A DNA stretch of 64,000 nucleotides from Candidatus Portnoybacteria bacterium (GTDB lineage: Bacteria > Patescibacteriota > Minisyncoccia > Portnoybacterales > GWB1-42-6), in NCBI GenBank assembly GCA_028688325.1, contig JAQTYI010000001.1:302620-366619 (forward strand), given 5' to 3'. The notes under the pieces are model-generated. The model was not told the origin of the DNA and did no database searches. It was given only the letters and a program-made list of their open reading frames with translations. The translations under genes were made by a program, and so were the position numbers. Positions 1 to 64,000 of the stretch are shown piece by piece. Every line of letters starts with the position of its first letter. Position 1 is the first letter of the stretch.

Positions 1-768
1 CAAGCTTTCCAAAATCTTATACGGCAGCCGATACGCGCCGACATCCGCGGCGGGCTTTAAGATGGATAAAAATAATGAGTCGGAAGAAAAATAAATCATC
101 ACCAAAACACTGGCGACGGCCAAGGGATAGCTTTGTTTTAAAATGTTTTTCCAAAGCGGCCAGTTAAAAGACAATTTCAACGGACAATACTTGTTAGCCC
201 ACCAAAAAATTAAAATAAAATTGACCAGGCCGCTGATGCTTAGGGCCGCCACAATGGCTAAAAAGCCGCACCCCGTATATATGAACCAAGCGACCAGCCC
301 CAATTGAACTAAGCGCCCAAGAACTTCCGCCGCCGCCACTTTATACATTTGCAGATATTTTTGGAATAAACCCATCAACACCTGAGTGTTGGCTAAAAAC
401 CAGAAGCCGGCCATACCTATTAAGATGCCCCAGCGCGCCTCATTGGAATATGGAAAAAACAGCGCCGCCAAAGGGGCCAGCGCGAAAATAAAAAGACCAC
501 TAAGTAGTCGTATGGTAAAAATATTGCTGGTGATGGTTTTTTCGTCGGCTCCCTGCTTTGATATCTCGCGCACCATCAGTTGATAAAGCCCCATATCCGC
601 CAACACCGCGAATATTCCGCCGAAAGTTAGCACGATTGAGTAGTCGCCCCAGGCGCTTTTGCTAAAATAACGAGTGATAAGGCCGATGGTGAATAGCGCC
701 AGCAAGGTGCCTGCAATTCTGGCCAATGCGGAAATTATTGTATTGGCGGCAATTTTTTTTACTAACAT
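1..768 (-). CDS. MOP-superfamily polysaccharide/lipid-II flippase-like membrane protein (Wzx/MurJ-like); 5' part only, runs off the window
   Basis: Minus-strand reading frame open from the ATG at 768 to the window edge. Translation is multi-transmembrane and flippase-like (MLVKKIAANTIISALARIAGTLLALF...). Absent from the ORF track because no stop falls inside the window. Confidence 0.55.
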   Translation of the reverse strand, partial: MLVKKIAANTIISALARIAGTLLALFTIGLITRYFSKSAWGDYSIVLTFGGIFAVLADMGLYQLMVREISKQGADEKTITSNIFTIRLLSGLFIFALAPLAALFFPYSNEARWGILIGMAGFWFLANTQVLMGLFQKYLQMYKVAAAEVLGRLVQLGLVAWFIYTGCGFLAIVAALSISGLVNFILIFWWANKYCPLKLSFNWPLWKNILKQSYPLAVASVLVMIYFSSDSLFLSILKPAADVGAYRLPYKILESL

Positions 769-784
769 AAAGCCGCTGTTTTTG

Positions 785-1240
785 TTATTTGGGAATTATT
801 TTAATGCGCCGCTCTTCACCAACCCCCTCCGACTCTGTTTTAACTCCCGGAATATCCATCAGGGTTGTATGAATTATCCGCCTCTCATATGCATTCATGG
901 GCGGTAAATAACAGAAAGCTCCATGCTCGGCCACTTGGCGCGCTAAATTTTTTGCTGAATCCTTCAGTGTATCCAAGCGTTCCTGTTGATAATTATTCAC
1001 ATCCACCGTTAGGCGAACGCCCTCAATAATCTTCTTGCCGGCTAAAAGCCGGGCTAATTGCTGCAGAGCCCTAAGATTATCACCATTGCGGCCGATTAAA
1101 TATCCGGCTTCTTGGCTTTCTATATTAGCCAAAATGCCGCCACCGAGCTCTTCCGACAGCGACACGCGGCCGTCGACACCCACAACGCCGATCAGTCCCT
1201 CGATGACTTCTTTAATTGCCGTCAGTTTTTCTTGTTCCAT
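785..1240 (-). CDS. jag: Jag/KhpB R3H-domain RNA-binding protein (SpoIIIJ-associated)
   Basis: KH/R3H-like translation (GYLIGRNGDNLRALQQLARL...ERRIIHTTL). Sits downstream of yidC in the conserved rpmH-rnpA-yidD-yidC-jag origin cluster. Confidence 0.8.
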   Translation of the reverse strand: MEQEKLTAIKEVIEGLIGVVGVDGRVSLSEELGGGILANIESQEAGYLIGRNGDNLRALQQLARLLAGKKIIEGVRLTVDVNNYQQERLDTLKDSAKNLARQVAEHGAFCYLPPMNAYERRIIHTTLMDIPGVKTESEGVGEERRIKIIPK

Positions 1241-1370
1241 GCCAGGAAGTAGAAATTCAACTATATTTAATTTATCAAGATAAGTTAAATATAGTTAATT
1301 CACTTGTTTTTATAATTTTTGCCAGACAGTTCAAATAAAAATAAACTGTTGAATTTTCACTTCCTGGCGT
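1238..1370. mobile_element. MITE copy a. Terminal inverted repeats CATGCCAGGAAGTAGAAATTC / GAATTTTCACTTCCTGGCG flank about 90 bp of AT-rich core
   Basis: 22-bp terminal inverted repeats read directly. The jag ATG abuts the left repeat. The right repeat encodes the last codons ARK and the TGA stop of yidC. Confidence 0.8.
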
Positions 1371-2073
1371 GTTTTTTAATTACAAAATATTGTTGTATCA
1401 CTCCGGCCAAGGTCGTCACCACCCAATAAAGAGTGAGCCCGGCCGGCAAGCGCCAGGCGATAAAAACGGTGAAAAGCGGCATAAAATAAAGCATTTGCTT
1501 GTTAAGGGCGGCGCTGAAATCCGAGCCCTGGCCGGCCGCTGGCGGCTGGAAGCGGACCATCATTTTTGATTGCCAGAAAGTGAAAGCGCCGGCTAAAATA
1601 GCCAGCGCCACATTGGCATTAGCCAAACTTATCAACCCCAAAAACATCGGGTCCACCTGGCCTGGACTTGCGACAAAAGAATAAAGGGCATTTAAACTTT
1701 CGGGTTTTAATCCATTCAAAAAAACTTGATACAGCGCGATAAGAATGGGCAACTGTATCAAAAGCGGCAAACAACCGGAGGCCGGGTTGATGTTGTTTTT
1801 TTTATACAACTCCATCAGGGCTTGGGATTGCTTCACTTTGTCGGTTGAATATTTATTCTGGAGTTCTTTTATTTGGGGGGCGAGCGCCCCCAGGGATTTT
1901 TGTGAAGTAATGGCTTTTTGGTTCAATGGATACAGTATCAAGCGGATGATGACGGTAAGTAAAATTATTGCCACACCAAAATCGTGCGGCGGTATCGCGT
2001 TATATAAAAAAATAAGTCCGTTGAACAACGGCCGGTAAAGCACCTCATTAAACGCTATAGTGATGATATTCAT
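1357..2073 (-). CDS. yidC: Membrane protein insertase YidC (short Oxa1-type). The start was moved to the internal ATG so yidD is not overlapped
   Basis: Translation MNIITIAFNEVLYRPLF...AWRLPAGLTLYWVVTT... with a conserved YidC C-terminal region. Operon context. Confidence 0.85.
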   Translation of the reverse strand: MNIITIAFNEVLYRPLFNGLIFLYNAIPPHDFGVAIILLTVIIRLILYPLNQKAITSQKSLGALAPQIKELQNKYSTDKVKQSQALMELYKKNNINPASGCLPLLIQLPILIALYQVFLNGLKPESLNALYSFVASPGQVDPMFLGLISLANANVALAILAGAFTFWQSKMMVRFQPPAAGQGSDFSAALNKQMLYFMPLFTVFIAWRLPAGLTLYWVVTTLAGVIQQYFVIKKHARK

Positions 2074-2078
2074 AGGTG

Positions 2079-2309
2079 TTAAAGTAGGGGATCGTAGCCG
2101 CCGGGATTGAACGGGTGGCAATGCTTGATTCTAAACAACCCCTTAAGAATGCCCTTTATAACGCCATACTTCCCGACCGCCTGTTTAGTATATTCGGAGC
2201 ATGAGGGATAAAAACGGCAAGTCGGCGTAGATTTTCTGAAAATTCCTTTGTCGGGAGAAAGGGTCCGCTGATATGCTTCTATTAAAGATATGATTGTTTT
2301 TTTAAACAT
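2079..2309 (-). CDS. yidD: Membrane protein insertion efficiency factor YidD
   Basis: 76 aa with [11 protein letters not shown]...[11 protein letters not shown], a YidD signature. Lies between rnpA and yidC. Confidence 0.85.
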
Positions 2310-2643
2310 AAAGATTGCCGCTTCTTAATAATCCCGTCAAAGATTCTTTCAGCCGGCCGTATTCAACCCCCAAGCTCTTCGTTTTAGCCACTAACACCAC
2401 ATCAAAACCCGGTTTGATGTTTTTTTGGTTGAGCCGGAGTATCTCGCTCATTTGCCGGCGCAAACGGTTCCTATCAACCGCTCTTTTGGCCACCTTAGCG
2501 CTCACCACTATGCCGAAACGCGAATACTTAAAAGAGTTGGGAATATATCTTAAAACTAAAAAACCGTCCTGCTTGTTTTTGCCACACCCGAACACACCAT
2601 CAAAATCCTTCTGCTTATTCAAACGATTAACTCGCGACAACAT
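2302..2643 (-). CDS. rnpA: RNase P protein component
   Basis: 113-aa basic protein (…[21 protein letters not shown]…) immediately downstream of rpmH. Confidence 0.85.
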
Positions 2644-2648
2644 AAAAA

Positions 2649-2783
2649 TTAGACGGTCAGTTTTTTTCTTTGTTTGCGGCGCCTCTTAGTTAAAACCCGG
2701 CGGCCATAAGAAGTCCTTTGGCGAACCAAAAAACCATGCGTCCTTTTTCTTTTTCTTTTTTTGGGCTGATAAGTAACACTCAT
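2649..2783 (-). CDS. rpmH: 50S ribosomal protein L34. Shorter than 60 aa, so missing from the ORF track
   Basis: Translated by hand: [44 protein letters not shown], a canonical L34. Canonical position upstream of rnpA. Confidence 0.9.
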
Positions 2784-2983
2784 AGAGAATTCTTTAGTGG
2801 TTAATTGTTTTTCAGTATACTATTTAAAAGCAGGGAAGTCAATTTAATTTTTCTTTGTTTTTATTATCCACAACCAATCCACAATTTATCAACAAAAACG
2901 CTCTTTTTTGTATTTTTTTAAATTTAGGGGTATGCTATAATCGTTAACAGAGGGAGGGAAAAAGCCGTTTTTAGCTATTTATT
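2784..2983. promoter_or_regulatory. rpmH-dnaA intergenic region holding DnaA boxes and a dnaA promoter (extended -10 TGCTATAAT at 2933-2941). Candidate oriC or dnaA control region
   Basis: Perfect DnaA box TTATCCACA at 2864-2872. Variants AATCCACAA at about 2877 and TTATCAACA at about 2886. AT-rich stretch upstream of the dnaA ATG. Confidence 0.6.
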
Positions 2984-4360
2984 ATGACTAATGAGCAACT
3001 TTGGCAAACCGCCCTCGGCGAAATTGAGCTTAATATTTCACGGGCCAATTTTATAACTTGGTTCCGCGATACTTTTATCTTTAAAAACAAAGAGGGCGTC
3101 GCCACGATCGGCGTCCCCAACGGCTTCAGTAAAGAATGGCTGGAAAATAAATATAACAAGCTTATTTTGCGGGCGATAAGAAATGTCTCCAGTGATATAA
3201 AAGAACTGAGGTTTATAATTGTCGCCGCATCCTCATCTGTTTCTTCGCCAACTGAACGAATAATAAAAACACCCGGGATAAAAGGAACCCCTGTCGGACA
3301 GGCGCAATCCTTCCAAGAATTAGAGATTGACAAGGACACAAATCTCAACCCCAAATATACTTTTAGTAATTTCATCGTCGGCTCATTCAATGAGCTGGCC
3401 CAGGCCGCGGCTAAGGCCGTGGTTAACAATCCCGGCGAGGCCTATAACCCTCTTTTCATCTATGGCGGCACGGGGCTGGGCAAGACACACCTATTGCAAG
3501 CGATAGGTAACGAAGTCATTGAAAAATACAAAAAGAAAAAAAGGGTCAAATATATCAGCTCGGAAAAATTCACCTCAGAGCTCGTCAGCTCCCTGCATAA
3601 CGGCAAAATCGAGGAATTCAAAGAAAACTACCGCCAAGTCGATATCCTGATTATCGACGACATCCAGTTCTTGTCCGGTAAAGAAAAAACCCAAGAAGAA
3701 TTTTTTCATACTTTCAATTTTTTATACCAAAAAAACAAACAAGTCATCTTAAGCTCCGACCGCTCACCCAAGGCCATCGCCACACTGGAGGAACGCCTGC
3801 GTTCGCGTTTTGAGGGTGGGATGATAACCGACATCTCCCAACCCGACATGGAAACCCGTTTGGCGATCCTGAAGTGCAAGACCATTGAGAAAAAAATAGT
3901 GATTCCCGACGAAATACTCGCTTATATCGCCGCCCATGTCCAAAAGAACATCCGAGAGCTTGAAGGCGCGCTAAATCGCATCATCGCCGCCAACCACACC
4001 ATCACCAGCAATCCCGACATGGCTGTGGTGGCAAAAATACTAAACGACATCATCAACGCGCCAAAAAAATTAACCAACCATAAAAACATAATCCAAGCTG
4101 TAGCGGAATTTTATGATATCAGCGCCGCCGACCTCATCCATCGCTGCCGCCGGAAAGAAGTGGTGGGCCCCCGTCAAGTGGCAATGTATTTGATGAGGGA
4201 AGAGCTGAAAAAATCATTTCCTTTTATTGGGGAAAAATTAGGCGGGCGCGATCACACCACGGTGATGTATGCCTGCGATAAATTAACCAAAGAAGTTGAG
4301 AAAAATGAAATGCTGCAGCAGGAATTAAACCTGATAAAGGAAAAAATTTACAGTAAATAG
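2984..4360 (+). CDS. dnaA: Chromosomal replication initiator DnaA
   Basis: Walker A GTGLGKTHLLQAIGN. Sensor and arginine-finger region IIDDIQFL. C-terminal DnaA-box-binding helix-turn-helix. Confidence 0.95.
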   Translation: MTNEQLWQTALGEIELNISRANFITWFRDTFIFKNKEGVATIGVPNGFSKEWLENKYNKLILRAIRNVSSDIKELRFIIVAASSSVSSPTERIIKTPGIKGTPVGQAQSFQELEIDKDTNLNPKYTFSNFIVGSFNELAQAAAKAVVNNPGEAYNPLFIYGGTGLGKTHLLQAIGNEVIEKYKKKKRVKYISSEKFTSELVSSLHNGKIEEFKENYRQVDILIIDDIQFLSGKEKTQEEFFHTFNFLYQKNKQVILSSDRSPKAIATLEERLRSRFEGGMITDISQPDMETRLAILKCKTIEKKIVIPDEILAYIAAHVQKNIRELEGALNRIIAANHTITSNPDMAVVAKILNDIINAPKKLTNHKNIIQAVAEFYDISAADLIHRCRRKEVVGPRQVAMYLMREELKKSFPFIGEKLGGRDHTTVMYACDKLTKEVEKNEMLQQELNLIKEKIYSK

Positions 4361-4600
4361 TTAATAAGATGTTTATAAGTATGTTGATATATGTGTTGGT
4401 ATATTAATGAATAATTAATTAACAAAAACCTGATATCTTTTTTTAAAAAAAGAAGTTAATAATTATTAAATAAATAACAAGTGCTTATAAACATTCAAGG
4501 TTTATTGATTCCTTATAACCGTATTGATAAAAAAAGTTTTTCCACAAAATAATCAACACCTAATAATAACAATTTTTTTATTAATTAAGTATTTAAGAGT
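4361..4600. promoter_or_regulatory. Very AT-rich dnaA-dnaN spacer. Candidate DNA unwinding element or second oriC module
   Basis: 240 bp at more than 80% A+T with degenerate DnaA-box-like TTTTCCACA (about 4536-4544). Classic oriC placement between dnaA and dnaN. Confidence 0.45.
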
Positions 4601-5701
4601 ATGAAAGTGATTTGTTTGCAGGAAAATTTAAAATTCATTTTGAATATCACCCAAAACATCATCGGGAGGAATTTGACATTGCCAATATTGAATAATGTTT
4701 TACTCCAAACGGAAAACGGGCGGCTAAAGATTTCTTCCACCAACCTGGAAGTCGGCATTAATACCTGGGTTTCAGGAAAAGTTGAAAAAAACGGGGTAAT
4801 AACTTGTCCGGCGAAAGTTCTAGCCAACTTTGTGAATAATCTGCCCAATAAAAAAGTGGAGTTGGAAGTAAAAAATAACACCTTAACCATAAAATGCGAG
4901 AATTATAAGGCCAATCTAAATGGTTTGCCGGCCGATGATTTTCCTATTATTCCCAAAATAGAGGAGGATCCACTAGTTGAATTGAAGAGTGGTGTTTTAC
5001 GAGATGCCTTGCTTAAGGTGGTGGGTGCAGCTTCTTTATCTGAGTCCCGGCCGGAGATAACCGGCATCTTGTTTAAATTCGATAAAAGGGAATTGAAATT
5101 GGCCGCCACAGATAGTTTTCGTTTGGCGGAAAAGATAATTTTTGAAACAAACAAGAAATCAGAGGATGTTAAATCACTAATTATTCCCCAAAAGACCGTT
5201 CAAGAAATAATCAGGGCGTTGGGCGAAAAAGAAACAGATGTGAGGATTTGTCTTAGCGCGAGCCAGATCTTATTTGATGGTGGAGATATACAAGTGATTT
5301 CTAGGTTGATAGACGGCCAATATCCGGACTATCAACAGATAATCCCTAAAAACTTTTCCACTCAAGCGACGATAGATAGGTCTGAATTATTAAGTATTAT
5401 AAAAGTGGCGGCGGTTTTTAGTAATAAAACAAACAGTATTAATTTTTCATTAAACAACAACGAACTCGAGGTTTTATCGCAAGACCCAGAATTGGGAGAA
5501 AATAAATCAAAAATCGCCGCCAAGATCCAAGGTAAAAAAATTGAAGCCAATTTTAATTACCGGTATTTATTGGACGGATTAGCTAATATTGGAACAAAAC
5601 AAGTTTTTTTAGGGCTGAATTCCGATTCTAGCCCAGCCATAATTAAGCCAATAGGTGATGAATCGTATGTTTATTTAATAATGCCGATAAAGGCGAATTA
5701 A
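4601..5701 (+). CDS. dnaN: DNA polymerase III beta sliding clamp
   Basis: 366 aa with typical clamp N-terminus MKVICLQENLKFILNITQNIIGRN. Directly downstream of dnaA. Confidence 0.95.
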   Translation: MKVICLQENLKFILNITQNIIGRNLTLPILNNVLLQTENGRLKISSTNLEVGINTWVSGKVEKNGVITCPAKVLANFVNNLPNKKVELEVKNNTLTIKCENYKANLNGLPADDFPIIPKIEEDPLVELKSGVLRDALLKVVGAASLSESRPEITGILFKFDKRELKLAATDSFRLAEKIIFETNKKSEDVKSLIIPQKTVQEIIRALGEKETDVRICLSASQILFDGGDIQVISRLIDGQYPDYQQIIPKNFSTQATIDRSELLSIIKVAAVFSNKTNSINFSLNNNELEVLSQDPELGENKSKIAAKIQGKKIEANFNYRYLLDGLANIGTKQVFLGLNSDSSPAIIKPIGDESYVYLIMPIKAN

Positions 5702-5705
5702 AAAA

Positions 5706-6002
5706 ATGTCTTGGACCTCTATTGCTTGGGTAATGCCCAAAAAAATTAAAACCTTGGGATTGGAGAAATTTTTTCAACTCAATGGCCTAAAAAATGAATG
5801 GGATGGTGTTTTGGAAAAAATCGCCGGCGGGGGGTTTAAAAATAAATCCAAACCAATCAATTTAAAAAACAATGTTTTAATGGTTGACTGTTTGAATTCC
5901 GTCTGGGCCAATGAATTAAAAATGCGCGAAGGCCGGATACTGGAAGAGATAAAAAAAAGGAATCTGCGGATAGGGGTGGAAAAAATAAGTTTTATTTCTT
6001 AA
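5706..6002 (+). CDS. DUF721/DciA-like protein (candidate ancestral replicative-helicase operator)
   Basis: 98 aa with the DUF721 hallmark VLMVDCLNSVWANELKMREGRILEEI...ISFI. Immediately after dnaN, as DciA commonly is. Confidence 0.55.
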   Translation: MSWTSIAWVMPKKIKTLGLEKFFQLNGLKNEWDGVLEKIAGGGFKNKSKPINLKNNVLMVDCLNSVWANELKMREGRILEEIKKRNLRIGVEKISFIS

Positions 6003-6042
6003 AAAACCGTCTTTTTCGGGAAACGATAAGCGTGCTACGAAT

Positions 6043-6075
6043 AAGGGGCGCTCCGCAAAATGCGGAGCGCCCCTT
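6043..6075. terminator. Bidirectional intrinsic terminator hairpin between convergent genes
   Basis: Perfect inverted repeat AAGGGGCGCTCCGC-AAAA-TGCGGAGCGCCCCTT flanked by A and T runs. Confidence 0.75.
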
Positions 6076-6101
6076 ATAATTAGTTTTGGTTAAAATAAAA
6101 A

Positions 6102-8666
6102 TTATCGGTTTATATATACAATTGCTTTTGCCTCTTGTCGGTTAAAGGCCTGGTCATATACCCGCGCGGAGATGGTTGCTTGACCGTTGGGGATATTATC
6201 TTGAATCAAGGCGTTTATTTGGTAGGGGGCGGACATTGTTGATCCAATGAAGTTATCATTTAGAAAAAAATCCACCTGCCTGGCGCCCAGGGGCGCGGCT
6301 ACATCCGCCTGGATGAATATTTTCGATTGGGTGATGGTTTGGTAATTTACAGGAGCTATCATGTTGATCTTTGGCAGATTGACGGGCGAGCGAGAATTAT
6401 TCTGAGATGGAATGGTTTGACTCGCAATATTAAGCCCGTGCGAAACAAGCCATCTTTGCGCCGCGGCCTCCCAATTCTTGTATTGCTCATCATTGGCGGG
6501 GCTGGTCGGCGCATCGCCTTGCGGATTATCTTTTTGCACATAATAAAGGACGGAGTGGGCGCCAGTGATGGTTTTTTCTTCTACTATATCGGGCGGGGTT
6601 TGGTCCGTGGCGAGAGCCCCTGAAATTTTATCTATCTTAATGGTTTGAGCTGACAAATAAGAGCCATTAAGCATTGATTTATTAGTTTGGATCGGGTCGG
6701 GTTTGATGAATTGTTCGATATTTTTGGGCAGGCAAAAAGCATTAGCCGTTGAATTATCGCAGTTGGTTTTAAGCTTATAGGCCTTTTTTATAAAGTCGTG
6801 CCACAGCGGCCCGGCCGCGGCCAGCCCCGCCCCAGCGCGGGACATTGGGTCGTTGTTATTATTGCCAACCCAAACCCCAACCACCAATGACGGGGTGTAG
6901 CCGAGCGTCCAAGCATCGCGGTATTTTTGAGTGGTGCCGGTTTTGGCGGCTACCGGCCTGTCGGGAAAATATAAAGCGGAATTGGCGCCAAAGACCGGGG
7001 TGCGGGCATTGTTGTCGGATAATACATCCGAGATCAAGCGCGTGGTCTGCGGCTCAAGCACTTTTTCCGGTTGGGGTTTGTATTCCTCTAAAATATTGCC
7101 ATCTTTGTCTTCTATGTTCAGGATCGCCGTTTTTTCATTCTTGGTTCCATCGGCGGCAAAAACACCGTAAGCCGCCACTTCGTCCAATAGCTTCACTTCG
7201 CCGCCGCCCAGCACCAGCGACAAGCCATAATAATTGTCGTTTAAGGAAGTGATTCCCATAGCTTTGGCGGTTTTTATAGTATCTTCAATTCCAGCCAGAT
7301 ACAGTATTTCCACGGAAGGTATATTGAGTGATTGCGCCAAAGCTTCACGCGCGGTCAATGGCCCGCGGAATTTATCGTCGTAGTTTCCGGGGTGGTAGCA
7401 ATCCAGACCATATTGATCCTTCTCCTGGCTCGCGTCAGCGGGGCAATTGGGGTTGAACTCGGTTGGGACATCAAAAAGCACGGTATCGGCCGTGTAGCCC
7501 TTTTTAAAGGCCGTGGCATAGGCGAAAGGTTTAAAAGATGAACCGGGTTGGCGGTCGCGGATGGTCACATTAACATTGCCGTCATGGGCCGTATCAAAAT
7601 AATCATAAGAGCCGACCATAGTCAAAATTTGGCCGGTTTTGGGATCTATGGCTGTTAGGGCGGCGTTTCGCGCACCATATTTTTTCCAGTTGCTTTTGGC
7701 GCCGTCGCTTATTATCTGCTCGGCTGCTTGCTGCAGGTCCCAGTCCAGAGTGGTGTAAACCTTCAGGCCTTGTTTTTCAACGGCGTCCTGGCCATATTTA
7801 TTTTCTATGTATTCTTTGATATACATTACAAAATGCGGCGCCTTGATGCCGTGGGGGGCGGTGGAAAAATTCAGTGGTTCTTTTTTAGCGGCGGCGGCCT
7901 CTTCTTGGGCGATGTATCCGGTTTTAACCATGCGGTCCAGGACATATTCCTGGCGCGCTTTCAATTCTTCTGGATGAGAGCCGTAGGGCGAGAGGCGAGA
8001 GGGGGATTGAGGCAGCGCGGCCAGGAGGGCGCTTTCGACCAACGATAGGTCTTTGGCCGATTTATTGAAAAATGTCTGGCTGGCTGCTTCGATGCCGTAG
8101 GCGTTTGAGCCGTAAGGAACCTGGTTAAGATAGAGCGCCAATATCTCATCTTTGCCATAGCGCCTTTCAAGTTCCAGCGCCAGCACCGCCTCTTTTATCT
8201 TGCGCGTCAGAGAATATTCGTTGGTCAGGATGGAATTTTTTATGAATTGCTGGGTAATGGTTGAGCCACCGCCCGCGCTCCGATTTCTGGTAATGACTCC
8301 CAATGCCGCTCTGGCGATGCCTTTGAAGTCCAGTCCGAAGTGATTGTAAAAATTAGCGTCTTCGGTCGCGATCGTGGCTTTTTTCAGGTAATCGGATATT
8401 TGGTCGATGTTCACTATGGTTCGCTTTTCTTCGCCATGGATGTCATAAAGCAACACCTTGCCGGTGCGATCGTAAATTTTAGTGGATTGCGTGATTTGCC
8501 GTTCGTTTATATTATCGGGATTTGGCAGGTCTTTGGCGAAATAAAGAAAAGCCGCCAAACCAAAAACAACCCCGCAGATAAAAAGCCAAAGAACGAGCTT
8601 TAACAGGGGGCGCAAAAAACCCCAAGAACTTTTCTTATGAAAACGATAAAAAATACTTTTGCCCAT
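6102..8666 (-). CDS. Bifunctional class A penicillin-binding protein (PBP1A-type glycosyltransferase/transpeptidase)
   Basis: GT51 motifs (TITQQFIKN, RKIKEAVLALELE, LNQVPYG). Transpeptidase SSFKP (SxxK) and KTGTT. N-terminal transmembrane anchor. 854 aa. Confidence 0.9.
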   Translation of the reverse strand: MGKSIFYRFHKKSSWGFLRPLLKLVLWLFICGVVFGLAAFLYFAKDLPNPDNINERQITQSTKIYDRTGKVLLYDIHGEEKRTIVNIDQISDYLKKATIATEDANFYNHFGLDFKGIARAALGVITRNRSAGGGSTITQQFIKNSILTNEYSLTRKIKEAVLALELERRYGKDEILALYLNQVPYGSNAYGIEAASQTFFNKSAKDLSLVESALLAALPQSPSRLSPYGSHPEELKARQEYVLDRMVKTGYIAQEEAAAAKKEPLNFSTAPHGIKAPHFVMYIKEYIENKYGQDAVEKQGLKVYTTLDWDLQQAAEQIISDGAKSNWKKYGARNAALTAIDPKTGQILTMVGSYDYFDTAHDGNVNVTIRDRQPGSSFKPFAYATAFKKGYTADTVLFDVPTEFNPNCPADASQEKDQYGLDCYHPGNYDDKFRGPLTAREALAQSLNIPSVEILYLAGIEDTIKTAKAMGITSLNDNYYGLSLVLGGGEVKLLDEVAAYGVFAADGTKNEKTAILNIEDKDGNILEEYKPQPEKVLEPQTTRLISDVLSDNNARTPVFGANSALYFPDRPVAAKTGTTQKYRDAWTLGYTPSLVVGVWVGNNNNDPMSRAGAGLAAAGPLWHDFIKKAYKLKTNCDNSTANAFCLPKNIEQFIKPDPIQTNKSMLNGSYLSAQTIKIDKISGALATDQTPPDIVEEKTITGAHSVLYYVQKDNPQGDAPTSPANDEQYKNWEAAAQRWLVSHGLNIASQTIPSQNNSRSPVNLPKINMIAPVNYQTITQSKIFIQADVAAPLGARQVDFFLNDNFIGSTMSAPYQINALIQDNIPNGQATISARVYDQAFNRQEAKAIVYINR

Positions 8667-8735
8667 TGCCGCTATTATGGCAAAAAACAGCCAGTTTTAC
8701 AAGATTTTGCGGCCAAATCTGTCTTTTCGCCAAAA

Positions 8736-8770
8736 CAAAAATCCCCGATGGCGGGGATTTTTGTTTTTTA
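8736..8770. terminator. Hairpin plus T-run terminator
   Basis: AAAAATCCCCGATGGCGGGGATTTTTGTTTTTT. Confidence 0.6.
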
Positions 8771-8779
8771 TTAAAATCA

Positions 8780-8953
8780 TCATTCTATTTCCTCGCCCTC
8801 TTCGATGCCGTCATCTATCAGGTCATCGTCATCCACATCCAGATCGCTTTCCGTTTCGGTCTCTTCCGCCGAGTCGTCCATTGGGTCATCGGATGGATCG
8901 CTCTTTTTGGGATTCATATCATCTTCTTCGGGGTAAAAAAATTGATTCGTCAT
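8780..8953 (-). CDS. Putative small, highly acidic protein (57 aa)
   Basis: Hand translation MTNQFFYPEEDDMNPKKSDPSDDPMDDSAEETETESDLDVDDDDLIDDGIEEGEEIE*. Below the ORF-track size cutoff. No recognisable family. Confidence 0.3.
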   Translation of the reverse strand: MTNQFFYPEEDDMNPKKSDPSDDPMDDSAEETETESDLDVDDDDLIDDGIEEGEEIE

Positions 8954-9264
8954 TTTTAAAATATTTAAAAATTATTTAAATATACATTCGACCTTTCCTT
9001 CATTGTCTTATTAAAAAAGATTAAAATCCTTCGCGGAGTTTACCCCGATGAACATCGGGGCTCAGGATGACAGAAATGCAAATAATATTTTTTCCGTGCC
9101 GTTATTTTATTTTATAAAGAAAGGGGTGTCAACCCCGTTAGAAGTTTTTTATCCACAGTTCCGAGTATTTAAGTTGAGCCGTAGGCGAAATCGCCCGCCT
9201 GGTTGGTTGATAATAAAATACGGCCGGACTTCTATACGGGGTCAAGCGCCGCGGTTGGGGATAT

Positions 9265-9738
9265 CTATCCTTTCAAGGAATGCGCGCAACAAACGGCTAT
9301 TGCCAGGGCGTCGGCCGCGTCGTCGGGCCGGGGAATCTCCTTTAAATTCAAGATCATTTTGACCATTTGCTGGATTTGGTTCTTTTCCGCCCGGCCGTAG
9401 CCGGTGAGCGCCCGTTTTATCTGCAGCGGCGTGTATTCATAAATTTTCAAACCCTGCTGGGCCGCGGCCAGCAAGATCACACCCCTTGCCTGGCTCACCT
9501 TGATGGCGGTGGTTTGGTTCTTAAAAAAGAAAAGCTCTTCCACTGCCATGATATCCGGCTTGTGCTTTTTGATGAATCTGGTCAGTTGCTTGTGCAAGTC
9601 ATCAAGCCGCGCGGCGGTGCTATCGCCCGTACTGGTCGTAAAGCAGTCATAGCATTTTATAGCTGCTTTCTTGTTTTTGTATTCTATAAGCCCGGCGCCG
9701 ATTCGCGCGGTGCCCGGGTCAATGCCCAAAATCATCAT
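9265..9738 (-). CDS. ruvC: Holliday junction resolvase RuvC
   Basis: MMILGIDPGTARIGAGLIEY..., an RNase H-fold RuvC N-terminus. Adjacent to yebC. Confidence 0.9.
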   Translation of the reverse strand: MMILGIDPGTARIGAGLIEYKNKKAAIKCYDCFTTSTGDSTAARLDDLHKQLTRFIKKHKPDIMAVEELFFFKNQTTAIKVSQARGVILLAAAQQGLKIYEYTPLQIKRALTGYGRAEKNQIQQMVKMILNLKEIPRPDDAADALAIAVCCAHSLKG

Positions 9739-10460
9739 AGATTTACATTGGAATAAATTTCATTCACATCGTCATTGTCATCCAGCGCTTCAAATAATTT
9801 TTCCAGCCGCTCTTTATCTTTGGGGTCGGCGATGGCCGTTTCGTTCTTGGGCGTCCAGACGAGCGAAGCATCGCCGGCCTTGATATTTTTTTCTTCCAGC
9901 GCCTTTCTGGTTTTTTCCAGCTCTTCGGGCTTGGTATAAATTTCTAGGGTTTCTCCATCCGGCCAGTTGATATCCTGTGCGCCCGCGTCGATGGCTGCTA
10001 ATTCCAGCTCGTCTTTTTTGGCGGGAGATGATTTTACGGCCAGCGATCCTTGGTGTTCGAACATCCAAAGCACAGAGCCGGGATTGGCCAACTTGCTGTT
10101 GTGCTCAGAAAGCAGATATTTGATCTCTGAGACCGTGCGGTTGTGGTTGTCGGTCGCGCCTTCAATGAGCAGGGCTGAGCCGCCCGGGCCATAGGCCTCA
10201 AGCAAAAATTCCTCGATTTTGGAGCCCTCAAGTTCGCCGGCGCCCTTAGCAATGGCTCGTTCGATATTTTCTATCGGCATATTCAAAGAACGCGCCGTGT
10301 CTATCAGGGTGCGCAGCGTGGGATTGCTTTCGGGATCCTTGCCTTTGGCGCGCGCAGCAACCGCGATCAGCCGCACCATTTTGCTGAAGATCTTGCCCTT
10401 TTTGGCGTCGGTGATGGCCTTTTTATGTTTGATTTGAGACCACTTGGAATGACCGGACAT
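9735..10460 (-). CDS. yebC: YebC/PmpR-family DNA-binding regulator
   Basis: MSGHSKWSQIKHKKAITDAKKGKIFSKMVR..., a YebC signature. 4-bp overlap with ruvC. Confidence 0.9.
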   Translation of the reverse strand: MSGHSKWSQIKHKKAITDAKKGKIFSKMVRLIAVAARAKGKDPESNPTLRTLIDTARSLNMPIENIERAIAKGAGELEGSKIEEFLLEAYGPGGSALLIEGATDNHNRTVSEIKYLLSEHNSKLANPGSVLWMFEHQGSLAVKSSPAKKDELELAAIDAGAQDINWPDGETLEIYTKPEELEKTRKALEEKNIKAGDASLVWTPKNETAIADPKDKERLEKLFEALDDNDDVNEIYSNVNL

Positions 10461-10469
10461 GTAACATTA

Positions 10470-10637
10470 TTGTCATTCCGAGCCCCATTAAAGAAACTTC
10501 GTTTCTTTAATGGGGTAAACTCCGCGAGGAATCTCGCGGGAGCGTAGCGACCCGCGCAACAAATCTGGCATTCGCCCGCTTCGCCGTAGCTTCAGCGAGG
10601 TGAGCCAGAGATCCTTCACTTCGTTCAGGATGACAAT
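10470..10637. repeat. Family-1 palindromic repeat (TTGTCATTCCGAGC ... TTCAGGATGACAA), intergenic copy
   Basis: Shares GTCATYC(Y)G...GGAAT/GGATGACA termini and internal hairpins with at least 12 other copies in the window. Confidence 0.8.
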
Positions 10638-10657
10638 TTTTTTAAATCGCCTTTATC

Positions 10658-12034
10658 TTAATCGTCCGGGCTTTCGATGTCAAATTGTTTTTGCCGGCGA
10701 AAATAGATCAATCCGCCGGCGGCCAAGGAGGATAAGGCGATAACCCCAGCCAAGGCCAAAATAGATTCTAAACTGGAATTACTTTTTAGCGGTTCGCCGG
10801 TCGCGGCAGCCAGATTATTATCGGTTAATGTGTCGGTAGGAGCGCCCTCGCCAAGTTGTGAAATATTATTTTCAGTCGAAACTTCCATTGTTGGGGATTT
10901 CCGGCTGATTGCTGTTTTATCCGGCGAGGGCGCTCCTACCTGAATAGCGACCGCTTCTTCAATGGCCATAATCTTATTGCTTGGCGCGCTGGCCAATAAA
11001 ACAACCTCATTTTTCTCAACGAAAGATTTTTTGTTGGTTTGCCCCGGCGTGGGTTGGTTGGTCCACAACCAACCGGAATCAAATTTGGCTACGGCCCGGC
11101 CTTGCTGGGATTTATCGTAGGTCACCGAGTGCACCACTTGGTCGTCCGGCCAAAGCAGCCGCACTTTATCGCCATCGTTGTTTAAAGCATTTTTATTGAA
11201 AGAAATAACTAAAAAACCATTGGCATCAATGGTTGTATCGGCGGGAATCACTTGTGGCGAGGTGGAATTGTCCGCGTCGTCGATCTGCCAGCCGGATAAG
11301 TTTATGGCGCTTGAGTCGGCATTGAATAATTCCACCCATTCTTTGGCGTTGTCTTCCGGCCAAGACAGAAATTCGTTGATAAAAACTTTTTGCGAATATT
11401 CATAGCTTGGCGCGGCTGGAGTTGGCGTCGGTGTGGCACTGCTTTCGGTAGGGGATGCGCTCGGCGCGGCGCTGGGAGTTGCTCCGTTAGTTAAAACGCT
11501 ATTTGTCTGTCCCGGCGTGCCGCCGTCTACCGAGCTTTCTTTAAGCGCCGCGCCGTCCCATTCCAATGATTTGCCATTGCCCGCTGCCCCCATATTTTTT
11601 TCATAGAACATAGAAGCCAGATCAGTTGTGCTTTTAGTGTTTATGATCTTTAGGGTGTCGGAAGTATTATTTAGCGACATCACGGTGTCTATAATTGTGC
11701 CGGAGTAATTTAGAAGAGAAGTTGCCAATGATAATGCGTCATCAGCCAAGAGGGCATATTCTCCCGGAAGCAAGATCAGTGAACCGCGACCTCCATTTTT
11801 GGAAACACTTAATAAGTGATTTGTTCCGTCGTAAAATCTTATATCAGGAGAAGATAGATCGGCGTTTAAAGAGCCGTTATTAAAAAGCTCTATCCATTCA
11901 ATCCCGCCTTTTGCCGGAGAATACATTACTTCATTGATAATAATTTCCGCTGACGCAATTTTCGGCACAATAAAAAAAGCAGCGAGTAAAATTGTCGTTG
12001 CGGTAAATATCTTTTTATTCAGGCGCCCCATCAA
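10658..12034 (-). CDS. Secreted, surface-anchored protein with two lamin-tail domains
   Basis: Signal peptide. Two INEVMYSP...EWIELFN / INEFLSWPEDNAKEWVELFN lamin-tail motifs. Ser/Thr/Pro-rich linker. C-terminal transmembrane segment. Confidence 0.7.
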   Translation of the reverse strand: MMGRLNKKIFTATTILLAAFFIVPKIASAEIIINEVMYSPAKGGIEWIELFNNGSLNADLSSPDIRFYDGTNHLLSVSKNGGRGSLILLPGEYALLADDALSLATSLLNYSGTIIDTVMSLNNTSDTLKIINTKSTTDLASMFYEKNMGAAGNGKSLEWDGAALKESSVDGGTPGQTNSVLTNGATPSAAPSASPTESSATPTPTPAAPSYEYSQKVFINEFLSWPEDNAKEWVELFNADSSAINLSGWQIDDADNSTSPQVIPADTTIDANGFLVISFNKNALNNDGDKVRLLWPDDQVVHSVTYDKSQQGRAVAKFDSGWLWTNQPTPGQTNKKSFVEKNEVVLLASAPSNKIMAIEEAVAIQVGAPSPDKTAISRKSPTMEVSTENNISQLGEGAPTDTLTDNNLAAATGEPLKSNSSLESILALAGVIALSSLAAGGLIYFRRQKQFDIESPDD

Positions 12035-12039
12035 TGATT

Positions 12040-12684
12040 TTACTTCAAATTTTTTAAATAATCGGAAGTTATTTCGGACAAAGACATAATTAGATTATTG
12101 GTCGGATAAAGTCCGTTTTTATCTTTGACTAAGCCGATGCAAAACATATTGGCGCGTTTGGCTCCCTCCATGCCGTTGATGCCGTCTTCAATGACCACGC
12201 AATCTTGCGGCGCAACGCCTATCTTTGAAGCGGCCAGTAAAAAGCTTTCCGGGTCCGGCTTACCATTGGCCACCATATCGCCGCTCACGACCGCGCTAAA
12301 ATAAGGAGTTATTTTTAATGCTTCAAGAACGGAATGCACATAATCCGAAGTTGATGCCGAAGCCAAAGCCAGGGGATATTTTTCTTCGTATAATCTTTTT
12401 ATCAAGTCGACTGAGCCGGGGATCTCGTCAACTCCTAAAGAGGCGAGTTTAGCCATTTCTCCCCATTTTTCTTTCATCAATCCGTCCAAATCATAAGCCG
12501 CGCCCTGTTGTTTTAGTAAAACATCAAAAAATTCCCCGGTTCTGACCCCGGAATATTTTCGGGTGAGTTCTTCCGGCGTGATATTTACGCCGAATCGGTT
12601 CAGTATTTTAGCTTCAACCGCAGCGTGGAGTTTTTGGGTGTCGGAGATAACCCCGTCCATGTCAAAAATGATTCCTTTTACCAT
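12040..12684 (-). CDS. HAD-IA family hydrolase (beta-phosphoglucomutase-like)
   Basis: N-terminal DxD motif IIFDMDGVISDT. HAD motifs II to IV. Confidence 0.8.
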   Translation of the reverse strand: MVKGIIFDMDGVISDTQKLHAAVEAKILNRFGVNITPEELTRKYSGVRTGEFFDVLLKQQGAAYDLDGLMKEKWGEMAKLASLGVDEIPGSVDLIKRLYEEKYPLALASASTSDYVHSVLEALKITPYFSAVVSGDMVANGKPDPESFLLAASKIGVAPQDCVVIEDGINGMEGAKRANMFCIGLVKDKNGLYPTNNLIMSLSEITSDYLKNLK

Positions 12685-12688
12685 AATA

Positions 12689-13228
12689 TTATAGCTGGGC
12701 CCTAACGCCCATATTTTTCAGATAATCCTGATGCGCCTGCAAAATTTTATCTTGCACCATTTGCGGCTGGGGAATCTGCTTGAAAGCGACAGCATCGGCT
12801 TGGCCCGCTATCTTGATTTCCGCGTCGCCATATTTAAGGAGAGAGGAAAATGGCCCGCTGGTGCGCGTGGTTACGCCCTGGATATTGTCTATACCGTAGG
12901 TCATAATCAAACGTTTAAAAAGCCCCATTTGCTGGATGTCGATGATTTTTTGGTTCGTCAAAACCCAAATATCCAGATACCAGTCCAGCCAGATCAGAAC
13001 GCCCCAGCAAAAGCATAAGAGCCAAAAGAGCCAGGCAAAATACCAGAATAATGTGGCGAATGCCTGCTGATTGGCCAAAGACAGGTCAAAAAACGCCAGC
13101 GCGAAAGCGATGAGCCACGGCACCAGAGCCAGCGCCACGGCTTTCAGCAGCGACACAATCATAAAAAACCAATGCCGCCGGGCGGTTAAGATTATTTGTT
13201 CGTTTGGGGCAAGAATGAATGCAGGCAT
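12689..13228 (-). CDS. Membrane protein with a bacterial PH domain (YdbS/YdbT-like)
   Basis: Two transmembrane segments, then GIDNIQGVTTRTSGPFSSLLKYGDAEIKIAGQ. Confidence 0.6.
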   Translation of the reverse strand: MPAFILAPNEQIILTARRHWFFMIVSLLKAVALALVPWLIAFALAFFDLSLANQQAFATLFWYFAWLFWLLCFCWGVLIWLDWYLDIWVLTNQKIIDIQQMGLFKRLIMTYGIDNIQGVTTRTSGPFSSLLKYGDAEIKIAGQADAVAFKQIPQPQMVQDKILQAHQDYLKNMGVRAQL

Positions 13229-13234
13229 ATTTAG

Positions 13235-13350
13235 GAAATGGCAAATGACTAATTTCCAATGACAAATAAAACCCCAAGCTTAAATGTCAAAAATTTATGA
13301 TTTGACATTCGGTCATTGGTCATTTATTTGTCATTAGTCATTGGGATTTC
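13235..13350. repeat. Family-4 AT-rich repeat array (AATGACAAAT, TTCCAATGAC and ATTGGTCATT dyads)
   Basis: Repeated GTCATT or AATGAC half-sites at roughly 7-11 bp spacing. The same motif architecture recurs at 21395-21530, 38650-38750 and 48893-48960. Confidence 0.6.
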
Positions 13351-13355
13351 GTCAT

Positions 13356-13562
13356 TTATAAGGTTTCCCACGGCATACCCGAAAAAATCCAGTAACCGAC
13401 AAAAATAAAAATCAAAGCCAAAACCGCGATAACGGCAATCGGCGTTTTATAATTTTGTCCCGGCATCTGATATTGGAACAAATGATAAACAACCGCGCCC
13501 AGGAATATGGTGGCGGTAAGCAAAATTATTAAGCCGATGAAGAGAGAAATAACAAAGAGCAT
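13356..13562 (-). CDS. Small two-transmembrane membrane protein
   Basis: 68 aa, strongly hydrophobic. Confidence 0.4.
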   Translation of the reverse strand: MLFVISLFIGLIILLTATIFLGAVVYHLFQYQMPGQNYKTPIAVIAVLALIFIFVGYWIFSGMPWETL

Positions 13563-13564
13563 AT

Positions 13565-13825
13565 TTATTGGTAAATGTCGTGGTCGCCGACAGAGTAAAA
13601 GTAGGCGGTTTTTCTATCGTTGGTTAATTCAAAAATAATCCTGTATTTTTGACCGACAGAAAAAGACAAAAAACCAGTTAGTCGGCCCTTGAGCTTGTGG
13701 GTTTTTAACTTCGGATCAAAGGGATTTTTTCGAAAAACAATTTCTTGTTTTTCGGCTACAATTTTTATTGTCGCGGGGACTTTTTTATACTCACGGGCAA
13801 ACTTTGAGCCATAAATTATGAGCAT
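13565..13825 (-). CDS. RelE/ParE-family type II toxin
   Basis: KLKGRLTGFLSFSVGQKYRIIFEL...VGDHDIY, a RelE/ParE fold signature. Directly downstream of the antitoxin gene. Confidence 0.7.
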   Translation of the reverse strand: MLIIYGSKFAREYKKVPATIKIVAEKQEIVFRKNPFDPKLKTHKLKGRLTGFLSFSVGQKYRIIFELTNDRKTAYFYSVGDHDIYQ

Positions 13826-13870
13826 TGATTTTAGCAGCCCACCGTGCCGCACTTCTAATTATCATTTATA

Positions 13871-14086
13871 TTATCTTAATTCTTTTAATGATTTTAAAGT
13901 TTTACCCTTGCCGGCGGCAATTTCTATGCGGCTGGCACTCAATTCTTTGAGAATTTTATCTTCTTGCCAGTTCCGCAGAAGATCGCGAAAAAATTCGCTG
14001 ACAGAAGAATAGTTGCTAGATTTTACGGCACTTTTTACGACCTTGGCCATTTGAGGGGGTAGGGAAATGTTGATTATTTTGCGCAT
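13871..14086 (-). CDS. ParD/CopG-like ribbon-helix-helix antitoxin
   Basis: MRKIINISLPPQMAKVV...SEFFRDLLRNWQE, ribbon-helix-helix plus ParD-like. Upstream partner of the RelE/ParE gene. Confidence 0.6.
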   Translation of the reverse strand: MRKIINISLPPQMAKVVKSAVKSSNYSSVSEFFRDLLRNWQEDKILKELSASRIEIAAGKGKTLKSLKELR

Positions 14087-14193
14087 AGATTTGTACAATA
14101 TTATGTGTAATACAATGTATTACAATATTATCAAGCCGTAATTTGTTTGTCAAGCCCCTGTATTTTTGATTTCAATTTTAATGAATATTCATT

Positions 14194-15204
14194 TTAAAAC
14201 AATTTCTCCTGTTGTTCGTCCGGATATTTCAGCCCTAAATGTTCATAGGCAAAACGGGTGGCCATGCGCCCGCGCGGGGTGCGGCCGATAAAGCCCAATT
14301 GCATTAGATACGGCTCGTAAACATCTTCGATCGTGTCTTGCTCTTCGTGAGTCGCGGCCGCCAGGGCTTGGAGGCCCACGGGTCCGCCGTCAAATTTTTC
14401 AATGATGAGGCGCAAAATTTGCCGGTCAACCGGCTCAAGGCCCAGTTTATCGATTTCCAGCATGGCCAGCGCCTGGGTGGCCAGCTTGGGATTTATTTCG
14501 CCGTTGCCTCGGACTTGCGCAAAATCGCGCACTCGTTTTAACAGTCGGTTGGCCACGCGTGGAGTTGAGCGGGCGGACTGGGCGATGATATCTATCGCGT
14601 CGGGTTGGGCGGCAATATTTAAAATTTTGGCCGAGCGCTTGATGATCTTGGCGATATCTTCCTGCTGGTAAAAATCCAGGCGGAAGGTAATGCCAAAGCG
14701 CGAGCGCAGGGGAGAGGAGATAAGCCCGGGCCGGGTGGTCGCAAAAACCAATGTAAATTTTGGCAGGTCTAATTGAAGTGTACGCGCGCTCGGCCCTTTG
14801 CCGATAACGATATCCAGCTTGAAATCTTCCATCGCCGGATAAAGCACTTCCTCAATGAGCTTGTTTAAGCGGTGCGCTTCGTCGATGAACAAAATATCTC
14901 CGTCGCTAAGATTCGTTAAGATAGAGCCGAGGTCTCCCACACGCTCAATGGCCGGGCCAGATGTCACTTTGATGCCCACGCCCATTTCTTTGGCGATGAT
15001 ATGGGCCAGGGTTGTTTTGCCAAGGCCGGCCGCGCCGCAAAGCAAAACATGCTCAATGGGCTCGTTTCGGCCCTTGGCGGCCGCGATCAAAATGCGCAAG
15101 TTTTCCTTGATCTTTTCTTGGCCCAGATATTCATCAAAACCCTGCGGCCGCAGGGTTAAGTCGGTTTCCGGGTCTTGTTCGTTTTGTAACGGTGATGTAA
15201 GCAT
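14194..15204 (-). CDS. ruvB: Holliday junction branch-migration helicase RuvB
   Basis: AAA+ Walker [16 protein letters not shown]. RuvB N and C domains. 336 aa. Confidence 0.95.
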
Positions 15205-15252
15205 AAATTGACTATGTAATACGGATTTTTACGGATATACGGATGATTTTTC

Positions 15253-15335
15253 CCCTCTTTTGTAAAGAGGGGTTAGGGGAGATTTAAAGCAGGGGTTCTA
15301 AATCCCTCCTAACCTCCCTTTACGGAAAGGGAGGA
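15253..15335. repeat. Family-2 GC-rich hairpin repeat (CCCCTCTTTTGTAAAGAGGGGTTAGGGGAG modules)
   Basis: Perfect hairpin CCCCTC-N9-GAGGGG followed by TTAGGGGAG. At least 11 copies in the window. Confidence 0.8.
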
Positions 15336-15645
15336 GAAAGCCCTTGACAAGCATTCCGTCCCGTGATAACATATCAAATCGTGTCCGAAAGCCCTCCTTC
15401 GCCCAGCCGCACAGCGGGGCTACGGGAGGACAAGCCCTTTTTAATTTGCAGGTGATGGGACCTTTTTTTATACTTGGTCTTGGCGGGGTTTTGTTTAAAT
15501 ATGTGGATGCCTTGGCTTTGGCTGGGACACTCCTTGGCGAAACTTTTAACCTTCCCCCCAGTGGGAAGATATTACCTGCAGATTAAAGAGGGGTTGTGGG
15601 GTTGGATTTAACTAACGGGGGTGTTCTTTAAGAAAGGAAGAGGAT

Positions 15646-15852
15646 ATGTTAAAAATATTGGAGCTTCCGGAAGAGACGCGGCGCTTATTCTTTTTTATGG
15701 TAGGAAATCGTCATTCCTTGAATCACGCTGACGCACTGGTGAGCGCGGCCGTTGAAGCCACTGGGCTTTCCGTCTCTGAAACTAAAAAGGTGCTGCTGGA
15801 ACTTTATCAGATTATTTTTGATCAGTATCTTGAGGAAATCAAGAAGGCCTGA
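15646..15852 (+). CDS. Hypothetical small protein flanked by family-2 repeats
   Basis: Shine-Dalgarno sequence GGAAGAGGA 6 nt before the ATG. 68 aa. No family recognised. Confidence 0.35.
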   Translation: MLKILELPEETRRLFFFMVGNRHSLNHADALVSAAVEATGLSVSETKKVLLELYQIIFDQYLEEIKKA

Positions 15853-15932
15853 GCTGTCTCTTCTGTTGGCGCTGAGCATAATGGGTTCGGCGCTTTTTTA
15901 TTTCCCAAAAATTTCAAAAGAAGCGGTTTTGT

Positions 15933-16033
15933 TCCCCTCTTTTGTAAAGAGGGGTTAGGGGAGATTTAGTGGATACAAGCGGTTAGAGTGTGTCCGCTTA
16001 AATTCACCCCAACCCCTCCTTTACAAAAGGAGG
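15933..16033. repeat. Family-2 repeat copy
   Basis: TTCCCCTCTTTTGTAAAGAGGGGTTAGGGGAGATTTAG ... CCCCTCCTTTACAAAAGGAGGG. Confidence 0.8.
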
Positions 16034-16063
16034 GAGTTATTTTCGTACCCTCATTATTTATAG

Positions 16064-17740
16064 CTATCGCTCTCCTACAATGCTATCCAGCTCCTCAAAA
16101 GTCGTCATTTTTTGCAGGATTTTGATGACCCCGTCCTGGTACATTGAAACGAATCCCTTCTTTTTGACAAGCTCAATGATTTCCGCGTGAGAAGGGGACT
16201 TGGTGATGAGTTTTTCAATCTCCGTGTCTACCGGAATTATTTCAAACACGCCCACCCGGCCTTTGTAGCCGGTGTTGTTGCACTTGGCACAGCCCTTGCC
16301 TCGCGACAATTTGAAGTTGCCGGAAAAATCCGGGATCTCGATGGTTTTTGGAAGCTCGCCCAGGACCTTTTTTATTTTAGCTTTTTCTTCGGCGGTCGGC
16401 TCATAATCCTCGTGGCAGAATTTGCAGATGCGCCGCAACAAGCGCTGGGCCAGCATATCTATCAGCGCGGAAGAGAGAGAGGTTGGATTGGCGCCCATAT
16501 CGATGAAGCGGGGAATGGCGCCGGCCGCGTCATTGGTGTGAAGCGTTGAAAAAACAATGTGGCCGGTGAGCGCCGCCTGAATGGCGATCTCGGCGGTTTC
16601 TTTGTCGCGGATTTCACCGACTAAAATAACATCCGGATCTTGGCGCAAAATAGCGCGGAGCCCGGCCGCGAAGGTGTAGCCCTCTTCGGTTTCAACCTGG
16701 GTTTGGGTCACACCGTCCAAATGATATTCAATCGGATCTTCCAAAGTAATAATTTTAAGTTCCGGGTTGGTGACTTCTTTTAAAAAAGCATAAAGAGCCG
16801 TGGTTTTACCGGAGCCAGTGGGGCCGGTGGTAACGATCATGCCATTGGGCTTTTGAATTTCTTTGATCAAAAAATCGTAAGCGTCCTGGCGCAAGCCCAG
16901 ATCTTTGATATTGAGATTGATGCTTTTTGGGTTTAATAGACGCATCACCACATTTTCTCCGTTGGGCCCGGGAATCACTGAAACGCGCACTTCCACCTCC
17001 ATATCGCTCAACTTGATGGTGAAACGGCCGTCCTGCGCTTTGTCGCGCACATTAAGCACCATGCCCGACAACAATTTCAGGCGCGAGATTATCAGCGCGT
17101 AGGTTTTGGGAGATAAAAAAACCACATCGTGCAAAATGCCGTCGATGCGGTAGCGGAAAAGTGCGCCTTTGTCTTTTGATTCCAAGTGGATGTCGGAAGC
17201 GTCATTTTGCATGGCGCCGGCGATGGCGATTTCCAGAACGCCGGTGGCCGTGTCTTGCGGCGCGGTCTCTATTTTCTTTTTCACATCTTCCAGGGATTTG
17301 AGCTCTTCCTGGAGTTTTTGCAGCGACTCGGCGGAAATTTCCACCTGTCCTGTGATGTTTTTGCCTTTTTGTTTGGTGGTTTTGTAGCGGTCAAAGGCCT
17401 GTTCCAAGCTGTGTTTTGAAGCAATAAACAATTGGCAGGTAAAATTACGGCCAAGCTCCTCCAATATTTTTTTGGCGGCGGGATTTTGCGGGTCGGCCAG
17501 GGCGATTTTAAGTTCTTTGTCCGTCTGGCGCATAACAACGATTTGCCCGGCGCGCGCGTCTTTTTCGGGGATTAAAAAAAGAGCGTCAGAGTCAATGGGA
17601 ATGGCCGTGAGATTAACATAGGTAAGTTCGAGTTGATCGGCCAAAAGTTCAGCCCGAGTTTCCTCTTCTTGGTGCCGGACCTCGCTCAATTTTTGTTCCA
17701 GCTTTTCTTCCAAAGCCGGCTTTTTTGGCGTTTTGGGCAT
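16064..17740 (-). CDS. Type IV pilus / type II secretion assembly ATPase (PilB/GspE family)
   Basis: Walker A GPTGSGKTTALYA. Asp box, His box and C-terminal Zn tetracysteine (CKFC...CAKC). Confidence 0.9.
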   Translation of the reverse strand: MPKTPKKPALEEKLEQKLSEVRHQEEETRAELLADQLELTYVNLTAIPIDSDALFLIPEKDARAGQIVVMRQTDKELKIALADPQNPAAKKILEELGRNFTCQLFIASKHSLEQAFDRYKTTKQKGKNITGQVEISAESLQKLQEELKSLEDVKKKIETAPQDTATGVLEIAIAGAMQNDASDIHLESKDKGALFRYRIDGILHDVVFLSPKTYALIISRLKLLSGMVLNVRDKAQDGRFTIKLSDMEVEVRVSVIPGPNGENVVMRLLNPKSINLNIKDLGLRQDAYDFLIKEIQKPNGMIVTTGPTGSGKTTALYAFLKEVTNPELKIITLEDPIEYHLDGVTQTQVETEEGYTFAAGLRAILRQDPDVILVGEIRDKETAEIAIQAALTGHIVFSTLHTNDAAGAIPRFIDMGANPTSLSSALIDMLAQRLLRRICKFCHEDYEPTAEEKAKIKKVLGELPKTIEIPDFSGNFKLSRGKGCAKCNNTGYKGRVGVFEIIPVDTEIEKLITKSPSHAEIIELVKKKGFVSMYQDGVIKILQKMTTFEELDSIVGER

Positions 17741-17754
17741 AAATAATTTGCCTC

Positions 17755-17850
17755 TTCCCCTTAGTCGTGAGGGAGATGGAGAGGGGGTGATGAAATTTTA
17801 CAACATCACTTTACCCCGGCCCTCTCCTTAATTGAGGAGAGGGGAAAAAA
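17755..17850. repeat. Family-2-related GC-rich hairpin repeat
   Basis: CCCTCTCCTTAATTGAGGAGAGGG and related stems. Confidence 0.6.
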
Positions 17851-17875
17851 TCAATAATTCTGCCTCAATTTTAAA

Positions 17876-18997
17876 TCAAGAAAGTGAATTTAGCAATACG
17901 GCTATTTTTTCCTTGGCATCTTTGGCGGCCATACCGGCCATTTTTACCAACAGGCGGTCGTTTTTAACGGAACCGCCGATCTCCAGGCATAGTTTTTGCA
18001 GATGCTCGGCTCTCTTGCTTTGTGCCAAGATATAAGTAGAGCCGTTATCGTCGGGCCACAAAATTATGGCCAGGTTGATTGAAGGAAAGAGGTCGTAGAT
18101 TTCGTCCAGAACGAACGGCAGGTCTTTGGCCGAAGTGCCGGTGGCGATAAAATCTTCGCGCTGGGCGAATATCCAGGCGATCTTTTCCCGATCGTCAAAT
18201 TCCAGGCGGCCCAAGAGCCGGCCCCAAAGCTTTAAGCAATTGAGCGGTTTGGTTTTGTATAGATTTTTAACGATGGTTTCTTGTTCCGCTCCCTTGATTA
18301 TCAAAAGCGACGCCAAATTCAGCGCTTGGGGAGTGGTTCGGGAATTTTGCCAGCTGTGCGTTTTAACGATGAGCCCCGCCAGCAGGAGCGTAGCAATATT
18401 GGCATCAATCGAATTTGGCGCGAGTCCCTCGATAAGTCCGACAACAATTTCCGCGCAGGCCGCGGCCGTCGGCTCGACCAAGTTCACTTCGCCGAAATAT
18501 TCATTGCCCGCCTTGCAATCGATGTTCAGGATGGATTTGTTGAAAAAAAGTTCGGTGTTGCTGTTAAAAATATCGCCCAGCGATTCCAGGTCCGGCGCGT
18601 CGATGACGATTATCAGGTCGTAGTAGAACGGGCCCGGTTCCAGCTTGATATCGCGCTGTTCTATTTTTTGCGGCGTGGCCAAAAATATTTTCAAGACGCT
18701 GCCTTCCGCTTCGTAGCGCAAGCGAGAAATCTTATTTTGGCTGGTATCCACGGAAATAACAAAATCGCGCAAAGAGGTCAGTTTATTTCTCAAGGCATCG
18801 ATGCCAGGCAGAAAGGCCAGCTTGTCCGGCGCGGCTTCCTGAGAGGCGAGTTCAACTTTTTTGCCGAGTTTTTTGAGAGTCGCTTCCAGCGCCAGAGCCG
18901 AGCCCAAAGAGTCGGCATTCAACGACTCAGGCAGAGCAATCAGGATATTTTTACTTTTCTGGATGAGGTCGATGGCTTGTTGAAGGGGGGTGAGCAT
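17876..18997 (-). CDS. DHH-family phosphoesterase (NrnA-like)
   Basis: NrnA-like N-terminus NILIALPESLNADSLGSALAL. DHH/DHHA1 architecture. 373 aa. Confidence 0.7.
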   Translation of the reverse strand: MLTPLQQAIDLIQKSKNILIALPESLNADSLGSALALEATLKKLGKKVELASQEAAPDKLAFLPGIDALRNKLTSLRDFVISVDTSQNKISRLRYEAEGSVLKIFLATPQKIEQRDIKLEPGPFYYDLIIVIDAPDLESLGDIFNSNTELFFNKSILNIDCKAGNEYFGEVNLVEPTAAACAEIVVGLIEGLAPNSIDANIATLLLAGLIVKTHSWQNSRTTPQALNLASLLIIKGAEQETIVKNLYKTKPLNCLKLWGRLLGRLEFDDREKIAWIFAQREDFIATGTSAKDLPFVLDEIYDLFPSINLAIILWPDDNGSTYILAQSKRAEHLQKLCLEIGGSVKNDRLLVKMAGMAAKDAKEKIAVLLNSLS

Positions 18998-19132
18998 ACC
19001 GGGTAGTAGAAATTTGACTTAATAATTAATTCCTGGATGGTTTATTAATTTCTATGCATTTACCGAGGTTGTAATAATTTGGCAGAATCTACATATAAAA
19101 AATAACCAGTCAAATTTTCACTACCCGGCATG
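18995..19132. mobile_element. MITE copy b
   Basis: Terminal inverted repeats CATACCGGGTAGTAGAAATTTGAC / GTCAAATTTTCACTACCCGGCATG. The left repeat abuts the DHH start codon. Confidence 0.8.
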
Positions 19133-19187
19133 GTTTTCACTAAAGCGTTATGTCAATTTATCGCATCGGTAAAGTTAGGTCAAGGTC

Positions 19188-19215
19188 TTGACAAAATGCG
19201 TATATTTGGTATAAT
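19188..19215 (+). promoter_or_regulatory. Strong sigma-70-type promoter (TTGACA-16-TGGTATAAT) upstream of the lipoprotein pair
   Basis: Consensus -35 hexamer and an extended -10 element read directly. Confidence 0.6.
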
Positions 19216-19307
19216 ACAATATATATAATTTTGGCTTATTGTAGCTAAAAAAATCGGTTAGCAGCTTAAAAATATTTTATAACATTTCCCGAAAGGAGGG
19301 GTTGGTG

Positions 19308-19973
19308 ATGAAGCTGAAAACAAGGGAGGAACTGGCGGGAGCTTTGGTAGGTATCGGGGCCGCCGTCATAATCGTGATGGCAATCGTGCTATCGGGCTGC
19401 GGCGCTCCGCGGCATGTCGCGCAAATGGAAATTTCGCGCAATGCGGCGGTGAATAACCAACAAATGCGGGCCGGAAGTTTGTTCTTGGATGTCAATCCGC
19501 ATACCTGCACCTGGGTGGTGGATCGCATCTATCGCGGTTATCTTCCTCGCGAGCAAGCGATTGGCAATGTGAACGGGCTGACGGTGTTTTATAACGACTA
19601 TCTCTACAAGATAGAATTAACAAACGCCGTCACCTATAACCAAGAGAATGGTTCGCTTGCTCCGAATGTCGCTCGGGTTATTTTAGAACCAGACACTACT
19701 TACACGGTGGTGCGTTATGTGGGCTCGGGACAATGGATATTTCATCGGGATTATAATTTGCAAATTCTCTATTTCAGTACGGATTCCAATGCTGCTCGCC
19801 AGTATTGGACAAATAAGTTCGGGGCGTCGGAATTCGCCAATATTGTAAGTATTGCTGTTGGCAGCGAAACGCCGTCTTTCAGTTCCCTGGATTTGCATTT
19901 TCAGGTTAGCGGCACAGAAATTGGCAGAAAAATTGTCGGTTCGGCGGTGGAAATTGTCGGAAGAGGGAGGTAG
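19308..19973 (+). CDS. Lipoprotein, function unknown
   Basis: Shine-Dalgarno sequence AAAGGAGG. Signal peptide with lipobox LSGC. Higher GC than the neighbouring sequence. Confidence 0.6.
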   Translation: MKLKTREELAGALVGIGAAVIIVMAIVLSGCGAPRHVAQMEISRNAAVNNQQMRAGSLFLDVNPHTCTWVVDRIYRGYLPREQAIGNVNGLTVFYNDYLYKIELTNAVTYNQENGSLAPNVARVILEPDTTYTVVRYVGSGQWIFHRDYNLQILYFSTDSNAARQYWTNKFGASEFANIVSIAVGSETPSFSSLDLHFQVSGTEIGRKIVGSAVEIVGRGR

Positions 19974-19975
19974 CT

Positions 19976-20422
19976 ATGAAAAAAATCGTTTTTTGCCTTC
20001 TGGCCGGCCTGTTTATCGCGGGTTGCACCACAGTTCACTATGTGCGCGATTTGCGCCAGTTTCCAACCTATAGGTTGGGGCTGGTGCAAATTGACTGGAT
20101 GGATCCGAATCTCCGCGTAGACATTTGGATAAATTCCCGGCCGCCCGACAACCCGTCTTTCACTCTTTTGCCGGGATGGCAAAAGGAATGGGAGGCAAGA
20201 TCCGATGAAGAGGTCTCGGTCTACGCGAAAGCGTGGATATGGGACAAGGGTCGGAAGCTGGTTGTGGGGGAAACGAAGAACCCTATATGCGTTGCGGTCT
20301 CCAAAGCGCGCAACTGGGATGGCTATGGCTGGCAGATATGGTTGGGCGCTTCGGACTTCGGTCTGGAAAACAACCGTTTTATCGCCAATCAGACCTTCGA
20401 TTTTCGCTATTTCATTTGGTAG
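19976..20422 (+). CDS. Lipoprotein, function unknown
   Basis: Signal peptide with lipobox IAGC. Translationally coupled to the upstream lipoprotein gene. Confidence 0.6.
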   Translation: MKKIVFCLLAGLFIAGCTTVHYVRDLRQFPTYRLGLVQIDWMDPNLRVDIWINSRPPDNPSFTLLPGWQKEWEARSDEEVSVYAKAWIWDKGRKLVVGETKNPICVAVSKARNWDGYGWQIWLGASDFGLENNRFIANQTFDFRYFIW

Positions 20423-20443
20423 AAGCAGCCGTTCTTTATTTAG

Positions 20444-20481
20444 GCGCCGGGCCGGAACAATAAGTTCCTGCCCGGTTTTTT
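20444..20481 (+). terminator. Intrinsic terminator
   Basis: GCCGGGCCGGAAC-AATAA-GTTCCTGCCCGG, then TTTTTTTATTT. Confidence 0.65.
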
Positions 20482-20591
20482 TATTTGTTCACGAATAAAA
20501 ATGCTATACTATATAATAAAAGATATGTCGTTTAAATGTCAGTTAAAGCGTTGCACCCCCCTTGTAAAGGGGGGTGAGGGGGGTTAAAATC

Positions 20592-20873
20592 ATGTTTACG
20601 CAAGCTATAAAATTTATTCCTTACAATAAAAATTTAAGCGATAAAGCCGGTAAGTTAAGAAGCCATATGACAGCCGCCGAAAAGAAGTTGTGGTTCAATT
20701 TTCTGCGCGGATACAGATATCGGTTCGTCCGTCAAAAAGTCGTCGCGAACTATATTCTCGATTTTTATTGCCAAAAATTAAAATTGGGCGTTGAAATTGA
20801 CGGAGATTCGCATATTGGAGATAGCAATGAAGTTACGCAAATCATTGATGGGAAGGTAAACGAACAAATATAA
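20592..20873 (+). CDS. DUF559 endonuclease-domain protein (Vsr/restriction-endonuclease-like fold)
   Basis: AEKKLWFNFLRG...YRFVRQKVV...YILDFYCQKLKLGVEIDGDSH. Flanked on both sides by family-2 repeats. Confidence 0.6.
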   Translation: MFTQAIKFIPYNKNLSDKAGKLRSHMTAAEKKLWFNFLRGYRYRFVRQKVVANYILDFYCQKLKLGVEIDGDSHIGDSNEVTQIIDGKVNEQI

Positions 20874-20909
20874 CCCCCAGCCCCCCTTTGCGCAAGGGGG
20901 CCAAAAAAT

Positions 20910-21413
20910 ATGGATTTTATCACAAAAAACGCCGGCGAAACCCAATTGCTATCCGGTAAAATTTTAAAAGAATTAATGGCGCAACGGCGCCGCGTGGCGA
21001 GCGAAGCGAGTTTTACTCGGGGTGCGCTGGTTTTGGCGTTGCAAGGCGAGCTTGGCGCTGGTAAGACGACTTTTATCCAGGGTTTGGCGCAAGCACTGGG
21101 CATAAAAGAAAAGATATTGAGCCCGACATTCGTGATAATGAAACATTTTAAAATAGCGGCTAGCGACTGGCGCCCCTCGACTTCGCTCGGGGTAAAATTT
21201 AAGAATTTTTACCACATGGATTGTTATCGTCTGGAGGGCGGTAAGGACTTGGAAGCTTTTAATTTTAAAGAAATTTTAAAGAACAAAAATAACTTAGTGG
21301 TCATCGAATGGGCCGAACGCGTAAAAGATATCTTGCCCGAAGATACGATCTGGCTGGAATTTGAACACGGAGGAGAAGATATACGGAAAATCCTAATGAC
21401 TAATGACAAATGA
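20910..21413 (+). CDS. tsaE: tRNA threonylcarbamoyladenosine biosynthesis ATPase TsaE
   Basis: P-loop GELGAGKTTFIQG, SPTFV and HMDCYRL motifs. Carries an in-frame PSTSLG mini-repeat insertion. Confidence 0.8.
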   Translation: MDFITKNAGETQLLSGKILKELMAQRRRVASEASFTRGALVLALQGELGAGKTTFIQGLAQALGIKEKILSPTFVIMKHFKIAASDWRPSTSLGVKFKNFYHMDCYRLEGGKDLEAFNFKEILKNKNNLVVIEWAERVKDILPEDTIWLEFEHGGEDIRKILMTNDK

Positions 21414-21530
21414 CAAATCAATGTCAAAGCTCAGAATCCAAAAGAATTAATTTTTGACATTTGGATTTGGGATTTGATTGGTCATTGGAAATTGGTCATT
21501 TGAAAGTTAAGATAAGATGGGATTATAAAA
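21395..21530. repeat. Family-4 AT-rich repeat array upstream of polA
   Basis: AATGACAAATGACAAAT ... TTGGTCATTGGAAATTGGTCATTTG. Confidence 0.6.
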
Positions 21531-21546
21531 ACAGATTAATTAGTAA

Positions 21547-23883
21547 ATGCTCAAAAAACCTGAACAGAAAACCCTGGTTCTTATAGATGGCCACGCTTTG
21601 GTCCATCGCGCCTATCACGCCTTGCCGCCGTTAAATACGGGCAAAGGGGAATTGGTGAACGCGGTTTTCGGGTTTTCTTCGATTTTGTTGAGGGTGCTGA
21701 AAGATTTGTCGCCCGACTATATCGCGGCGACTTTCGATTTGCCCGGCCCGACTTTCCGGCACAAGGAATTTGAGGAATATAAGGCCACGCGTGTCAAAGC
21801 GCCCGATGAGCTCTACGCGCAGATCAAACGCGTGAAAGATGTTTTGGCGGCTTTCAATGTTCCGGTTTTTGAAAAAGCGGGCTATGAGGCCGACGATCTT
21901 TTGGGAACGATCGTACACCAACTAAGAACTAACCTCTCGACTGCGCTCGGGATAAAAAAACATCAACTAAAAACCGTTATCGTGACGGGGGACCTTGATA
22001 CTCTGCAGTTGGTTGATAAAAACACCAGCATTTACACTCTGAAAAAAGGCGTGAAAGACACGATGGTGTATGGCGAGGCGGAGGTCAAAGAGAGGTTCGG
22101 CGGTCTTTTGCCCGAACAAATGAACGACTATAAGGGGCTGAAGGGCGACCCATCCGACAATATTCCGGGCGTGCCGGGAATTGGCGACAAGACCGCGATA
22201 CAGCTGTTGAAAGAATATGGGAATTTGGAAAATTTATATAAGCAGATAGAAAAACAAATAGGCAACCCTTCGACTTCCCTCGATAAATCTCGGGATAAAC
22301 CGCTCAGGGTAAATTCCAAAAAGCTTTTGGAAAAGCTTTTGGAATTTAAAGAACAGGCGATGTTCAGCAAATATCTGGCCACCATCAAACAGGACGCGCC
22401 GATAAAATTCAAGTTGAAGGACGCGCTGACGCGGGATTTTAACAAAGATGAGGTTGTGAAAATTTTCAAGGACCTGGGTTTTTATTCGCTGGTTAACCGT
22501 TTGCCGGAATTCGACAAAAATGGGCAAATTAAAAAAGCCGAGCCGATAAAATCGGCCGAAACAAAGAAGAAAGACAACTCTCAGCTGCCGATGGATCTAG
22601 CGCCCAGCGTTGCCGAAAAAATAGAGCAGGCGCGCGAGCAAGGCGTTTTGTCGGAGAAGGTCTATCAGTTGGAAAAGGATCTGGCGCCGATCATCGCGCA
22701 AATGGAAAAAAACGGCATTAAACTCGATATCGCGTATCTGAAAAAGCTCAGCCAGCGTGTTGACGGCGAGCTGGCATCGCTGGAAAAGGAGATCGTGGAA
22801 TTGGCCGGCGAAGAATTTAATGTTAATTCGCCCCAACAATTATCCCAGATATTATTTGTTAAGCTTGGTTTGCAGGTGAAGGGCTTGAAAAAGACGCCCG
22901 GCAAAGTGATTTCCACCGCGGCCTCGGAATTGGAAAAAATGCGCGGCCAGCATAAAATTATTGATTTGATAATCAGATACCGGGAGCTGGCTAAGCTGAA
23001 AAATACCTATATTGACGCCTTGCCGCTGTTGGTGGCGCCCGATGGCCGCTTGCACACAAGCTATGATTCTTTAGGCACGACCACGGGGCGTCTGTCTTCC
23101 AAAAATCCCAATCTGCAGAATATTCCCATTCGCACTGAGCTTGGCAATGAGATACGCAAGGCGTTCGTGGCAGCCGACGGCTGTAAACTCTTGTCAGCCG
23201 ATTATTCGCAAATTGAACTGCGCGTGGTGGCGCATCTGGCCAACGACAAGGAAATGATAAGGGTTTTCAAAGAGGGCAAGGATATTCATACCGCCACGGC
23301 CGCGGAGGTTCTGGGAATCAAAGAATTGGAAGTGGATAAAGACAGCCGGCGCATGGCCAAAGTTTTAAATTTTGGCGTCATCTACGGCATGAGCATTCAT
23401 GGGTTTGCGCAAGCGGCCGGGGTTGATGTGGCGCGCGCCAAGGAATTTATCAAAAAATATTTTGCCGAGTTTGCCGGCGTGGCCAGATTCATAGAAAAGA
23501 CCAAAAAAAATGCGGCGCACGATTTGTTTGTGCAAACGCTTTTTGGCCGCAAGCGCCTCATTCCGGAAATAAATTCTTCCGCCTGGAATCTGCGCCAAGC
23601 CGCCGAGCGCATGGCGATAAATATGCCGGTTCAGGGTACGGCCGCGGATCTGTTAAAAATGGCGATGGTGAGCATAGCCAAGAGCGAATGGCTTATGGCC
23701 AATAGCAAGATGTTGCTTCAGGTGCACGATGAATTGATTTTTGAAGTGGCGGACGACAAAGTCAAAAAAACGGCGGAAGAAATTAAGAAAATAATGGAAA
23801 ACATTTATCAACTGTCCGTGCCGCTGGCGGTGGATATCGAGGCGGGGGATAATTGGGGAGAACTCGTCCGTTTAATTTTTTAA
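21547..23883 (+). CDS. polA: DNA polymerase I (5'-3' exonuclease plus polymerase domains)
   Basis: 5'-nuclease N-terminus. Polymerase motifs A (DYSQIELR), B (RRMAKVLNFGVIYG) and C (VHDELIFE). 778 aa. Two in-frame mini-repeat insertions (…LSTALGIKKH…, …STSLDKSRDK…). Confidence 0.95.
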   Translation: MLKKPEQKTLVLIDGHALVHRAYHALPPLNTGKGELVNAVFGFSSILLRVLKDLSPDYIAATFDLPGPTFRHKEFEEYKATRVKAPDELYAQIKRVKDVLAAFNVPVFEKAGYEADDLLGTIVHQLRTNLSTALGIKKHQLKTVIVTGDLDTLQLVDKNTSIYTLKKGVKDTMVYGEAEVKERFGGLLPEQMNDYKGLKGDPSDNIPGVPGIGDKTAIQLLKEYGNLENLYKQIEKQIGNPSTSLDKSRDKPLRVNSKKLLEKLLEFKEQAMFSKYLATIKQDAPIKFKLKDALTRDFNKDEVVKIFKDLGFYSLVNRLPEFDKNGQIKKAEPIKSAETKKKDNSQLPMDLAPSVAEKIEQAREQGVLSEKVYQLEKDLAPIIAQMEKNGIKLDIAYLKKLSQRVDGELASLEKEIVELAGEEFNVNSPQQLSQILFVKLGLQVKGLKKTPGKVISTAASELEKMRGQHKIIDLIIRYRELAKLKNTYIDALPLLVAPDGRLHTSYDSLGTTTGRLSSKNPNLQNIPIRTELGNEIRKAFVAADGCKLLSADYSQIELRVVAHLANDKEMIRVFKEGKDIHTATAAEVLGIKELEVDKDSRRMAKVLNFGVIYGMSIHGFAQAAGVDVARAKEFIKKYFAEFAGVARFIEKTKKNAAHDLFVQTLFGRKRLIPEINSSAWNLRQAAERMAINMPVQGTAADLLKMAMVSIAKSEWLMANSKMLLQVHDELIFEVADDKVKKTAEEIKKIMENIYQLSVPLAVDIEAGDNWGELVRLIF

Positions 23884-23897
23884 GAATAATTTTTAGT

Positions 23898-24932
23898 ATG
23901 AAACGATTCTTACCTATAATTTTACTGATAATATTGCTGGGCATTGGCGGCTATTATATTTCCCGCAGCCATGGGAATGTGATAGATATTTCTGGCAATC
24001 AATCCGGCGCCAAGACCGCTTCCTTGGAAGAAGAAGCAAAGTTGCCCGTAAGCCCCATCAGCGGCTTGCCCTGTGCCAACGCGCAAAGCCGGCCCATTGC
24101 CGTAATGCTGGCGGGCGACGCTGTGACGCGGCCGTTGTCGGGCCTGTCGGAGGCAGACCTGGTTTTTAATATGCCGGTCATCACCGACAGTATGACGCGC
24201 TTGTTGGCGGTTTTTGTTTGCAATTCGCCAAAAGAGATCGGTTCGGTGCGTTCAACTCGTCACGATTTTATTCCTCTGGCTATGGGATTGAACGCTATTT
24301 TGGCCCATTGGGGCGGCTCGCATTTTGCTTTGGATAAACTGGACAAAGGAATTATGGATAATATTGATGCGTTGAAAAATACCGATAATGCATATTTTCG
24401 CAAATCGGGGATTGCTTCGCCCCATAACGGATTTACCTCATACGGCCGCTTGCTTGATGCGGCCAGGCAGTTGGGTTACCGCCTGGATGGAAAATTCAGC
24501 GGCTATTTGCATTTACCGGAATCCGCGTTATCCGCAACCGGCGAAGCCAAAATATTGGCGATTGGCTATCCGGGCGCCTTTGAGGTTAAATATGCTTATG
24601 ACCCGGCCAGTAATTCTTATTTGCGCTGGCGGGGCGGTCTTAAAGAAGTGGACAGAAACAATAGTCAGCAGGTAGCGGCTAAAAATGTGGCGGTGATGAT
24701 TGCCGAATCGCATCAGATCGAAGGGCAATACAACGATGTGGCGGTCGAGGGCTCGGGCAAGGCGCAAATTTACCGCAACGGGGAAGAAATCTTGGGTACC
24801 TGGAAAAAAAGCGCGGCAAGCCAAGATAGCAAATTATATTTCTACGACAACGCCGGCAATGAAATAAAATTCGTTCCCGGCCAGATCTGGATCGAGGTGG
24901 TACAGACGAATCAGGCGATAACTTACAAATAA
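23898..24932 (+). CDS. DUF3048 (YerB-like) secreted or lipid-anchored protein
   Basis: N-terminal transmembrane or signal segment. RPIAVMLAGD...ADLVFNMPV resembles DUF3048. Confidence 0.55.
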   Translation: MKRFLPIILLIILLGIGGYYISRSHGNVIDISGNQSGAKTASLEEEAKLPVSPISGLPCANAQSRPIAVMLAGDAVTRPLSGLSEADLVFNMPVITDSMTRLLAVFVCNSPKEIGSVRSTRHDFIPLAMGLNAILAHWGGSHFALDKLDKGIMDNIDALKNTDNAYFRKSGIASPHNGFTSYGRLLDAARQLGYRLDGKFSGYLHLPESALSATGEAKILAIGYPGAFEVKYAYDPASNSYLRWRGGLKEVDRNNSQQVAAKNVAVMIAESHQIEGQYNDVAVEGSGKAQIYRNGEEILGTWKKSAASQDSKLYFYDNAGNEIKFVPGQIWIEVVQTNQAITYK

Positions 24933-25095
24933 ATAATCGCTCGGACTTCCTTTCTGAAAACATAAAATTTCCCCAGCCAGGAAATTTTATTCGCTCAGTT
25001 TTATTCGCTCTCCGCCCCGGGCGGAACCATGCCCGCTCACAAAACTGAGCGTTTCAGAAAGTAAATCCTCGCTCCCGGTCTAATTAAAATTTTAT

Positions 25096-26091
25096 ATGGT
25101 TTTCTTCTTTTACGGCGTGGACGGCTATCGCATCCGCCAAAAAACCAACAGCGTGATAGAGGGCTACAAAGCCAAACATAAAAGCGGCCTTAATTTCGGC
25201 CGGTTTGATTTTGGCGAGCCGGAAACACTTGATAGATTCAAAAACTTTATTGATTCCTACTCGATGTTTGCGGAAAAAAAACTGGCTATCGCCGAAAATC
25301 TGTTCACGGCGGGAAAAGATATTCGGGAGAAGTTTTTAGAGTATCTAAAAAAGAGCGATGTTTCAAAAAACGACGATAAATTCTTGGTTGTGGCGCAGGA
25401 ACTGGCGCCGGCGGAAGACAAGCGAAGCAAGCAAAAATATGTTCTGAAAAACAGCCAAGAATTGTTTAAAGCACTAGTAAATAAAAATATAAAATCAGAG
25501 GAGTTTGACTATCTGGCCGGCGCCAAGTTAGAAGCGTGGATAAAAAAAGAAGCCGAATTGGCCGGCGCCAAGATAAGCGCGGGGGCCGTCAAAAAGCTGG
25601 CCATATTTGTCGGCCCCGATCTTTGGCAAATGAAAAATGAGACAGATAAATTAGTTTCTTTTGCCAACGGGGAGACAATTAACGAAGCAATGATCGAGGA
25701 GTTGGTTAAGGCCAGAATAGAAAACGATATTTTCAAGACCATCGACGCTTTGGCCCAGCGCAACAAGCAGGCGGCTTTAACTTTTTTGCACCGCCATTTG
25801 GCCGAGGGGGAGTCGGAAATTTATCTGCTTTCTATGCTGGTTTATCAATTCCGTAATTTGCTGCTGGTTAAAAGCGAGATTGAACGCGGGATGCAATTTC
25901 AGGCCCTGGCTAAGACCATAAAAATGCATCCGTTCGTGCTGCGCAAAAGTTTTGAGCAAGGCAGAGGGTTTACTTTGCAGGCGCTTAAAAAGATCTACGA
26001 GCGGCTGTTGGAACTTGATTGTGCCATCAAATCCGGCCGCATCGAACCGCAGGTAGCGTTGGATCTGGTGGTGGGGGAGATTGCAGGATAG
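25096..26091 (+). CDS. holA: DNA polymerase III delta subunit
   Basis: HolA N-terminal pattern MVFFFYGVDGYRI. 331 aa. Confidence 0.75.
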   Translation: MVFFFYGVDGYRIRQKTNSVIEGYKAKHKSGLNFGRFDFGEPETLDRFKNFIDSYSMFAEKKLAIAENLFTAGKDIREKFLEYLKKSDVSKNDDKFLVVAQELAPAEDKRSKQKYVLKNSQELFKALVNKNIKSEEFDYLAGAKLEAWIKKEAELAGAKISAGAVKKLAIFVGPDLWQMKNETDKLVSFANGETINEAMIEELVKARIENDIFKTIDALAQRNKQAALTFLHRHLAEGESEIYLLSMLVYQFRNLLLVKSEIERGMQFQALAKTIKMHPFVLRKSFEQGRGFTLQALKKIYERLLELDCAIKSGRIEPQVALDLVVGEIAG

Positions 26092-26160
26092 TTTTTAACT
26101 AAATTTTTACTTTATTTCTATACTATTGACAAGGGTATCAAAAGCGTCAATAATTCAATT

Positions 26161-26490
26161 ATGAGTATGATAAAAATGGTTAAAGATTGGCTTATAAGGG
26201 CTCTTTGGGGTAAAAATGTAATTCCTAGGGGCCTATTTGATTTGGGCCAGTATTTTAGGGGATTTGGCCCTATTGTTTTTAGGCACGAAAAAGGAGAAGA
26301 CGGCTCTATTATTGCTATCAGCACTAATTTTAGATACGGATCCATAGTGACATCTGGTAGGGACGAAAAAGAGTTAGACAAGAATATTAAGGACGCGATA
26401 TTAACTTCTTTTAAGGTGCCGTCTTCTTATGCAAAAGAAGCTAAAATTATAAGAACGGACGAAAAGAAAAAAGAGTATGCCCTCGCGTAG
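26161..26490 (+). CDS. hicB: HicB-like antitoxin (UPF0150 / RNase H-like fold)
   Basis: PIVFRHEKGEDGSIIAISTNFRYGSIVTSGRDEKELDKNIKDAIL. Low-GC pair with the hicA-like gene. Confidence 0.5.
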   Translation: MSMIKMVKDWLIRALWGKNVIPRGLFDLGQYFRGFGPIVFRHEKGEDGSIIAISTNFRYGSIVTSGRDEKELDKNIKDAILTSFKVPSSYAKEAKIIRTDEKKKEYALA

Positions 26491-26722
26491 CGAATTACCG
26501 GGTGAGATTAAAAGAAAAAAATTTATTAGAGCGCTTATACGGCTTGGTTTCGAAATTGATAAAGGCGGTGGAGATGGTAGCCATTACTTGGCAATTTGGA
26601 GAAAAACTCAAAAATCAGTCACTATTCAATGTAAATTGAGAAAAGATGTCTTGTATTACTTGCTTAAAGAAATTGAATCGTATACTGGTTTAACCTGGGA
26701 TGATATAAAAAAGGAACTATAA
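26477..26722 (+). CDS. hicA: HicA-like mRNA interferase toxin
   Basis: KRKKFIRALIRLGFEIDKGGGDGSHYLAIWRK, the HicA GSH motif. 81 aa. Confidence 0.6.
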   Translation: MPSRSELPGEIKRKKFIRALIRLGFEIDKGGGDGSHYLAIWRKTQKSVTIQCKLRKDVLYYLLKEIESYTGLTWDDIKKEL

Positions 26723-26724
26723 AA

Positions 26725-26752
26725 CCCCCGCTTTTGGCGGGGGTTTTTCGTC
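26725..26752. terminator. Bidirectional terminator
   Basis: AAACCCCCGC-TTTTG-GCGGGGGTTTTT between hicA (+) and rpsT (-). Confidence 0.75.
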
Positions 26753-26769
26753 CGGATCTACAAAGTAAA

Positions 26770-27027
26770 TTACTTGTTCAGCGCTTTCATCAGTCGGGAT
26801 TTTTTCCGAGCAGCGGCGTTCTTTTTAATAACGCCTCGTTTGGCCGCTTTATCGATGGCCTGATAAGCAACGGAAATCATTTTTTTAGCTTCGTCTTTCT
26901 TGCCGGCCAGCATCAATTTGCTGATTTGTTTGAGTGCGTCTTTCATTGTCTTTTGCCGCTTCACATTCAAAACGCGGCGTCTCTTGGCCTTGCGCAGTTC
27001 TTTCTTGGCTGATTCTTTGATTGGCAT
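26770..27027 (-). CDS. rpsT: 30S ribosomal protein S20
   Basis: MPIKESAKKELRKAKRRRVLNVKRQ... The 5' extension in the ORF track is a translation of the MITE terminal repeat. Confidence 0.85.
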   Translation of the reverse strand: MPIKESAKKELRKAKRRRVLNVKRQKTMKDALKQISKLMLAGKKDEAKKMISVAYQAIDKAAKRGVIKKNAAARKKSRLMKALNK

Positions 27028-27161
27028 ACCAGGTAGTAGAAATTCGGCTATATTCATAAATCCAGCGGATCTAATCAATCTTACCGATTTCTATGGTTTT
27101 ATAAAATTTTGTCAGACAATGATAATTTAGCTAAACAGCCGAATTTTCACTACCTGGCATG
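27025..27161. mobile_element. MITE copy c1
   Basis: CATACCAGGTAGTAGAAATTCGGC ... GCCGAATTTTCACTACCTGGCATG. The left repeat donates or abuts the rpsT ATG. Confidence 0.8.
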
Positions 27162-27240
27162 GTTTGGTTGTTGATTTATAATTATTTGTTTTCGGTTCAG
27201 AGGTTGAATAGAATATAGCAGATAAATTACTTTTTGGCAA

Positions 27241-27310
27241 GCCAGGAAGTGAAAATTCGGCAGTGACTTAATTTGCCGCCATGGCGGCAGCCGAATTTCT
27301 ACTTCCTGGC
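27241..27310. mobile_element. Mini-MITE copy c2 (two terminal repeats around a 26-bp palindromic core)
   Basis: GCCAGGAAGTGAAAATTCGGCAG / GCCGAATTTCTACTTCCTGGC. The right repeat encodes the last codons ARK and the TAG stop of uvrB. Confidence 0.75.
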
Positions 27311-29453
27311 AAGTTTTTTTAATTTGTCTATTTCTTCTTTCAGCCGCATGGACTCATCAAATTGCAGATTGCGGTTGGCCAGGTCCATTTTAAATTGCAG
27401 TTCGCGGATATATTCTTTGAGATAGTTCGTGTCCTCCGAAGCTTTAGCGAAGGAGGATCTGCCGGTTTTCACTTCCGCCAGAACTTCCACAATGCTTGCT
27501 CGAATATCCTTAGTTATGGCTTGTGGCGAGATGCGATGTTTTTTATTGTATTCTTCCTGTGTCTGGCGGCGGCGGTTGGTTTCATTGATGGCGCGGCGCA
27601 TCGATTGGGTTACCTTATCTGCATACAAGATTGCCTGGCCATCAAGGTGGCGCGAAGCGCGACCGATGGTCTGGATAAGAGTGGTTTCATTGCGCAAAAA
27701 TCCCTCTTTGTCCGCGTCCAGAATCGCCACGAGCGAAACTTCGGGCAAGTCCAGCCCTTCGCGCAAAAGATTTATGCCGACCAACACATCAAATTCTCCT
27801 TGGCGCAATTTTTTCAAGATTTCCGGCCTCTCCAGCGTCTTGACCTCTGAGTGCAGGTAAGCCGTCTTGATCTTTTCTTCTGTCAGATATTCGGCCAGAT
27901 CCTCGGCCATTCTTTTGGTGAGAGTCGTTACCAGCACCCGCTGTTTTTTTGCCACGCGTTTTTTGATCTCTTTAATGAGATCGGGGATCTGGTTCTGGCT
28001 GGGGCGGACATCGATTTTCGGGTCCAAAAGCCCCGTCGGACGGATGAGTTGTTCAATCACATATTTATTTGTCATCCCGGGTCACCCGCCTCGCCCGACG
28101 AGCGTGCGAGTCGAGGCGGGTGACCCGGGATCCAGATTTGGAAATTTGGGCCTGGATTCCCGCTTCCAGTTTACCCCGCACTTGATGCGGGGCGGGAATG
28201 ACAGAAGAGAAAGGTTTACAATTCACGGCTTGTGTTTTGGCGGTCTCGTATTTCCCCGGCGTGGCGGAGGTATAAATAACCTGGCTTATCTTTTTTTCAA
28301 ATTCCGGGAATTTCAGCGGCCGGTTATCCAGGGCGCTGGGCAAGCGGAAGCCAAAATCAATGAGCGTTTGTTTGCGCGAACGGTCGCCTTCATACATCGC
28401 GCCGATCTGGGGCACGCTCATATGCGACTCATCAATTATCATCAAGAAATCATTCGGATAATAATCCAGCAGGGTGGAGGGGGCGGTGCCGCCTTGGCGC
28501 AGTTCCAGGTGCCGGGAATAATTTTCAATGCCGTGGCAATAGCCGACTTCTTTTAACATTTCCAAATCATAATTGGTGCGCCGGCTCAGGCGCTCGGCTT
28601 CCAAACTTTTGCCATCTTTCCCCAATCTTTTTAATTGTTCGTCCAGTTCGGCACGGATGTTGGCGATGGACGCGTCTATTTTTTTCTGCGGCGAAACCCA
28701 AAATTTCGCCGGATATATCCTGGCGGAATTTATTTGCTCATCTTGTCCGGCAAAGATGTCTTTTAAGGATCGCAGGGGCTTTGCGCTGATGCGGGTTATT
28801 TTATGGGCTTCAAATTCGGCCTTAATTGTCAACTCGCCCGTGGCCAGCCATATCTCAACGATGTTGCCGCGCACCCGGTATGTGCTGCGTTTAAAATCAA
28901 TATCGGAGCGAGTATATTGCAATGCGGCCAGCTGGCGCAAAAAAACTTGCCGGGAAATTTCTTGGCCTTGTTTTATCTCCACGCTCAATCCCTGATAGTC
29001 ACCGGGCGAGCCGATGTTGTAGATGCAGGAAACCGACGCCACCACGATAGCGTCTTCGCGCGTCAGCAAAGATTGCGTGGCGGCATGGCGCAGCCGGTCC
29101 AGCTCCTCGTTTATCTTGGCGTCTTTTTGTATGTAGGTGTCAGTGGTGGGAATATATGCTTCCGGCTGGTAGTAGTCATAATAGGAGACGAAATAGTTTA
29201 CGGAATTATTTGGAAAGAATTCTTTGAATTCCTGGTATAATTGCGCGGCCAAGGTTTTGTTGTGAGAAATTATCAGCGTGGGCTTTTGCACTTTTTCAAT
29301 GACATTGGCCATAGTGAAAGTTTTGCCGCTGCCGGTCACGCCCAAAAGCACCTGGTGCTTGGCGCCGGCGTTCAGATTTTTGACTAATTTATTTATGGCG
29401 TTCGGCTGGTCGCCTGTCGGCTTGTATGGGGCGTGGATTTTGAATTGCGGCAT
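27299..29453 (-). CDS. uvrB: Excinuclease ABC subunit B (UvrB). Reading frame broken by a roughly 140-bp family-1 repeat at about 28068-28207, leaving two overlapping ORFs (27299-28075 and 28065-29453). Possible pseudogene or sequencing frameshift
   Basis: N-terminal ORF has helicase motifs [10 protein letters not shown] and DESH plus the beta-hairpin region. C-terminal ORF resumes at [13 protein letters not shown] and ends with the UvrB C-terminal coiled coil. The N-terminal ORF reads through the repeat and stops in a different frame. Confidence 0.8.
28068..28207. repeat. Family-1 repeat inserted inside uvrB
   Basis: TTGTCATCCCGGGTCACCCGCC...CCCGCACTTGATGCGGGGCGGGAATGACAGAAG. About 140 bp, not a multiple of three. 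Confidence 0.8.
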
Positions 29454-29501
29454 AACGATTGAAAAAAGGGGGACGGTAGAGTAATATTAAATCAATGCTT
29501 T

Positions 29502-29554
29502 GATGTCCGACATCCCGAATATTAATGCATTTTAATTTTTGGATGTCGGACATC
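29502..29554. promoter_or_regulatory. Two copies of a perfect 13-bp palindrome GATGTC-N-GACATC (centres 40 bp apart) in the divergent uvrB/ruvA promoter region. Candidate operator
   Basis: GATGTCCGACATC at 29502-29514 and GATGTCGGACATC at 29542-29554. Each is the reverse complement of the other. Confidence 0.5.
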
Positions 29555-29567
29555 ACAAAATTGAATT

Positions 29568-30149
29568 ATGATCTCATCCCTTGAGGGCAAAATCACTCTG
29601 TGCGCGGAAAAACATATAATTTTGGAGGCCAACGGCATCGGCTATAAGATTTGGTGTTCTGAAAAAACACTCTCCAAATTACCACAAATCGGCGAGACAG
29701 TAAAGCTGTTCACATACCTGTCCGTCAAAGAAACCAGCTGGGACCTGTTCGGGTTTCTGGCTTTTGACGAGCTGGAATTTTTTGAACTGCTTATTTCCAT
29801 TTCCGGCATCGGTCCCAAGACCGCCGCCAATATTTTATCCGTGGCCACGGCGGAGGATTTGCAAGAGGCCATCGTTCTGGGCGACGAAACTATCTTGAGC
29901 CGGGTCTCGGGCATCGGCAAGAAGGTGGCGCAAAAAATTGTCATTGAGCTAAAATCCAAGGTCAAAAAATTATCCAAAGGTTCGGGAGATAAATTCCGCG
30001 TGGCCGATGATATCGAAATAATCGATGCTTTGGTGGCGATGGGGTATAAGGTCTACGAAGCGCGGGAAGCGTTAAAATCCGTGCCGATGGAAGTTAAAGG
30101 CGTGGAAAACAAAATAAGGGAAACGCTGAAAAGATTGGGGAAGCGATAA
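29568..30149 (+). CDS. ruvA: Holliday junction DNA helicase subunit RuvA
   Basis: MISSLEGKI...GIGYKI. Helix-hairpin-helix motifs GIGPKTAANIL / VSGIGKKVAQKIV. 193 aa. Confidence 0.9.
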   Translation: MISSLEGKITLCAEKHIILEANGIGYKIWCSEKTLSKLPQIGETVKLFTYLSVKETSWDLFGFLAFDELEFFELLISISGIGPKTAANILSVATAEDLQEAIVLGDETILSRVSGIGKKVAQKIVIELKSKVKKLSKGSGDKFRVADDIEIIDALVAMGYKVYEAREALKSVPMEVKGVENKIRETLKRLGKR

Positions 30150-30158
30150 CGCATTTTT

Positions 30159-31343
30159 ATGGATAAACAAACTTGGAATAAATTTGTTTTAGAAAATGGT
30201 GGTAGCTTTTTGCAATCCTGGGAATGGGGCGAATTTCAAGAAAACATTGGCAGGCGTGTTTTTAGGTTTTTGCATTGTCATCCCGAATTTATTTCGGGAT
30301 CTGATTCAGAGGCCCTGAAACAAGTTCAGGGCGACAAAGGGGGCTGGCGAGCTCAATTCATTGCTAACAAACTACCTGGTGTTAATAAATTTTATTGGCA
30401 TTGTCCGCGCGGGCCGGTTTTGGCCAATGGCGATGAGCAAATGGCAAATAGCCAAATACGGAAAATCATAGACGCGGTTAAAAAATCAGCGGATAAAAAA
30501 GTTATATTTTTTCGTTTTGGGCCCGAGTGGCCTCTTGATTGTCATTCCGGGCTTGACCCGGAATCCAGATCTGGATCCCGCATCGAGTGCGGGATGACAG
30601 AAAAGGATTTAAAAAATATTGGCTTCAAGCAGCTATCATACGATATCGAGCCCTCACAAACGCAAATTTTAGATATTTCAAAAACCGAAGACGAATTGTT
30701 GGCGCAGATGCACGAAAAATGGCGCTACAATATCCGCCTGGCGCAGAAGAAGGGTGTGCAGATAAAATTCACGCAGTCAGAGTGCGTGAATTTTGAGTAT
30801 TATTTTGAGGAATTTTATCGGCTGGTGAGCCAAGGCACTTCGGAGCGCAACAATATCAAGCATCATCCGAAAGAATATTATAGAAAGCAGTTGAAAATTG
30901 GCGCTAAATCTCCCCTGACCCCTCTTTACGAAAGAGGGGAAGACCCTCCTTTTGTAAAGGAGGGCGAGGGAGGATTTAGAGAAACATTATTTGTGGCCGA
31001 ATATGAAGGCAAGGTTATTGCGGCAAATATTGTCGTGATCTTTGGCAATCGCGCCACTTATCTTCACGGCGCCACAAGCAGCGAGCATCGCGAAGTTATG
31101 GCGCCGCATCTTTTGCAATGGGAGCAGATAAAATATGCCAAAGCGCAGGGCTGTTCGGAATACGATTTCTGGGGAGTTGTGAACGAACACACCTTGGACA
31201 GACGCGGCAAATCCTGGGAGGGCTTCACTCGCTTCAAAAAGGGCTTTGGCGGTAAAGAAGCGAATTACATCGGTTATTGGGATTATCCATTTGACAAGAA
31301 GTGGTATTCGTTATATAGATTAGTGCAAAAGTTTAGGAGATAA
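30159..31343 (+). CDS. FemAB-family peptidoglycan bridge aminoacyltransferase-like protein, carrying two in-frame repeat insertions
   Basis: FemAB N-terminus (WNKFVLENGGSFLQSWEWGEFQ). Family-1 insert translated as DCHSGLDPESRSGSRIECGMTEKD. Family-2 insert translated as SPLTPLYERGEDPPFVKEGEGGFRE. Confidence 0.7.
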   Translation: MDKQTWNKFVLENGGSFLQSWEWGEFQENIGRRVFRFLHCHPEFISGSDSEALKQVQGDKGGWRAQFIANKLPGVNKFYWHCPRGPVLANGDEQMANSQIRKIIDAVKKSADKKVIFFRFGPEWPLDCHSGLDPESRSGSRIECGMTEKDLKNIGFKQLSYDIEPSQTQILDISKTEDELLAQMHEKWRYNIRLAQKKGVQIKFTQSECVNFEYYFEEFYRLVSQGTSERNNIKHHPKEYYRKQLKIGAKSPLTPLYERGEDPPFVKEGEGGFRETLFVAEYEGKVIAANIVVIFGNRATYLHGATSSEHREVMAPHLLQWEQIKYAKAQGCSEYDFWGVVNEHTLDRRGKSWEGFTRFKKGFGGKEANYIGYWDYPFDKKWYSLYRLVQKFRR

Positions 31344-31353
31344 TTCGCATGGT

Positions 31354-31474
31354 TTGTCATCCCGGGCTTGACCCGGGATCCAGAGCTTGTCCCCGCGAAA
31401 GCGGGGATCCATTGGGCCTGGATTCCCGCTTCCAGCTTACCCCGCACTTGATGCGGGTCGGGAATGATAGAAGT
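31354..31474. repeat. Family-1 repeat, intergenic
   Basis: TTGTCATCCCGGGCTTGACCCGGGATCCAG ... GGATTCCCGCTTCCAG...CGGGAATGATAGAAG. Confidence 0.8.
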
Positions 31475-31510
31475 ATATAATTTTATTGCAAAGGGTTAGG
31501 GGATAAAAAA

Positions 31511-32296
31511 ATGAGTGATTTTGAAGAAAAAATTCAAGAGTTATTAAAATTAAAAGGTTTGGATTTTGTTCAGGGTCTTTTGAAGATAGAAGAAGATCGC
31601 TTTAATAAGGAATTTTTAAAGGGTTCTGTATACGAAGAAATAAATGCTGATTTTGGGCTTTTCCCTCCCTTAAAAATTTATCCAGTTTATTTTTTGGGCA
31701 ACATAGCAAGACCGGAGAATAAAAGAGTTTTTATAGGAATAAATCCTGGTTATGATAGAAGCAATTCTTTGGAACAGAAATTTTTAGAAGAAAGAGGCTG
31801 TTTTGATGGCTATTGTAATATTTTTGGAGATTTTTTAAGAAAAAAACACAAAGGGCTTTCCTCTAAATATTTTTCTAATATAGCAGGTTTTTTAAAGCGT
31901 TTTTACGAATTAGACGAAATAAATAATTGGACTTGGTTTCAGGATAATATTATAAATTTGGATTTCATTCCTTATCATTCAAAAAATGCCGCCGGTATAA
32001 GAATAAATAATATCGAGAAGTTCAGAAAAGTGTATTTTCAGATATTATTAAAATTTTTAGAACATATTAATCCGCGTGACTATATTTTTGTAAATGGATT
32101 CCCAACTTTTGAAGGATATTTCCAAAATGATATTTTTATTAAAGCTATACAATTTAAAAAGGTGGATAATTTTTGGATAGGGAATATTGGCAGATTTAAA
32201 TTTATAGGATTGCCGTTTTTAACTCAAGTATCTGGTGGCAAGGATAATTTAGTAAATAATATTCGTAGATATTTAGCAGATGAAGCAACTTCTTAA
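31511..32296 (+). CDS. Hypothetical protein with low-GC coding sequence
   Basis: 261-aa ORF, markedly more AT-rich than its neighbours. No motif recognised. Confidence 0.45.
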   Translation: MSDFEEKIQELLKLKGLDFVQGLLKIEEDRFNKEFLKGSVYEEINADFGLFPPLKIYPVYFLGNIARPENKRVFIGINPGYDRSNSLEQKFLEERGCFDGYCNIFGDFLRKKHKGLSSKYFSNIAGFLKRFYELDEINNWTWFQDNIINLDFIPYHSKNAAGIRINNIEKFRKVYFQILLKFLEHINPRDYIFVNGFPTFEGYFQNDIFIKAIQFKKVDNFWIGNIGRFKFIGLPFLTQVSGGKDNLVNNIRRYLADEATS

Positions 32297-33779
32297 AAAA
32301 CTGATTCCCGACAGGATGCTGAGCATCTATCATTTCAAATTGGCGCTTTTGGGGGCGCTGGTTTTTGGTTTCCCGAGTAGGAAATTGAGGGTTATTGGCG
32401 TGACGGGAACAAAAGGGAAGTCGACCGTGGTGATGTTGGCGGGGAAGATATTGCAGGAGAATATAACCTCACCCCAACCCTCTCCTTCAAAAGGAGAGGG
32501 GGAAGTTTTTAACCCCCCAACCCCCCTTTGCGTAAGGGGGGATGAAAACGGGGATTTTTGTGAAAGCGGGCAAGCCGAATTTGCCCCCCTTGTAAAGGGG
32601 GGCGCAGGGGGGTTAAAAAATGTCGGATGGATCTCTTCGCTCACGATAAACGACGGGAAAAATGAAACGATGAACCCCTATCATATGACGATGCCAGGCA
32701 GGTTTTTTATTCAAAAGACGCTGGCGCAGATGATAAAAAACGGCTGCGAATACGCGCTGGTTGAAGTGACCAGCGAAGGAATAAAACAGCACCGGCATCG
32801 CTTCATCAACTGGGCGGGCGCGGCGTTCACTAACCTCGCGGCTGAGCATTTGGAAGCGCACGGCGGGTTTGAAAATTACAGAAAAGCCAAAGAGAAACTA
32901 TTTGCCGCCGCGGCAAAAAATGAAGATAGTTTCGGGGTGTATAACCTGGATGATGAAAATGTCGGTGAGTTTTTGAAGTATGGGATCGCAAGAAAAATTG
33001 GATACGGAATTCTTAACCCCCCAACCCCCCTTTGCGTAAGGGGGGATGAAAACGGGGATTTTTGTGAAAGCGGGCAAGCCGAATTTATCGTAAAGGGGGG
33101 CGAAGAGGGGTTAAAGAATTTACGAATTTCCAATATTCAATTATCTGGCAGTGGCTCGGAATTTGTCATCAACGGCGTGGAATTTAAAACCAAATTCTTG
33201 GGTGAGTTCAATATTTATAACTGCGCCGCCGCCGCGGCTATCGGGCAGGTCTGCGGCGTGCCGCTAAAAGTTGCGGCGCAGGCGCTCGCAAAGATAAAAT
33301 CTATTCCGGGTCGATTGGAAATAATTGATGAGGGTCAGGATTTTACGGTCGTGGTTGATCTGGCGCACACGCCGGATTCTTTTGAACAAGTTTTCAGATT
33401 GTTCGGAGAGTTGAAGCAAAATAAAATCATCTCGGTTTTCGGCGCGGCCGGCGGCGGGCGCGATAAATGGAAGCGGCCGGAACTTGGCAGAATCGCCTCG
33501 GCTTATTCGGACCAGGTTTTTATTACCAATGAAGACCCGTATGAGGAGGACCCTCTTAAAATAGCGGATGAAATATTGGCCGGGTGCGATAAGAGTAAAA
33601 CCGACATAATCTTGGACCGCCGGCAGGCCATTGCCCGCGCCTTGTCTTTGGCGCGCAAGGGTGATATAGTTTTAATCCTCGGTAAAGGAACGGAACAAAC
33701 GATGGTTGCCAGCGATAAAAAATATGATTGGGATGACAGAAGGGTCGTTCGCGAGGAATTGAAAAAAATAGTTCATTAA
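32280..33779 (+). CDS. murE: Mur ligase family protein (MurE-like UDP-MurNAc-tripeptide synthetase) with two in-frame copies of a roughly 100-bp GC-rich repeat
   Basis: P-loop VIGVTGTKGKSTV. DLAHTPDS. C-terminal SVFGAAGGGRDKWKRPELGRIA...ITNEDPYEEDP. Both inserts translate to the identical stretch NPPTPLCVRGDENGDFCESGQAEF. Confidence 0.7.
   Translation: MKQLLKKLIPDRMLSIYHFKLALLGALVFGFPSRKLRVIGVTGTKGKSTVVMLAGKILQENITSPQPSPSKGEGEVFNPPTPLCVRGDENGDFCESGQAEFAPLVKGGAGGLKNVGWISSLTINDGKNETMNPYHMTMPGRFFIQKTLAQMIKNGCEYALVEVTSEGIKQHRHRFINWAGAAFTNLAAEHLEAHGGFENYRKAKEKLFAAAAKNEDSFGVYNLDDENVGEFLKYGIARKIGYGILNPPTPLCVRGDENGDFCESGQAEFIVKGGEEGLKNLRISNIQLSGSGSEFVINGVEFKTKFLGEFNIYNCAAAAAIGQVCGVPLKVAAQALAKIKSIPGRLEIIDEGQDFTVVVDLAHTPDSFEQVFRLFGELKQNKIISVFGAAGGGRDKWKRPELGRIASAYSDQVFITNEDPYEEDPLKIADEILAGCDKSKTDIILDRRQAIARALSLARKGDIVLILGKGTEQTMVASDKKYDWDDRRVVREELKKIVH
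32470..32630. repeat. Family-2b GC-rich repeat inside murE (copy 1)
   Basis: CCCCCCAACCCCCCTTTGCGTAAGGGGGGATGAAAACGGGGATTTTTGTGAAAGCGGGCAAGCCGAATTT... identical over about 70 nt to the copy at 33015-33115. Confidence 0.8.
33015..33115. repeat. Family-2b repeat inside murE (copy 2)
   Basis: Same sequence as copy 1. Confidence 0.8.
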
Positions 33780-33790
33780 AATAAAACCCC

Positions 33791-33941
33791 GCAGAGGGCG
33801 GAGAAACCAGGCGATGGCAGCCAAGATGGGCTCATAACCCATCTTTGACGAGGCGATGTTGGCGTTAATTCATCCGGCGCCAATTACTTTTGTATGTTAA
33901 TTCGTTTCTCGTTGCGGGTTCGATTCCCGTCCGCCCTCTGC
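33791..33941 (+). ncRNA. tRNA-like structured RNA. Canonical T-arm plus 7-bp acceptor (extendable to a 12-bp terminal helix), a CAU 'anticodon-like' hairpin, and a roughly 70-nt extra segment. Possible intron-containing or insertion-bearing tRNA(Met/Ile2-CAU), or a tRNA-like attachment site
   Basis: 5' GCAGAGGGCGGA pairs perfectly with 3' TCCGCCCTCTGC. T-arm GCGGG-TTCGATT-CCCGT. Hairpin GATGGG-CTCATAA-CCCATC. No canonical D-arm or spacing could be fitted. Confidence 0.35.
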
Positions 33942-34044
33942 TCCTAAATAACGCCTCGAGCGATTCTGCCGGGGCTTTTTATTTCCGATCTTCGCTTGGG
34001 TTTTAATTTAAATGCTTCAGTATAATAGTATACTGAAGCATTTT

Positions 34045-34083
34045 TGGGATCAATAAAAAAGCCCCGATGAGGTTCCATCGGGG
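34045..34083 (-). terminator. Intrinsic terminator downstream of the reverse transcriptase gene
   Basis: CCCCGATG-AGGTTC-CATCGGGG followed on the minus strand by a T-run. Confidence 0.6.
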
Positions 34084-34085
34084 TG

Positions 34086-35039
34086 TTAATTTTGCAGTTG
34101 TTTGTTTATTTGTTTTTTGATTTTTGGCGGGCAATCAATGTCTTGTCTTTTTTTCAAATAGCCGAGCAGAGGGGTTAAGAGCTGGTTAGATATCTTTTTC
34201 TCAATGCCCATGGCGTAGGCGATAATGCCAAAGACCTGTTTTTCGGAAACGGAATTATCCATTTTTGCCCGGCCGATCATTCCGCGAAACCGCCTTATTT
34301 TTTTAGGCGGAATTTTAGGTTTTTTATCAACGATATTTATTCCTGTAATGCGCAAGGCGCCTTTTTTTATTGAACCATAGCGGGTTTTTTCGGGATTGAT
34401 CTTGAATCCAGCTTCTTCCAGCTTCTTGGCGATAATATTCTCAAAGCTTTTTGGTATTTTGACGCTGGAACTGAAAGTCAAGTCATCCACATAACGCGAA
34501 TAGCGCAATCGATGTTCAGCCACCTTCTGGTTGCTAAAAGATAAGTCAATATTCAGCAGATTTGTGGCTCCCAGAAGAGCATTAAATATGGCCAATGAGG
34601 TTGGCGCTCCTTGCGGAAGTTGGTTGCGGAAGGTGGTTAATTTGGTTAGAATCTTGGCCAGTTGCGGCGAAGCGTTCATTATTCTGAAAAACCAGTAAAC
34701 CATTTTATCGTCAACGGTCGGATAAGCGTTCTTTATGTCGATAGTAATAAGGTATTTGCTTTGTTTGTGGACAAGGGCGTTAGTCCGAGCGGATTTTTTG
34801 GCTATTCCGCCATGCGCTTGAGACGGGATGCAAAAAGGCAATTCTTTTAACAAGATTCGCTGAATTTTTTTCAGCGGTTCTTCGGGTGCCGCAATCTCGC
34901 GCTTACTGCCGTCTGATTTTTTCTTGTACCAGACACGATAATGGCTCTTAATGTTTTGTGACAACATTAGTAATTCCGTAGTGTCGAGATCGAACATTTT
35001 AGAAAAATTCTCTAAAGAAATTTTATTTTTCTTTTTCAT
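34086..35039 (-). CDS. Reverse transcriptase, retron-type (317 aa)
   Basis: Reverse transcriptase motifs: A (ITIDIKNAYPTVD), B' (LPQGAPTSLAIFNALL), C (YSRYVDDLTFSS, the YxDD box), D (GFKINPEKT) and an ITG/VTG-like segment (LRITGINIV). Strong Shine-Dalgarno sequence AAGGAGG. Compact retron size. Confidence 0.75.
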   Translation of the reverse strand: MKKKNKISLENFSKMFDLDTTELLMLSQNIKSHYRVWYKKKSDGSKREIAAPEEPLKKIQRILLKELPFCIPSQAHGGIAKKSARTNALVHKQSKYLITIDIKNAYPTVDDKMVYWFFRIMNASPQLAKILTKLTTFRNQLPQGAPTSLAIFNALLGATNLLNIDLSFSNQKVAEHRLRYSRYVDDLTFSSSVKIPKSFENIIAKKLEEAGFKINPEKTRYGSIKKGALRITGINIVDKKPKIPPKKIRRFRGMIGRAKMDNSVSEKQVFGIIAYAMGIEKKISNQLLTPLLGYLKKRQDIDCPPKIKKQINKQLQN

Positions 35040-35045
35040 TTGTTC

Positions 35046-35294
35046 CTCCTTGATAAATGAAAAAACGCGGACGGGCTTCCATGACCCATACTGGGCATGT
35101 GAAGAGAAGCATGGTGAGGTGTCTTTTGGCCGCGATAGCGCAGGGGCTCGTCGCCGGAGCGATAGCGGGCAAAAGACATCTGGGCACGCGTATTGTTACA
35201 TACGCAGAGCTTAATGGTAAGTCAAACTTCTTTCCGCCAGATGCTGGCAGGCCGATGGCTCGCAGAGCCACCTAAGTCAAGCCCGTCCGCGTTT
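35046..35294 (-). ncRNA. Candidate retron msr/msd non-coding RNA locus bounded by perfect 16-bp inverted repeats (a1/a2)
   Basis: AAACGCGGACGGGCTT at 35063-35078 is the exact reverse complement of 35279-35294. The intervening roughly 200 nt is GC-rich with several hairpins. It ends 24 nt before the reverse transcriptase ATG. The ORFs the track places here (35023..35271, 35057..35275) look non-coding. Confidence 0.55.
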
Positions 35295-35398
35295 ATTGTT
35301 AAGGTGCTAAACAAAGATAATTGATAGTAGCTATTTTTATTAAGGAAGTCAAGAAATAAAAAACCCCGCGCTTGATGTTGATGCGCGGGGTCGAGTTT

Positions 35399-35782
35399 CT
35401 AATGCGTGTTGATTATTTCGCCGGCCATTTGCGTGGCTTCGGCGAGAAGCTTTTTGGGAATATCGTCTATCCCGAAGCCATCGCTGTTGGGCGAGGTATA
35501 GATGACTTGCGGGCCCTTGCCGTAATCGGCGAAGGTGATAACAATATCTAGCACGGAAAGGGTGGCGGATTTTTCTCGACAGGACTCCATGATAAGCCGA
35601 ATCTTTTTGTTATGGAGCCGCAGAGAAAGAATATCGCCGCCTTTTTTGTCAAATTCCCTGAACTGGCGAATGGCCTCCGGGCTTATATGGCCGGCTCCTT
35701 CGCCATCGCAATTAGGGCACCGGCCGACTCGTTGGCTGGGATACCGATAACCGCACTTGAGGCAGAACCTATCTTTGCTCAT
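35399..35782 (-). CDS. Zinc-ribbon protein with an acidic C-terminal domain, possibly TOPRIM- or NYN-like. Candidate retron-associated effector
   Basis: CLKC...CPNC zinc ribbon at the N-terminus. C-terminal IRLIMESCRE...LDIVITFADYGKG...SPNSDGFGIDDI with conserved acidic residues. Immediately upstream of the retron locus on the same strand. Confidence 0.4.
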   Translation of the reverse strand: MSKDRFCLKCGYRYPSQRVGRCPNCDGEGAGHISPEAIRQFREFDKKGGDILSLRLHNKKIRLIMESCREKSATLSVLDIVITFADYGKGPQVIYTSPNSDGFGIDDIPKKLLAEATQMAGEIINTH

Positions 35783-35909
35783 AAGACCCTCCTTGTGGGT
35801 GGTATGGGTAGCTGATAAGAACTATATCTGATAGTTATATTATATCAAAACGCTATGAATATGTCAATAGTAGCGCTAAAATACCGGAAAGTGTATAATA
35901 TATCGGTAT

Positions 35910-36221
35910 GCCAGGTAGTAGAAATTCGACAGCGATTATGTTCTATTATGTTTATATTTTAGAGAGTTTAAAGAATAAGGAATTGTATGTCGGTTACACG
36001 GGTGATTTAAACAAGAGAATAAAAGAACATAATCGCGGATTGGTTTTTTCTACAAAACCATATCTGCCTTGGCTAATTATATTTTACGAGGCCTATAGGA
36101 GCGAAAAAGACGCCAGAAGGAGAGAGGCGTATTTAAAGACCAGCCAAGGCAGCAGATTGTTAAAAAGAATGCTTAAAGAATATTTTTATAATAAAGAATA
36201 AGTCGAATTTTCACTACCTGG
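35910..36221. mobile_element. Autonomous-looking member of the MITE family: terminal inverted repeats enclosing a GIY-YIG nuclease gene
   Basis: Left repeat GCCAGGTAGTAGAAATTCGACAGCG. Right repeat GTCGAATTTTCACTACCTGG. The same repeats as the non-coding MITE copies. Confidence 0.75.
35938..36201 (+). CDS. Small GIY-YIG nuclease family protein (87 aa) carried inside the repeat-flanked element
   Basis: MFYYVYILESLKNKELYVGYTGDLNKRIKEHNRG...R...AYLKT...LLKRML. GIY...YVG and catalytic R/E/N spacing. Confidence 0.75.
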   Translation: MFYYVYILESLKNKELYVGYTGDLNKRIKEHNRGLVFSTKPYLPWLIIFYEAYRSEKDARRREAYLKTSQGSRLLKRMLKEYFYNKE

Positions 36222-36348
36222 AATGAAAAACTACGCTTCAGCCAGGGCGGGAAGGGGCAAAACGACCTATCGCACGCCGAGCGTATTTAAATATCAGAAG
36301 TGCCGGAAGGTGGAGAAAATTAAAATGGTTAATAAAAATATTAAACAA

Positions 36349-36486
36349 TTGTCATCCCGGGCCTGACCCGGGATCCAGGCCCTGAAGCCCAACCGTCGCT
36401 AAAGCTTTGGCGAGGCAAGCAAGTTCAGGGCGACAAAAAACCTGGATTCTCCCCGCACTTGATGCGGGGCGGGAATGACAAAATGA
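36349..36486. repeat. Family-1 repeat ending inside the annotated 5' end of the next gene
   Basis: TTGTCATCCCGGGCCTGACCCGGGATCCAGG ... CCCCGCACTTGATGCGGGGCGGGAATGACAAAATGACAA. Confidence 0.8.
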
Positions 36487-37871
36487 CAATCATGAAACTA
36501 CATTTTCACGGCGGGGCGGAGGCGGTAACAGGCGTCAATTATCTGCTGGAAACCGGGAAATCAAAGATTTTGGTTGATTGCGGTTTGTTCCAGGGGCCGA
36601 AGGAGTTGGAAGCCAGGAACTCAAAGCCATTCGAGTACGATGCCAAAACCATCGACGCGGTGATAATCACGCACTCGCATCTTGATCATGTTGGCCGCTT
36701 GCCCCAGCTCATCGACGCGGGATTTCGCGGCAAGATATTTGCCACGCCTCCGGCGGTTAATTTCACGCGCCTTATTTTGGAAGACAGTGTGCGGGTTTTG
36801 GCGGAAAAAGCCCAGCATGCGGGAGTCGTGCCGATGTTTTCCCAAGAAGAAGTCAACCAGGTGATGAGCCAGTTTGTGCCGGTTGATTATTATAAAAAAA
36901 CCAAAGCCGCGGAAGATATTGAATTTACATATCATAACGCGGGTCATATTCTGGGCTCGGCCATCGTTGAGCTTGACTCCGAAGGAAAGAAAATAGTTTT
37001 TTCCGGTGACTTGGGTCATCCGCCCGCGCCATTGTTGCGCGCGCCGGATTATTTAATCTGCGCCGATTATGTGCTGGTGGAGTCAACTTATGGCGACCGA
37101 AACCACGAATCGCCGGAAGAAGGCGAAGAAAGAATAGAGAATGTCATCGAGGACACCATTTCCAAGGGCGGCGTCTTGATGATTCCCAGCTTTGCCATGG
37201 AACGCACCCAACAGCTGCTTTATCATATAAATGACCTGATCGAACACAAGCGCATTCCGAGGATACCTGTTTATATTGATAGCCCCTTGGCTACGCATAT
37301 CACTGAAGTTTATAAAAAATATCCGCAATACTATAACAAAGAGGCGGCTTCCGAGATTGACTCGGGCGATGATGTTTTTAATTTTCCAGGACTGCGTTTC
37401 ACTCTTTCTTCCAAGGAATCAAAAGAAATAAATGATTCGCCGTCTCCCAAAGTTATCATCGCGGGGTCGGGCATGAGCAACGGCGGCCGCATCGTGCATC
37501 ATGAAGTGCGGTATCTGAGCGACCCGAAAAACACCTTACTGATGGTGGGCTATCAGGCCGAAGGTACGCTGGGCCGGCGCATCGCCGACGGGCAGAAAAG
37601 GGTTGTTGTTCTGGATCAGGAAGTGGAGGTGCGGGCAAAAGTGGAAAAAATTTCCGGCTACTCGGCGCACGCCGACCAGTTTTATCTGATGGACTGGATA
37701 AAGAGTTTCAAAAAAATCGCTTGCGGCGATGGCAGCGGCAAGCATAAATTGACGAAAGTTTTTGTGGTGCAAGGCGAAGCCAAACCGGCCGCGGCTCTGG
37801 CCAGTTTGATCCGCGATGAGCTTGGCATTACTACGGAGGTGCCAAAGCTCGGTGAAACGGTTGAGCTTTGA
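36483..37871 (+). CDS. Beta-CASP metallo-beta-lactamase-fold ribonuclease (RNase J / CPSF-like)
   Basis: HxHxDH motif (ITHSHLDHVGRLPQL). Beta-CASP motifs. C-terminal RMBL-like region. The start was trimmed to the ATG after the repeat. Confidence 0.75.
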   Translation: MTIMKLHFHGGAEAVTGVNYLLETGKSKILVDCGLFQGPKELEARNSKPFEYDAKTIDAVIITHSHLDHVGRLPQLIDAGFRGKIFATPPAVNFTRLILEDSVRVLAEKAQHAGVVPMFSQEEVNQVMSQFVPVDYYKKTKAAEDIEFTYHNAGHILGSAIVELDSEGKKIVFSGDLGHPPAPLLRAPDYLICADYVLVESTYGDRNHESPEEGEERIENVIEDTISKGGVLMIPSFAMERTQQLLYHINDLIEHKRIPRIPVYIDSPLATHITEVYKKYPQYYNKEAASEIDSGDDVFNFPGLRFTLSSKESKEINDSPSPKVIIAGSGMSNGGRIVHHEVRYLSDPKNTLLMVGYQAEGTLGRRIADGQKRVVVLDQEVEVRAKVEKISGYSAHADQFYLMDWIKSFKKIACGDGSGKHKLTKVFVVQGEAKPAAALASLIRDELGITTEVPKLGETVEL

Positions 37872-37911
37872 TGGACTTAACCGTGTTTTTAAATTAAAAT
37901 AACATTATTAT

Positions 37912-38042
37912 GCCAGGCAGTGAAAATTCGGCAGTTTATACGGATTATCATTGGTTGGTAAAGATAGATAAAACTATAGAGTTTGGCATCATTAATTAAG
38001 TTCGTTGAATTTAATTAATATAGCCGAATTTCTACTGCCCGG
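37912..38042. mobile_element. MITE copy e (inverted orientation)
   Basis: GCCAGGCAGTGAAAATTCGGCAG ... GCCGAATTTCTACTGCCCGG, then T and the ATG of the downstream gene. Confidence 0.8.
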
Positions 38043-38043
38043 T

Positions 38044-38649
38044 ATGGAAGAAATAGCCAAAAGCCATTTGAAATACAAGATCTGCGTTTCGGGCGCGGCG
38101 CGCACGGATTGTTGCTCCGAAGATGCAATGGATAAGACCAAGGAATTGGGGCGCGAGATAGTGCGCCAGAACGGCATTGTGGTCACCGGCGCCACCACGG
38201 GGGCTCCCTACTGGGCGGCCATTGGCGCCAAAGAAGAGGGCGGTATTTCCATCGGATTCTCGCCCGCGTCTTCCGAGGCCGCGCATGTAAAAACATACCA
38301 CCTGCCCATAGATTATTTTGATATGATTGTTTACACGGGCTTTGAATATTCCGGCCGCAATTTGATATTGACCCGGGCGGCCGATGCGGTGGTCTTTGTC
38401 TGCGGGCGGCTGGGCACGCTGAATGAATTCACCATCGCCTTTGAAGATAAAAAGCCCATTGGCGTTCTGACGGGCACCGGCGGCATGGCCGACGAGATAA
38501 AAGAAATAGTGGCCAAAGGAAACCGCGGTCCGGGAAAAATCGTTTATAACGACAATCCGAAAGTTTTGGTGGAAAAAGTTATAGAAATGATAAAAAAAGA
38601 AAAGGACATCGAGGTTGAGTTTGGAACGGGCAAAGGAGGGGGAGAATAA
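38044..38649 (+). CDS. TIGR00725/LOG-like Rossmann-fold protein
   Basis: KICVSGAAR...GIVVTGATTG...GGISIGF...VVFVCGRLGTLNEF. The start codon abuts the MITE repeat. The extension the track places upstream is a translation of that repeat. Confidence 0.6.
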   Translation: MEEIAKSHLKYKICVSGAARTDCCSEDAMDKTKELGREIVRQNGIVVTGATTGAPYWAAIGAKEEGGISIGFSPASSEAAHVKTYHLPIDYFDMIVYTGFEYSGRNLILTRAADAVVFVCGRLGTLNEFTIAFEDKKPIGVLTGTGGMADEIKEIVAKGNRGPGKIVYNDNPKVLVEKVIEMIKKEKDIEVEFGTGKGGGE

Positions 38650-38750
38650 AAATAAATATCAAATGTCAAATTTCCAATGACTAAAAAATCCCGCAGAGCG
38701 GGATAGGATTGAAAATTGGTCATTGGGATTTGGAAATTTTTGAGAGGGGG
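38650..38750. repeat. Family-4 dyad repeat (TTTCCAATGAC ... GTCATTGGGATTTGGAAA) with a central GC hairpin
   Basis: Inverted CCAATGAC / GTCATTGG arms around TCCCGCAGAGCGGGA. Confidence 0.6.
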
Positions 38751-39013
38751 TGAGCAGTATGGCAGAAGAAAAATTGATAGGAAAAATTACCCATTATTTC
38801 GGCAATATAGGAGTTGGCATCATCGGGCTGACGGATTCTTTCCGCGTGGGCGACAGGATTCGCGTTAAGGGTTCGACCACGGATTTTGAGCAGGCGGTTA
38901 ATTCTATGCAAGTTGACCGCAAGGATATCAGTGAAGCCAAATCGGGCGATGAGGTCGGCGTAAAATTGGAGCAAAAGGTCAAAGAAGGCGATAAGGTGTA
39001 TAAGATTTTGTAA
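38750..39013 (+). CDS. Hypothetical small protein (beta-barrel-like)
   Basis: 87-aa ORF (…GKITHYFGNIGVGIIGLTDSFRVGDRIRVKG…). No family recognised. Confidence 0.4.
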   Translation: MSSMAEEKLIGKITHYFGNIGVGIIGLTDSFRVGDRIRVKGSTTDFEQAVNSMQVDRKDISEAKSGDEVGVKLEQKVKEGDKVYKIL

Positions 39014-39016
39014 AAA

Positions 39017-39280
39017 ATGGAAGAGCAGAATCCAAATCAAATACGGGCCAAAGCGGAAGATAAGCTGGTCATTTCTTCCAAAAAAAAGTGGCTGTGGCTG
39101 GGAATTTTGGTGGCGGCGGTGAACCCGGTCTTTGCCGGGCTCATTATGGGCGCGGTTTATTTGAGCGAACCGGAATTGCGCAAAGAAGGCCGCATCATCG
39201 CGGCAATCGCCATCTTATGGGGCGCGGCGCTGTTTTATTTTATCAGCAAGAACTTAACGATAAATCCTTTTTCTCTGTAG
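39017..39280 (+). CDS. Small membrane protein
   Basis: Two predicted transmembrane helices. Coupled to the downstream permease. Confidence 0.4.
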   Translation: MEEQNPNQIRAKAEDKLVISSKKKWLWLGILVAAVNPVFAGLIMGAVYLSEPELRKEGRIIAAIAILWGAALFYFISKNLTINPFSL

Positions 39281-39305
39281 TTTGCTCTCGCGCCTAATTT
39301 TGAAT

Positions 39306-40463
39306 ATGTCGAAAATTTTAAAAAATTACCGATTTTTTTGCGCGGTCGCCGTTTTGACAGGAACCATTATCGGCGCGGGAACTTTCGGCCTTCCGTTCGT
39401 TATGGCGCAAGCCGGGTTCGGCCTGGGCCTTTTTTATTTGATAATTTTAACGGGTGTTGTCATTTTGATACATCTTTCTTACGGCGAAGTTGTTTTGCGC
39501 ACGCAGCATCCCCACCGGCTCGTGGGCTACGCGGAAAAATATCTGGGGCGCGGGGCCAAGATATTCGCCACTATTGTGGCGCTTTTTGAATATTACGGTT
39601 CTCTTTTGGCTTATATCATTTTGGGAGGAGAATTTTTACGGATAATCTTGAGCCGGTTCTTCGGCGGTTCGGAAACCCTTTGGGTGCTGGTATTTTTCGC
39701 CTTAGGGATGCTGGCTGTGCTTTTCGGCCTGAAATTCATTTCTGGCAGTGAGCTGATAATGACCTTGATATTTGTCGGCACGATGGGCCTGCTTGTTTTT
39801 AAGGGCTGGCCGCTTATTAACGCGAATAATTTTTCCGGCTTTAACGGGTCAAACTGGCTCTTACCCTACGGCGTGATGCTTTTTGCCCTGGCCGGCTCGG
39901 TGGCCGTGCCGGAAATGCGCCAGATCCTGCGAGGCCAGGAAAAAAATCTGAAAACGGCGATTTTTTACGGAACCGTAATTTCAGCGGTATTTTATCTTAT
40001 TTTTGTCTGGGCGGTGGTCGGAATTTCCGGCGCCGCCACCAGCGAGGAAGCAATTTCTGGGTTGGTGCCGCATCTTGGCGCCTGGGTTATTCAGATCGGC
40101 GCGATATTCGGCCTGCTGGCCGTTTACACTTCCTTCATAGTGGTTGGCCATAGCTTAAGGAATATTTATCGCGACGATTATCATTTAAGCGAGTGGCCGG
40201 CCTTTTTCTTGACTTGCGCCATACCTTTGACGGCATATTTGGCCGGGATTAAAAGCTTTATTTTTGTCATCGGCTTTGTGGGTGCGATAATGGCGGGATT
40301 GGACGGCATTTTGACGATGGCTATTTATATCAAAGCCAAAAAAAATGGCGACCGTTGGCCCGAATACAGCTTATCCGGCGCCAAGACACTGGGGCTCTTT
40401 CTGATTTTTATTTTTACCCTGGGAATTATCGTTAATCTTATTTCTTTCTTAACAAGCAGATGA
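39306..40463 (+). CDS. Amino-acid permease (aromatic or hydroxy amino acid HAAAP/APC-like transporter)
   Basis: About 11 transmembrane segments. N-terminal GTIIGAGTFGLPFVMAQAGF, typical of Trp/Tyr permease-like transporters. Confidence 0.6.
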   Translation: MSKILKNYRFFCAVAVLTGTIIGAGTFGLPFVMAQAGFGLGLFYLIILTGVVILIHLSYGEVVLRTQHPHRLVGYAEKYLGRGAKIFATIVALFEYYGSLLAYIILGGEFLRIILSRFFGGSETLWVLVFFALGMLAVLFGLKFISGSELIMTLIFVGTMGLLVFKGWPLINANNFSGFNGSNWLLPYGVMLFALAGSVAVPEMRQILRGQEKNLKTAIFYGTVISAVFYLIFVWAVVGISGAATSEEAISGLVPHLGAWVIQIGAIFGLLAVYTSFIVVGHSLRNIYRDDYHLSEWPAFFLTCAIPLTAYLAGIKSFIFVIGFVGAIMAGLDGILTMAIYIKAKKNGDRWPEYSLSGAKTLGLFLIFIFTLGIIVNLISFLTSR

Positions 40464-41842
40464 CCTGGTTGATAAAAATTGAAAAAGCGCTGTTTTATTT
40501 TTTCACTTTCGCTTTTTTTTGGCAGTTGCGCCTGGTTTGGCAACCATTCGGCGGCGCGTTCAATGAGTGGGCTTCCGTTTATCTTTACGCCACAGATATC
40601 ATCATCGTGGCGATTTTATTTTTATGGGCTGTCAGGATTTTAAAAGATGGCATCAAAATAAAATGTGGCCGGCCGGAAATATTCTTGAGCGTATTTTTAA
40701 TGATTGTCGGCGCTTCGGTTGTTTTTGCCCAGAATAAATTATTGGCCGGTTACGGGTTTTTAAAATTGCTGGAAATGTCCGCGTTGTTTCTTTATGTCAA
40801 GCATAATTTTTCCGTGCTTTACGGCTTGAAAAGTTTCTGGCGTTGGTTCATTGCCGGAGCGGCATTGAATAGCGCGGTGGCGATAAACCAGTTTTTTGCC
40901 CAAAAAAGCTTGGGCTTGAAAATTTTTGCTGAAAGCCCGTTGGCGTCAAATATCGACGGCGTGGCGAAAATTATCGTCAACGGGGCCAAAATAATGCGCG
41001 CCTATGGCTTGGTGCCGCATCCCAATATTTTGGCGGCGATCTTAATGGCGGCAATTTTTGGAATGGCGTGGCTGTGGCTGAAACAATACAATGAGTGTCA
41101 TCATGGGTCGAGCTCGGGATCCAGGTCTTGGATTCCCGTTTTCACGGGAATGACAAAGAGAGCTGATTGTTTTTTGTCCGCATCGATTTTCATTTTTTTG
41201 TTATCCGCCCTTTTTTTCACCTTTTCCCGCGGCGTAACTATTGTCGGATTTGCGGCGCTTGCGGCCTGGTTGATTTTTGTCTGGCTGAAAAATAAAGAAT
41301 ACAGGAAGCCGATTTTGGGTATTTTTTTGCTATTTGCTATTTGCTATTCGCTATTGGCTATTATCTGCCGGCCTTATGTTTCTGCGCGCTACGATGCCGG
41401 CGCGCTATCTGGAAGCCAGGCCGTCAATTTAAGATACTTTTACAACCAGGAAGCGCTGACGATGATAGAAAAAAATCCCTTCCTGGGAGTTGGGCAGGGA
41501 AATTTTGTCTGGGCGCTGACTCGTTCGGATATTGCCAATTTTGAGCCGTGGATGGCTCAGCCCGTGCACAATATTTATTTGCTTATCGCTTCAGAAACCG
41601 GCCCGTTGGGCTTGCTTGCATTTTTGCTGTTTTTATTCTTTACTATAAGGGCCGCGTGGAAATATCGACATAATTTGTCGGAAAGTCATTTGCTGTTTAT
41701 TGTCGGCGCATTGCTGCTCATTGGACTTTTCGACCATTTTTTGTGGGATTTGCAGCAAGGGCAAATTTTGTTCTGGCTGGTGCTGGGAATTTTAGCGAGC
41801 TTTAGTTTAAATGATCAAGTAGAGTCGAGCCCTCGTAGTTGA
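40460..41842 (+). CDS. O-antigen ligase (WaaL/Wzy_C) family membrane protein with an in-frame family-1 repeat insertion. The 3' end overlaps the tRNA-Arg gene
   Basis: Multi-transmembrane protein with HNIYLLIASETGPLGLLAFLLF, a Wzy_C signature. Insert translated as ECHHGSSSGSRSWIPVFTGMTKRAD. Confidence 0.7.
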   Translation: MTWLIKIEKALFYFFTFAFFWQLRLVWQPFGGAFNEWASVYLYATDIIIVAILFLWAVRILKDGIKIKCGRPEIFLSVFLMIVGASVVFAQNKLLAGYGFLKLLEMSALFLYVKHNFSVLYGLKSFWRWFIAGAALNSAVAINQFFAQKSLGLKIFAESPLASNIDGVAKIIVNGAKIMRAYGLVPHPNILAAILMAAIFGMAWLWLKQYNECHHGSSSGSRSWIPVFTGMTKRADCFLSASIFIFLLSALFFTFSRGVTIVGFAALAAWLIFVWLKNKEYRKPILGIFLLFAICYSLLAIICRPYVSARYDAGALSGSQAVNLRYFYNQEALTMIEKNPFLGVGQGNFVWALTRSDIANFEPWMAQPVHNIYLLIASETGPLGLLAFLLFLFFTIRAAWKYRHNLSESHLLFIVGALLLIGLFDHFLWDLQQGQILFWLVLGILASFSLNDQVESSPRS

Positions 41843-41903
41843 ATGGATCCAATATCTCCCTCCGAAGGAGAAGCTGCAGGTTCGATTCCTGCCGAGGGCA
41901 CCA
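41829..41903 (+). tRNA. tRNA-Arg (anticodon CCG), CCA encoded
   Basis: Manual fold: acceptor GCCCTCG/CGAGGGC. D-arm GTTG-AATGGATC-CAAT. Anticodon arm TCTCC-CTCCGAA-GGAGA. T-arm GCAGG-TTCGATT-CCTGC. Discriminator A, then CCA. Confidence 0.85.
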
Positions 41904-42004
41904 GAATAAACCCTGTCTTTACATATTTCTCGCGAGAGATACAATTATTATGCAAGAGTAACTAATTAGTTCTTCTCTAAGGGCTCTTAATAAGGAGGTG
42001 GAGA

Positions 42005-42496
42005 ATGAGGCATTTTGAGGGGCATGTCGACAAATCGGCGATTGTTCTTAAGGATGTTTTTCCGGGAAGCGATTTGGTGATTTCTTCACCGTTCGAATTC
42101 AGCGGCAAGCGGTCTGGTGTCTATATCGAGGGCGCACCCGAGCATGTGGAAATAGTTTTCGGCAAGCTAACGGAACTGCTGGGCGCCTACATCGACGAGA
42201 AAATGTTCGGTCGTTGGATCGCGGCGACGCCGCCCGAAGATGATCTGCCTCGCGCAATCCTGCACTATGAGGCCTCGGCTAATTTTGAAAAAATGCGCCT
42301 GCTGAATTTCGTTTTTCGGGAACAGCTGGCGAAGATCTGTAATTTTCATCTGTCGGAGATTTCCGTTCTGCTGGTTCGGGCTGAGGGCAGGGAAATTGAC
42401 AAGAGGTGGGTTGCCTTGCCGGCCGGTTTTCCGAATGGGAGCGTCAGGCTGCCTGAGATAAAAAAAGAAGAAACAGAGAGGAATTCTTTTCATTAA
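42005..42496 (+). CDS. Hypothetical protein
   Basis: Strong Shine-Dalgarno sequence AAGGAGGTGGAG. 163 aa. GC-rich. No family recognised. Confidence 0.5.
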   Translation: MRHFEGHVDKSAIVLKDVFPGSDLVISSPFEFSGKRSGVYIEGAPEHVEIVFGKLTELLGAYIDEKMFGRWIAATPPEDDLPRAILHYEASANFEKMRLLNFVFREQLAKICNFHLSEISVLLVRAEGREIDKRWVALPAGFPNGSVRLPEIKKEETERNSFH

Positions 42497-42497
42497 G

Positions 42498-42546
42498 AAA
42501 TCCCCAACGCGATAAGCGTTGGGGATTTATTTTTCAGAGATTTGTG
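42498..42546 (+). terminator. Intrinsic terminator
   Basis: AAATCCCCAACGC-GATAA-GCGTTGGGGATTT followed by TTTTTC. Confidence 0.75.
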
Positions 42547-42606
42547 GTAAAATCTAATCAATAAATGAGGCAAGGAGGGCTTAGGCCTTTTTTAATTTAT
42601 TCTTTT

Positions 42607-43926
42607 ATGTCTTTTATCGCTGATTTCCATATCCATTCCAAATATTCCCGCGCCACATCCAAAGATATGGATCTGGAAACTCTGGATAAGTGGGCGCGCA
42701 TCAAAGGGGTTGATATCCTGGGAACGGGGGACTTCACCCATCCGGCGTGGCTTAAAGAATTAAAGAGCAAGCTGGAACCGGTTGAGCCGGGCCTTTTTAA
42801 ATTGCGTAAAGTCAATAAAATAAAACTGAATAACGGTTGGCATCTGCCGAATGATAATGCCGAAAGTTTCGGTGTGCGATTTTTATTGACCAGCGAGATA
42901 AGCTGCATCTATAAAAAACGAGGCAAGACGCGCAAGGTGCATGTGTTGGTTTTTGCGCCGAGCTTTGCGGCGGTGGAAAAGATCAACGCGCATTTGGGCT
43001 GGATAGGCAACTTGAAAGCCGACGGCCGGCCTATTCTGGGGCTCGACGCTAAAGAGCTGGCCAAAATCGTCTTGAATATTTCGCCGGAAGCGATGATAGT
43101 GCCGGCGCATATCTGGACCCCGCATTTTTCGGTTTTTGGTTCCGAGTCGGGCTTTAATTCTTTGAAGGATTGTTTTGATGAATACGCTCGCCATATCTAC
43201 GCGCTGGAAACCGGGTTGTCCAGCGACCCGGCCATGAACTGGCGCTTGTCTGATTTAGACAATATTTCTTTGATTTCCAATTCCGATTCTCATAGCCCTC
43301 ATCGCATAGGCCGGGAAGCGAATATTTTTGAGGGTAAGATCGAGGGCTACAAACCCATTATGGAAGCGTTGCGCCTGGGCGTCAAAGCGCCTTCGTCAGT
43401 CAAAAACCGCCTGGCCAAAACTATCGAGTTTTTTCCCGAAGAAGGAAAATATCACTATGACGGCCATCGCAACTGCAAAATATCTTTTTCGCCGGAAGAA
43501 ACAAAAAAACACAAAGGCATCTGCCCTGTCTGCAAAAAGAAACTGACTATCGGCGTGTTAAGCCGCGTCTATTCTCTGGCGGATAGGCCCATCGGCGGCC
43601 AGCCCGCGCGGGTCGTGCCGTTCACCTGTTTGATACCGCTTGAAGAGATCATCGCCGACAATTTCGGCGTGGGCACAGGCACAAAAAAAGTGGACACGAC
43701 TTACCAGGAACTGATAAATAGATTCGGCAATGAATTTAAGATTTTGACCGAGTTGCCGAAAGAAGAATTGTTAAGAGCGGCCAAGCCCGAAGTGGCCGAG
43801 GCCATCATGCGCGTGCGGGAGGGGAAGGTTAAAATCCATCCGGGCTACGACGGCGAATACGGCAAGGTGGAAATTTATAACGAAGAAGAGCGGAAGCATC
43901 TTAACAAACAAAAAACGCTGTTTTAA
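42607..43926 (+). CDS. PHP-domain endonuclease Q (EndoQ / TIGR00375-like) with a C-terminal zinc finger
   Basis: N-terminal PHP motif FIADFHIHSKYSRATS. Central His/Asp metal ligands. CPVCKKK zinc ribbon. Confidence 0.55.
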   Translation: MSFIADFHIHSKYSRATSKDMDLETLDKWARIKGVDILGTGDFTHPAWLKELKSKLEPVEPGLFKLRKVNKIKLNNGWHLPNDNAESFGVRFLLTSEISCIYKKRGKTRKVHVLVFAPSFAAVEKINAHLGWIGNLKADGRPILGLDAKELAKIVLNISPEAMIVPAHIWTPHFSVFGSESGFNSLKDCFDEYARHIYALETGLSSDPAMNWRLSDLDNISLISNSDSHSPHRIGREANIFEGKIEGYKPIMEALRLGVKAPSSVKNRLAKTIEFFPEEGKYHYDGHRNCKISFSPEETKKHKGICPVCKKKLTIGVLSRVYSLADRPIGGQPARVVPFTCLIPLEEIIADNFGVGTGTKKVDTTYQELINRFGNEFKILTELPKEELLRAAKPEVAEAIMRVREGKVKIHPGYDGEYGKVEIYNEEERKHLNKQKTLF

Positions 43927-43929
43927 TGA

Positions 43930-44010
43930 CTATTTGCCCCTCCCTTTTTAAAGGGAGGTTGGGAGGGATTTAAATCCACCCCCACCCCTCCTTTAAAAAG
44001 GAGGGAGAAA
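43930..44010. repeat. Family-2 repeat
   Basis: CCCCTCCCTTTTTAAAGGGAGGTTGGGAGGGATTTAAATCCACCCCCACCCCTCCTTTAAAAAGGAGGGAG. Confidence 0.8.
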
Positions 44011-44097
44011 ATAAATAAGTTTTATTTAGTCATTGTTCTTGACTCCCCATTTTAACGGTAATATTATTAAAATAAGATAATCATTAACCATAAACCT

Positions 44098-44181
44098 ATG
44101 TCTACAACAGCGTGGGTTTGGACCATAGTGGTCGTGCTGGTGGTTGTCGGCCTCATTTGGTGGTGGGTGGCGTCCAAGTAA
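44098..44181 (+). CDS. Possible 27-aa single-transmembrane peptide
   Basis: Hand-translated MSTTAWVWTIVVVLVVVGLIWWWVASK*. A short hairpin plus T-run follows. Confidence 0.25.
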   Translation: MSTTAWVWTIVVVLVVVGLIWWWVASK

Positions 44182-44313
44182 AATAGAATAGAGCGTCTGA
44201 GTTCAATGCTCCGATCGGCAAAATATTGGTGCGATATTTTTGGTAAGTCAAAATACTCCCGCGAGGAGTTTTTTTGTTTGCAAAAATGGTAAAATGTGCC
44301 ATATTTAAACCAT

Positions 44314-44441
44314 GCCAGGTGGTGAAAATTTGACGCTTTAATTATAAATATGCGAGTATCTGGTAATATAAAAAGTAGGGAATAATACAAGGATTAATAA
44401 TTTTTTAATGAGTAATTCTTGGTCAAATTTCTACTACCTGG
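44314..44441. mobile_element. MITE copy f
   Basis: GCCAGGTGGTGAAAATTTGACGC ... GTCAAATTTCTACTACCTGG, then T and the ATG of the downstream gene. Confidence 0.8.
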
Positions 44442-44442
44442 T

Positions 44443-45558
44443 ATGAAAAAACAGGTAAAAGCGCTGGTTTTGCTCTCGGGCGGCTTGGATTCTATCCTGG
44501 CCGTCAAATTGTTATTGGAGCAGGGAATCATTGTTGAGGCGGTGAATTTTCGCACTAATTTTTGCGGGCCGAGCAAGGCGCGCCTCGCCGCAAAAATGCT
44601 CGGAGTAAACTTAAGAGAGGTGAATATCAGGAAAGATTTTTTGCCCATTTTGAAACACCCCAGGCACGGCTACGGCACGGGCTTGAATCCTTGCATCGAT
44701 TGCCACGCTTTGATGCTGAAAAAAGCCGGGGAAATTATGCGTGCGGAGGGATTTGATTTCATTGCCACGGGCGAGGTGCTGGGCGAGCGGCCAATGAGCC
44801 AACATAAAAAGGCCTTGGATATTGTGGCTAAAGACGCGGATATTGTCGGCTATCTTTTGCGGCCGCTGTCGGCTAAATTGCTTGAGCCGACCATCGCGGA
44901 GAATGAAGGGGTGGTGGATAGGGAAAGATTATTGAATATTTCCGGCCGGAGCCGCAAAATACAGATGGCACTGGCCGAGCAATACGGCATCAAAGAATAT
45001 CCGACCCCTGCCGGCGGCTGCGCGCTGACGCAAAAGGGTTTTGCGGACCGCTTGCGCGAGCTGATGGCCAACAAGTCGGATTTTAATTCAGACGATGTGG
45101 ATCTGGTGGCGATAGGGCGGCATTTTTGGGTCGCCGTTTCTTGTCATCCCGGACTTGATCCGGGATCCAGTATCTCGAATGAAGACATGGATTCCCGCTT
45201 TCCCTCCTTCGCCTGCGGCTTTGGAAGGGCGCGGCGCGGGAATGACAGAAGAGAGAGCGGTGTCCAAATTATTCTCGGCCGCAACCAGGAAGAAAATAAT
45301 ATTTTAGAAAACATAGCCGGGCAAGGTGATATTTTGGTTGCGCCGGATAATTTTGTCGGACCTCTGGCTTTGGTCCGCGGCGCTACTTTTTGTCATCCTG
45401 AACTTGGTTCAGGATCTCAAGACAAGGGATCCCGAAACGAGTTCGGGATGACAGAAAAAGATATAATTGACAAAGCCAAGGAATTAATCTTGCAATTTTC
45501 GCCCAAAGCGAAGGACTTGGGAAAAGAGGATTTAAGGTTTAAGATTAAATTAATATGA
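44443..45558 (+). CDS. PP-loop ATP pyrophosphatase (ThiI/MnmA-like tRNA sulfurtransferase family) with two in-frame family-1 repeat insertions
   Basis: SGGLDS PP-loop. NPCIDCH. ATGEVLGERPMSQ. Inserts translated as CHPGLDPGS...GNDRRE and CHPELGSGSQDKGSRNEFGMTEKD. Confidence 0.55.
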   Translation: MKKQVKALVLLSGGLDSILAVKLLLEQGIIVEAVNFRTNFCGPSKARLAAKMLGVNLREVNIRKDFLPILKHPRHGYGTGLNPCIDCHALMLKKAGEIMRAEGFDFIATGEVLGERPMSQHKKALDIVAKDADIVGYLLRPLSAKLLEPTIAENEGVVDRERLLNISGRSRKIQMALAEQYGIKEYPTPAGGCALTQKGFADRLRELMANKSDFNSDDVDLVAIGRHFWVAVSCHPGLDPGSSISNEDMDSRFPSFACGFGRARRGNDRRESGVQIILGRNQEENNILENIAGQGDILVAPDNFVGPLALVRGATFCHPELGSGSQDKGSRNEFGMTEKDIIDKAKELILQFSPKAKDLGKEDLRFKIKLI

Positions 45559-47270
45559 TAAATCAAAGTATCTCAAAAATCTTCTACCAGATCTCCGAAT
45601 ACTATGCCATGGATGATGTGGCGTTCAAACCGCAGGCCTACGAGCGGGCCGCGCGGGTTATTGAAGGCGTGGAAGACGATCTGGCGGATATCTATGAAAA
45701 AGGCGGAGTAAAATCGTTGATGGCCATTGAAGGCGTTGGCCAAGGTCTGGCGGAGAAGATCGAAGAATTTATCAAAACGGGGAAGATAAAAGAATATGAA
45801 AAACTGAAAAAGGCCTGTCCGGTGGATTTGGAACATTTAACGCTTGTTCAGGGGCTGGGGCCAAAGTCCGTAAAGGTTTTGTATGAAAAATTACGCGTAA
45901 AAACTTTGCAAGACCTGGAAAAAGTGGCCAGGGCAGGCAAGATCGCCAAATTGCCGCGTTTTGGCAAAAAGACCCAGGATAATATTTTACGGGGTTTGGA
46001 ATATGTCAAAGGCGGCCAGGGGCGCGTTTTGCTGGGAGATATTTTGCCGCTGGCGAGAAAATTTGAGGCGCGCTTAGCGGGGATTAAAGGCGTTAGCGCG
46101 GCGGTTGCGGCCGGGTCCATCAGGCGGCGCAAAGAGACCGTGGGTGACATCGATGTTTTAGCCATCACAGATGATTCCGCCAAGGCCATGGATTATTTTT
46201 GCAATATCCCCGAAGTGGAAAAGATTCTGGCCAAAGGCGAGAACAAATCATCCGTCAGATTGCACAACGGCCTGAATGCCGATTTTTTGGTCGTGCCCGA
46301 AGAATCGTTCGGCGCGGCGCTGCAATATTTTACCGGCAATAAAGACCACAATATTGAGCTGCGCAAGATTGCGGAAAGCAAAAAGTATAAGCTGAATGAG
46401 TATGGACTATTTCACGGCAAAAAGTCCGTTGCCGGAAAGACTGAGAAAGAGATTTATGAAAAATTGGGCCTGGAATATATCGAGCCGGAGATGCGCGAAA
46501 ACACGGGCGAAATAGAGGCCGCGCGAGAAGGTAATCTACCAAATTTAGTGAAATACGAAGATGTAAAAGGCGATTTGCAGATGCATTCAACTTGGTCCGA
46601 CGGCTCTTTCTCTATTCTGGAAATGGCCGAAGCGGCTAAAAAATTGGGCCGCGAATATATTGCCATAACGGACCACGCCGGCTATCTGGCCATCGCCGGC
46701 GGAATGAAAGAAAAAAAGCTGTTAAAATATATGGCCGAGATTGAGAAGGCGGACAAAAAAATATCAGGCATAAAAATTCTGAAGGGCGCGGAAGTGGATA
46801 TAAATAAAGACGGGGGATTGGAAATAAAAGATGAGGTGCTGGCAAAGTTGGATATAGTGCTCGCTTCCATCCACGACAATTTCAAGATGGATAAAGAGGC
46901 AATGACAAAAAGGGTCTGCCGCGCGATGGCCAATCCCCATATGGATATCTGGGCGCATCCTTCCGGCCGGGTGCTGGGCCGGCGCGAGGGCTACGAAGTT
47001 GATTGGAATATTGTTTTCAAGCAGGCGGTAAAAACCGGCACGGCGATTGAAATCAACGCTTATCCGGAGCGGTTGGATTTGACCTGGCAGAATGTTAAGC
47101 GGGCTATTGCTATGGGCGTTAAACTTTCCATCGGCACAGATGCTCACGATGCCGGACACCTGGGATATTTGGAATTGGGCGCATCAGTGGCGCGCCGCGG
47201 CTGGTGTGAAAAAAAAGATATTATAAATTGCTTAAGTTGGGAGGACTTGCTTAATTTTTTGAACAAATAA
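45555..47270 (+). CDS. DNA polymerase X family protein with a C-terminal PHP domain
   Basis: Helix-hairpin-helix motifs (GVGQGLAEKI, GLGPKSVKVL). Nucleotidyltransferase GSIRRRKETVGDIDVL. PHP histidines (LQMHSTWSDG, ITDHAG). Confidence 0.9.
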   Translation: MINQSISKIFYQISEYYAMDDVAFKPQAYERAARVIEGVEDDLADIYEKGGVKSLMAIEGVGQGLAEKIEEFIKTGKIKEYEKLKKACPVDLEHLTLVQGLGPKSVKVLYEKLRVKTLQDLEKVARAGKIAKLPRFGKKTQDNILRGLEYVKGGQGRVLLGDILPLARKFEARLAGIKGVSAAVAAGSIRRRKETVGDIDVLAITDDSAKAMDYFCNIPEVEKILAKGENKSSVRLHNGLNADFLVVPEESFGAALQYFTGNKDHNIELRKIAESKKYKLNEYGLFHGKKSVAGKTEKEIYEKLGLEYIEPEMRENTGEIEAAREGNLPNLVKYEDVKGDLQMHSTWSDGSFSILEMAEAAKKLGREYIAITDHAGYLAIAGGMKEKKLLKYMAEIEKADKKISGIKILKGAEVDINKDGGLEIKDEVLAKLDIVLASIHDNFKMDKEAMTKRVCRAMANPHMDIWAHPSGRVLGRREGYEVDWNIVFKQAVKTGTAIEINAYPERLDLTWQNVKRAIAMGVKLSIGTDAHDAGHLGYLELGASVARRGWCEKKDIINCLSWEDLLNFLNK

Positions 47271-47752
47271 TGAAGAGATTTTTTATTTGGCGAAAGACGA
47301 CCGGAGCGGTGATTTTTTACCGTTCTGCCGGCGGGAAAATAGAATATTTGCTTTTGAGGCACAGGCGCTATTGGGGTTTCCCTAAGGGTGGGACGGAAAA
47401 AGAGGAAACGGAATTGGCCGCGGCCAGGCGCGAGATAAAAGAAGAGACAAATCTTAGTGATATAGTTTTTATTTCCGGCTTCAAGATCAAGAAAAAACTT
47501 TTATACCGGGGCACGCAGAATTCCCGCAAAGCGGAACAGCGCGGGCGGGTGGTTTTCACGGAAATGGTTTTTTTCCTGGCGCAAAGCAGGAGCAAGAACG
47601 CCAAGATCTCCAGCGAGCATCTGGGCTTTGCTTGGCTGGATTTTGAAACGGCTAAAAAACGGCTGACAGAATCGGGCAATAATCATAAGGTTCTGATCGA
47701 GGCCGATAAATTTTTACGCGCCTATCCGGTAAAAAATAAAAAACAAGGGTGA
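47270..47752 (+). CDS. NUDIX hydrolase
   Basis: Nudix box GFPKGGTEKEETELAAARREIKEETNL. Confidence 0.85.
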   Translation: MKRFFIWRKTTGAVIFYRSAGGKIEYLLLRHRRYWGFPKGGTEKEETELAAARREIKEETNLSDIVFISGFKIKKKLLYRGTQNSRKAEQRGRVVFTEMVFFLAQSRSKNAKISSEHLGFAWLDFETAKKRLTESGNNHKVLIEADKFLRAYPVKNKKQG

Positions 47753-47831
47753 TAGCGGCGAAAATAAAATTATTGAAAAAAGAGTGAGGGAAGATTGAAA
47801 ATGGGAGAGCGGCAAATCTTCAAACATAAAT

Positions 47832-47894
47832 TTGTCATCCCGCATTTGATGCGGGATCCAGGCCCCGGATTCCCGTTTTCACGGGAATGACAGG
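47832..47894. repeat. Family-1 repeat (short form)
   Basis: TTTGTCATCCCGCATTTGATGCGGGATCCAGGCCCCGGATTCCCGTTTTCACGGGAATGACAGG. Confidence 0.8.
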
Positions 47895-47904
47895 ACGCAT
47901 CTTT

Positions 47905-48294
47905 ATGAAAAAATTCTTTAATTATTGGCTGCCGGTAATTTTCTGGGCCGGCGTTATTTTTTATTTGTCCGGTGTTTCCGGGCTGGCTTCCAATATGACG
48001 GTTTTTTGGGATGTGTTCTGGCGCAAGCTTTTCCATGCCGGAGAATTCGGCTTGTTGAATCTGTTGCTTTGGCGCGTGCTTTATTATGGCGAGAATGTCA
48101 GTTTCAAAAAAGCGCTGCTCCGGTCTTTGCTTTTGACTGTACTTTACGCCGCTTCCGATGAATTTCACCAGTATTTCGTGCCCTTGCGCGAAGCGCGCTG
48201 GAAAGATGTGATGCAGGATTGCCTGGGGGCGCTGGCGGTGAGTTTTGTTTTATTGCTGTCTAAATATAAAAATATTTTGACACCTCATAAATAG
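47905..48294 (+). CDS. VanZ-family membrane protein
   Basis: Four transmembrane segments with YAASDEFHQYFVPLREARWKDV, a VanZ signature. The start was placed at the MKKFFNYW ATG. Confidence 0.65.
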   Translation: MKKFFNYWLPVIFWAGVIFYLSGVSGLASNMTVFWDVFWRKLFHAGEFGLLNLLLWRVLYYGENVSFKKALLRSLLLTVLYAASDEFHQYFVPLREARWKDVMQDCLGALAVSFVLLLSKYKNILTPHK

Positions 48295-48298
48295 TGGT

Positions 48299-48490
48299 TG
48301 TCATCCCGCACTTGCCTTGCCCTTCTATAGCTTTTAGCGAAGGAGGGATCGGGATCCAGGTCCTAAACTAAATCCCTCCCAACCTCCCTTTACGGAAAGG
48401 GAGGGGTAAGATTAAATCCACCTCACCCCTCCTTTTATAAAGGAGGGAGTTCCTCCCTTTGAAAAAGGGAGGTTAGGAGGGAGTTTAAAT
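48299..48490. repeat. Composite family-1 plus family-2 repeat block
   Basis: TTGTCATCCCGCACTTG...GGGATCCAGG followed by three family-2 hairpins (CCTCCCTTTACGGAAAGGGAGG and others). Confidence 0.8.
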
Positions 48491-48493
48491 AAT

Positions 48494-48525
48494 AAAAAAA
48501 ACCGCGTATGAAGCGGTTTTTTTAA
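48494..48525. terminator. Terminator of the infC-rpmI-rplT operon (bidirectional hairpin)
   Basis: AAAAAAAACCGCGTATGAAGCGGTTTTTTT. Confidence 0.75.
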
Positions 48526-48531
48526 GTTCAA

Positions 48532-48879
48532 TTATTTTCTCGCCATCTCCACTATTTCCTTGAAGGCCTGCGGTTGCATTTGGGCCAGCTGCGACAGGAC
48601 CTTTCGGTCGAGCCCCACCTTCTTTTTGGTCAGTCCTTCGATGAACCGGCTGTAGGTCATGCCCAGTTCGCGCGTGGCCGCGTTTATCTGCAAGTTCCAC
48701 AAGCGGCGGGCGTTGCGTTTCTTTTTGCGCCGGTCCACATAAGCGTGAACCAAAGCGTGCTTGACCGCGTCTTTGGCTGTGCGGTAACGTTTGGAGCGGC
48801 CCCACATATATCCTTTGGCCAGCTTGAATATCTTCCTTCTTTTTTTCTTGGCGCCGACGGCGCGTTTTACTCTTGCCAT
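48532..48879 (-). CDS. rplT: 50S ribosomal protein L20
   Basis: MARVKRAVGAKKKRRKIFKLAKGY..., a canonical L20. Confidence 0.95.
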   Translation of the reverse strand: MARVKRAVGAKKKRRKIFKLAKGYMWGRSKRYRTAKDAVKHALVHAYVDRRKKKRNARRLWNLQINAATRELGMTYSRFIEGLTKKKVGLDRKVLSQLAQMQPQAFKEIVEMARK

Positions 48880-48892
48880 ATTTTTAGTTTAT

Positions 48893-48960
48893 CAATTTCG
48901 AATCTCAATTTTCAATCATTGGTCATTGGAAATTGGTAATTGGAAATTTGGGTTAAGTAT
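48893..48960. repeat. Family-4 repeat in the rpmI-rplT spacer
   Basis: ATCATTGGTCATTGGAAATTGGTAATTGGAAATTTGG. Confidence 0.6.
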
Positions 48961-48961
48961 A

Positions 48962-49153
48962 TTATCTTTCCAGTATCCTTTTGAAAACATCGGTCTGGCC
49001 TTTAGCCATGCTGCGCAGGCCTCGTTTTTGGCGCGACTGATCGCCCGTCTGTTTGGCGTTAAAATGGTTTTGGCGGCTCGGCCGGAAAAGCACTTTGCCC
49101 TTCTTGGTCAGCTTCAATCTTTTGGTCGCCATTTTTATTGTCTTGGTGCTCAT
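48962..49153 (-). CDS. rpmI: 50S ribosomal protein L35
   Basis: MATKRLKLTKKGKVLFR...., an L35 signature. Lies between infC and rplT. Confidence 0.85.
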   Translation of the reverse strand: MSTKTIKMATKRLKLTKKGKVLFRPSRQNHFNAKQTGDQSRQKRGLRSMAKGQTDVFKRILER

Positions 49154-49262
49154 AAATTTATTTTCCTTTGTCCCGTTAGAAATTACTGGATACGCCTTCT
49201 GGCTTTTAATAAATTATTTTAGCTATATAGTATATTTTTGCAATAAGTTTACGGGATAATTT

Positions 49263-49799
49263 TTAACGGGATTTGCTGATTAACATATAAAATCCTCTGG
49301 GTTCTTTGGTGATGGGCTGGTCGATGATCGTCGGAATCTGGATATAATTTTTAAAATCTTCCAATTTTTCTTTGGCGAGGTGGCCGAAGGCCTTTTCTCG
49401 TCCCCGCAAAACTATGGAGATTCTGGCGCGGTCGCCCTTTTCCAAGAATTTCTGCGTTTGGGCCGCTTTCATTTCCAGGTCGTGTTTGGCGATATTGAAG
49501 CTCAGCCGGATATTTTTAATTTCAACCTTATGGGTCTTGGTCATCTCCTTGGCTTTCTTTTCTTTCTGGTACAGGAATTTGCCGTAGTCGATTATCTTGC
49601 AGACCGGCGGAACGGCTTTGTCCGTTATCTCCACCAGGTCCAGCCCCCGATCATACGCCAGGGCCAGCGCGTCGGCGGTTTTCATCACGCCAAGCTGCAC
49701 TCCTTTTTCATCAACCACGCGAACTTCCGCCGCACGGATGAAACCGTTGATGCGATTCTGTGGCTGCCTCGGCTGGTTAAAAAATGGTTTTCTTATCAA
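49263..49799 (-). CDS. infC: Translation initiation factor IF-3
   Basis: INGFIRAAEVRVVDEKG...VCKIIDYGKF..., IF3 N and C domains. Confidence 0.9.
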   Translation of the reverse strand: MIRKPFFNQPRQPQNRINGFIRAAEVRVVDEKGVQLGVMKTADALALAYDRGLDLVEITDKAVPPVCKIIDYGKFLYQKEKKAKEMTKTHKVEIKNIRLSFNIAKHDLEMKAAQTQKFLEKGDRARISIVLRGREKAFGHLAKEKLEDFKNYIQIPTIIDQPITKEPRGFYMLISKSR

Positions 49800-50065
49800 G
49801 GTTTGGGGTTAGTGATTAAATGATTTGCCAGTTGTTTTTTCAAAAATTTTCTGCCCGATCCGCTTTTGAGGAATTTTTCTCTGCCCAGTGCATCAAATTT
49901 ATTCAAATATAATTCCGCGTATATCAATTCCCAGTTATCCTTCTTGCTCGTATACGGGGATTTTTTATATTTATGTTCTTGCAGTCGTTGCTTTAGATTC
50001 GAAGTAAAACCAATATACCAGCTTTTATCATTTTGGTTTTCAAGAATATATACAACGTAATGCAT
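49796..50065 (-). CDS. Small GIY-YIG nuclease family protein (second copy) lodged between the tmRNA 3' end and infC
   Basis: MHYVVYILENQNDKSWYIGFTSNLKQRLQEHKYKK... Start-stop overlap ATGA with infC. Confidence 0.7.
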   Translation of the reverse strand: MHYVVYILENQNDKSWYIGFTSNLKQRLQEHKYKKSPYTSKKDNWELIYAELYLNKFDALGREKFLKSGSGRKFLKKQLANHLITNPKP

Positions 50066-50222
50066 ATTTGACGAAGTTTTACGGGCCGTGGCCCGTGGCG
50101 GGCTTTACGGGCTGCGCCGCGTGATCATGAGCGAAATTAATGATGTTGCCCCGTAAAATAATTTGCTGACGCAAATTACCACGGGGCGCGTTAAATCCTT
50201 CGCTTCGCTCATGATTTTACGC

Positions 50223-50610
50223 GGTGGAGACGGGGAGATTGAACTCCCGTCCAAAAAATATTCTTAAAATACATCTACAAACTTAGCCTGATTTATTTGA
50301 TGGGATCTGAAGCTGTGAATCAGGCAAAAACGTTTCAGACCCTATCCGGTAATTTTTCAATCGCATCCCCCGGAAAGGATACTATCTATTCCGAAAAGAT
50401 TACACCCGGGCTCTGCCTATCGGAAGTCGTCAGGCCGGATGGGTTTTGGGCTATTTTATTAGGCCAGAACCGGAGCATAAGAAGGCGCGAACGCATTCTT
50501 GATGCCTGTCATAAAGTTGACATTTGTTTGTTTGCTGAAAGTTTATCGAGATTTTAGCACACTCGGTTTGCGTATTTTTAAGGACATTTGATGTCGAAAC
50601 TTGCGCCCCC
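50223..50610 (-). ncRNA. ssrA: tmRNA (ssrA), standard one-piece form
   Basis: Minus-strand 5' end GGGGGCGCAAGTTTCGACA, a tRNA-like 5' domain. 3' end GGACGGGAGTTCAATCTCCCCGTCTCCACC, a T-arm plus acceptor that pairs with the 5' end. Internal tag reading frame ...NAFAPSYAPVLA followed by TAATAA. Adjacent to smpB. Confidence 0.65.
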
Positions 50611-50735
50611 CTTCGTTCCGCTTCTTGCCTCGACTCGCCGTCAAGGTGAGGCGGGCGCTCGCTCGGGGTAAACCCCAAGAAGCAAGAAATGAAGCAAAGG
50701 CGAACGCAACTTAATTCAAATTGTAAAAAATAGCA

Positions 50736-50814
50736 TTGTCATCCTGAACCGCCAGTGGGCGGTGAAGGATCTATAGATTCTTCAGTCGCTATGCTCCCTC
50801 AGAATGACAGAAGG
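50736..50814. repeat. Family-1 repeat
   Basis: TTGTCATCCTGAACCGCCAGTGGGCGGTGAAGGATC ... CAGAATGACAGAAGG. Confidence 0.75.
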
Positions 50815-50822
50815 AGCAGATA

Positions 50823-51275
50823 TTATTCAATTTTTCCTCTCACCGCCCGCCGGATGCGCCGGTCCGATTCGCGCTTGCCGATGATATCCCGTTTGTCGAT
50901 GGTCCTTTTGCCGCGGCCCAGGGCGAACTCCAACTTGATTTTACCCGATTTATTATAAACCCGAATAGGCACCAAAGTCAACCCGGTCTGCTTCGTTGAG
51001 CCGATAAGCGAGCGGATCTCGTTCTTATGGAGCAGAAGCTTGCGCGAGCGGGTGGGGCTGTAGTCGGCCGGGACATTGCCCGCTTGGTAGGGGGCGATAG
51101 TGGCGTTTAACAGCCACGCTTCTTCGCCCTTGATGACCACAAAAACCCCTTGGAGCGAAATATGGCCCCCGCGCACGGATTTGACTTCTTGGCCGCTCAA
51201 AACCAGCCCTGCTTCGTAGGTTTCCAAAAAAGCGTAGTCATAGCTGGCTTGCCGGTTGAAAGCGTAGTCGGACAT
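50823..51275 (-). CDS. smpB: SsrA-binding protein SmpB
   Basis: ...IAPYQ...RKLLLHKNEI...TLVPIRVY...KIKLEFALGRGKR..DKR..., an SmpB signature. The ATG abuts the MITE repeat. Confidence 0.9.
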   Translation of the reverse strand: MSDYAFNRQASYDYAFLETYEAGLVLSGQEVKSVRGGHISLQGVFVVIKGEEAWLLNATIAPYQAGNVPADYSPTRSRKLLLHKNEIRSLIGSTKQTGLTLVPIRVYNKSGKIKLEFALGRGKRTIDKRDIIGKRESDRRIRRAVRGKIE

Positions 51276-51408
51276 ACCGGGTAGTGAAAATTTGATATAT
51301 TAATTATTGTTCTATGCACTTGCCAAGTAGTATAAATTTCGGAGGGTATTGAACTATAGTATGCGCTGATATAAGGGATACCCAATCGAATTTCTACTAC
51401 CCGGCATA
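51273..51408. mobile_element. MITE copy g
   Basis: CATACCGGGTAGTGAAAATTTGATAT ... ATCGAATTTCTACTACCCGGCAT. Confidence 0.8.
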
Positions 51409-51416
51409 TTAAGTTT

Positions 51417-51545
51417 ACCCCGTAGTAGAACTTCGATTCGTGTGATTTAATAAGATTTATTAACTTATTTACCTGCCATAATTTGTTTGGCTACTCTTAT
51501 TCTAACCGAAAAACATAAAATATCGAAGTTTCACTACGGGGTTTT
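51417..51545. mobile_element. MITE copy h (divergent subfamily, CCCCG instead of CCGGG termini)
   Basis: ACCCCGTAGTAGAACTTCGAT ... ATCGAAGTTTCACTACGGGGT. Both arms carry the same divergent terminus, so the two ends stay complementary. Confidence 0.7.
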
Positions 51546-51607
51546 ACTTTATCACGATTATTGGCTAAACTAAAGGCAGAGAAAGCGTTTTTAAATCTAT
51601 ATTTTTT

Positions 51608-51812
51608 TTGTCATTCCCGCCTGCTTCGCCAAAGCTCCAGCGAGGCGAGCAAAAGCGGGATCCAGGCCCTATTTGAATTGTCATCCCGCACTTGATGCGG
51701 GATCCAGGTCTTTAAAGTTGTCATCCTGAGCGAAGCGAAGGATCTCTGGCGAATGCCAGATTAGTTGCCCGCATACGCGGGAGATTCCTCGTTGCACTCG
51801 GAATGACAAAGA
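51608..51812. repeat. Three tandem family-1 repeat units upstream of argS
   Basis: TTGTCATTCCCGCC...GGGATCCAGG / TTGTCATCCCGCACTTGATGCGGGATCCAGG / TTGTCATCCTGAGCGAAGCGAAGGATC...GGAATGACAAAG. Confidence 0.8.
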
Positions 51813-51819
51813 ATGATTT

Positions 51820-53442
51820 ATGATCCGTTCCCAAATCCAAAAACTCCTCAACCTTCCCGACGCCGCGATCGACCGGCCGGAAAATCCCGGCTTTGGCGAC
51901 TATTCCACCAACGCGGTTTTGAAATTGGCAAAAAAAGAAGGCAAAAATCCGATGATTTTAGCGCAAGCGTTGGTTCAAAAAATATTGGTGTCTGACACCC
52001 ATATATTTTCCAAAATTGAAGTTGCTTCGCCCGGGTTCATCAATTTCACGCTGTCCAACGAATTTTTCCGCCAACAGGTGGCGGAAATTTTAAAAGCCAA
52101 AGAAAATTACGGCGCAATAAATATCGGCGAAAATAAAAAAGTGCAGGTGGAATTCATTTCCGCCAACCCCACGGGCCCGTTAACGCTGGGCAACGGCCGG
52201 GGCGGATTTTTCGGCGATGTGCTGGCCAATGTGCTGGCGCGCGCCGGTTTTGATGTTAAACGGGAATATTTTGTCAACGACGCGGGTTATCAGGTGGAAG
52301 TGCTGGGTCATTCCGTGCTCAAAGATGAGCAGGCGCAATACAAAGGCGAGTATATCGATAAATTGAACAAAAAATTCATTTGCTGGCTCTGTTCCAAAGA
52401 TCCAAAAAAAGTCGGCCAAAAAGCCGCCAAATATATTTTGGCAAAAATGCTCCAGCCCACCATCAAAGACAGGATGAAAATAAAATTCGATGAATGGGTT
52501 TCGGAAAACTCGTTGCGGCTGTCGGGTGAAACGGATGAAGTTTTGCAAATGCTCAAAGCCAAGAACTTAACCTACGAACAAGACGGCGCCGTGTGGTTTA
52601 AGTCCACCCAATTTGGCGACGATAAAGATCGCGTGCTGATAACTTCCGCCAAAGACGGCAAAAGCGCCGCCGCCACCTACCTTTTGCCGGACGCCGCTTA
52701 TCATTACAAAAAATTCGTCAAAGATAAATTCGATAAAGTCATCAATGTTTGGGGCGCGGATCACCACGGCTATATTTTGCGTTTGCAGGCCGTCAAAAAA
52801 GCCCTGGATATGCCGGGGGAGCTGGAAGTCGTTATCATGCAGCTGGTGCGGCTGATGGTCAAAGGCCAGGAAGTTAAAATGTCCAAGCGCTTGGGGACAT
52901 ATATAACCCTGGATGAATTGCTGGAAGAAATTCCGCTGGATGTGGCGCGATTTTTCTTTTTGATGCGCGCGCCCAACACCCATATGGACTTTGACCTGGA
53001 CCTGGCCAAGGAACAGTCGCAAAAAAATCCGGTCTATTATGTCCAATACGCCTACGCGCGGATCTGCAGTATTCTACGAAAAGCATCGGAAAGTGGTTTC
53101 CCTCCTTCAGGAGGGGTTAGGGGAGATGTTGTATCCGACTATAAGCTACAAGCTAACAGCTATCAGCTACTCTCCCATCCATCAGAATTGGCATTAATCA
53201 AACAACTCATCCGCCTGCCAGAAATCATCGCCGACACCGCCACCGACTATGGTGTCCATCGCCTGCCCCAATACTCCATGGATCTTGTTCGCAGTTTTCA
53301 TAAATTCTACGAGGACTGTAAGGTTATAGATGAGACAAATAAAGATTTAACTGTTGCCCGCTTAGCATTATGCGAGGCGACCAGAATAACCCTCAAGAAT
53401 ACTTTAGACTTGATGGGAATAAGCGCGCCAGAAAAGATGTAA
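51820..53442 (+). CDS. argS: Arginine--tRNA ligase with an in-frame family-2 repeat insertion
   Basis: N-terminal Add-1 domain. HIGH region (SANPTGPLTLGNGRG). KMSKS-like MSKRLG. Anticodon-binding DALR domain. Insert translated as SGFPPSGGVRGDVVSDYKLQANSYQLL. Confidence 0.9.
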   Translation: MIRSQIQKLLNLPDAAIDRPENPGFGDYSTNAVLKLAKKEGKNPMILAQALVQKILVSDTHIFSKIEVASPGFINFTLSNEFFRQQVAEILKAKENYGAINIGENKKVQVEFISANPTGPLTLGNGRGGFFGDVLANVLARAGFDVKREYFVNDAGYQVEVLGHSVLKDEQAQYKGEYIDKLNKKFICWLCSKDPKKVGQKAAKYILAKMLQPTIKDRMKIKFDEWVSENSLRLSGETDEVLQMLKAKNLTYEQDGAVWFKSTQFGDDKDRVLITSAKDGKSAAATYLLPDAAYHYKKFVKDKFDKVINVWGADHHGYILRLQAVKKALDMPGELEVVIMQLVRLMVKGQEVKMSKRLGTYITLDELLEEIPLDVARFFFLMRAPNTHMDFDLDLAKEQSQKNPVYYVQYAYARICSILRKASESGFPPSGGVRGDVVSDYKLQANSYQLLSHPSELALIKQLIRLPEIIADTATDYGVHRLPQYSMDLVRSFHKFYEDCKVIDETNKDLTVARLALCEATRITLKNTLDLMGISAPEKM

Positions 53443-54485
53443 TGGGTGATTATACAATACAATTTTTATTGAATATTATGTCAAAAATCAAAGAATTGTT
53501 AGCGGGTAAAAATGATCAAATCGACTACGAAAAAATAGTTAATGAATACCCCTGGATAATAAAGAAAGGGCAGAATTGTATTTTAAGCCCGGATAGCGAT
53601 GGTTTGTTATGCGGATTATTTATGTCGTCATATTTGGGATGGAAGATAAAAGGGTTTTACGACGGTAAGGTTATGCTGTTAGATAAAAAAACCTCTGTTA
53701 AAGATTGTATTTTTTTAGATATGGAAATTTTTAGAGAAGAGATAAAGAGTGTTGGGCATCATATGGTGCAATTTAATAAAAAGAAAAAGCCCAGCAATTG
53801 GGATAATTTTAAAAATTGTATTCAGGCGAATAATTTAAGAAACTACGATGGCTATAATGATTTTCGTCTAAAATATCCCTTGGCCACAATTCATTTATTA
53901 ATGGGAATAGTTGGTTCAAAAATAAAATTGACGATTCCAAAAACTGCAATTTGTCCACTGCTTTATGTCGATGGCGTGTTTAAAAATTTATTTAGCTATC
54001 CTGAGAACTGCATTGATTGGTTAAGATATCTGAAAGCAGATTTGAGCGCCAACAAATTGAACGATATATTTTTTAACGAACATTATTCTGTTTATGATTT
54101 AATGCTTGCCTTGAAGGATTTTTTCACAAGGATTGACGAAATAAGCGACGGTCGAGGGAGAAATGATAAAATAAAAATTTCTGATTCAAAAGGAAACCCA
54201 ATCAATATTATTAAAAAAGATGATGTTTATGAAATTGATAAAGAAGAAAGTAAAAAGGCGATCATCTTTTTAGAAATTTTGTCGAAGTTAACTAAGTGGG
54301 GATATGATAAAAATGATTGGCAATGGAATAATTTAAAACTTTATCGTTTCAATAAAAGCAGTATTCAGCCAAGTAATAGAAATTTTGAAGAAATGATAAA
54401 AAACAATCCGCTGTCTTGGGCTATGACCAGCGGATTGGCGATAGAATATACCTTAGAAGATAAGAAAAATGCTCTATTAAAATAA
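53442..54485 (+). CDS. Hypothetical low-GC protein (347 aa) with a DHH-like acidic motif series. Possible nuclease partner of the adjacent methyltransferase
   Basis: ATG overlaps the argS stop (TAATG). ILSPDSDGLL...IFLDMEIF...VGHHMV resembles DHH motifs I to III, but spacing is atypical and the third motif has Gly in place of the usual Asp. Clearly lower GC than the flanking genes. Confidence 0.4.
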   Translation: MGDYTIQFLLNIMSKIKELLAGKNDQIDYEKIVNEYPWIIKKGQNCILSPDSDGLLCGLFMSSYLGWKIKGFYDGKVMLLDKKTSVKDCIFLDMEIFREEIKSVGHHMVQFNKKKKPSNWDNFKNCIQANNLRNYDGYNDFRLKYPLATIHLLMGIVGSKIKLTIPKTAICPLLYVDGVFKNLFSYPENCIDWLRYLKADLSANKLNDIFFNEHYSVYDLMLALKDFFTRIDEISDGRGRNDKIKISDSKGNPINIIKKDDVYEIDKEESKKAIIFLEILSKLTKWGYDKNDWQWNNLKLYRFNKSSIQPSNRNFEEMIKNNPLSWAMTSGLAIEYTLEDKKNALLK

Positions 54486-55925
54486 TGTTTTATTGAATAC
54501 ACCTTCTTCTTTTAGGCGTTTTTTTGCCAATTCACAGTATTCAGTTGATGTATCTATTCCAATGTAATTTCTATTTAATTGAATAGCAGCCAAGGCGGTT
54601 GTGCCGCTTCCAATAAATGGGTCTAAAACAACGCCATTTTCCGGGCAGAAGCATTGGATAAAGTCGAGGGGAAGTTTATCGGGAAATGTTGCCGGATGCT
54701 GGTGTTTAAGGCGAGTGCCATCTCCCGCCGTCAGATATTCCCAAATGGTGCCGCGACATTTAGTTGGGTTAATAGTGATCGGCCGAGTGGCAATCCTCAC
54801 GCCATTAGTAAGGCGAGTGCCTCCGCCGGTCAATGTTTTACCGCCGTGTTTTGAGGGAATTTTCAGGGGTTCCTTATTAAAGTATCGCGGCCTCTCTCCT
54901 TTTAGAAAAATCGGCATATATTCATGGTCAACGCGAAATCGTTTATTCCACCAGGCGCCCTCTGCGCCGTATTTTCTGTAAATAACCGTTTCGAATAATT
55001 TAAAGCCGGCATTATCAACCCAGTCCACTATTGTTTTAAACGAGGTTAGCGATTTGCCGAAGTTTTTTGTTTGATCCTGAATAACCATGGCGGCAATGCC
55101 GCCTTCTTTTAATACGCGATATATTTCTTTACCGGTAGCATGTAAATCAAAAGTAAATCCATTATATTTTCTGATTCCGTCATAGGGCGGGGAGGTGACA
55201 ACTAAATCAATTGAGTTATCAGGGATTTTTTTTAGTTCCGCAACTGAATCGCCACAAATAATTTTATTTAGAGGCAGCGCCCCATATTTTTTTGTTTCCT
55301 TTTGCGGCAATAACTCTTCTGCTTGTAGCTCCTTTTCGTTTTTTATTATATCTATAACAATACCTTGTATAGAAATTTCTCTGCCTTTCTTAATTATTAT
55401 TGGTTCAATGGTTTTGTTTGCCGGCTGTAAACGGATATACCCTTTTTCTTTATAGTATTTTTTTAGTGTTGCTTCACAACTATCTATAAGGGCTACTACT
55501 TTTTGTCCATTTTCGGCTGTTTTTTGTTGTCGCACTAAAACAATATCCCCGTCGTTTATATTCTCATCAATCATGCTGTTGCCAATTACACGAAGAGCAT
55601 AGACCTCCGATGACGGGGGAACCTTACTTTTTGGGATAGCGATCGTTTCTCTTTCTTGAATTGCCTCAATCGGCTGACCAGCCGCGATTTGTCCTAGTAG
55701 AGGTACTCTGACTAAGTGGGACGGTTCTGATATTGAAATCCCTCTTGCGCGTCCAGGAATTTTTTCTATGTATCCTTTATTTAGGAGCATATCAAAATGT
55801 TCGTGCGCAGTCGACGGAGAGATTCTAACTCGGCGAGCTATTTCTCGTTCTGTTGGGGCTACGCCATTTTTTAGTATGGCTTTATTTATAAGGTCTTTAA
55901 TTTGTTTTTGCCTTGGGGTAAGCAT
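54477..55925 (-). CDS. Fusion protein: complete LexA (winged helix-turn-helix plus S24 autopeptidase) joined to a C-terminal DNA amino-methyltransferase (N6-adenine/N4-cytosine, SPPY type)
   Basis: LexA helix-turn-helix MLTPRQKQIKDLINKAILKNGVAPTEREIARRV. Ala-Gly cleavage site IAAGQP. Catalytic Ser (VIGNSM) and Lys (EATLKKY). Then a linker. Methyltransferase motif IV DLVVTSPPY and motif I DPFIGSGTT. Confidence 0.75.
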   Translation of the reverse strand: MLTPRQKQIKDLINKAILKNGVAPTEREIARRVRISPSTAHEHFDMLLNKGYIEKIPGRARGISISEPSHLVRVPLLGQIAAGQPIEAIQERETIAIPKSKVPPSSEVYALRVIGNSMIDENINDGDIVLVRQQKTAENGQKVVALIDSCEATLKKYYKEKGYIRLQPANKTIEPIIIKKGREISIQGIVIDIIKNEKELQAEELLPQKETKKYGALPLNKIICGDSVAELKKIPDNSIDLVVTSPPYDGIRKYNGFTFDLHATGKEIYRVLKEGGIAAMVIQDQTKNFGKSLTSFKTIVDWVDNAGFKLFETVIYRKYGAEGAWWNKRFRVDHEYMPIFLKGERPRYFNKEPLKIPSKHGGKTLTGGGTRLTNGVRIATRPITINPTKCRGTIWEYLTAGDGTRLKHQHPATFPDKLPLDFIQCFCPENGVVLDPFIGSGTTALAAIQLNRNYIGIDTSTEYCELAKKRLKEEGVFNKTLF

Positions 55926-56095
55926 ATATATATTATACTATGTATACCCGAGCAAAACCCGAGCAGTTATCCACAGGAGAAGTATTGACAGTTTTTTATA
56001 CAGGTCTATACTTGAGTTGATAGAGTAGCTTAACAGACTAACAACTTTTCCTTTAAATCAGAGATTTTAATCAATAATTTATTAAATTAACTACC

Positions 56096-56353
56096 ATGAT
56101 TGAAGAAAATAATATTATAAACAAAGACATTTCCGAGCTTAACAAGCGATTGGGAGTAGTTATATCACTTCTTCTGCGTATGACACCAAGTGATAGGCCG
56201 AGTAGAAGCTTGAAGGAGCAGGTAGGGATTTTAGATGATCTTGGTATTCGTCCTCGCGATATAGCCGAAATCTTAGGTCGAACCCAGCCGCATATTAACA
56301 AAGAGCTAGTCGGGCTTCGTAGAGAAAAGCACAAAAAACATGAGCAAAAGTAA
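56096..56353 (+). CDS. Small helix-turn-helix protein, sigma-70 region-4-like (paralog A of six)
   Basis: ...LGVVISLLLRM...GIRPRDIAEILGRTQPHINKELVGLRR. Confidence 0.5.
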   Translation: MIEENNIINKDISELNKRLGVVISLLLRMTPSDRPSRSLKEQVGILDDLGIRPRDIAEILGRTQPHINKELVGLRREKHKKHEQK

Positions 56354-56588
56354 AAAGAATAAGCTATTTATTGATAAAGACTTGTCGCTTGCGCGCCTGG
56401 ATGCATTACTGGTCCTCTTAAGTGAACTATTATGTCAGCTTTCGAAAGATAAAGCATCTGCGAAAGGCGCTAGAGAAAAATCGGCTGTAATTCTTGTGTC
56501 TGGCGGAATGACGCAGGAGCGAGCCGCCAAAGTATTAGGTATGCAGAAAAAAACAGTCGTTGAAGCAATTAAAAATATAAAAATATGA
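56340..56588 (+). CDS. Small helix-turn-helix protein, sigma-70 region-4-like (paralog B)
   Basis: LARLDALLVLLSELL...GMTQERAAKVLGMQKKTVVEAIKNIK. Overlaps paralog A by 14 nt. Confidence 0.5.
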   Translation: MSKSKKNKLFIDKDLSLARLDALLVLLSELLCQLSKDKASAKGAREKSAVILVSGGMTQERAAKVLGMQKKTVVEAIKNIKI

Positions 56589-56809
56589 AAGACAAAAATC
56601 AAGATTTATTTGAACAAGTCTCAAAAAAGTTGAGTGCCCTAATAGCACTTTCGTTTATTGAAGATGTTTCAAAGATGACAAATGAAAAGGGCGTAGAAGT
56701 GCTTAACCGCTTTGGGTTAAGCAATCAAGATATCGCGAATATTATAGGCACCACTAAAAAAACAGTCGAGGTATTAAAAAGTCGTATTAAAAATAAAAAA
56801 ATAAAATAA
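56585..56809 (+). CDS. Small helix-turn-helix protein, sigma-70 region-4-like (paralog C)
   Basis: LSALIALSFI...GLSNQDIANIIGTTKKTVEVLKSRIKNKK, the closest of the six to the sigma region 4.2 consensus. Confidence 0.55.
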   Translation: MKDKNQDLFEQVSKKLSALIALSFIEDVSKMTNEKGVEVLNRFGLSNQDIANIIGTTKKTVEVLKSRIKNKKIK

Positions 56810-56810
56810 T

Positions 56811-57014
56811 ATGGATAATAAAATTATTAACGAGCTTAAAAATTTAAATGAGGTCGTAAAAGACTTATTTATATTTCTTATGTGTAGAGAGGGATTTGGT
56901 CAAAAGGAAATCAGAACTGTCTTTGGAAAAATAGATTGTGCAAGGATAACGAAAATTGCCTCGGGTATTAAAAAGGTTGCTGCGCAGAAAATTAAAAATG
57001 ATAAGAAAAAATAA
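56811..57014 (+). CDS. Small helix-turn-helix protein, sigma-70 region-4-like (paralog D)
   Basis: LNEVVKDLFIFLMCREGFGQKEIRTVFGKIDCARITKIASGIKK. Confidence 0.5.
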   Translation: MDNKIINELKNLNEVVKDLFIFLMCREGFGQKEIRTVFGKIDCARITKIASGIKKVAAQKIKNDKKK

Positions 57015-57015
57015 T

Positions 57016-57204
57016 ATGGCAAAAACAATTGGTAGACATCCCTTGGATAGAAAATTAAATAGAATTATTTATTTGCTTGAATCTCTTCTTGCTTTAGAGT
57101 TTAACCGAACCAATCTTGATCGTAATAAAATTCGTGCTCGTTTAAGTATTGATAAAGCAAAAGTAAATAAAATACTGGATGGTATCAAAAGATCGAATAA
57201 TTAA
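57016..57204 (+). CDS. Small helix-turn-helix protein (paralog E). Start moved to the ATG just after the stop of paralog D
   Basis: MAKTIGRHPLDRKLNRIIYLLESLLALEFNRTNLDRNKIRARLSIDKAKVNKILDGIKRS. Confidence 0.45.
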   Translation: MAKTIGRHPLDRKLNRIIYLLESLLALEFNRTNLDRNKIRARLSIDKAKVNKILDGIKRSNN

Positions 57205-57216
57205 AATAATGAAAAT

Positions 57217-57378
57217 ATGGACAAAAAAATAATAAAACTGCTTGAAGACATTAAAAAACTCATGATTCTTAATCTTGTTGAGCGCGGTATACAGGCGAGC
57301 GCCGTTGCTGGCATACTAAAAGTTACCAAGGGAACACTTAGTAAGATGGTGCCAGCTAGAAAGATTAAGAAGGGTTAA
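57217..57378 (+). CDS. Small helix-turn-helix protein (paralog F, 53 aa, below the ORF-track cutoff)
   Basis: Hand-translated MDKKIIKLLEDIKKLMILNLVERGIQASAVAGILKVTKGTLSKMVPARKIKKG*. Confidence 0.4.
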   Translation: MDKKIIKLLEDIKKLMILNLVERGIQASAVAGILKVTKGTLSKMVPARKIKKG

Positions 57379-57381
57379 TTT

Positions 57382-58248
57382 ATGTTTCATTCTCCAGTTA
57401 GGGTCACAGATACGCTTTCTAATTATAATGATCAGCTTGCAACAGCTGCGAAAATTTTAGGTCGCTCTAAAGTGAGAAGGCGAATTTTCGAGGCAATTTA
57501 TAGAGGTAAGAAAGAAATAAAGACTATTAAAGAGCTTATGAGATTTACTGGATATTCTCAAACTCATATTCTAAAAGAAGGTGGCAAGATGGATGGATTC
57601 TTGATCGAAAAAATTTCCAATGGATATAGAAAAAGAAAAGAATTTTCGCCGAGATATAGAGACATTATTGAGCTAGTAAAAAATAAGAAAAAATTAGAAA
57701 AATTATCAACTAAAACGCATCCAAAAACCGCTGTTAATATAGGGCGAGTCTCTGTCTCTTTTCCTATCTCGGCTCAAAATGCTCATTATATTACCATCGA
57801 CGATATAGGATCTTTTTCAAAGGTGAGGGGGGCGTTGGCAGGTTCTCCTGTTAAGGGTCTCAGGGAGAACGAAATCAAAGATCTTTTTAAAAGGATTCTG
57901 AAAGAAAAGGGGACATTTAAAGATTGGGGTGGAGAAAAAAGCGATTTATTTTCAACTCGATTAATTTTAAAATCGAAGCGTTTAAGATGTGCCATTGCTT
58001 TTAAAGGAAGAGGAACTAAAGGAAAACTAGTTCCTGCTAAAATGGGAAAGAATGGTGATCAAATTACTAGACTTTTTGATGAGCCAGCGGATTTATATCT
58101 AATTGTTTATAATGGACAGATTGATTCTTCAATAGTATCTCAAATGCAGGCCTTCGCTGTCGTTAAGGCGATTAGTGGCCAGACGGTTTATTATGGTGTA
58201 ATTGATGGGGCAGACTTGAGCCTAATTTTTGCTGCATATAAACAATAA
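57382..58248 (+). CDS. Winged-helix DNA-binding protein with a C-terminal domain of unknown fold (possible restriction-endonuclease-like domain)
   Basis: N-terminal helix-turn-helix RRRIFEAIYRGKKEIKTIKELMRFTGYSQTHILKE. C-terminal ...GGEKSDLF...RCAIAFKGRGTKGKLVPAKMGKNGDQITRL...DLYLIVYNGQ. Last gene of the low-GC island. Confidence 0.4.
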   Translation: MFHSPVRVTDTLSNYNDQLATAAKILGRSKVRRRIFEAIYRGKKEIKTIKELMRFTGYSQTHILKEGGKMDGFLIEKISNGYRKRKEFSPRYRDIIELVKNKKKLEKLSTKTHPKTAVNIGRVSVSFPISAQNAHYITIDDIGSFSKVRGALAGSPVKGLRENEIKDLFKRILKEKGTFKDWGGEKSDLFSTRLILKSKRLRCAIAFKGRGTKGKLVPAKMGKNGDQITRLFDEPADLYLIVYNGQIDSSIVSQMQAFAVVKAISGQTVYYGVIDGADLSLIFAAYKQ

Positions 58249-58315
58249 TGAAAATTAACTAGTATGGAAATCTATCGAAGTCTGACATCGGTAAATCGCT
58301 TGATTTTATTAAACC

Positions 58316-58915
58316 ATGGACCAAACTCAAAAGGATAAATTGCTTTTGGCGATAAAGGAGGAAGTTATCGCTTGCCAAAAATGCGGGTTGTATAAGAGTC
58401 GGGTTTTGCCAGTGGTGGGGCAGGGGAATCATGATGCGCAGGTTATGTTCATCGGCGAGGCGCCGGGGGCCAATGAGGCCAAAACAGGCGTGCCGTTTTG
58501 CGGCAGCGCCGGCAAGATTTTGGATCAGCTGCTGGCCTCGGTCGGCATCAAGCGGGAAGAGGTGTATATCGCCAATATCCTGAAAGACCGGCCGCCGGGC
58601 AACCGCGAGCCGGCGCCGGATGAGATTGCTGCCTGCACGCCGTATCTTTTGCGCCAGATCGCGATAATCAATCCCAAGATCATCGCCACGCTGGGAAACT
58701 ACTCAACGCATTTCATCCTGGATAAATTCGGGGTGCCGGAAAGCCAGAAGGGCATCAGCCAGCTGCGGGGCCGGAAATTTGCGGTTCAAGATCCTCAAAA
58801 CCAGAATTCTTACACCATCATTCCATTATTTCATCCCGCCGTCGCCGTCTACGACAACAGCAAGCTGGACACCCTGAAGCAAGATTTCAAAATCATCAAA
58901 GAGCATTTAAAATAA
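58316..58915 (+). CDS. Uracil-DNA glycosylase, family 4
   Basis: CQKCGLYKSRVLPVVGQGNHDAQVMFIGEAPGANE...PFCGSAG and HPAVAVYDN motifs. Confidence 0.85.
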   Translation: MDQTQKDKLLLAIKEEVIACQKCGLYKSRVLPVVGQGNHDAQVMFIGEAPGANEAKTGVPFCGSAGKILDQLLASVGIKREEVYIANILKDRPPGNREPAPDEIAACTPYLLRQIAIINPKIIATLGNYSTHFILDKFGVPESQKGISQLRGRKFAVQDPQNQNSYTIIPLFHPAVAVYDNSKLDTLKQDFKIIKEHLK

Positions 58916-58945
58916 CATCCTTACAAACTTGAGAATGTAAGGATG
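58913..58945. repeat. 33-bp hairpin and terminator unit (AACATCCTTACAAACTTGAGAATGTAAGGATGT). First of two direct copies that bracket the arsR-like gene
   Basis: Perfect stem CATCCTTACA / TGTAAGGATG. A near-identical copy lies at 59249-59281. Confidence 0.7.
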
Positions 58946-58962
58946 TGGTATATAATGAAAGT

Positions 58963-59250
58963 ATGAGAAAATTGAAGACCGCAAAACAAATGGAGCGGCA
59001 CTTGAAGGGAATGGCGAACCATTACCGGATAGAGATATTGTTTTCGATCGCCGCTCAAGACGGGATCACTTTGGAGGAGATAGTGAGAACTCTTGGCGCG
59101 AACGAGAAAACGATAGGCGAGCACACCCGGCGGCTTTTCCAGGCGGGGCTGATAGATAAAAAATACAAGGGAAAATTCGTGGAGCATAAATTGTCGCCCT
59201 ATGGAAAAACATTCGTCCGATTCTTGGATTCATTCCGCGCCACACAATAA
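58963..59250 (+). CDS. ArsR/SmtB-family winged-helix transcriptional regulator
   Basis: HYRIEILFSIAAQDGITLEEIVRTLGANEKTIGEHTRRLFQAGLI. Confidence 0.65.
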   Translation: MRKLKTAKQMERHLKGMANHYRIEILFSIAAQDGITLEEIVRTLGANEKTIGEHTRRLFQAGLIDKKYKGKFVEHKLSPYGKTFVRFLDSFRATQ

Positions 59251-59281
59251 CATCCTTACAAACTTGAGAATGTTGGGATGT
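59249..59281. repeat. Second copy of the 33-bp hairpin unit, followed by a T-run (terminator)
   Basis: AACATCCTTACAAACTTGAGAATGTTGGGATGTTTTTTTAT. Confidence 0.7.
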
Positions 59282-59355
59282 TTTTTTATCGCAAAATATT
59301 TTGACCCGAAATTGCTTTTCGGCTAAGATATGGGGGTTAAAAGCAGATAATATAT

Positions 59356-60495
59356 ATGGAACCATTGGCGTCAAAAATCAGGCCCAAGAGCTTGGAGGAA
59401 TTCGTGGGGCAGGAGCATCTGGTGGGGGAAGGCAAACCCCTCAATGTTGCGATAAAGAGAAAGCATCTTTTTTCGTTCATCTTATGGGGCCCGCCGGGCA
59501 CCGGCAAAACGACCCTGGCGAAAATTTACGCCAGGAGTTTGAACGCCAAAATATATGAGCTCTCCGCGGTTTCGGCCGGCAAAGCGGATATCAAAAAAAT
59601 CCTGGATGAAAGAAGCTTTATGGGTATTCCCCGGGTGCTGTTTCTGGACGAGATACACCGCTTCAACAAGTCCCAGCAGGATTTTTTGCTGCCGTATGTT
59701 GAGCGGGGTGATATAACCCTGATTGGAGCAACAACCGAAAATCCGAGTTTTGAGGTCATCGCGCCCCTGCTTTCCCGATGCAGGGTTTTTGTTTTAAATG
59801 AGCTGACGAATGAGAATATGGCGACGATCATCAAGCGGACCGGTTTTAAAATGGATAAAAAAGCGCAGGACTGGTTAATTGCCATGGCCAATGGAGATGC
59901 ACGCCAGGCCATCACGATGCTGGAAAACACCGGCCAGCTTTATAAAAAGATCACCGTTGAAAATTTAAAAAACACGCTGCAGTCAAAGTTTTTAAGATAC
60001 GATAAGGTTGGCGAAGAACATTACAATACGATTTCCGCGTTCATCAAAAGCATGCGGGCGAGCCAGCTCGACGCGGCACTGTATTATCTGGCGCGTATGC
60101 AAGAATCCGGCGAAGACCCAAAATTCATCGCGCGGAGAATGGTGGTTTTTGCTTCCGAAGACATTGGCCTGGCCCAGCCCACGGCGCTGGTGGTGGCCAA
60201 TGATGTTTTTCGAGCCGTTGAAACCATCGGAGCGCCGGAATGTTTTATTAATTTGGCGCATGGCACGGCTTTTTTGTGCCTGTGTAAAAAAGACCGCAGC
60301 GCCTATGACGCTTACCAGGAAGCGAAGGCGGATGTTAAAAAATTCGGCAATTTGCCTATTCCCCTGAATGTGCGCAACGCCGTGACTAAATTGATGAAGG
60401 AGCTGAATTACGGCAAGGGCTACGAAAAATATTCCAAAGAATCTTTTTTGCCGGAAAAGTTGAAAGGGAAAAAATACCTGGAAAATCAGCCCTAA
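59356..60495 (+). CDS. rarA: Replication-associated recombination protein A (RarA/MgsA AAA+ ATPase)
   Basis: Walker A WGPPGTGKTTLAKIYA. Walker B LFLDEIHRFNKSQQD. Sensor and arginine-finger regions. C-terminal MgsA domain. Confidence 0.85.
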   Translation: MEPLASKIRPKSLEEFVGQEHLVGEGKPLNVAIKRKHLFSFILWGPPGTGKTTLAKIYARSLNAKIYELSAVSAGKADIKKILDERSFMGIPRVLFLDEIHRFNKSQQDFLLPYVERGDITLIGATTENPSFEVIAPLLSRCRVFVLNELTNENMATIIKRTGFKMDKKAQDWLIAMANGDARQAITMLENTGQLYKKITVENLKNTLQSKFLRYDKVGEEHYNTISAFIKSMRASQLDAALYYLARMQESGEDPKFIARRMVVFASEDIGLAQPTALVVANDVFRAVETIGAPECFINLAHGTAFLCLCKKDRSAYDAYQEAKADVKKFGNLPIPLNVRNAVTKLMKELNYGKGYEKYSKESFLPEKLKGKKYLENQP

Positions 60496-60560
60496 CCTTA
60501 TTCTATTGTTCTTGAGAGCATTAGAATAAGGATTTTACCTTTGGTTTTTCACTAATTAAA

Positions 60561-60600
60561 AGAGCCCGATGCGTTGTTTTGCATCGGGCTCTTGTTTTTT
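60561..60600. terminator. Bidirectional terminator
   Basis: AGAGCCCGATGC-GTTGTTTT-GCATCGGGCTCT followed by TTGTTTTTT. Confidence 0.75.
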
Positions 60601-60619
60601 ATGGAATCGCAGTGATTAT

Positions 60620-61336
60620 TTAATAGAACCGGATTCGGGGCGGAAGGCCTTTGGGTTGGCAGCCGGGGACTGTGTCAATGAACTCGATTTCGTCGGGGAT
60701 TGCATGGTGGTTCAGGGTTAATTTTTCCAAGTAGGCGCGTACTTTTTTTCTGGTCAAAAGTCGATCTATTGCTCGCAAAACTTGTTTATCGCGGATATCC
60801 TTATAATATTTGGATTGGCGGAACGGATTTCGGTCGCGGCGGTCGTAGACCGACACATACCAGAAGACCAAATGATGGCCGATTTGGATATCGGCATACG
60901 CCGGCCCGTCTTCATGACACTTAAAATTAAAAAGCCGTATAAAGTCGACCGGAATACGCAAACTGCCTGGCCAGCTTGACGGCGTGAACCAGGGTAAGTT
61001 CGGCCTTTCAACCGATTTGATAAAGGTCGACAATTCATCTTTTCGGGCAACCAGATATTCATCGGCGACAGCCAGACATAAGACATCTTCCAGTAGGGCC
61101 TTGGGTGTCGGGCGATGCTTTAGCTTGTGAATGATGGGAACATCCAGCAAGCGGATATTCGCCCCGGTTGTGTTCTGGGAAAAATCGCCATTTGGTTTTT
61201 TGGTAAAAACAAAAGAGTGCATCGTAAAGCCATCGCGCCCGACCTCCACGGATCCCCAGGCGCTCTCTTTTTCTTTTCCCAGAAACAAGTGAGATAGCCG
61301 CAAAGCGTCCACTTTTATCCAGATTCTTTTTTTCAT
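60620..61336 (-). CDS. Hypothetical protein (239 aa with the start placed at MKKRIWIKV). The longer ORF in the track probably over-extends into the ileS promoter region
   Basis: No family recognised. The upstream extension translates to low-complexity sequence and overlaps an AT-rich divergent promoter region. Confidence 0.4.
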   Translation of the reverse strand: MKKRIWIKVDALRLSHLFLGKEKESAWGSVEVGRDGFTMHSFVFTKKPNGDFSQNTTGANIRLLDVPIIHKLKHRPTPKALLEDVLCLAVADEYLVARKDELSTFIKSVERPNLPWFTPSSWPGSLRIPVDFIRLFNFKCHEDGPAYADIQIGHHLVFWYVSVYDRRDRNPFRQSKYYKDIRDKQVLRAIDRLLTRKKVRAYLEKLTLNHHAIPDEIEFIDTVPGCQPKGLPPRIRFY

Positions 61337-61472
61337 ATGCCGACCTCCTTTTTGGGCTTGTTTGTTAGGAACATTCCATTGTTTCCCATAATGAAGTATT
61401 AAAGCAGATTGCCAGTTTTTAGTCAATAGCGGGGATTTACTTTTAAGCCATTTTCGGCTAATATATGAGGGT

Positions 61473-64000
61473 ATGAATTTACCGCAAATTGAGGAAAATT
61501 TACTCAAAGTTTGGCGCAAGAAAAAGATATTTGCCAAGAGCTTAAAGAAAAACAAAGGGCGTGAGCGTTTTATCTTTTTTGAGGGTCCGCCGACCGCCAA
61601 CGGCCGGCCCGGCATCCACCATGTGGAGGCCCGCGCTTTTAAGGATGTTTTGCCCCGCTACAAAACCATGCGGGGATTTTTGGTGGACAGAAAAGCCGGC
61701 TTTGACACGCATGGTTTGCCCGTGGAAATTCAGGTGGAAAAAGAGCTGGGGCTCAAAAGCAAAAAAGACATTGAAAAATACGGCTTGGTCAAATTCAACA
61801 AGATGTGCCGCGAGAGCGTTTGGAAATATAAGGCCGAGTGGGAAAAGATCACCGAGCGCATCGCTTTCTGGGTGGACATGAAAGAAGCGTATGTCACTTA
61901 TGAAAATGATTACATCGAAAGCGTTTGGTGGATAGTGAAGCAAATCTGGGAGAAAGGACTGCTTTATAAAGATTATAAAGTGGTTCCGTATTGCCCGCGC
62001 TGCGGGACCCCGCTGTCTTCCCACGAAGTGGCGCAGGGCTATAAAGCCGTCAAAGAAAAATCCATTTATTTCAAGTTGCCGCTCAAGGCCGAGCCGGGTT
62101 CTTTCTTTTTGGTTTGGACCACGACTCCCTGGACTTTGCCGGCCAATGTCGCCATCGCGATCGGGGAAAATATCACCTATGTTAAAGTGAAAGTCGGCGA
62201 AGAAAAATATATTCTGGCCAAAGACAGACTATTTGTTCTAAATGAGGAATACGAGATCGAGGGCGAATTTCTGGGTGGCACACTGATCGGTCGGGAATAC
62301 GACGCGCTTTATGAAATGAAACTGGAAAAGCCGGGGTATCGGGTTATCAGCGCGGAATTTGTTTCGGTGCAGGACGGCACAGGCATCGTGCATATCGCGC
62401 CGGCTTTTGGCGTGGAAGATATGGAAGCGGGCCGGGCCAATGATCTGCCGGTTTTAATGACCGTGGATGAAGCGGGAAATTTCAAGGAAGAGGTGGCGCA
62501 ATGGGAGGGCCAATTCGTTAAAGACGCGGATCCGGAAATTGTCGCGGACTTGAAAAAGCGCAAACTTTTATACAAAGAAGAAATGTATGAGCACGAGTAT
62601 CCTTTTTGCTGGCGGTGCTCAACACCTTTGCTTTATTACGCCAAGACATCCTGGTTCATCAAGATGACGGCATTGAAAGATCAGCTTTTGGCCAACAATG
62701 AACTCATCAATTGGACGCCCGATTATCTAAAGCACGGGCGCTTTGGCGAATGGCTAAAAGAAGTTAAGGACTGGACGCTGTCTCGCGACCGGTTCTGGGG
62801 AACGCCTTTGCCGATCTGGGAATGCGACAAATGTCAGGAAATCAAGGTTGTGGGCAGCGTCAAAGAATTCAGCAAAAAACTGAAAGATCTGCACAAGCCC
62901 TATATTGATGAGGTGGTTTTTGAGTGTTCAAAATGCGCCGGCACGATGCACCGCACTCCGGAAGTGATGGATGTGTGGTTTGATTCGGGCACCATGCCGT
63001 TTGCGCAGTGGCACTACCCGTTTGAAAATAAAAATAAGATCGACGAAGGCGAAGCTTTTCCGGCCGAATTTATCTGCGAAGCCATCGACCAGACCCGCGG
63101 CTGGTTTTACACGCTGCTGGCCATTTCCACGCTGCTGGGCAAAGGGCCGGCGTATAAAAATGTGATTTCCCTGGGTCATGTTTTGGACGCCAAGGGGCTC
63201 AAGATGAGCAAGTCGAAAGGCAATATTGTTGAGCCGATGACCATCATCAACGAATTTGGTGCGGACACCGCAAGGTGGTATTTGTATACCGTTAATCAGG
63301 CCGGCGACCCCAAGCGTTTTGATATCAAGGATATTAAGGATAAATACAACCGGTTTTTCGGCACGCTCTATAACACCTTCATTTTCTTTAAGACCTACAC
63401 CGACAAGACATTCAAGCCGCAAAAATCGTTTACCGCCAAAAATATTTTGGATAAGTGGATTTTATCTTTATTGAATTCTCTGATAATCGAGGTTTCAGAC
63501 AGCTTGGATAAATATGATGTGGTGGCTGCCGCTCGCGCCATCGAGGGTTTTGTGGGCGAGCTTTCCAATTGGTTTGTGCGCCGCTCGCGCCGCAGGTTCC
63601 AGAAACCGGAAACCAAGAGCGAAAAGAACGAAGCGGCGCAAACCTTGTATATCGTTTTGCTGACTCTGGCGAAACTTTGCGCGCCGTTCATTCCGTTTTT
63701 GAGCGAGGAAATATATTTGGGCCTGAAAAAATCCAAGATGGCCGAATCCGTGCATCTTTGCGACTGGCCGGAAGCGGATAAAAAACTCGTGAACAAATCT
63801 CTGGAAGAAAAAATGGCACAGGCCCGTGCCATAGTGGTTTTGGCCTTGGCCCAGCGGGCCTCGGCGGGATTGAAAGTTCGCCAGCCGCTGGCATCGCTGA
63901 AAGTAAAAAGCAAGAATGATAAACTGAAAGCCGACAAGGAATTGCTGGAAATAATTAAGGACGAGGTCAATATCAAAGAAGTACTTTTTGATGAAACGAT
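61473..64000 (+). CDS. ileS: Isoleucine--tRNA ligase (5' roughly 840 codons; runs off the window)
   Basis: HIGH motif PPTANGRPGIHH. CP1 editing domain. KMSKS motif (LKMSKSKGN) at about 63200. No stop before the window end, so it is absent from the ORF track. Confidence 0.9.
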   Translation, partial: MNLPQIEENLLKVWRKKKIFAKSLKKNKGRERFIFFEGPPTANGRPGIHHVEARAFKDVLPRYKTMRGFLVDRKAGFDTHGLPVEIQVEKELGLKSKKDIEKYGLVKFNKMCRESVWKYKAEWEKITERIAFWVDMKEAYVTYENDYIESVWWIVKQIWEKGLLYKDYKVVPYCPRCGTPLSSHEVAQGYKAVKEKSIYFKLPLKAEPGSFFLVWTTTPWTLPANVAIAIGENITYVKVKVGEEKYILAKDRLFVLNEEYEIEGEFLGGTLIGREYDALYEMKLEKPGYRVISAEFVSVQDGTGIVHIAPAFGVEDMEAGRANDLPVLMTVDEAGNFKEEVAQWEGQFVKDADPEIVADLKKRKLLYKEEMYEHEYPFCWRCSTPLLYYAKTSWFIKMTALKDQLLANNELINWTPDYLKHGRFGEWLKEVKDWTLSRDRFWGTPLPIWECDKCQEIKVVGSVKEFSKKLKDLHKPYIDEVVFECSKCAGTMHRTPEVMDVWFDSGTMPFAQWHYPFENKNKIDEGEAFPAEFICEAIDQTRGWFYTLLAISTLLGKGPAYKNVISLGHVLDAKGLKMSKSKGNIVEPMTIINEFGADTARWYLYTVNQAGDPKRFDIKDIKDKYNRFFGTLYNTFIFFKTYTDKTFKPQKSFTAKNILDKWILSLLNSLIIEVSDSLDKYDVVAAARAIEGFVGELSNWFVRRSRRRFQKPETKSEKNEAAQTLYIVLLTLAKLCAPFIPFLSEEIYLGLKKSKMAESVHLCDWPEADKKLVNKSLEEKMAQARAIVVLALAQRASAGLKVRQPLASLKVKSKNDKLKADKELLEIIKDEVNIKEVLFDET

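Follow-up and report, generated by a model that had tools for sequence, protein, structure and literature searches.

The locus and its genes

The window, i.e. the whole 64-kb stretch of DNA that was analysed, holds at 56096-58248 seven genes (A-G) of one direction that abut or overlap:

56096..56353, + strand: gene A, 85 aa, four-helix helix-turn-helix (HTH) protein of subfamily A, usually first in the array
56340..56588, + strand: gene B, 82 aa, rare subfamily B, nearest to C
56585..56809, + strand: gene C, 74 aa, subfamily C, sigma-70 region 4.2/LuxR-like
56811..57014, + strand: gene D, 67 aa, three-helix HTH protein of subfamily D
57016..57204, + strand: gene E, 62 aa from the ATG, three-helix HTH protein of subfamily E
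57217..57378, + strand: gene F, 53 aa, minimal three-helix HTH protein of subfamily F, usually last in the array and adjoining the effector gene
57382..58248, + strand: gene G, 288 aa, winged helix, linker and PD-(D/E)xK-like domain

The tight packing and single direction claimed for A-F in the original prediction are borne out by the ORF coordinates and junctions: A and B overlap by 14 nt and B and C by 4 nt, gaps of 1 nt separate C/D and D/E, and gaps of 12 and 3 nt separate E/F and F/G. The gene calls of a Candidatus Portnoybacteria MAG (GCA_028710785.1) agree with A-G. The mechanical ORF of gene E begins at TTG 56956; the ATG at 57016 is backed by the source gene call and also fits the length of the orthologue in another locus (L009). 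The GC content of the cassette is 0.35, against 0.45 for the 64-kb window. A low-GC island had been proposed at 53442-58250; the low GC holds for the cassette, but the island is composite because GC rises to 0.48 in its methyltransferase part.

The six small genes are real, each being a distinct conserved subfamily (A-F) of one family. A profile seeded with the A-F proteins alone and searched against the ORFs of related loci matched 243 ORFs and converged at 300. Nearly all of these sit immediately upstream of a G homologue (289 of 300 on its strand), and A-F are the sole matching ORFs in the window. Lack of conservation in relatives, named at the outset as a finding that would speak against the genes, is not what is seen, since orthologues occur across phyla with 30-77% identity.

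The small HTH proteins

The family comprises two clades, A/B/C resembling sigma-70 region 4 or LuxR and D/E/F being minimal three-helix HTH proteins. The sigma region-4-like reading first given to all six thus survives, as a resemblance, for A, B and C but not for D, E and F. In Pfam, protein C matches GerE (2.3e-4) and Sigma70_r4_2 (3.4e-4), both under the cut-offs, with 20.6 bits for the region 4 HTH (PF08281/PF04545) against a gathering cut-off of 25.7; some C homologues bear a precomputed PF08281 label and sigma-24 family names from the source. Sigma70_r4_2 is the commonest Pfam match in the A/C clade (22 of 36 members at E≤0.01, best 2.4e-7). The top PHROG match of B is ‘sigma factor’ (E=1e-4), and its subfamily has one further member only, in L009. 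Neither PF08281 nor PF04545 is matched by D, E or F in Pfam. D alone has no match in the Pfam search, and matches the family profile at E=5.7e-13. F, whose three-helix form is read from the alignment, weakly matches HTH_7 and HTH_23, and the F-clade profile weakly matches the HigA HTH. What places A-G outside the sigma-70 family is region 2, which binds the -10 element and core polymerase: Sigma70_r2 (PF04542) is absent from all seven in Pfam, and the 53-85 aa of A-F are too few to hold it. Profiles of the small proteins compared with PDB sequences return designed repeat proteins and generic HTH proteins, which does not settle the HTH class.

Pairwise BLASTP among A-F gives weak matches only (best B-C, E=4e-5), so that paralogy is provable only by comparison of subfamily profiles, which relates A to C at 99.2%, D to E at 98.8% and D to F at 97.9%. 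The genes had been judged too divergent for recent duplicates, in agreement with anciently diverged subfamilies, weak BLASTP pairs and cross-phylum orthologues. A orthologues are 50-63% identical where G is ∼60%, E orthologues reach 77%, and the small proteins change at about the same slow pace as G. A basic pI (9.8-11) is common to the seven proteins. The small proteins carry no obvious extension past the HTH domain able to neutralise a toxin.

Protein G

The predicted winged helix of the 288-aa protein is confirmed (residues ∼27-105), and a structure check assigns its C-terminal domain (∼126-288), initially described as unknown, to a restriction-endonuclease-like fold with the alpha/beta core of the PD-(D/E)xK superfamily. 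Since whole-protein fold searches were swamped by winged-helix matches, this domain was modelled separately. Its top structural matches are FokI and the BspD6I subunits, and AF1548 (1y88), an Mrr-like protein, is also among the best. G carries the motifs DWGGEKSD188, AIAFK208G, GKNGDQ and E234PA, and E162, E185, D188, K208 and E234 are invariant, as is a peptide at its N-terminus. D188 and K208 are spaced as in D...(D/E)-x-K, with an invariant Ala206 as the middle residue; judging from conservation, E162, E185 and E234 could stand in for the missing acid. No model in Pfam, NCBIfam, PADLOC or PHROGs matches G, Mrr_N and Mrr_cat are unmatched in Pfam and NCBIfam at E≤1, and comparison with PDB sequences gives nothing below E=0.08. 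This defines a new restriction-endonuclease-like domain family, DWGGEKSD...FKG...GKxGDQ...EPA. A P-loop reading of the stretch ‘KGRGTKGK’ in G was rejected, as this glycine-rich segment is unconserved in a ∼350-aa sister family.

Linkage of arrays and effectors

Linkage was assessed in the 52 non-redundant loci where the G homologue is full-length and its upstream region entirely visible. One to six family members lie immediately upstream on the same strand in 51 of them, which gives the copy-number range sought in relatives, and the remaining locus has a four-gene array in divergent orientation. No array occurs at the ∼29 loci of the ∼350-aa family that shares the C-terminal domain of G only. 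The 163 junctions have a median gap of 3 nt; 81% measure ≤15 nt and 34% are overlaps. The order is loosely A (B) C D E F, in which A/C open the array, D/E follow and F closes it, and the window array is the fullest subfamily set. Cassettes measure ∼1.5-2.3 kb and are patchily spread over Acidobacteriota (soil), Alphaproteobacteria and several candidate phyla, among them small-genome bacteria of the Candidate Phyla Radiation (CPR); the effector family counts roughly 1200 distinct representatives in public data.

Reverse searches starting from the small genes reveal different effectors. At L145, the array A C E E F precedes a protein that begins with a match to the winged helix of G (hhalign 93.7%, E=1.9e-7) and ends in a TIR_2 domain (5.8e-19), which defines a winged-helix adaptor common to nuclease and TIR effectors. 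At L147, A D E A is followed by a Hypoth_Ymh HEPN protein (8.4e-17) and then by F and G. HEPN proteins also follow the arrays in L092, L024, L009 and L104, three of them matching the PADLOC candidate PDC-M34B (E=1e-24 to 2e-16) and the other one Hypoth_Ymh (1.8e-15). A search with the N-terminal domain of G retrieved just 22 proteins, mostly fragments and one with a TIR domain, and so yields no effector catalogue. One core is thus joined to different effectors (REase-like, TIR and HEPN) in defence or mobile neighbourhoods, a hallmark of defence systems.

Neighbourhoods and distribution

Of 12 annotated contexts, 9 (raw count) have restriction-modification (RM), toxin or mobile-element genes at a distance of ≤8 kb. 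They comprise Type I RM operons, ParE, IS1595, a serine recombinase, an integrase, a relaxase, SLFN_AlbA_2, MmeI and a Y1 transposase. In the other three, the cassette stands alone among housekeeping genes, without defence or mobile genes. A Rhodococcus plasmid context is uninformative. A methyltransferase adjoins the cassette in the window, and at L003 the cassette is embedded in a type I RM operon that is part of a separate system; L004/5, L007, L142 and L143 have no adjacent methyltransferase. The conserved cognate methyltransferase beside the nuclease that marks type II RM with a C protein is therefore lacking.

No flanking direct or inverted repeats were found at the island borders, and the cassette itself contains no integrase or transposase. 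The cassette is missing from the plasmid and phage collections searched, where the G C-terminal domain has no more than distant relatives. Scans of viral contigs gave one distant match to this domain and none to subfamily F, the A/C alignment being too divergent for such a scan. In PADLOC-DB v2 there is no significant match for A-G or for 36 A/C homologues, and matches are limited to accessory HEPN proteins of other loci (PDC-M34B). A tandem array of this kind had been said to lack obvious precedent, and a literature search on tandem HTH arrays, stand-alone region-4 proteins and PDC-M34 indeed turned up nothing relevant.

Promoter and cis elements

Upstream of gene A lie the following elements:

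55985..56012, + strand: sigma-70-type promoter-like site TTGACA-16-TATACT, a consensus match with a putative promoter function
55980-55989 and 56004-56013: inverted repeat AAGTATTGAC/GTCTATACTT, overlapping the promoter-like site
56025..56034, + strand: conserved cis element GTAGCTTAAC, a candidate operator
56087..56094, + strand: inverted partner TTAACTAC, immediately 5′ of the A ATG, read from the sequence

The promoter-like site has 11 of 12 consensus matches and is the best in 55800-58400. Within the operon there is no conspicuous internal promoter, and one weak hairpin inside gene C is the sole terminator-like site. Rfam gives no match in 53000-59000. The motif GTAG(N0-1)TTAA[GC] occurs 71-78 nt before the A start in 9 of 30 non-redundant A-first arrays, against a background of 4 matches in 413 kb, i.e. 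a ∼200-fold enrichment at a fixed position. The GTAGCTTAAC pattern occurs once in this orientation in the 64-kb window. Other A-first loci have CTTAA..CTAC elements immediately 5′ of the start codon, only one of which matches the strict pattern.

A proposed compact conflict cassette

The array is best read as a probable defence or addiction system that has not been described before, and not as a set of sigma-factor fragments, because it belongs to a compact, horizontally moving operon that is found in many phyla and sometimes carries a different ‘killer’ domain. Linkage, coupling, gene order, effector swapping, the REase fold and genomic context, together with the enriched cis motif, low GC and patchy phylum spread, favour the view that A-G form a single operon, a compact and horizontally transferred conflict cassette for anti-invader defence or for addiction (toxin module). 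We put its probability at slightly better than even, roughly 0.55. Counted against it are the absence of PADLOC matches for A-G, the strict cis motif in 9 of 30 A-first loci, the three contexts without defence or mobile genes and the missing toxin-neutralising extension on the small proteins.

In such a cassette, the front end would be the anciently diverged mini-HTH paralogues and the winged helix that opens the last protein. The effector would be the C-terminal domain of that protein, PD-(D/E)xK-like here and TIR elsewhere, with HEPN proteins as apparently occasional additions at other loci. The HTH proteins may bind the inverted GTAG-TTAAG pair near the promoter and so repress their own operon. 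Translational coupling would yield them along with the effector, which they may contact physically and keep silent or poised until a trigger, for instance an infection or the cassette being lost, sets it free. The window version would then cut DNA, and nuclease activity, toxicity and perhaps an anti-phage role are the predicted properties of the cassette. As one repressor would suffice for autoregulation, this model leaves the need for 2-6 paralogues in a conserved order unexplained.

More tentatively, it may be proposed that the array itself is a sensing principle and not mere regulation. A mini-HTH hetero-oligomer with the winged-helix adaptor would sense either the DNA of an invader or a phage protein directed against transcription factors, and would then activate the fused effector (REase-like nuclease, TIR NADase or HEPN RNase). 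This possible new class of prokaryotic immune system is a minority view among the readings considered.

Alternatively, A-F could be the DNA-recognition subunits of a split, sequence-reading nuclease, joining the winged helix of G, with their number and kind setting the target. In FokI, the DNA is read by three HTH-containing subdomains that precede the cleavage domain, and FokI heads the structural matches of the G C-terminal domain together with the BspD6I subunits. The basic character of A-G (pI 9.8-11), a translational coupling that suggests roughly equal protein amounts, the conserved array order and the similarly slow evolution of the small proteins and G would also suit such a complex. 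This is nevertheless unlikely: the same arrays also stand before TIR and HEPN effectors, and these do not cleave DNA at a sequence that has been read; the orthologues are conserved and not diversified; and the cassette lacks a constant methyltransferase neighbour, so that the cell's own DNA would have no protection if the target were neither foreign nor modified.

The original prediction is partly supported as a whole; the decoy or anti-sigma role that it suggested is kept as a quite improbable rival. Here, region-4 mimics would imitate the part of sigma that phage proteins attack, or compete for RNA polymerase, and their capture by a phage protein would free the effector. Swappable effectors suit such guard or decoy logic, and the Sigma70_r4_2 matches in the A/C clade (22 of 36, best 2.4e-7) and the PF08281 labels and sigma-24 names of some homologues also speak for this role. 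It is harder to reconcile with D, E and F, which are unlike region 4, with window proteins that stay under Pfam cut-offs and lack region 2, and with an upstream DNA motif conserved at a fixed position, which points to ordinary DNA binding.

It is very doubtful that the genes are the control or mobility module of a small mobile element, in which the HTH proteins regulate or aid movement and G is a nicking or homing-type endonuclease. The low GC, the isolation of the cassette among housekeeping genes at some loci and the recombinases, transposases or relaxases adjoining it at several would fit, but border repeats and an own integrase or transposase are missing, the cassette was not found in the plasmid, phage and viral collections searched, and a role in mobility would not make sense for the TIR and HEPN variants. 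Finally, although A-F are short, AT-rich and individually under Pfam cut-offs, the cross-phylum orthologues of every ORF (30-77% identity), the 300 profile-matched ORFs with 289 on the effector strand and the conserved array order and coupling refute, practically with certainty, their being chance ORFs in AT-rich DNA or functionless decaying remnants.

If the conflict-cassette reading is true, a new compact family of defence or addiction cassettes, absent from Pfam, NCBIfam, PADLOC and PHROGs, is at hand. An ordered array of two to six single-domain HTH paralogues has no counterpart found among described systems and raises the question of why one effector needs several different mini-HTH partners. 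Chelativorans salis is a cultured carrier, which makes experiments feasible.

Comparison with known systems

The A/B/C clade shares its helix pattern and motif (e.g. GLSNQDIANIIGTTKKTVEVLKSR) with the four-helix HTH of sigma-70 region 4 and LuxR-GerE. The array proteins differ from these in being stand-alone, 65-100 aa long and without region 2 or a receiver domain, and D, E and F are plain three-helix HTH proteins.

In C protein-regulated RM operons (C.PvuII, C.AhdI), a small HTH gene lies upstream of a co-transcribed nuclease gene. The cassette likewise places its HTH genes before a nuclease gene, with operator-like inverted repeats at the promoter and presumed autoregulation. It differs in having two to six HTH genes of a non-Xre family, no conserved methyltransferase and an effector that may be TIR or HEPN. 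Mrr-type type IV enzymes resemble G in combining a winged helix with PD-(D/E)xK, in size and in independence from a methyltransferase, whereas G has no Mrr_N/Mrr_cat sequence match, has Ala for the middle catalytic acid and is obligately associated with an HTH array.

Toxin-antitoxin modules with HTH antitoxins include HigBA, Xre-RES and the tripartite paaR-paaA-parE. Like them, the cassette is compact, mobile, probably autoregulated and inserted among housekeeping genes or in defence islands, with HTH genes first and a toxin-like enzyme last; it is only the HTH-first order, coupling and mobility that fit this class. In contrast to them, it has up to six HTH genes, no visible toxin-binding extension and an effector with its own winged helix. 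Finally, CBASS, Avs, Thoeris-type TIR systems and PDC-M34 are defence systems in which a conserved sensing module goes with swappable effectors. The cassette likewise joins one front end to REase-like, TIR or HEPN effectors; in place of a cyclase, STAND NTPase or SIR2/TIR sensor, this front end is a mini-HTH array.

Gene layout in the window

Seven co-directional, tightly packed genes lie exactly where the original prediction placed them, according to the open reading frame (ORF) coordinates. The first six encode mini helix-turn-helix (HTH) proteins and each also names a subfamily, A to F.

Genes of the cassette (ORF list; gene E counted from its ATG)
56096-56353, + strand: gene A, 85 aa
56340-56588, + strand: gene B, 82 aa
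56585-56809, + strand: gene C, 74 aa
56811-57014, + strand: gene D, 67 aa
57016-57204, + strand: gene E, 62 aa
57217-57378, + strand: gene F, 53 aa
57382-58248, + strand: gene G, 288 aa

For gene E, the ATG at 57016 is taken as the start; the mechanical ORF opens earlier, with a TTG at 56956. Source gene calls for A-G in the Candidatus Portnoybacteria MAG GCA_028710785.1 agree with the list. Successive junctions are overlaps of 14 and 4 nt, then gaps of 1, 1, 12 and 3 nt. The seven encoded proteins all have a basic pI (9.8-11), and GC content is 35% in the cassette versus 45% in the window. The starts of A and D (56103-56145 and 56800-56842) share 72-80% nucleotide similarity, as do the C/D and D/E junctions (56786-56825 and 56991-57030); this could reflect low-complexity AT-rich coding sequence or traces of gene conversion inside the array.

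As predicted, gene calls place the cassette between argS and the gene for uracil-DNA glycosylase, with a LexA-methyltransferase fusion and an unassigned 335-aa gene as neighbours, a pairing not seen in the other annotated loci. The fusion (54477-55925, - strand, divergent from the HTH array) combines a complete LexA (DNA-binding domain and S24 self-cleaving peptidase) with an N6/N4 DNA methyltransferase (Pfam, E=1e-17, 5e-31 and 1.5e-39); a methylase joined to this SOS repressor is unusual in itself. The neighbouring ORF of 335-371 aa (53370/53478-54485, + strand) sits in the lowest-GC stretch (~30%), ends 9 nt inside the convergent methyltransferase gene and has no match in Pfam, NCBIfam, PADLOC, PHROGs or PDB sequences. 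It may be the restriction partner of the LexA-linked methyltransferase gene.

Protein G and interchangeable effectors

Protein G, a predicted winged helix with a restriction-endonuclease-like C-terminal domain, has no match in Pfam, PHROGs, PADLOC or NCBIfam. Its homologues at 50-85% identity (>1100) all lack a Pfam domain, and an exhaustive profile search of 1.84 billion proteins returns 1180 representatives at E<=0.001, and 232 remain at E<=1e-30. Neither D188 nor K208 varies, and their spacing fits D...(D/E)xK, but an equally invariant alanine takes the place of the middle acid; E162, E185 and E234 are likewise invariant. Activity is plausible. A sister family of ~340-390 aa (L030-L058 and L137-L139) has in common with G the C-terminal domain only, including the pattern DWGGEKSD..FKG..GKxGDQ..EPA; its N-terminal domain differs and is not matched by Pfam. 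Carriers are Alphaproteobacteria, Micromonospora, Actinoplanes, Paceibacterota and one IMG/VR contig; an HTH array was never found at loci of these ~350-aa proteins.

The decisive result is that the effector behind the array is interchangeable. Homologues of the A and C proteins (n=818, 65-102 aa) were picked without reference to G, and four places were looked up. In L145, genes A, C, E, E and F precede a 284-aa protein whose residues 21-107 resemble the winged helix of G (hhalign 93.7%, E=1.9e-7) and whose C-terminus is a TIR domain (TIR_2, 5.8e-19). L146 has the same array, its wHTH-TIR gene cut to a 72-aa stub. In L147, a Hypoth_Ymh HEPN protein (8.4e-17) separates genes A, D, E and A from the F and G that follow; the element that carries them also encodes a relaxase, a primase and an MmeI-type enzyme. 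The fourth place holds three small genes, a 299-aa protein known by its size only, which is about that of G, and SLFN_AlbA_2, beside a type I restriction-modification (RM) operon. Among loci collected through G, HEPN proteins stand behind extra arrays or the main array in L009, L092 and L024 (PADLOC candidate PDC-M34B, E=1e-24 to 2e-16) and in L104 (Hypoth_Ymh, 1.8e-15). The TIR and HEPN variants weaken the notion of a split nuclease, in which the HTH proteins would be DNA-reading subunits. At L146:5001-6243, the intact array lies beside an IS200-type Y1 transposase and has outlasted its effector.

Kinship of the small HTH proteins

Taken singly, A, B, C, E and F give sub-threshold Pfam HTH matches and D gives none, while pairwise BLASTP among A-F yields weak matches. 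A profile made from A-F only finds 243 ORFs in loci gathered around G homologues, and the search converges at 300, of which 289 share the strand of G. Clustering of the sequences found yields six communities, A-F each in a separate one. Profile-profile comparison connects A-C (99.2%), D-E (98.8%), D-F (97.9%), E-F (97.7%) and C-F (96.6%); subfamily B, with two known members only, reaches 36-91%. These ties show that A-F are ancient paralogues of one family, in clades A/B/C and D/E/F, and bear out the view that they are too divergent for recent duplication. Their supposed likeness to sigma region 4 holds for the four-helix A/B/C clade, whose commonest Pfam match is Sigma70_r4_2 (22/36 members at E<=0.01, best 2.4e-7), and fails for D/E/F, which are minimal three-helix HTHs with generic matches to HigA, NarL and DeoR. 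A role of the region-4-like proteins as sigma decoys has no direct support and would fit the A/C clade only.

Far from lacking conservation in relatives, the small ORFs have orthologues across phyla. Those of A, C and F share 40-63% identity where G has ~60%, and the gene E orthologue in L081/L082 is 77% identical to window 57016-57204 versus 53% for G of the same locus. Such values place the small genes under purifying selection and mark the arrays as partly mosaic; array members appear to have been exchanged between cassettes.

Distribution and neighbourhoods

Loci come from genomes, metagenomes and exact-match look-ups. The whole upstream region is visible in 52 of 64 non-redundant full-length G loci; 51 have 1-6 family members directly upstream on the same strand, and the remaining one has a divergent four-gene array. 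Copy number thus varies among relatives, as was to be checked, and the window's six genes are at the top of the range.

Family members directly upstream of G
0 members: 1 of 52 loci
1 member: 3 of 52 loci
2 members: 13 of 52 loci
3 members: 20 of 52 loci
4 members: 5 of 52 loci
5 members: 6 of 52 loci
6 members: 4 of 52 loci

Gene order is loosely fixed, with A or C at the front, D/E central and F adjoining G; outside the window, subfamily B occurs in L009 alone. Of 163 array junctions, 34% are overlaps, and the median gap is 3 nt. Among the hosts are Acidobacteriota, Dormiibacterota, Vulcanimicrobiota, Alphaproteobacteria (including the isolate Chelativorans salis), one deltaproteobacterium and, within the CPR, Jorgensenbacteria and Magasanikbacteria. 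In the alphaproteobacterial and some further cassettes (L021, L022, L024, L025, L027), an extra winged-helix-like gene of 104-131 aa ('LLRAILATVARQTFPP...DGT.TQ.EIAK'), ~900-1200 nt upstream of G, opens the cassette in place of subfamily A.

The cassette lies within a type I RM operon carrying a Fic gene (L003), adjoins ParE and IS1595 (L004/5) or a large helicase-nuclease gene (L141), or forms part of an integrative element that also holds type I RM, serine recombinase, SLFN_AlbA_2, D12 methylase, relaxase and integrase (L140). In L007, L142 and L143 it stands on its own between housekeeping genes, and searches of plasmid, phage and viral collections did not find it. That it serves as the control or movement unit of a mobile element is unlikely, given the TIR and HEPN effectors and the failure to find cassette borders.

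Upstream motifs

The best promoter-like site of the region, TTGACA-16-TATACT (55985-56012, 11/12 matches), lies upstream of A, and no convincing promoter- or terminator-type interruption was found inside the A-G array. In 9/30 A-first loci, the motif GTAG(N0-1)TTAA[GC] stands 71-78 nt ahead of the start codon (background, 4 matches in 413 kb); this strict form is thus confined to a third of them. An inverted CTTAA..CTAC element often immediately precedes the start codon in A-first arrays.

Elements of the A-first motif pair in the window
56025-56034: GTAGCTTAAC, candidate operator element
56087-56094: TTAACTAC, inverted partner element

The conserved pair suggests operator binding and autoregulation by the array. 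Unlike A-first arrays, C-first arrays have a palindrome over the -10 element (ACTAACG...CATTAGT, upstream of the first gene in L004, L063, L084, L076 and L070), which hints that the operator switches along with the first gene. Between gene A and the divergent LexA-methylase gene, an inverted repeat, AAGTATTGAC (55980-55989) and GTCTATACTT (56004-56013), covers both hexamers, -35 and -10, of the strongest promoter-like site and may serve as a second operator, perhaps of LexA type.

A candidate conflict system

Conflict systems usually combine a conserved front end and varied effectors with compactness, horizontal spread and defence neighbourhoods. Here, one front end combines with REase-like, TIR or HEPN domains; together with the small size, the horizontal spread and the defence-type neighbourhoods, this favours such a reading. 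Judged by sequence, structure prediction and gene neighbourhood, A-G would be, with a probability of roughly 0.55, a self-regulated defence or addiction cassette, in which the HTH set together with the winged helix would control or sense and the last protein's C-terminal domain would act. This reading leaves unexplained the need for several ordered paralogues made in step with the effector, the very feature that sets the system apart as unusual. The tandem array had been said to lack obvious precedent; indeed, no description of such HTH arrays was found among the models of four HMM libraries (Pfam, PHROGs, PADLOC, NCBIfam) or in the literature searched. That the array itself embodies a new sensing principle is possible, though less likely than not. 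The general kind, a toxic effector under HTH control carried in a mobile cassette, is already known; the architecture is new.
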